Shown piece after piece: positions 1 through 20,000 of a stretch of 20,000 nucleotides of DNA; within the stretch, counting starts at the first letter, position 1; each line of letters opens with the position of its first letter. The stretch lies in the IMG/VR virus record IMGVR_UViG_3300032266_000637; one strand, written 5' to 3'. Under the pieces are notes generated by a model, which did not search any database, was not told where the DNA came from, and worked only from the letters and a program-made list of their open reading frames with translations. The translations under genes were made by a program, and so were the position numbers. The stretch is from an uncultured virus (IMG/VR IMGVR_UViG_3300032266_000637). Lineage: Duplodnaviria > Heunggongvirae > Uroviricota > Caudoviricetes.

Positions 1-175
1 GAATTTGGTGATCCAAAACCTGGCCAGCCTCGGGCTGCTCAGCTTGTTTAATAAACTCTTTGCAACAATTCACTAATATTTCTTGGGCATCATCGTAATG
101 GATCTGCCCCTCGTCCCATTGTTCGTGAATGTCATTGACCGAAAAGTGTAAGCTATCGATTGTGTATAAATTCAT
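1..175 (-). CDS. Small early hypothetical protein (3' end runs off the window)
   Basis: Manual translation MNLYTIDSLHFSVNDIHEQWDEGQIHYDDAQEILVNCCKEFIKQ...; GGAGG RBS at 184-180; ATGA overlap with the upstream ORF. Confidence 0.75.
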   Translation of the reverse strand, partial: MNLYTIDSLHFSVNDIHEQWDEGQIHYDDAQEILVNCCKEFIKQAEQPEAGQVLDHQI

Positions 176-318
176 ACTACCTCCTTAAATTTAACTTCAA
201 ATGTACAAAAGTCTTCGTCACATTTTAAACAAGCAAACTGGTAACCCTCGCTTACCTTGTTTGGTTCTTGGGTAAGCAAACCACTACAATGTTTGCAGAA
301 TGGTTTGTAGTTTTTCAT
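172..318 (-). CDS. 48-aa zinc-ribbon-like protein (CxxC...CxxC)
   Basis: Not in the ORF track. Translation MKNYKPFCKHCSGLLTQEPNKVSEGYQFACLKCDEDFCTFEVKFKEVV; ATGA overlaps with neighbours at both ends. Confidence 0.75.
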   Translation of the reverse strand: MKNYKPFCKHCSGLLTQEPNKVSEGYQFACLKCDEDFCTFEVKFKEVV

Positions 319-536
319 TTGATAATGCTCCTATCTCTATAAGGTTTATTTAATTGATACTCGTCACACTCGATGCCATGTTGATCCCCAAACATAAACC
401 AATCGGGTTCAAGATTACATTGTTTAGTGTGAATACGCAATGCCTCTAATACTGTTTCAATAGCAGTATCGTCACTTTTACTATATGCCTCGAATGAGAA
501 ATTGCGACTGTCATAATACGCACGATAGATTTTCAT
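315..536 (-). CDS. Early hypothetical protein, 73 aa
   Basis: ORF track; ATGA coupling with both neighbours. Confidence 0.75.
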   Translation of the reverse strand: MKIYRAYYDSRNFSFEAYSKSDDTAIETVLEALRIHTKQCNLEPDWFMFGDQHGIECDEYQLNKPYRDRSIIK

Positions 537-898
537 GATAGTTTCTCCGTTAAGTTACCCTCGTTCCACATCGCTCTTGCAAAACTGATAATGTCATCAC
601 TTACTGGGAAATCATAACCCTCGGCATGATGCTCGATTACATCGATGGGGCATTCTGTTTCTGTTGGGAAATTGTCACCCCACAATTCACCCCATGGTTT
701 GTCGTTGGTTTTTTCTACCCAGTAATCACAAACACCAACTTCCATTGAACGCATTACCATAGCATTCATGCAATCCAAGGACAAGTAACCCCAATTGGAT
801 AGTTCATTACGAACATCCAAAACATTCTTGTTGGGGTTGTTTGCCATATATTCCTTGATATAGCTATCATCTACTTCAAATACCATTTTGATTTTCAT
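533..898 (-). CDS. Early hypothetical acidic protein, 121 aa
   Basis: ORF track; AAGGAG RBS at 910-905. Confidence 0.8.
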   Translation of the reverse strand: MKIKMVFEVDDSYIKEYMANNPNKNVLDVRNELSNWGYLSLDCMNAMVMRSMEVGVCDYWVEKTNDKPWGELWGDNFPTETECPIDVIEHHAEGYDFPVSDDIISFARAMWNEGNLTEKLS

Positions 899-987
899 AA
901 CATTCTCCTTGTTGAAGACTCAATATTACTGCCACTACAATAAAAGTAAATAGGTAGAAACCCTGGTCCCGGGACCAGGGATTACCC

Positions 988-1209
988 CTATTGATTCTCA
1001 AGGCTGCCTTGCACTTCTATTTCTGCGACTCGCCAATCTTTGTGGTTAAAATCTTCTAAGTAACCCATTTCAACTGCTAGTTCACAATCCATAATGAAAT
1101 CTTGCAGTTCAAAGAATGCATCATCTTTAGTATCGTAAAAAACTGGAGGTTCACAAGTGTCCTCCCAGTCACCATTTGCAAGTAAGGTTTGGATTTGCCA
1201 TTTTTTCAT
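988..1209 (-). CDS. Early hypothetical acidic protein (start revised to MKKWQIQ..., 73 aa)
   Basis: ATG at 1209 overlaps the stop of the upstream gene (ATGA) and has GGAGGA upstream; the longer start at 1245 would overlap the upstream CDS. Confidence 0.75.
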   Translation of the reverse strand: MKKWQIQTLLANGDWEDTCEPPVFYDTKDDAFFELQDFIMDCELAVEMGYLEDFNHKDWRVAEIEVQGSLENQ

Positions 1210-1409
1210 TTGATCCTCCGCACCCAATGGTTGCCAGTAATGCAAGAAAATTCAGCATAGTCATTAACATCAAGTGATTTCACCATGTCAATTTCTACTT
1301 CACCATACCCACGATCTTCAGTAAAGAAATCCTCATCGTGGTATGCAAGCATGGATCTATTGTCCGCATCACGATAGCCATCACCCCAAAAACATTCAAA
1401 TAGTTTCAT
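1206..1409 (-). CDS. Early hypothetical protein (start MKLFECFW..., 67 aa)
   Basis: GGAG RBS 6 nt upstream of ATG 1409; ORF track gives the same frame. Confidence 0.75.
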   Translation of the reverse strand: MKLFECFWGDGYRDADNRSMLAYHDEDFFTEDRGYGEVEIDMVKSLDVNDYAEFSCITGNHWVRRIK

Positions 1410-1671
1410 CAAATACTCCATAGTCGTTTTCTACATCCATGATCTGATTGAAATCAAAATCATAGTCCAGTTTGCCACCTACTACTTTCCAATCTCCTTG
1501 GAAGAATGGGTACGATTCAACATAGCCACCATCTTGGCTATCATCTGCGTCCATATCCAAAAAGATCAATTCACGAACAGTTTCCATACTGTCACGATCG
1601 CCCAGTTTGAGATTTACCCAAACTTCACAATCGTATTTTTGATTAAATATTGCATATGTATTGCTCATCAT
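1396..1671 (-). CDS. Early hypothetical acidic protein, 91 aa
   Basis: ORF track; AGGGAG RBS; ATGA overlap with the upstream ORF. Confidence 0.75.
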   Translation of the reverse strand: MMSNTYAIFNQKYDCEVWVNLKLGDRDSMETVRELIFLDMDADDSQDGGYVESYPFFQGDWKVVGGKLDYDFDFNQIMDVENDYGVFDETI

Positions 1672-1814
1672 TTGCTCCCTTTAATTAATAATTCAACAAA
1701 TAATTTAGCATGAGTAGATTGCTCAAATGTAGCTACCCAATACTTTCGTGTTGCCTCTTCGATCCTAAATACTTTCCAAGTAAAATCGGGATCTTTTACT
1801 ATTTCAAAATTCAT
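1668..1814 (-). CDS. 48-aa early hypothetical protein
   Basis: Not in the ORF track. Translation MNFEIVKDPDFTWKVFRIEEATRKYWVATFEQSTHAKLFVELLIKGSK; AAGGGAG RBS; stop overlaps the next start. Confidence 0.7.
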   Translation of the reverse strand: MNFEIVKDPDFTWKVFRIEEATRKYWVATFEQSTHAKLFVELLIKGSK

Positions 1815-1935
1815 GCTTTGCTCCCTTGTTTTAGTTAACTACTGACTCCAACAAAAACCACTCTATAGAATGGTTTTTAGTAGGTCAATAATGGTTTACC
1901 CTAATCCTGGCCGTGGTATAAAAACAACACTTAGG

Positions 1936-2109
1936 TTAGGGGTTGATCAATCCCTCATCCAGTAACTGGCGAAGGGTACGCCCAAAAAACCCTTGTAACC
2001 CATAACCTATACGACTGTCATGCAAGTGTTGCCAAGCTTGTAATACTTGCTCTTCACTATCGCATTCGATAAACCCCTCTGCAATTCCAACTGCTTGATA
2101 GCTATCCAT
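1936..2109 (-). CDS. 57-aa conserved phage protein (AWQxLxD...LQGxxGR type)
   Basis: Not in the ORF track. Translation MDSYQAVGIAEGFIECDSEEQVLQAWQHLHDSRIGYGLQGFFGRTLRQLLDEGLINP; GGAGG RBS at 2120-2116; motif resembles a common small phage early protein family. Confidence 0.8.
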   Translation of the reverse strand: MDSYQAVGIAEGFIECDSEEQVLQAWQHLHDSRIGYGLQGFFGRTLRQLLDEGLINP

Positions 2110-2452
2110 TTATATCCTCCATTTGTTTTAACTGCTCAATTGTGTGAGATTTTAAAAACTTTTTTACTTCATTTTTGGTTTTGAATAAACCTAGTGTTTT
2201 GGGGTTAATTTGATTTTCGTCCATCATCAAATCTATCATTACACAAAAACGATAGTAAGCATCATCGCTAGGGTTATAGCATTCACTTTTATTTTTGTTT
2301 TTGTAATCGCAATAAACTAGGATATATTCATGCTCCCCTATTTCTTTACCGATACAAGGGCAAGCATCATTTTTATATGAGAAATCAGAAAAACCCTCAA
2401 TTACTGGGAGGGTATCGTCATACCTAGGAAATGCATATTCAATTAGTGACAT
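2102..2452 (-). CDS. Early hypothetical protein, 116 aa
   Basis: ORF track; AGGGAG RBS within the end of the upstream gene; SYKNDACP motif. Confidence 0.75.
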   Translation of the reverse strand: MSLIEYAFPRYDDTLPVIEGFSDFSYKNDACPCIGKEIGEHEYILVYCDYKNKNKSECYNPSDDAYYRFCVMIDLMMDENQINPKTLGLFKTKNEVKKFLKSHTIEQLKQMEDING

Positions 2453-2454
2453 TT

Positions 2455-2694
2455 TTATGCTCCCTTTAATAAGTTTTTTAATTCTTGCTTTAATACTTTG
2501 GCATCGTTACCCCTAAAGGTTGATGCATTAGCTAAAAAATACATAATGACACTTCGAGCATCATCATAGATATATTTTGAATGAATGTTATCTAGATACT
2601 CCATTGCATCTAAATATGGTTTAGCTCCGAAATAGGGTTTTGCCCAAACCCGTTTTATATCTCTTGCAATACTACTGATTGATCTTTTTTCCAT
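2455..2694 (-). CDS. Conserved phage early protein (IARDIKRVW..PYFGAKPYLDAM...YFLANASTFRG), 79 aa
   Basis: ORF track; AAGGGAG RBS; motif recognisable from a widespread phage hypothetical family. Confidence 0.8.
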   Translation of the reverse strand: MEKRSISSIARDIKRVWAKPYFGAKPYLDAMEYLDNIHSKYIYDDARSVIMYFLANASTFRGNDAKVLKQELKNLLKGA

Positions 2695-2769
2695 TTGCTT
2701 ATGCTCCCTTGTTTACTGGTTAAAAAAGTGTTGCTATACATACATTTTAATAGTTTGCCTAGTATTTTG

Positions 2770-3017
2770 GTAAACTAAAAACCCTAATAGGGTTAACCCT
2801 GATAAATGGGGGGCAAAATGCCTGTTGAGAATGATTATCAATTAAGCATACCCCTAAAATCGATTTAAACGGGTTTTGGAGGGTTTTGATGGGTTTGCTC
2901 ATAAGTGCATTGGGAGGGTGTCGATCGTTTAACTGGGGACGATCTGATCGTTAGGGTTTACCCTTACCGGGATGTTGTTTTGCAGCAACACTTTGCTTGT
3001 CAATAGGTAAAAACCCT
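2770..3017. repeat. Copy A of a ~240-bp diverged direct repeat (regulatory cassette)
   Basis: Aligns with 3816-4050; shares GTAAACTAAAAACCCTAATAGGGT, a Fur box, an identical 25-mer ATTTAAACGGGTTTTGGAGGGTTTT, GATCGT-N10-ACGATC, TAGGGTTTACCCT and CTTGTCAATAGGT. Confidence 0.95.
2826..2840. promoter_or_regulatory. Fur box (7-1-7) TGAGAATGATTATCA
   Basis: One mismatch to the TGATAAT-N-ATTATCA Fur consensus. Confidence 0.75.
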
Positions 3018-3053
3018 GTGTGTTGTTTTCATACCACGGCCAGGTTTTTAGGT

Positions 3054-3080
3054 AAAAAAAAACCCTCCAATTGGAGGGTT
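3054..3080 (-). terminator. Intrinsic terminator of the gp88-like gene
   Basis: Perfect palindrome AACCCTCCAATTGGAGGGTT (3061-3080) followed on the minus strand by a T-run, 20 nt after the stop at 3101. Confidence 0.8.
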
Positions 3081-3100
3081 ATAGGGTTTTACCTAATTGC

Positions 3101-3739
3101 TTAGTGATATTTATAGGAAATATTAGGAATTGATTTATCCCAACAATTGCGACAATCTAAGCATTTTCCGCCTTGCTTATAACTAGGGCATTCTGTGCCA
3201 ATTGCACTATTAACTAAATGTACTGTGGATGTATTGGAAAATTTTGGAGGGTTACTATCCCTTTTTGTTGCAGATACTCTCACAATTAAATTAGTAGGAA
3301 AATCCCCAAAAGTATCTTGATATTGCTTTACTAAATTACTCTCTTTAGTGGGTATCCAAAATTTAGTATTAGGGCATTGCTCCGCAACACTCACAATATT
3401 AAGCAAGTGTTGGAATGATTGAATATCTCCGCTATCATGCCATCTAAAATATTGCATTTGTTGCTTATTGATAATAAATACCATAGCGTCAATCCATTGT
3501 GGATTTGTAAGGGTTTGATATCTCCGCTCATGAGCAATATCTATTGTTTTGGCATAGCGTACATAATTACCCTTAAGAGCGTAACAATTATGACAAACTG
3601 TACCCTCTATTTTTGCAAGCTTTGATCCAGTATTACAACGCTTTGCTGATATTGAATAGCTAGAACATGGCATTTTAGATGGAGCGGATAACCCCCCAAC
3701 AATTTCTAAAGCTTGTTTAATGGTTTTGATTTGTTGCAT
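3101..3739 (-). CDS. Gp88-like Cys-rich phage protein, 212 aa
   Basis: Motifs LSAPSKMP, CNTGSKL...VCHNCYALKG, FRWHDSGD and C-terminal CPS...CLDCRNCW match the mycobacteriophage Gp88-like family as I recall it; GGAGG RBS. Confidence 0.75.
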   Translation of the reverse strand: MQQIKTIKQALEIVGGLSAPSKMPCSSYSISAKRCNTGSKLAKIEGTVCHNCYALKGNYVRYAKTIDIAHERRYQTLTNPQWIDAMVFIINKQQMQYFRWHDSGDIQSFQHLLNIVSVAEQCPNTKFWIPTKESNLVKQYQDTFGDFPTNLIVRVSATKRDSNPPKFSNTSTVHLVNSAIGTECPSYKQGGKCLDCRNCWDKSIPNISYKYH

Positions 3740-3815
3740 ACATCCTCCAATTGTTTAGTTAATTAGGATATTGCTCACCTAATACTATAATTTTAAAGCT
3801 TTGTGCAATAAATTA

Positions 3816-4050
3816 GTAAACTAAAAACCCTAATAGGGTAAACCCTAGGTTTTGCCTGTTGATAATCATTCTCATTTGACTATGCCCCTAAAAACCATTT
3901 AAACGGGTTTTGGAGGGTTTTACTGGTTTTGCTTACAAGTGCATTAGAGGGTTAGTGATCGTTTAATATGGCACGATCTGAGACTTAGGGTTTACCCTAG
4001 GCCAGGTGTTGTGTGAATACAACAGTCACTTGTCAATAGGTGTTTACCCT
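3816..4050. repeat. Copy B of the ~240-bp direct repeat cassette
   Basis: See copy A at 2770-3017. Confidence 0.95.
3860..3874. promoter_or_regulatory. Fur box (7-1-7) TGATAATCATTCTCA
   Basis: One mismatch to consensus; exact reverse complement of the box in copy A. Confidence 0.75.
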
Positions 4051-4191
4051 AATTGCTGTTTAAGTGTCGTATATTTGCAACATGGTCGGTTTGCCTAAAT
4101 ATTAAGCAGATTAGCCCTATACCTCTCGCACCCGCATAAGTCAATAGGTACATTCCCTGATAGGGTAAACCCTGATTGGGCAATTTGCTTA

Positions 4192-4422
4192 TGCACCAAC
4201 TTGGTGCTGGTCCAATGCACCAGATTGGTGCGCCTGGTTAGTGAGTACTTACTAACTTGCCCCATTGTTAGCGTCCACTAACTTGCTGCATTGCACAACT
4301 TACCAATGCACCAGATTGGTGCTGGTCCAAAGTGAGTGAGTGCTTACTTACCAGGTGCACCAGATTGGTGCGCTTGGCAATGTGAGTAAGTGCTAACTTA
4401 CCTAATGCACCAAGTTGGTGCG
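4192..4422. promoter_or_regulatory. Five NtrC-consensus boxes TGCACCA-N3-TGGTGCK
   Basis: 4192-4208, 4216-4232, 4307-4323, 4356-4372, 4406-4422; each matches TGCACCAnnnTGGTGCA at all but the last base. Confidence 0.8.
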
Positions 4423-4475
4423 GCCGGTAAGTTAGTGAGTGCTTACTTCAATCAGGTGAGTGAGTACTTACTAAC
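4237..4475. repeat. Five copies of a 20-bp imperfect palindrome GTKAGTRAGTRCTWACTWAC, interleaved with the NtrC boxes
   Basis: 4237-4256, 4332-4351, 4382-4401, 4431-4450, 4456-4475. Confidence 0.9.
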
Positions 4476-4593
4476 TTGTCAGGTTAGAGCGTTGTTATTC
4501 TGCAACAAGGCAAAGGGGTGTTGTTTTTGCGCCACACCACCACTTTACGACTCCCTGAGTTTTGGGGCGGGGAGGCTCCAACCAAACCCAAGG

Positions 4594-4995
4594 TCTTGTC
4601 GATTTCCTATACATGTTTTTTGGATATGTATATTTTTTTTAATTTTTTATACATATTGACTGACTTGTATAGTAATAAGACAGGATACGATTTTTATATC
4701 GCGGCGCACCATTTTTGCTCTAAGTTTTTGTTTTATAAGGAAAAGTACTGACTTGTATAGTAATAAGGTGACAGGGTACAAAAACGCATCCTGTCTCCAA
4801 AACGCTTGTAAGTTATTGTTCTATAAGGGCTGTATAGTAATAAGACAGGGTATCCATAGTATTTCTTTATTTTTTATTTTTAATTTAAAAAAATAAAATA
4901 ACATATACAGCATAAACTTGGAATTACTGTGGATACTATGGATACCCTGCCTCCTTCTATACAAGTTTGTGGATTTAGGGCGCAACTTGTATAGA
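4594..4995. repeat. Iteron-like TGTATAG...ACAGGRTA repeats and inverted repeats around AT-rich cores (candidate origin or packaging site)
   Basis: Direct copies 4659-4688, 4747-4779, 4831-4855; perfect 17-bp inverted repeat 4846-4862 / 4933-4949. Confidence 0.8.
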
Positions 4996-5012
4996 ACTTG
5001 CATAAGTAGTTA
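4976..5012 (+). promoter_or_regulatory. Putative late promoter 1, TAGGGCG-N15-TTGCATAAGTAGT
   Basis: One of four copies with identical spacing; ATG at 5014. Confidence 0.8.
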
Positions 5013-5013
5013 C

Positions 5014-5274
5014 ATGAAGAGAATCAATCCAGATACCAACCAACCGTTCAAGTACGGCGACAAGCGCGCTGACGGAATGGTATTCTTTAACTACCGTAGC
5101 GATAAACTACTCACCGGGTTTCAAGGTGAGCGTTGGTTAACGCCAGCAAAGTTCTTATTGGCTGAAGCAAGGGATCGGTTCCTTAAGCATAAAAAACGAC
5201 GGCAAGATGGGAAACCCATAAGGATGACAAGAGGCAAGAATGAAAGATTGCGAGATAAAGAAGCCCATGTCTAA
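5014..5274 (+). CDS. Basic 86-aa protein (MKRINPDTNQPFKYGDKRADG...), possibly nucleic-acid binding
   Basis: Start revised from 4918 to the ATG directly after the late promoter; N-terminus resembles motifs seen in phage endonuclease-associated proteins (weak). Confidence 0.65.
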   Translation: MKRINPDTNQPFKYGDKRADGMVFFNYRSDKLLTGFQGERWLTPAKFLLAEARDRFLKHKKRRQDGKPIRMTRGKNERLRDKEAHV

Positions 5275-5545
5275 GAACTATGTTTACCAGATCAAGGGCA
5301 TTATGGAACTGCCCAACAAAGAAATCGGTGCGATCCGAGTTGCTATATGCTCAGTTGATATACTTGACTATGTGGATGTGCCAGCAGCCATATTTAACAA
5401 AGAGCTTCTTGCCTACCTCAAGTATCGATTGGCAGTAAACAACTATGTCGATGTGCGTAAGTTTCCAGACAAGATCACCAACCAGCTTAGAACCCCACTG
5501 AATACCTATCTGGATAACTGGGTGTTGTCTTCCTCCTTCAAGTAA
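5267..5545 (+). CDS. Hypothetical protein, 92 aa (MSKNYVYQIKG...)
   Basis: ORF track frame; 8-nt overlap with the upstream gene; TAATG coupling to the next gene. Confidence 0.7.
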   Translation: MSKNYVYQIKGIMELPNKEIGAIRVAICSVDILDYVDVPAAIFNKELLAYLKYRLAVNNYVDVRKFPDKITNQLRTPLNTYLDNWVLSSSFK

Positions 5546-6525
5546 TGGCGATTGCTGGAGATACCCCCGTGCCGGTTCCTAGCGGCTGGACGATTGCCTC
5601 CCAGCTAAAACCTGGTGACTATGTGTACGGCTCGGATGGACTGCCGCAGAAAGTCTACACTACCCACACCTACACCCCCGCCCAGATGTATTTGGTCACG
5701 ATGGGGGACGGTGTTGCCATTGAAACGGATCAGCATACCCTCCTGCCGATCAGCACCATCAACAACCGCATCGTAGAGAACAAGTACAAAGGTAAACGCA
5801 AGCGCAGAGCCGTCCAGAAGTTTGCCACACCGACCGAACTGCTCGAGCATGGGCTCAAAGGGACGAACAGGAACTGGCTGTTCTCGATCACTAACACAGC
5901 CCCAGTGCAGTTCCCTCATGAAGACCACCCTGTACCCCCGTTCATTGCGGGGATGTGGATGACAAGACGCAACCATCAGAGTCACTTCTGCTTAAGGGAA
6001 GAGGTTTTGGAGTATGCCCAGAAAGAAATCCGTTCTTGTGGCTGGGCGTTTGTGATGTTGCGTAAGAATTTACTAGAATTGCGCCCCAACATACGCAATT
6101 CGTTCTTAACTCGCTACCCTATCATCCCCACCACACTGCCAGTGGACTATTATTTCGGGTCAATTGAGCAACGGATTGACCTTTTGCGGGGATTATTGGT
6201 TACAAACCCTAGCGCTTACAACAAAAAGACTGAAGAATTTCTGATTCACAGCAGAGATTTGCGTCATTTGATTAAATTGCAAGGAATTTGTGAATCATTG
6301 GGCATGAAAACCCAAGTTTTTGAGAATAAAATCTCTTTCACGCATAGATTACGTTTTAAAACCAACATCGTTCTGCTTCCGTGGCAAAAAGTTGAACCCA
6401 ATTTGAAAAATGCGGGAAGAAGATCGATTACTGGTGTGGAGCCAATCCGTAGTTCGGCATCAATCCACATCACCACAGAAAAGCCCTTCGTAGTAGGGCA
6501 GGGATTTTTACCAATATGGCATTAA
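5545..6525 (+). CDS. Free-standing intein-derived protein (Hint-N + degenerate LAGLIDADG + Hint-C)
   Basis: N-term AIAGDTPVPVPSGWTIASQLKPGDYVYGSDG = intein block A; PPFIAGMWMTRR and SIEQRIDLLRGLLVTNP = degenerate LAGLIDADG helices; C-term SITGVEPI...PFVVGQGFLPIWH = blocks F/G. Confidence 0.85.
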   Translation: MAIAGDTPVPVPSGWTIASQLKPGDYVYGSDGLPQKVYTTHTYTPAQMYLVTMGDGVAIETDQHTLLPISTINNRIVENKYKGKRKRRAVQKFATPTELLEHGLKGTNRNWLFSITNTAPVQFPHEDHPVPPFIAGMWMTRRNHQSHFCLREEVLEYAQKEIRSCGWAFVMLRKNLLELRPNIRNSFLTRYPIIPTTLPVDYYFGSIEQRIDLLRGLLVTNPSAYNKKTEEFLIHSRDLRHLIKLQGICESLGMKTQVFENKISFTHRLRFKTNIVLLPWQKVEPNLKNAGRRSITGVEPIRSSASIHITTEKPFVVGQGFLPIWH

Positions 6526-7961
6526 CTAAACTTCAAGAAACGATTCTTGACAAATTTGCGCAAGCAAACAAGCATTGGCCAAAGGATCAGCTCGATCTAG
6601 CGTTATGGCGAGTGCGATGGGAGCTCATGGCACTAGATCATCAAAGGGAACCAGAAGATGGTGAGTACAACACGATGCTGATGCTCGCAGGTCGTGGTGC
6701 TGGTAAGACTTACACAGCGTCTAACTGGATTGGAATTCGAGCGTCTCTTTATAACGGCACTCGTTGGTTGGTAACAGCCCCCACTTCAAACGATATTAGA
6801 GCAACTTGCTTTGAGGGTGACTCGGGACTGATGAACATCATCCCTCATACGCTCATTGACACCTACAACAAATCGCTGTTTGAAATCCACCTAAAAAACG
6901 GCTCGATCATTCAAGGTATACCTGGTTCAGAACCAGAACGGTATCGTGGTAAACAGTTCCATGGTGCGTGGTTTGACGAGTTGGCGGCGTTTGACTACCT
7001 AGACGATGCATGGGATCAAGCGCAGTTCACTCTGCGTCTACGGGACAGCCGTATCAAGCGAGTCCAGCAGATTGTTACCACCACCCCCAAACCAAAAGAG
7101 CTCATCGTTGATCTGAACGAGGGTAAGGTAGGGGGTGATGTGTATGTGGTGAACGCCAGCTCGTACGACAACCGAGAGAATCTGTCTGAGTCGTTCTTCA
7201 ACGCACTAGAGACATACGAGGGCACCGACTTAGGTAAGCAAGAGATCTATGGTGCGATCCTTGACCCCGAGGATGCGGGTATTGTCAAGCGTAAGTGGTT
7301 GAAGATGTGGCCAGCCAAACAAGCCACGCCAATTCTTGAGTATGTGATTGCCAGCTACGACCCAGCAACCAGTGAGAAGACGACTAACGACCCGACTGCT
7401 TGCGAAGTGTTCGGTATCTTTGAGCACCCAGACAAAGGCACTTGTGTTATGTTACTGGACGCATGGGATACGCACATGTCTTACCCCGAGTTGCGTAAGA
7501 AAGTGATCAGCGATTTTAAAGAAGTGGTGTACGGATCAGACAACGACTTCGCTAAAGGGCGAAAGGCTGACCTCATACTGATGGAAGATAAGTCCGCTGG
7601 TATTTCACTGATCCAAGAGCTCCAAGGCTCGGGTGTACCAGTGCGAGGATACAACCCCGGCAAAGCGGATAAGGTGCAGCGATTGAACATTGTGGCACCG
7701 CTCATTGCTAAAGGGAAAATTTACATTCCAGAAGATCCAGACATCCCCGGCGAATTTGCACCATGGGCAAAACGACTCATTAGGCAAGTCTGCTCGTTCC
7801 CAGAGGCGGGTGGGCATGATGACTATGTGGATGCCCTATCACAAGCACTGAGGGTGCTCAGAGACTCTGGTTGGATCCAGCTTGACATTCTGCCAGCAAG
7901 AGACTATGGTTACTCAGATGATGAGAAAGCCAAGCAACGGTACAACCCCTATGCAGCATAG
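6516..7961 (+). CDS. terL: Terminase large subunit
   Basis: Walker A AGRGAGKT, Walker B AWFDE, coupling motif VTTTP, RNase H-like nuclease SYDPA...HDDYVDALSQAL. Confidence 0.97.
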   Translation: MALTKLQETILDKFAQANKHWPKDQLDLALWRVRWELMALDHQREPEDGEYNTMLMLAGRGAGKTYTASNWIGIRASLYNGTRWLVTAPTSNDIRATCFEGDSGLMNIIPHTLIDTYNKSLFEIHLKNGSIIQGIPGSEPERYRGKQFHGAWFDELAAFDYLDDAWDQAQFTLRLRDSRIKRVQQIVTTTPKPKELIVDLNEGKVGGDVYVVNASSYDNRENLSESFFNALETYEGTDLGKQEIYGAILDPEDAGIVKRKWLKMWPAKQATPILEYVIASYDPATSEKTTNDPTACEVFGIFEHPDKGTCVMLLDAWDTHMSYPELRKKVISDFKEVVYGSDNDFAKGRKADLILMEDKSAGISLIQELQGSGVPVRGYNPGKADKVQRLNIVAPLIAKGKIYIPEDPDIPGEFAPWAKRLIRQVCSFPEAGGHDDYVDALSQALRVLRDSGWIQLDILPARDYGYSDDEKAKQRYNPYAA

Positions 7962-7995
7962 GGCGGAAACAGCCCCCAGTTTGCATAAGTAGTAA
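7959..7995 (+). promoter_or_regulatory. Putative late promoter 2
   Basis: TAGGGCG(7959-7965)-N15-TTGCATAAGTAGT(7981-7993); ATG at 8002. Confidence 0.8.
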
Positions 7996-8001
7996 TAGAT
8001 C

Positions 8002-8841
8002 ATGGCACTCGACCTACTTAAAACCCCCTACGAATTGCTGTTAGAGCAAGCTGGCTATCCACGGATGCAAGCAGGTGGACAACCGCCGAGAAATGCATCA
8101 CTAATGGCAATGGCTTCTAGATATGGTGGTTTGGGTGGTGCGGGTCAAAGCGTAGATATGACCTCATCCAATCCAATCAATGTGTATCGTGCAGATCCTA
8201 CTGGCAGATACGGCGGTAAAGATCGCATGGAAACCCGCCCAACGGTGCTAGACAAAACAACCCTTCAAGATTACATTAAAGCCATGCGTGAGGGAGAAGC
8301 CCTCGGTGTTCCTCAGTTAACTCAAGATCAATTAGCAAGAATGGCATTAGTAGAGGGTCGTAGCGACTTTGGTTTTAATGCTTTAAATGAAGACAACAAG
8401 CTGGCTATGAAGAAAGCACAACTCTTGCAAGAAATGGGACACAATCGTGTGCCTGCTGACTTTGCTGCAGCCTTGTATGACAAGCAAAAAGTAGCTGAAA
8501 GAATTAACAAACCGTTCCAAGAAGTATGGAACGGTACAGGTCGTTCTGGAATGACAGGCAGAACAGGAGCCCAACACAACGATCGATATAACGAGTTTGG
8601 TTACGCTGTTGACCATCCTAAAAATGCAGACTTGATGCAAGCCATCAATGAGGCGTATAATTATCAACCACCAGTCAAACAAACTCTAGGTGCCAATGAG
8701 TACGCCGATCCGATGGGAAGTTACATTCCTACAATCGAGCAAAACAAACCTGGTAGACTGTATGCAAATGGTGGTGCAGTAAAACCTAAAACCTTTCATG
8801 ACATAAGCAAGTTGCTTATTCAAAAACATCTTGGAAAATAA
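8002..8841 (+). CDS. Hypothetical protein between terL and portal, 279 aa; possible virion/ejection protein
   Basis: ORF track; follows late promoter 2; function not recognised. Confidence 0.75.
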   Translation: MALDLLKTPYELLLEQAGYPRMQAGGQPPRNASLMAMASRYGGLGGAGQSVDMTSSNPINVYRADPTGRYGGKDRMETRPTVLDKTTLQDYIKAMREGEALGVPQLTQDQLARMALVEGRSDFGFNALNEDNKLAMKKAQLLQEMGHNRVPADFAAALYDKQKVAERINKPFQEVWNGTGRSGMTGRTGAQHNDRYNEFGYAVDHPKNADLMQAINEAYNYQPPVKQTLGANEYADPMGSYIPTIEQNKPGRLYANGGAVKPKTFHDISKLLIQKHLGK

Positions 8842-8844
8842 TTA

Positions 8845-11757
8845 ATGGCTCTACCTCAACTACCCGTCCAAGCAGGCTCAAACCTTGCATCATTGGAGCG
8901 AGATAAGGATATTGAACAGACGCAATTAAGCGAACAAGAAATTGAAGCTTACGAAGATGCGTTAGGTTTACAAGGCGATGATAAGACGCTAGACGAAGAA
9001 GTAATTGAGTTAGATGATGGCTCAGTCATTATTAACTACACACCTACAGAAGGCCCGTTAAAGAATCCAGAGTTCTATGCTAACTTAGCAGAAGAAATGG
9101 ACGAAGGTGTCTTAGATGGCTTGGCTACTGAGTTTATTGAACTCATTGATGTTGACCGTGAAGCTCGTGAAGATCGAGATAAACAATACGAGGACGGTTT
9201 ACGCCGCACTGGTTTAGGTAAGGACGCACCTGGAGGCGCAACCTTTGATGGTGCCTCTAAAGTCGTTCACCCCGTAATGGCAGAGTCATGCGTTGACTTT
9301 GCTGCTAGTACTACCAAAGAATTACTCCCACCAGATGGCTTAGTTAAATCCTACATCAAGGGCGAGACAGACAAGAAGCGTGAACAGACTGCTGAACGTA
9401 AAGCAACTTTCATGAACTGGCAGTTAACCGAGCAAGTAGTTGAGTATCGTGACGAGATGGAGTGTCTCCTAACCCAGTTACCCTTGGGTGGATCACAGTA
9501 CCTCAAATGGCGTTATGATTATGAACTGCGTCGTCCTACGACAGAGTGGGTTCCAATCGACAACATTCTGTTGCCATACGCTTCAAACAATTTTTATACT
9601 TCCGCTCGTATAACGGAAGTGCAAGACATCACTGGTGATGTTTACCAACAACGAATTGACCAAGGCATTTATCGTGATTTAGAAGATGGTTACATTTCAG
9701 ATCTAGGTCCAGAAGAAATGACCCGTTCGCAAAAAGCGAACAATAAAATTGAAGGTAAAGAAAAACCAGAGAAGAATGTAGACGAAGTACGTCGCATTTT
9801 TGAAATTACTTGTTTTTTACGGCTAGAAGAAGATGAAGAAACTGAAGGCAAACGTGCTCCGTATATTCTCACAATTGACGAATCGTCTGGCAAAGTATTG
9901 GCTCTATATCGAAACTGGGCTTACGGAGATGAAAAGCTCGAGAAGCTGGATTGGTATGTCGAGTTTAAGTTTATTCCTTGGCGTGGTGCTTATGCTATCG
10001 GTCTTCCTCACCTTATTGGCGGTTTGTCTGCCGCCCTTACTGGTTCTCTACGGGCTTTGTTGGATGCAGCCCACATTAACAACAGCCAGACAATGCTTAA
10101 GCTTAAAGGTGGACGCATTGGTGGACAGTCTGACAGAATTGAACCCACGCAAGTAATAGAAATTGAAGGTGCACCTGGTGTTGATGACGTTCGCAAGATT
10201 GCGATGCCAATGCCGTTCAACCAGCCCTCTAGCGTATTGTTCTCCCTCCTTGGTTGGTTAACAGATGCAGCTAAAGGTGTTGTATCAACATCGGAAGAGA
10301 AGATTGGTGAAGCTGGTAACAACATGCCAGTGGGAACAGCACAAGCTCTGATCGAGCAAGGTGCAAAAGTTTATTCTTCTATTCATGCTCGTTTACATCG
10401 TTCACAAGCTAAGTCATTACAGATCCTTTCTCGTATCAACCATTGGTGGTTGGAAGAGATGGACAATCAGTCTGGCGAAGAGATTGAGATCCGTGATTTT
10501 GCGGTTAACAATGACATCCGTCCTGTATCTGATCCTAACATCTTTTCTGAGACACAGCGTCTTGCCCAAGCTCAAGCAGTATTGCAGTTGGCTAACTCTG
10601 CACCTCAGATGTACAACTTGCGTGAAGCCCACCGTCGTGTGCTAAACCAGTTAAAAGTACCAAACATCCAAGAGATCCTACCAAACCCAGATGGCGTGAA
10701 GGAATCTAACCCAGCACTCGAAAACGTTTCGATGGCTATGGGTCGTCCAGCGGCAGCTTACCCCGATCAAGATCATATTGCTCACATCAAGGTTCACTTG
10801 GCGTTTGCGATGGATAAGAACTACGGTTCTAGCCCATTGGTCGGTCCGGCGTATGCACCACACCTCTTAGAGCATTTGAAACAACACATCTCATTACATT
10901 ACCTACAGTCCATGCGTAACTATGTTGCCCAAGCTGGCGGTGGCGAGGATGTATTCAAGCTTAATGAAGAGCGTCCAATGGACAAAACCAGTGAACAAGC
11001 TCTGGCAATCGCATCTCAACTGGTAACAGAAGACGCGGCACAAGAATTCCAAGGTATCATGCCAGCGATTCAGCAAATTGTTCAGAAGGTTCAACAAGCT
11101 CAACAGAACCAGCGTCAAATTGCTGCTGAGTCTGATCCGACTGCTCAAGTGATCATGAAAACTCAAATGGCTGAGACACAGCGTAAGTCACAAGAGTTCC
11201 AAGCAAAGATGCAAGCTGAAGTTCAACAGCAACAACAAGAATTCCAGCTTAAAGTGGCTGAGTTGCAACAGAAAGTTCAAGACCTGCAAACTAAGTACAC
11301 TGTTCAGTCTAACATCGACAGTCAACGTAACGCTAAAGATATTGCCTTGGCAAATATCAACAATGCGGCTAAAGAGCGTGTGGCATTGATTGGGGCTGGT
11401 ACTCAAATTGATCAGTATCAAGCTCAGTTAGAGCACGAGCAGAACTTAAACGCTATTCAAGCAACCCAAGCAGCAGAATCAGATATCCGTCAACATGGTT
11501 TGGCAGTAGAACAGGCAGCATTCCAACAGCAAGCACAACAATTGCAAGCTCAAGCCGATGCCGAAAGACAAGCTGCCATGGAAGCGCAAAAACATCAGCA
11601 AGAAATGATGCAACAACAGTCGCAAGCTATGCAACAACCACGGCAACCTCAACAAGGTATGCCAGAAGCGGCGTTAGGGCAAGCAATACAGCAACAAGAA
11701 CAGCAACCAGTAACACCAAACGTAGAACCAATAAAACCCCCACAAGGAGCAATATAA
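8845..11757 (+). CDS. Portal protein with long Gln-rich coiled-coil C-terminus
   Basis: Position after terL; motifs GASKVVHPVMAESCVDF, FMNWQLTE, FIPWRGAYAIGLPHLIGGL, PVSDPNIFS typical of podovirus-like portals. Confidence 0.9.
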   Translation: MALPQLPVQAGSNLASLERDKDIEQTQLSEQEIEAYEDALGLQGDDKTLDEEVIELDDGSVIINYTPTEGPLKNPEFYANLAEEMDEGVLDGLATEFIELIDVDREAREDRDKQYEDGLRRTGLGKDAPGGATFDGASKVVHPVMAESCVDFAASTTKELLPPDGLVKSYIKGETDKKREQTAERKATFMNWQLTEQVVEYRDEMECLLTQLPLGGSQYLKWRYDYELRRPTTEWVPIDNILLPYASNNFYTSARITEVQDITGDVYQQRIDQGIYRDLEDGYISDLGPEEMTRSQKANNKIEGKEKPEKNVDEVRRIFEITCFLRLEEDEETEGKRAPYILTIDESSGKVLALYRNWAYGDEKLEKLDWYVEFKFIPWRGAYAIGLPHLIGGLSAALTGSLRALLDAAHINNSQTMLKLKGGRIGGQSDRIEPTQVIEIEGAPGVDDVRKIAMPMPFNQPSSVLFSLLGWLTDAAKGVVSTSEEKIGEAGNNMPVGTAQALIEQGAKVYSSIHARLHRSQAKSLQILSRINHWWLEEMDNQSGEEIEIRDFAVNNDIRPVSDPNIFSETQRLAQAQAVLQLANSAPQMYNLREAHRRVLNQLKVPNIQEILPNPDGVKESNPALENVSMAMGRPAAAYPDQDHIAHIKVHLAFAMDKNYGSSPLVGPAYAPHLLEHLKQHISLHYLQSMRNYVAQAGGGEDVFKLNEERPMDKTSEQALAIASQLVTEDAAQEFQGIMPAIQQIVQKVQQAQQNQRQIAAESDPTAQVIMKTQMAETQRKSQEFQAKMQAEVQQQQQEFQLKVAELQQKVQDLQTKYTVQSNIDSQRNAKDIALANINNAAKERVALIGAGTQIDQYQAQLEHEQNLNAIQATQAAESDIRQHGLAVEQAAFQQQAQQLQAQADAERQAAMEAQKHQQEMMQQQSQAMQQPRQPQQGMPEAALGQAIQQQEQQPVTPNVEPIKPPQGAI

Positions 11758-11984
11758 TGGCAATTAAAAAACAAGCTGGCGAAATTGGTTTTCGTCAAAA
11801 TTACAAAGAAACCGGTCAATTATCAAGCGGTGGTGGTCCAGACGCTAAAGTAGACAATGGTAATTCAGGCTCAAGCAGAAACAATAATTGGAAAATTGGC
11901 GCATCACAGTGCAAGGTAACCAAGGATTCTAAAGTTGGTCCTGGTAAAAACCTTAAAGATATTGGTGGCGGTAATTTCTATTAA
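11757..11984 (+). CDS. Small Gly/Lys-rich protein, 75 aa
   Basis: ORF track; AAGGAG RBS; TAATG coupling with portal. Confidence 0.75.
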   Translation: MAIKKQAGEIGFRQNYKETGQLSSGGGPDAKVDNGNSGSSRNNNWKIGASQCKVTKDSKVGPGKNLKDIGGGNFY

Positions 11985-11985
11985 T

Positions 11986-12022
11986 TAGGGCGGAATAATC
12001 CCTCGTATTGCATAAGTAGTTA
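11986..12022 (+). promoter_or_regulatory. Putative late promoter 3
   Basis: TAGGGCG(11986-11992)-N15-TTGCATAAGTAGT(12008-12020); ATG at 12024. Confidence 0.8.
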
Positions 12023-12023
12023 T

Positions 12024-12218
12024 ATGAGGGACTTAATTTCTGAATTAATCGAGCGTTTGAAAAACGCTGACAAAGATACAGCCGAAGCTCTAGCTTCTGG
12101 CAACAACATCCATAACTTTGATACATATCAAAGATTACTGGGTACTCGTGAAGGCATTCAACAAGCCAGAGCGATACTAGAGAACCTCTTATCAGAGGAT
12201 GACCAAGACGAAATGTAG
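12024..12218 (+). CDS. Small helical head-region protein, 64 aa
   Basis: ORF track; typical small gene preceding phage groES in this type of head module. Confidence 0.8.
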   Translation: MRDLISELIERLKNADKDTAEALASGNNIHNFDTYQRLLGTREGIQQARAILENLLSEDDQDEM

Positions 12219-12244
12219 CCGTATGGCTTTAGGAGCAATGAAAA

Positions 12245-12682
12245 TTGTTTGATTTAAAACAAAATGAAGAACCAGATTTACGAACAGAGCAGGAATGCTT
12301 TCCAGACGTAGATCCAGGTGTAGAAATACTGGGTGATCGAGTACTTGTGCAGTTACGCAGAGAAAAAACCACCAGTAAAGGCGGTATCTTCTTAGTTGAA
12401 GAAACCAGACAGACGTTACGTTTTAACGAAACGGTAGCTAAAGTAATCAGCATAGGTCCATTGGCTTACAAGAGCCCACAAGATCTAACTCCTTGGGTAG
12501 AAGGCCCTTGGTGTCAAATTGGTGACTTAGTTCGTACGATTAAGTACGGCGGCGATCGATTTGTGTTGCAACCAGACGACGATGGTGCTCCAGTAGTGTT
12601 TATTACACTGCAAGCACGAGAAGTGATCTCTAAGATCAAATCGTTCGAGGCGGCACAGAAAATGAAAGCGTTTGTAGATTAA
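12245..12682 (+). CDS. groES: GroES/Cpn10-like co-chaperonin
   Basis: ILGDRVLVQ...KTTSKGGIFL...AKVISIGP...GDLVRTIKYGG = Cpn10 signature; TTG start with AGGAG 9 nt upstream. Confidence 0.9.
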   Translation: MFDLKQNEEPDLRTEQECFPDVDPGVEILGDRVLVQLRREKTTSKGGIFLVEETRQTLRFNETVAKVISIGPLAYKSPQDLTPWVEGPWCQIGDLVRTIKYGGDRFVLQPDDDGAPVVFITLQAREVISKIKSFEAAQKMKAFVD

Positions 12683-12700
12683 CTTTGTAGAAAGTAAAGA

Positions 12701-13675
12701 ATGGCAGATCAAGAAAATAACATCCCCATTAAAGAAATGGACGATGGTAGTGTAAAAGCTTCCATGGGTGACGAAAAAGACCCTTTTGAGGGTGACGAGC
12801 AAGAAGTAGAAGTAGAGGTAGATGAGCATTCTGAAGGTGAAGAAGTTGAAGCGTCTGATGAAGATGACAACGATAACGAATCCGAAGAAGATCGTGAGAG
12901 AATCCGTGAAGCTCGTCGTGAAGAACGCAAGTTAAAGAAAGAACTTCAAAAGCAACGTGAAGTTTCTTCCAAGCACAAGATTAGTGCACTTGAGAGACGC
13001 AATGAAGAATTGGCAAGGCGTTTAGCGGCAGTTGAAAACACTGCAGCATCTTACCAGTTCGCTCAAGTGGACAAAGCAATTGAAGATGAAGCTACTCGAG
13101 TAGAGTATGCCAAAATGAAGTTGGTGCAAGCGGCACAAGCAAATGATGCAAATGCCCAAGTAGAGTATTTAGAACAACTTCAAGATGCAAAAAATAAATT
13201 ATCACAGATTCAAGCTTACAAAAAGCAACAATTAGATAATGCAAAGAACCCCAAGCAAAATGTTCCTAACGAAGTGTCAACAGAAGTACAGCGTCAGGCA
13301 ACAACTTGGTTAAAAGATAACAAATGGTATGACCCACAAGCGAGAGATACAGATAGCAAAATCGCTAAGTTGGTTGACCAAGATTTAGCAGCAGAAGGTT
13401 GGGATCCATCAGACCCTGAGTACTGGGACGAATTGGATAATCGATTATCTGCTCGTTTGCCACATCGGTATTCGGCAAAAGCTGGTACAAGCAATCGTAG
13501 GGGTGGTCCGACTGCTTCAAGCAGAACGGCAAACCCATCTGGGAAAGCTGGAAACACCATTACTTTAAGTCGTGAACGTGTAAATGCAATCAAAGACGCA
13601 GGTGCATGGGATGATCCCATCAAGCGTAGCAAAATGATTAAAGCATATGCGCAGTTCGATAAAGATAACCGATAG
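12701..13675 (+). CDS. Capsid scaffolding protein (putative)
   Basis: Acidic N-terminus, long coiled coil, short helical C-terminus; located upstream of the capsid genes. Confidence 0.7.
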   Translation: MADQENNIPIKEMDDGSVKASMGDEKDPFEGDEQEVEVEVDEHSEGEEVEASDEDDNDNESEEDRERIREARREERKLKKELQKQREVSSKHKISALERRNEELARRLAAVENTAASYQFAQVDKAIEDEATRVEYAKMKLVQAAQANDANAQVEYLEQLQDAKNKLSQIQAYKKQQLDNAKNPKQNVPNEVSTEVQRQATTWLKDNKWYDPQARDTDSKIAKLVDQDLAAEGWDPSDPEYWDELDNRLSARLPHRYSAKAGTSNRRGGPTASSRTANPSGKAGNTITLSRERVNAIKDAGAWDDPIKRSKMIKAYAQFDKDNR

Positions 13676-13686
13676 GAATAAAAATC

Positions 13687-14244
13687 ATGGCAAATACAAG
13701 AATTAAACGTGACTTAGACGATCGAATGATCGACCGAGCACAAGAAGTGGTAGAGCGCTCAACTAGCGCTGAACCAAATGACATTGCACGTCGTGAACGC
13801 CTTGATGCGTTTAGAGACAAGTGGGCAAATAGTGCGTTGCCCGATCTTCCTGCGGGGATTATTCCGGGGATGCACTTGTGTTGGTTGTCCACAACCAATA
13901 CTTACGACAGTATCGACAAACGTATGGCGTTGGGTTATGAGCCAGTTAAAGCCTCAGATTTAGGAAAAGGCTTTGAAGGACTAGGCAAGATGAGCTCGGG
14001 CAAGTTTGAAGGCTGTGTTAGTTGTAACGAAATGGTGCTTTTTAAGTTACCAGAGGACATCTATCAAGAAGTAATGCGTATGCTCCATTTAGAGGATCCG
14101 CTAGAACACCAACGCAATATTACAGCGCAAGTTCGTGATACTGCACAAGGCAACAAAGGTGGTCGATCAGTTCTTGAGGGAGGTCTTCTAGAGATGGAAA
14201 AAGACACCGCAAAAGGGAATGCTAAAAACATTCACTTCCAATAA
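13687..14244 (+). CDS. Conserved head-module protein, 185 aa
   Basis: ORF track; AGGA RBS; IPGMHLCWLS...GYEPVK motif; position between scaffold and capsid. Confidence 0.8.
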   Translation: MANTRIKRDLDDRMIDRAQEVVERSTSAEPNDIARRERLDAFRDKWANSALPDLPAGIIPGMHLCWLSTTNTYDSIDKRMALGYEPVKASDLGKGFEGLGKMSSGKFEGCVSCNEMVLFKLPEDIYQEVMRMLHLEDPLEHQRNITAQVRDTAQGNKGGRSVLEGGLLEMEKDTAKGNAKNIHFQ

Positions 14245-14275
14245 CATTCTTCAAAATAACAAAGGAAATAAACTA

Positions 14276-14938
14276 ATGTCAACAACATTACGTCCCTTTG
14301 GCATGAAGCCTGCGTTTCATCCTAGTGGCTTAGACCGTTCTGTACCATTTGCTGGTACAAACAGTTTCGTTACTGGTGTGACATACACAGCTCCTTACTC
14401 TTTGAGCTCTGGTCAGTCTTTCTACCAGTATCAACCAGTTGGAGTTACATCTTCCGGCCAATTAACAATCGCAGCTACTGCAGCTGCAACTAGCCCTGTA
14501 TATGGCGTATTTGACGGTGTAGAATATACAACCGCTGAAGGTCGTCGTACATTAGGTAAATCAATCTCTAAGGCTTCTTTAGACGCAGCTTCTGCTATCG
14601 TATTTTGGATCTTCCAAGACCCAGCATTAATATACGAAATCCAAGCAGCTGGCTCAGTAACTTCTGCAGCTATTGGTTCACAGTACAACTTCTCCGCAAC
14701 TTCTGGCTACACAACTGCTGATGGTTATACCATTGGTACAGGTGGCGCTGGTTTCTCCACAACAGCCTTGGCAGCTTCTGCCGTAGCTAGTGGTGCACAG
14801 GGTCAAGTTCGTGTTGTAGGTTTGGGTCGTGAAGTAGCGTACCCATCGGGCGAATTGAACAACTGGGGTGACACATACACCATCGTTCAAGTCGAAATCT
14901 CTAACAACACATTCCGCGCTCCTAAGGTCTCGGTTTAA
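14276..14938 (+). CDS. Capsid decoration/stabilising protein (putative), start MSTTLRPFG
   Basis: AAAGGA RBS upstream of ATG 14276; Ser/Thr/Ala/Gly-rich; directly upstream of the major capsid gene. Confidence 0.7.
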   Translation: MSTTLRPFGMKPAFHPSGLDRSVPFAGTNSFVTGVTYTAPYSLSSGQSFYQYQPVGVTSSGQLTIAATAAATSPVYGVFDGVEYTTAEGRRTLGKSISKASLDAASAIVFWIFQDPALIYEIQAAGSVTSAAIGSQYNFSATSGYTTADGYTIGTGGAGFSTTALAASAVASGAQGQVRVVGLGREVAYPSGELNNWGDTYTIVQVEISNNTFRAPKVSV

Positions 14939-14965
14939 TTAACAACGAAAGAAAGGTAATAAGCT

Positions 14966-15883
14966 ATGGCAACCCCAATGCGTAGTACGGACTTTCGTGC
15001 GGTAGTCGAACCGATTATCAACGAAGTCTTTGATGGTGTTTACGAACAACGTGCAGACGAATGGAAAGGCTTTGTAGAGCAGATCCAAGGTATTCCACGT
15101 AACTATCATGAAGAAGTAATGTTGTTCGGTATGAACGCAGCTCCTGCAATGCCTGACGGCACTCCAGTTAGCTACGATCAAGGCGGTACACTGTACATCA
15201 CCCGTTTCATCTACCAAATCTATGGCTTGGCATATGCCTTAACCAAAGTTTTGATGGAAGACGGCGATCACATCCGTATCGGCTCTACCTTTGCTAAACA
15301 CTTAGCTCAGTCTATGATTGAAACTAAGGAAACCCTCTGTGCCAACTTGTTGAACTTTGCGTTCACAAGCGGCTATGTTGGTGGCGACGGCGTAACTTTG
15401 ATTAACACAGCACACCCAATCGCAAACGGTCAGACTTACTCTAACCAGTTATCTACAGCTGCTTCTTTGAGCCAAACTTCTGTTGAACAGATGTTGATTC
15501 AGATTCGTGGCGCTGTTGACAACAACGGTAAGCGTATTCGTCTCAAAGCCGAGCAGTTAGTTGTTCCACCAGCACTCGAGTTCCAGTCTGAGGTTATCCT
15601 CAAGTCTGTTCTCCGCTCTGGTACAGCCGACAACGATTTGAACCCAATCAAGTCAACAGGTATGTTGCCAAAAGGCACACACGTTGTTACTCGTTTGAGC
15701 TCATCTAAAGCTTGGTGGGTACAGACTGATGCCGAGAATGGTCTAATGCTCGTAATGCGTCGTCCAATGGAGAAATCCATGGAAGGCGATTTTGAGACAG
15801 ACAGTATGCGTTATAAGGCCACTGAGCGTTATGCTACAGGCTGGCACGATGCACGTAACATTTACGGTACAGCAGGTTTGTAA
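14966..15883 (+). CDS. Major capsid protein (Mu gpT-like, HK97 fold)
   Basis: 305 aa; EEVMLFG...VSYD, DGVTLINTAHP, LVVPPALEF, DFETDSMRYKATERY..GWHDARNIYG; followed by a strong terminator. Confidence 0.92.
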   Translation: MATPMRSTDFRAVVEPIINEVFDGVYEQRADEWKGFVEQIQGIPRNYHEEVMLFGMNAAPAMPDGTPVSYDQGGTLYITRFIYQIYGLAYALTKVLMEDGDHIRIGSTFAKHLAQSMIETKETLCANLLNFAFTSGYVGGDGVTLINTAHPIANGQTYSNQLSTAASLSQTSVEQMLIQIRGAVDNNGKRIRLKAEQLVVPPALEFQSEVILKSVLRSGTADNDLNPIKSTGMLPKGTHVVTRLSSSKAWWVQTDAENGLMLVMRRPMEKSMEGDFETDSMRYKATERYATGWHDARNIYGTAGL

Positions 15884-15905
15884 TCGAATTACCCCCGCAG
15901 TAAGT

Positions 15906-15934
15906 AAAAAAGCCACCCACAAGGTGGCTTTTTT
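15906..15934 (+). terminator. Intrinsic (potentially bidirectional) terminator after the capsid gene
   Basis: AAAAAAGCCACC-CACAA-GGTGGCTTTTTT. Confidence 0.9.
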
Positions 15935-15940
15935 GCATTT

Positions 15941-15977
15941 TGGGGCGTTTTTATCTTGCAGTTTGCATAAGTAGTAA
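15941..15977 (+). promoter_or_regulatory. Putative late promoter 4
   Basis: TGGGGCG(15941-15947)-N15-TTGCATAAGTAGT(15963-15975), immediately after the terminator. Confidence 0.8.
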
Positions 15978-15984
15978 TAGGAAG

Positions 15985-16062
15985 ATTAATCCCATTCTGA
16001 CCGCCGATACTTCCCGGTGAGACGCCTCAGAGACAGCTTGGGATACCCACTGAGATAAGGAA
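15985..16062 (+). ncRNA. Structured leader RNA downstream of the gpT-like capsid gene (candidate Mu-gpT-DE-like motif)
   Basis: Nested pairings ATCCCA/TGGGAT, TCTGA/TCAGA, CCG/CGG; location matches the described context of the Mu-gpT-DE motif; family not verified. Confidence 0.5.
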
Positions 16063-16071
16063 ACACCTCAA

Positions 16072-16605
16072 ATGTCATCTACATTTACACAACCACTACG
16101 CATTTTTAAGCGTAACAACCCATCAAACGACGGTACAATTGCTCCAGAAAACGTCGGTGCGGCTCAATCAACACAACAAGCATTTATTACCCCAATCACA
16201 GCAACTCGTACAGCAATTGCTTTGCCAACTTTTGATGTAGGCACAACAACAGCGGTTCCTTTTGTTTTACCAGCTGGCGCAATTATTAGTACTATTCGTT
16301 TTTATGAGACAACAGCTCCATCAGCAATCACTGGTGGCGTTATTACTGTAGCTGTCGCTGGTGTTGACGTCGGCACAATCACCCCAACTACAACTGGTGG
16401 CATCATTGTTATGACCCCAACAGCAACTGCAGCAGTAGCAACAATTATGAATAACGTCGGTACAACTGATGCAACTATTACCTTCACGCCAACAGCTATT
16501 AGTGCTATCACTGGCACATTGGCCGGTACATTCTCTGTTGAATACACTCCACGTAACTCTGACGGTTCAATCATTGCCTACGGTTCTGGTTATACAAATA
16601 ACTAA
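16072..16605 (+). CDS. Thr/Ala-rich virion structural protein, 177 aa
   Basis: ORF track; AAGGA RBS; beta-rich composition (LPAGAII motif). Confidence 0.8.
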   Translation: MSSTFTQPLRIFKRNNPSNDGTIAPENVGAAQSTQQAFITPITATRTAIALPTFDVGTTTAVPFVLPAGAIISTIRFYETTAPSAITGGVITVAVAGVDVGTITPTTTGGIIVMTPTATAAVATIMNNVGTTDATITFTPTAISAITGTLAGTFSVEYTPRNSDGSIIAYGSGYTNN

Positions 16606-16607
16606 TT

Positions 16608-16635
16608 AAGACGGCGGGCCAGTCCCGCCTCTTTT
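16608..16635 (+). terminator. Hairpin / probable terminator
   Basis: GGCGGG-CCAGT-CCCGCC followed by TCTTTT. Confidence 0.6.
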
Positions 16636-16653
16636 AACCTTTTAGGAAACACA

Positions 16654-16938
16654 ATGACAGCATTAAATGATGTATTTCCCTCGCATCTAAACGGAAATGG
16701 TCAGGCCTTTACTGGGCCCGGTCGTATCGGCGGCTGGCAAGTAAAACCAGGTGGAACAGCAGGCTCAGTATTGTTTTATGACAATACTTCAGCAACTGGT
16801 ACACCATTAATTGAAATTGATTTAACAACCAATACCGCAGTTATCTCAACATTAGTCCCTGGAACAGGCATTCGTTTTTCTACGGGATGTTATGTCACAT
16901 TGCCTGCGTCTTCCGCAATTACAATATTCTGGGGCTAA
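16654..16938 (+). CDS. Small virion structural protein, 94 aa
   Basis: ORF track; AGGA RBS; PGTGIRFSTGCYVT motif. Confidence 0.8.
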   Translation: MTALNDVFPSHLNGNGQAFTGPGRIGGWQVKPGGTAGSVLFYDNTSATGTPLIEIDLTTNTAVISTLVPGTGIRFSTGCYVTLPASSAITIFWG

Positions 16939-16941
16939 ATA

Positions 16942-17340
16942 ATGCCCGTTTACCTTGACACTCGAGGTAACTCAGTCCTGTCTGTGGCGATCTGTGATCG
17001 TTGCAGTAGGAAATTTGCGTATGTAGATTTAATGCCAGACCCAAACTTTCCAGGTATGAGAGTTTGTAAGGATGATTTAGATAAGTTTGACCCATGGCGT
17101 CTTCCAGCCATTCAGACAGAAAACATTGCGCTGCGCTTTCCGCGCCCAGACGTATCGGTTGCAACTGGTCCTATAGCAGGACAACAAGTCGTAACAGCAC
17201 CAGCACCAAACGGCCCGATTGATAGCCCTCTAGGACAGCTTGTACGCAAACCAAACAACCCCGGACGTAATTCAATATTTATTACTCGGGATAAAAACAA
17301 GTCAACAACCGCTGGCGAGTCCGGCGATATAATTACATAA
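16942..17340 (+). CDS. Conserved phage protein with AICDRC...VC..D.D..DP metal-binding motif, 132 aa
   Basis: ORF track; Cys motif and RFPRPD typical of this gene in similar head/tail modules. Confidence 0.8.
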   Translation: MPVYLDTRGNSVLSVAICDRCSRKFAYVDLMPDPNFPGMRVCKDDLDKFDPWRLPAIQTENIALRFPRPDVSVATGPIAGQQVVTAPAPNGPIDSPLGQLVRKPNNPGRNSIFITRDKNKSTTAGESGDIIT

Positions 17341-17344
17341 GACT

Positions 17345-20000
17345 ATGGCCGATCAAAGTATATCGCAACTACCAGTAGCAGCCACCATCACAGGTAATGA
17401 GCTTGCTGTTGTTGTGCAAAACGGTATTACAAAACAAGCACAAGTATCTCAGCTTGCCAATGCCATATCGCCTGGTAAGTTAATTAATTACTTGTACTTT
17501 GACGGCGCAAGCAATTTAATTGTTGTCTACACAGATTCAACAACACAAAACTTAGGCCCAATACCAGGCTACATTGCAGCAAGTATTAACAGCGTTGGTC
17601 ATTTAATTTTAACTAACTCCACTGGTGGTACAACTGATGCGGGTTCTGTATTTGCCTCGTTAACTCAGACATTTACTACTGTAAACAACGAGACAGCAAC
17701 ATTACCAAATAGCCAGCGTTTAATTGCTGGTGCAAACATTTCGTTAACCAGCGGCACAAACACGCTGACTATTGCGGCATCTGGTTCGGCTGGTAGTTTA
17801 AATTCAGCTGGTCTAGGTTTTATTGTAAAAGATACTAGCAACACGGTTGTTGCCCGTACACTTACTAGCACAGCGGGTATTAGCATTACTAACCCTACAG
17901 GCGGTGCAGGCAATCCAGTTATCAGCCCGTCTTTAAAATTAGCTGACATTCAGAATTTAGCAACAACAGGTATTTTAGCGGTTGTTGGTGGTACTACTGT
18001 AATTGATCGTAACATTGTTGGTACAGCATCACAAATTACCGTAACTGGTGGTGACGGATCTGCTAACCCAACAATTAGTATTGCACCAAGCCCGGTACTT
18101 CCAGGTACAGGCTCGGTAACATTACCAACGGGTACTACAGCACAACGCCCTGGTGCACTGGCTGGTCAGTTACGTTTTAATACATCATTGAATGTATTTG
18201 AAGGACAAAATAACAGCGGTGTTTGGCAGACATTGGCCCTTGGTGGCGGTGTAACATCTGTTGGAAGTGGCACAGGCTTAACAGGCGGCCCAATTACATC
18301 TACAGGCACTATCAGTATTGCTAACACAGGCGTAACAGCAGGTAGTTATACAAATGCTAACATTACAGTTAATGCGCAAGGTCAGATTACTGTTGCATCA
18401 AGTGGCTCAGCTGGAGGTGTTACAACATTTAGTGCAGGCACAACAGGTTTTACGCCTAGTGCAGCATCAACAGGTGCTATTACTCTAGCTGGCACATTAA
18501 ATGTTGCAAATGGTGGAACTGGTGCAACCACATTAACAGGCTATCTAGTCGGTAACGGTACAAGTGCAGTAACTGCAGTAGCTACTATACCAAATGCAGG
18601 CTTAACAAATAGCTCTGTTACTTATAATGGCACAACAGTTGCATTAGGCGCAAGCGGTACAATTACTGCTGTTAACCCAAACGCATTAACTATTGGTACT
18701 GGTCTAACAGGCACATCTTATACGGGTGCGGCTGCAGTGACTATTGCAATTGACAGCACAGTAGCAACATTAACTGGAACACAGACGCTTACTAATAAAA
18801 CAATTAGTGGCGCAAGCAACACATTAACAAATATTGCCAATGCAAGTTTAACAAATAGCTCAATTACATTAGGCACAAGTGCTGTATCATTAGGTGGTAC
18901 GTTACTTGCACCAGCCGGACTAACAAGTGTTACTGTAACAGCAGACCCAACATTGGCCTTGCAGTTAGCAACAAAACAATATGTTGATGGATTGGTGTCT
19001 ACCGGATTGGCATACCACCAGCCAGTACAAGCTGCAACAACAGCAGCATTAACTGGCGTTGTCGTTTACAATAACGGCGCAGCGGGAGTCGGGGCTACAC
19101 TTACGCTTACCACGCCATTAACTGTTTTAGATGGGTATACACTACTTAACACTAACCGCATACTGATTAAAAATCAAGTTGATCAGGCTCAAAATGGTAT
19201 TTATACTTGGGCAACAGGCGGCACAGTACTAACTCGTGCAACGGATGCTGATACATATGGGCCAGGCACTAGTCAGCTTAGCCAAAACGATTACTTCTTT
19301 ACTCAAAACGGAACTGTTAACAAAGGCACTTCTTTTGTAGTTACAACAGTTGGAACCATTACTTTTGGCACAACTGCAATTACGTTTGCTGAGTTTAGTA
19401 GCTCATTGGTATATACTGGCGGTACAGGCATCACGGTAGCAGGAACAGTAATTAGTTTATCCGACACAGCAGTTACCACAGGAACTTATGGTAACGCAGC
19501 AAGAACAACTACACAGACTGTAAACCAGCAAGGTCAGATTACTAATATATTTGACCAGCTAATTGCGATTGCTGGCTCACAAATTACTTCTGGAACCGTT
19601 GCAATTGCTAATGGTGGTACAGGTCAGACTACCGCATCAGCAGCCTTTAATGCTTTATCACCCATTACTACGACAGGTGATGTAATTATTGGCAATGGAA
19701 CAAATAGTGCTACTAGACTAGGAATCGGTTCAAACGGTCAAGTTTTAACCAGTAACGGAACTACTGCTACTTGGACAACCCCAGCTTCAGGTGGCGTAAC
19801 TACAATTTCTTTTGGTTCTACAGGGTTAACACCTGCAACAGCCACATCAGGTGCTGTAACTGTTGCAGGTACATTAGCCGTAGCCAATGGCGGTACAGGA
19901 AGAACTGTTGGTAACTACTCCATCTACGCAAATGAGATTCATGTTGGTAAAGACGGAAACGACACAACAGGTGACGGAACTTTAATCAATCCAGTATTAA
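17345..20000 (+). CDS. Tail fibre / long virion adhesin (3' truncated, at least 885 aa)
   Basis: Absent from the ORF track, presumably because it has no stop in the window. Begins MADQSISQLPVAATITGNE; contains PTGTTAQRP..GQLRFNT, GVTAGSYTNANITVNAQGQIT, ATKQYVD, repeated VANGGTG; ends in frame with GNDTTGDGTLINPV. Confidence 0.9.
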   Translation, partial: MADQSISQLPVAATITGNELAVVVQNGITKQAQVSQLANAISPGKLINYLYFDGASNLIVVYTDSTTQNLGPIPGYIAASINSVGHLILTNSTGGTTDAGSVFASLTQTFTTVNNETATLPNSQRLIAGANISLTSGTNTLTIAASGSAGSLNSAGLGFIVKDTSNTVVARTLTSTAGISITNPTGGAGNPVISPSLKLADIQNLATTGILAVVGGTTVIDRNIVGTASQITVTGGDGSANPTISIAPSPVLPGTGSVTLPTGTTAQRPGALAGQLRFNTSLNVFEGQNNSGVWQTLALGGGVTSVGSGTGLTGGPITSTGTISIANTGVTAGSYTNANITVNAQGQITVASSGSAGGVTTFSAGTTGFTPSAASTGAITLAGTLNVANGGTGATTLTGYLVGNGTSAVTAVATIPNAGLTNSSVTYNGTTVALGASGTITAVNPNALTIGTGLTGTSYTGAAAVTIAIDSTVATLTGTQTLTNKTISGASNTLTNIANASLTNSSITLGTSAVSLGGTLLAPAGLTSVTVTADPTLALQLATKQYVDGLVSTGLAYHQPVQAATTAALTGVVVYNNGAAGVGATLTLTTPLTVLDGYTLLNTNRILIKNQVDQAQNGIYTWATGGTVLTRATDADTYGPGTSQLSQNDYFFTQNGTVNKGTSFVVTTVGTITFGTTAITFAEFSSSLVYTGGTGITVAGTVISLSDTAVTTGTYGNAARTTTQTVNQQGQITNIFDQLIAIAGSQITSGTVAIANGGTGQTTASAAFNALSPITTTGDVIIGNGTNSATRLGIGSNGQVLTSNGTTATWTTPASGGVTTISFGSTGLTPATATSGAVTVAGTLAVANGGTGRTVGNYSIYANEIHVGKDGNDTTGDGTLINPVL

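Follow-up and report, generated by a model that had tools for sequence, protein, structure and literature searches.

Two palindromes alternate in a tiled array in the genome of an uncultured tailed phage: one matches the NtrC box, and the second main palindrome, which the initial annotation overlooked, is a predicted SlmA-binding site. The array belongs to a palindrome-rich segment that has leftward early-type genes on one side and the rightward genes for packaging and structure on the other side in the window, by which we mean the whole 20,000-nucleotide stretch analysed (IMG/VR record IMGVR_UViG_3300032266_000637). The best explanation is that the segment serves a tailed phage of virulent type as its central control region. 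Host orthologues of SlmA, NtrC and Fur probably bind these sites. We put even odds on the wider reading, in which this control region would as a whole be a landing pad for proteins of the host; the further idea, that the array was selected for a division block mediated by SlmA, is put forward tentatively, as something short of an even chance.

Palindromes were dense across the segment. Perfect inverted repeats (arms of at least 6, loop of at most 4) covered 31.3% of positions 4190-4480, versus 2.7% in 100 dinucleotide shuffles (maximum 12%), and they covered 16.7% of 2695-3100 (shuffles 2.4%) and 14.6% of 3740-4600 (shuffles 1.9%). Coverage was at shuffle level in the GP88 coding sequence, the TerL gene and the portal gene. 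Among the families, AGGGTWWACCCT had five sites, CCCTRATAGGG and GTCAATAGGT three each, and TGYTGCA-N-TGCARCA a single site in the window; TGTTG...CAACA hairpin-type repeats and GATC clusters made up further families. Family counts bear out the initial claim of dense palindromes of at least six families, and coverage is far above that in shuffles. The accompanying description, of a non-coding stretch exceeding 1 kb and consisting of little but palindromes, was right about the dense repeats but not about the coding content, as a 212-aa GP88 gene and its terminator lie inside; end-to-end tiling was found at 4192-4475 and not elsewhere in the span.

The many families are real, but much of their apparent diversity reflects duplication, because two promoter modules of about 280 bp each (2744-3030 and 3790-4061; Table 1) are 78-81% identical, with direct repeats D1, D6 and D11, and are copies of one. 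Related phages keep two or three module copies. The GP88 gene and its terminator sit within the palindrome segment between copies A and B, and GP88 homologues (28-45% identity) occur in Pelagibacter, Roseobacter, Caulobacter and Acinetobacter phages. The model of the 79-aa protein was a confident four-helix fold (pLDDT 93) that gave no PDB match at E <= 0.001 in a structure comparison, so nothing flags it as a DNA-binding protein. The boundary element at the right of the segment has a sequence kept in relatives. Beyond it, adjoining the segment, the AT-rich region carries three TGTATAGTAATAAG repeats (at 4666, 4754 and 4831), a 20-nt inverted repeat (4843-4862 / 4933-4952) flanking an A/T tract, and predicted sigma-70-like sites at 4646-4673 and 4732-4761.

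Table 1. Features in and around the palindrome-rich segment (window coordinates).
Feature	Position	Strand	Description
79-aa gene	2455..2694	-	Heads leftward small-gene (early-type) operon; phrog_13953, E 6e-25; kept in relatives
Promoter module, copy A	2744..3030		Upstream of leftward operon
Sigma-70-like site, module A	2773 down to 2744	-	TTACCA, 18 nt, TAAAAT (predicted)
Three alternating half-sites, module A	2780..2800		AACCCTA / TAGGGTT / AACCCT; family AGGGTWWACCCT
Fur-box-like 15-mer, copy A	2826..2840		1 mismatch to 7-1-7 consensus
GATC cluster (3 sites), then palindrome, module A	2923..2964		AGGGTTTACCCT; element present in relatives
Inverted repeat, then GTCAATAGGT, module A	2973..3008		TGTTG...CAACA
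Intrinsic terminator of GP88 gene	3051..3080	-	8-pair stem (3061-3080), then T-run
GP88-family gene	3101..3739	-	212 aa; PF17338, E 2.4e-24; phrog_1392
Promoter module, copy B	3790..4061		Upstream of GP88 gene
Half-site palindromes, module B	3826-3846		
Fur-box-like 15-mer, copy B	3860..3874		1 mismatch; exact reverse complement of copy A (repeat I11)
GATC sites, module B	3957 and 3975		
Palindrome, module B	3987-3998		
Inverted repeat, module B	4007-4024		
GTCAATAGGT, module B	4032-4041		
Third, partial copy of module end	4140..4176		GTCAATAGGT and CCCTGATAGGGTAAACCCT; repeats D7, D10
Tiled array	4192..4475		12 sites, ~290 bp; centres ~20-29 bp apart
NtrC boxes (five)	4192-4208, 4216-4232, 4307-4323, 4356-4372, 4406-4422		Exact TGCACCA-N3-TGGTGC
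SlmA-binding-site-type 20-mers (five)	4237-4256, 4332-4351, 4382-4401, 4431-4450, 4456-4475		4382-4401 has 1 core mismatch
Degenerate SlmA-like copy	4267-4284		
TGC-rich palindrome, single copy	4284..4298		TGYTGCA-N-TGCARCA; takes the place of NtrC boxes in other lineages
Boundary element	4489..4595		Inverted repeat GTTGTT...AACAAC, then GGTGTTGTTT...CCACACC, then G-rich stretch
AT-rich region	4600..5013		~30% GC; adjoins palindrome segment, outside it

Each promoter module carries one Fur-type box. The Fur box consensus is a 7-1-7 inverted repeat, TGATAATnATTATCA, and at up to two mismatches the window held three matches versus 0.12 expected, the third (3469, two mismatches) being inside the GP88 gene. 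The module boxes lie roughly 50-70 nt upstream of the predicted -35, off the core promoter; placement upstream of the predicted core promoter, rather than over it, is unusual for Fur repression. In the genus of the candidate host genome described below, the same 15-mer occurred 23 times, in 12 of 13 genomes (control pattern, 0), and in four of seven annotated loci it adjoined HutX-like, TonB or SfuA-like (heme/iron) genes. The two boxes at one mismatch and these genomic neighbours support, at the level of sequence, the Fur operator match proposed initially. Sites for Fis had also been proposed; GNNYANNNNNTRNNC gave 23 matches versus 19.1 expected, a count reached by 42 of 200 shuffles, with two matches in the span. 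Fis sites in the span are not supported, the match count being at chance level.

The tiled array runs in the order NtrC, NtrC, SlmA, degenerate SlmA-like, TGC-palindrome, NtrC, SlmA, NtrC, SlmA (one mismatch), NtrC, SlmA, SlmA, with tandem units of 49-50 bp (repeats D2-D4). The five NtrC boxes fit TGCACCAnnnTGGTGC and share the 17-bp palindrome TGCACCAnnnTGGTGCA, agreeing everywhere but at the last base (G or T). Searched as TGCACCA-N2-TTGGTGC, they gave 10 strand matches, equal to five sites, versus 0.23 expected, and none of 200 shuffles reached 10; the NtrC match named in the initial annotation is therefore confirmed, the consensus being that in the available part of PMC8743547. Relatives held 69 NtrC sites at up to two mismatches, in 20 of 31 clusters, and the coding control held none. 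The abundance of the TGC-palindrome across relatives was roughly reciprocal to that of the NtrC box.

A close known counterpart of these boxes is the NtrC enhancer of sigma-54 promoters of the glnAp2 type, which shares the 17-bp box and its presence in multiple copies. Exact sigma-54 promoters (TGGCAC-N5-TTGCW), with the -24/-12 elements of that type, lay inside the array in 7 of 31 relative clusters, and 13 of 80 loci picked for tandem NtrC boxes contained them (23 matches versus approximately 0.1 expected). The glnAp2-type enhancer has two boxes against five in the phage. The spacing of box and promoter in relatives also differs: many boxes abut the promoter (centre 18 nt upstream), too close for the classical position near -110, or sit downstream of it. 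In the studied phage, no sigma-54 promoter was found at up to two mismatches in window positions 2600-5400, the best candidate having three and lying inside the GP88 gene. The enhancer reading thus cannot hold here as it does in relatives. Searches for Sigma54_activat, TetR_N and HTH_8 gave no matches for any of the three in the records of five relatives (four complete), with positive controls; by this measure these relatives have no recognisable gene for an enhancer-binding protein, for a TetR-type domain or for a DNA-binding domain of the Fis/NtrC type.

The second palindrome fits the SlmA site closely. That site is a 12-bp palindrome, GTGAGTACTCAC, in which positions 1, 2, 4 and 5 must be G, T, A and G, while any purine is tolerated at 3 and any pyrimidine at 6, according to the available part of PMC3020112. 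The pattern GTRAGYRCTYAC had four exact matches and one with a single mismatch in the window, all within 4241-4471, versus 0.54 expected, and none of 200 shuffles reached this count. Relatives contained 74 SlmA-type sites (up to two mismatches from the consensus) in 30 of 31 clusters, whereas 31 control stretches of coding DNA, 3.6 kb apiece, contained none, and the variation among the 74 fell almost only on positions 3, 6, 7 and 10. The flanks agree too. Relatives have GTnA before the core and TnAC after it, like the 20-bp SlmA oligonucleotide with GTAA...TTAC flanks (10.1101/264192), and site 4332-4351 agrees with that 20-mer at 17 of 20 positions. A further 123 SlmA-type sites, from 47 loci without homology to the window, have the same flanks, and the search pattern had left the flanks free. 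Tandem SlmA sites were present in at least 120 viral contigs; 47 of the 80 such contigs examined had no protein homology to the window.

We consider it scarcely credible that the palindromes work instead as RNA or single-strand hairpins (a structured leader, attenuator or non-coding RNA). Some relatives have sigma-54 promoters upstream of the array, from which it would be transcribed, and next to the -35 the three half-sites could pair into alternative hairpins, of which one is flagged as terminator-like. Yet the two halves of SlmA-type sites vary independently, often breaking pairing, with no compensatory changes; the NtrC boxes are invariant and do not covary; and in the alignment fold of the boundary element 0 of 6 pairs were compensatory (-3.46 kcal/mol). 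No Rfam match at E <= 1 was obtained save two microRNA models, far under thresholds and elsewhere in the window.

The palindrome segment is kept in dozens of related uncultured phages, with one array per genome at a constant position 1.7-2.3 kb upstream of TerL. The studied phage is an uncultured freshwater phage. The sites stay constant where neighbouring phage genes drop to 30-60% identity, and in two complete genomes all motif families were confined to the array region, bar three stray matches of short or loose patterns. With NtrC-type sites in 20 and SlmA-type sites in 30 of the 31 clusters and none in coding controls, the expectation of motif conservation in related phages was confirmed, and the earlier view that sites of unrelated host DNA-binding proteins are gathered on one phage segment is upheld at the level of sequence. 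Of the other families, AGGGTWWACCCT was present in 18 of 31 clusters and the TGC-rich palindrome core in 24 of 31. Literature string searches with the half-site strings and the TGC-rich palindrome turned up no paper. Together with the TGTTG...CAACA repeats and the boundary element, the AGGGTWWACCCT family and the TGC-palindrome, initially called PhaR-like, are conserved families to which no host factor is assigned, and they may bind phage proteins. In the favoured reading most of the conserved palindromes in the segment would nevertheless be bound by proteins of the host and not of the phage.

A relative whose TerL is 79% identical was found in a betaproteobacterial metagenome-assembled genome, which is the candidate host. 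SlmA (277 bits against a cut-off of 120) is encoded there together with NtrC and RpoN, and an NtrC box with one mismatch lies upstream of glnA-ntrBC. Among 14 control genomes the SlmA model scored above its cut-off only in E. coli, and not in Caulobacter. The phage lineage in the candidate host genome, the only relative tied to a host genome, has NtrC boxes, with GATCAnnTGATC palindromes in place of SlmA sites. Strict SlmA sites were enriched neither in the candidate host genome (2 versus 1 for the control) nor across its order, where 61 genomes gave 65 versus 99 for the control. This test of genomic enrichment has little power, as E. coli K-12 itself has only 5 strict sites in 4.64 Mb versus 2 for the control pattern.

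A different reading makes the array a replication origin, packaging or partition site, its palindromes being iterons for a conserved phage protein (for example an initiator not yet recognised, a D5-type primase-helicase or a small protein of terminase type) and their likeness to host sites coincidence, or mimicry with no host protein bound. We judge this unlikely, though it is in keeping with several features: the tandem units and single array per genome, the position directly upstream of the terminase genes, the adjoining AT-rich tract with its inverted repeats, and a replication module of its own in one relative. The AT-rich repeats are lineage-specific, tracking the fast-evolving genes at 4918-5545. 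The array also resembles iteron and centromere arrays, of which sopC of plasmid F is an example, in having tandem palindrome units of about 50 bp, one array per replicon; it differs from them in its two alternating palindromes, both matching a host-protein consensus.

DnaA boxes, with the consensus TTATCCACA, bear on the same question. They were not enriched in the window (10 versus 5.8 expected; 12 of 200 shuffles reached 10), where one 8-of-9 match lay at 4928. Exact DnaA boxes accompany the SlmA-type arrays of other lineages (17 versus approximately 1.7 expected), within 400 nt in 13 of 80 loci. Pure arrays there, with four to six consensus SlmA sites in a row and no NtrC box, adjoin exact DnaA boxes and a poly-T tract, an arrangement that suits an origin no less than a sink.

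Several observations argue for binding by host proteins and against a phage-specific origin. Both main palindromes match unrelated host consensus sites, flanks and SlmA-tolerated positions included, and with matches of this depth chance identity twice over is very unlikely. The constancy of the sites amid diverging phage genes also counts against such an origin, as do the sigma-54 promoters interleaved with the sites in relatives, which only host RNA polymerase reads. No ParB, Rep/initiator or helix-turn-helix family was recognised by Pfam among 59 ORFs of the early region of a complete relative, in which most ORFs were without any family. The two readings could be compatible, with host SlmA or DnaA acting at a phage origin.

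The region could also be purely a multi-input transcription switch, the sensor option raised initially, in which NtrC, Fur and SlmA do no more than regulate phage promoters, reporting nitrogen, iron and cell-cycle state, and titration plays no role. This seems to us improbable, a little more so than the origin reading. Fur boxes in both early-promoter modules, and sigma-54 promoters with NtrC boxes in relatives, are what such a switch would have. SlmA can activate transcription directly in Vibrio cholerae (available part of PMC5519180), and the tailed Pseudomonas phage YuA is reported to have sigma-54-type promoters, the available part of the source (PMC10914365) describing no array of NtrC boxes or SlmA sites. 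Five NtrC boxes and five SlmA sites, however, far exceed what a switch needs; the studied phage has no sigma-54 promoter near the array; and the pure arrays of SlmA sites in other lineages suggest capacity rather than logic.

A protein-coated leading end that enters the cell first, with host proteins shielding it from nucleases or pausing DNA transfer, had been raised initially, and we find it very unlikely. Phage T5, with its repeat-rich injection-stop region, offers a comparison. The region does border early-type genes, and the deposited genomes of cultured Caulobacter relatives end about 3.8 kb upstream of TerL. Contig ends of 80 relatives, however, showed no clustering at the array, and three complete relatives were classed as having terminal repeats, a class in which the permutation of the record is arbitrary.

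In the landing-pad reading, each replicated phage genome would bring in about five SlmA sites of top grade, a number equal to that of the strict-consensus sites on the whole E. coli K-12 chromosome, and SlmA, the host nucleoid-occlusion protein, would shift onto phage DNA dispersed in the cytoplasm. When bound to its own site SlmA is the active FtsZ antagonist, so we propose that Z-ring assembly and division would stop. By analogy, the block would mirror that seen with E. coli multicopy plasmids carrying tandem SlmA sites. In such cells, according to the available parts of PMC3573117 and PMC4117426, a multicopy plasmid with tandem SlmA sites combined with mild SlmA overproduction causes a lethal block of Z-ring assembly, and a cell contains about 500 SlmA dimers versus 24-52 chromosomal sites. 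The NtrC boxes would act as an enhancer in relatives that have sigma-54 promoters, and in the studied phage, with no such promoter nearby, as an NtrC-dependent brake or sink. The Fur boxes would make the early promoters respond to iron supply, or else titrate Fur. Against this reading stands the regular alternation of the two palindromes, about 25 bp apart, for which a single composite nucleoprotein complex could account. Arrays of SlmA sites may be DNA-encoded inhibitors of cell division that need no phage protein, widespread across at least 120 contigs, with the array in this family also capturing or listening to NtrC and the early promoters to Fur, so that a single segment would be sink and sensor for several proteins; we offer this as a possibility that falls short of the probable.

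These sites share much with known systems. The phage sites have the same 12-bp palindrome, tolerated positions and 20-bp flanks as the E. coli chromosomal SlmA sites and plasmids of the pUC-2xSBS type, in which tandem sites on a multicopy replicon are the setting of the whole-cell SlmA block of the Z-ring. Chromosomal sites in E. coli differ in being single, dispersed and mostly off the strict consensus, and the phage sites differ from both in being natural, at least five per genome copy and interleaved with NtrC boxes. Multicopy Fur boxes titrate Fur, an effect exploited in the titration assay; the phage boxes are alike in the 7-1-7 repeat with one mismatch, and the phage has two per genome, upstream of the predicted core promoter.

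The nearest cultured relatives are Riverwalkvirus, comprising the Caulobacter phages RW, RLK, KcrB and GB2A, with TerL 40.6% identical and a similar order of packaging and head genes, including a GroES-like gene. None of the motif families was found in the 11 kb of RW examined, and the available part of the genus paper (PMC11053796) mentions no such array. Literature searches found no paper describing one.

Whether as an origin or as a sink for host proteins, the array is a natural and compact collection of sites of consensus grade, undescribed in the searchable literature. If the sites serve the phage origin, host nucleoid proteins would be recruited to a viral origin. If the proposed mechanism is true, hosts could be predicted from the array as a sequence signature, since a fitting host would have to possess SlmA, NtrC and sigma-54, and uncultured freshwater phages would couple infection to nitrogen and iron status. 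Phages stop host division with small proteins, lambda Kil being an example. A division block by non-coding DNA, exploiting the site-dependent activation of SlmA, would be a new mode of host takeover.

The window comes from a tailed-phage genome and is laid out in the table below. By identity of the large terminase (TerL), the closest named relatives were an uncultured virus (52%) and the Caulobacter Riverwalk phages (40.6%). IMG/VR held closer ones, of which 80 loci with 78–100% TerL identity were kept; 45 of these, whose sequence extends 2600 nt or more upstream of TerL, form 31 sequence clusters. Window positions 2700-5000 had no DNA match among cultured phages, and the motifs described here were absent from the 11 kb examined of the cultured Caulobacter relative and from the 16 kb examined of the uncultured virus with 52% identity. 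One complete relative, 67.8 kb long, carries genes for a sigma-70-family factor, a C5 methylase, a D5-type primase-helicase, an SNF2 helicase, a DUF2800 nuclease, an Enc34-type single-strand-binding protein and DNA polymerase A. The Pfam scan of 59 of its ORFs gave no integrase, ParB or repressor. We read the phage as virulent-type, going by this gene content.

Features of the control region and its surroundings (window coordinates)
Feature	Position	Strand or direction	Details
Small leftward genes	1-2694	leftward	
Module copies A and B	2744-3030; 3790-4061		~280 bp each, flanking the GP88-family gene; 78-81% identical
GP88-family gene	3101-3739	minus	212 aa; PF17338, E 2.4e-24
Third, partial module copy	4140-4176		
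Tiled array	4192-4475		neighbouring site centres ~20-29 bp apart
17-bp palindromes in array	4192, 4216, 4307, 4356, 4406		five
20-bp palindromes in array	4237, 4332, 4382, 4431, 4456		five
Degenerate 20-mer in array	4267		
TGC-rich palindrome in array	4284		one copy
Boundary element	4489-4595		conserved
AT-rich region	4600-5013		lineage-specific repeats; between boundary element and packaging genes
Two small genes, then 326-aa protein, TerL, portal, GroES-like gene, head genes	from ~4918	rightward	
TerL	6516-7961	rightward	Terminase_6N + Terminase_6C

Directly before TerL, the Hint/intein-domain-like ORF of 326 aa (5545-6525, +; starting MAIAGDT..., ending ...IWH) has its own start and overlaps the genes on both sides. 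It gave only partial matches to terminase PHROG profiles (phrog_15, E 7e-13) and is fast-evolving, with 27–58% identity in relatives whose TerL is 78–89% identical.

The initial annotation had treated 2770-4536 as a single non-coding block. Its non-coding parts are indeed rich in palindromes, but the interval also holds the GP88-family gene, with a clean intrinsic terminator directly after it, and two duplicated modules, each upstream of one leftward gene. A promoter scan placed a sigma-70-like site at the left edge of copy A, and equivalent hexamers were read by eye in copy B. The string of elements common to both starts with an alternating half-site triple (AACCCTA / TAGGGTT / AACCCT), a Fur-type 15-mer and a GATC cluster, and continues with the palindrome AGGGTTTACCCT, an inverted repeat TGTTG...CAACA and GTCAATAGGT. 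The palindromes exceed chance: perfect ones cover 31% of the array (2.7% in shuffles) and 15–17% of the other non-coding parts (about 2% in shuffles), coding DNA is at the shuffle level, and each main motif was commoner than in any of 200 shuffled controls.

The boundary element was found by regular expression in 17 of the 31 cluster representatives. Its part at 4515-4595 reads GGTGTTGTTT...CCACACC, followed by a G-rich stretch ending GGAGGCTCC. As an RNA structure it showed no covariation across relatives, and searches for RNA families and tRNAs found none relevant in the window. As for genome termini, contig starts in the 80 relatives cluster neither at this G-rich element, rejected as a possible cohesive-end site, nor at the array. 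In the adjoining AT-rich region, TG-TATAGT-type repeats (4666, 4754, 4831) could be promoters for the phage sigma-70-family factor; in the complete relative G004 this factor (L084:3879-4484, +) has regions 1.2, 2 and 3, and region 4 was not detected. Upstream of the packaging genes, a small protein (5014-5274, +; start probably at MKRINP) has an N-terminal domain in common with 163–173-aa paralogues in relatives, which end in an HNH-type motif (L020:15461-15982, L046:14630-15121, L072:6534-7025). It may be the DNA-recognition partner of the lineage-specific repeats at 4600-5000.

Between −2600 and −1400 from TerL, the core of the 20-mer was present in 29/31 clusters, that of the TGC-palindrome (TGYTGCA-N-TGCARCA) in 24/31, AGGGTWWACCCT in 18/31, the 17-mer in 16/31 and a sigma-54 promoter in 7/31. 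The motif sequences are steady across relatives of 38–53% GC, despite adjoining small genes that are only 30–60% identical. The 17-mer and the TGC-palindrome swap between lineages, with for example 5–6 versus 0–1 copies in some and 0 versus 4–6 in others. Mapped onto two complete genomes, the motif families stayed within the control region, bar three stray matches of short or loose patterns. The assigned palindromes match consensus sites of three host proteins, are kept in relatives and occupy one location per genome.

The identity of the 20-mer came from a literature string search, which pointed to the division blocker SlmA. According to the available excerpts, SlmA binds the 12-bp palindrome GTGAGTACTCAC (PMC3020112; PMC3116907), with G, T, A and G needed at positions 1, 2, 4 and 5, any purine at 3 and any pyrimidine at 6 (PMC3020112). 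The window contains four exact matches to the degenerate consensus and one with a single mismatch. For an unbiased test, every 12-mer within two mismatches of the consensus was collected from the 31 representatives, giving 74 sites in 30 clusters and none in controls. Departures fell almost only at positions 3, 6, 7 and 10, while positions 1, 2, 4, 5 and their mirrors were invariant. The flanks, which the search left unconstrained, read G-T-n-A and T-n-A-C and fit the 20-bp SlmA oligonucleotide in the accessible part of 10.1101/264192.

Tandem SlmA-type sites occurred in at least 120 viral contigs, where a rough estimate expects fewer than one by chance. We examined 80 of these, of which 33 had protein homology to the window within 1.5 kb and 47 did not. 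Five IMG/VR loci from other phage lineages (L127, L149, L158, L164 and L178) carry arrays made solely of SlmA-type 20-mers, in 4–6 copies 22–46 bp apart; the array of L164 had no DNA match among cultured phages. In all of these except L127, the row is bounded by an exact DnaA box on one side and by a G-rich element plus poly-T tract on the other. Across the 80 loci there were 17 exact DnaA boxes against about 1.7 expected, and in 13 loci one lay 400 nt or less from a site; in the window itself DnaA boxes were not enriched. That the array is an origin-type element is a serious rival explanation, and one compatible with host proteins acting at a phage origin.

The 17-mer reads TGCACCA-N3-TGGTGC with G, T or A as its last base. 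The window copies fit the consensus proposed for the nitrogen regulator NtrC, TGCACCAnnnTGGTGCA (PMC8743547, in the part available), so the suggestion of NtrC sites held at the level of sequence. Allowing two mismatches, 69 such sites were found in 20/31 cluster representatives; the 31 coding controls (3.6 kb each) had none. The three bases at the centre vary, and the specified positions are nearly invariant except for the last. No credible sigma-54 promoter lies near the array in the window. In seven relative clusters, exact TGGCAC-N5-TTGCW elements occur on the rightward strand within the array or at its left edge, up to four per locus. Many of these read TGGCACGATTCTTGC, which fits the RpoN motif TGGCACnnTTnTTGC given in the same excerpt (PMC8743547). 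The spacing of box and promoter is often unorthodox: boxes recur centred 18 nt upstream of the −24 element, and others lie downstream.

A scan of viral contigs for tandem NtrC boxes found 115, of which 80 were examined. Sigma-54 promoters were present in 13 of these 80 (23 matches against about 0.1 calculated by chance), strict SlmA sites in 45 and Fur-type boxes in 16, and 66 were protein-homologous to the window. In relatives, the array of host-type sites is associated with sigma-54 promoters. Elsewhere in the window, a perfect −24/−12 consensus lies at 18628-18643 (+) inside an 885-aa head-decoration-like ORF, with no exact copy in G004, the closest complete relative; at up to two mismatches the whole window has 26 matches to the sigma-54 pattern against 14.2 expected, a number reached in 0/200 shuffles.

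Among the other regulators that had been proposed, Fis dropped out, its pattern being at chance level. The iron regulator Fur fared better: both window 15-mers lie one mismatch from the 7-1-7 inverted-repeat consensus of Fur boxes, making them putative Fur sites. The same 15-mer, in degenerate form, occurs 23 times in the candidate host genus, in 12/13 genomes (reversed control, 0). Four of seven annotated loci adjoin HutX-like (twice), TonB or SfuA-like genes, so that in this genus the 15-mer looks like a native iron box. The phage boxes lie upstream of the predicted core promoters and do not overlap them. The box at 2826-2841 is the exact reverse complement of that at 3859-3874, yet their flanks are direct repeats; each has one GAGAAT-type and one GATAAT-type half, the G form being favoured in relatives and in the candidate host genus.

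SlmA occurs in gamma- and betaproteobacteria. A contig with 79% TerL identity sits in a metagenome-assembled genome labelled uncultured betaproteobacterium (G007), our candidate host. G007 encodes SlmA above the equivalog cut-off, which among 14 control genomes only E. coli passed (Caulobacter failed), as well as NtrB, NtrC and RpoN, with an NtrC box one mismatch from consensus upstream of glnA. Strict SlmA sites were not enriched in G007 or its order, but E. coli K-12 itself has only five in its chromosome (against four within 230 bp of the phage), so this test has little power.

The G007 bin contains three phage-type control regions, on contigs C27, C85 and, putatively, C42, and may thus reflect binning by co-occurrence. 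On the TerL-bearing contig, C85 (locus L091), four NtrC boxes are paired with GATCAnnTGATC palindromes instead of SlmA sites; the palindromes stand between the boxes, about −1830 to −1640 from TerL. G007 has 12 copies of GATCAnnTGATC outside C85 (16 counting it) where about 2–3 are expected, and 12 other genomes of the genus have 1–12 each; these counts were not taken as evidence because the control pattern contains the rare CTAG. On C27 (L096) and C42 (L098), paired NtrC boxes are 90 and 110 bp apart. Read by sequence, C27 also carries TGC-palindromes, AGGGTAAACCCT repeats, a Fur-like box and a poly-A tract.

A search of 185,579 species genomes of bacteria and archaea found no composite of an NtrC box and a following SlmA site. 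The array is thus not a wholesale copy of a host locus, nor is it seen among prophages of these genomes. Nor were phage homologues of the binding domains recognisable: profiles for Sigma54_activat, TetR_N and HTH_8 found nothing in the records of five relatives (four complete), while all control genomes were positive, and Pfam (E ≤ 10) named no DNA-binding family among 14 small ORFs near the region. An unrecognised phage-encoded binder is possible, as most small phage ORFs lack any family. The 79-aa product of a neighbouring gene was considered as a DNA binder and rejected; its confident model had no PDB match, and in the Atlas it fell only into unnamed viral clusters.

Among the literature matches listed, none described SlmA sites in phage genomes or NtrC-box arrays in phages; string searches with the unassigned palindromes gave no transcription-factor paper. 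Sigma-54-type promoters are described for phage YuA in an excerpt of PMC10914365. SlmA, according to the parts available of PMC3573117 and PMC4117426, antagonises FtsZ only while site-bound, and a multicopy plasmid with tandem SlmA sites, together with mildly raised SlmA, blocks Z rings cell-wide; there are about 500 SlmA dimers per cell for 24–52 chromosomal sites. In Vibrio, SlmA can activate transcription too (PMC5519180, excerpt). On the reading of the array as a set of host-protein sites, each copy of the phage genome would bring five consensus sites as replication proceeds; SlmA would be pulled to the phage DNA, and division would stop. The NtrC boxes would feed sigma-54 promoters where these are present, and would otherwise brake transcription or titrate NtrC, while the Fur boxes would serve as an added iron input or sink.
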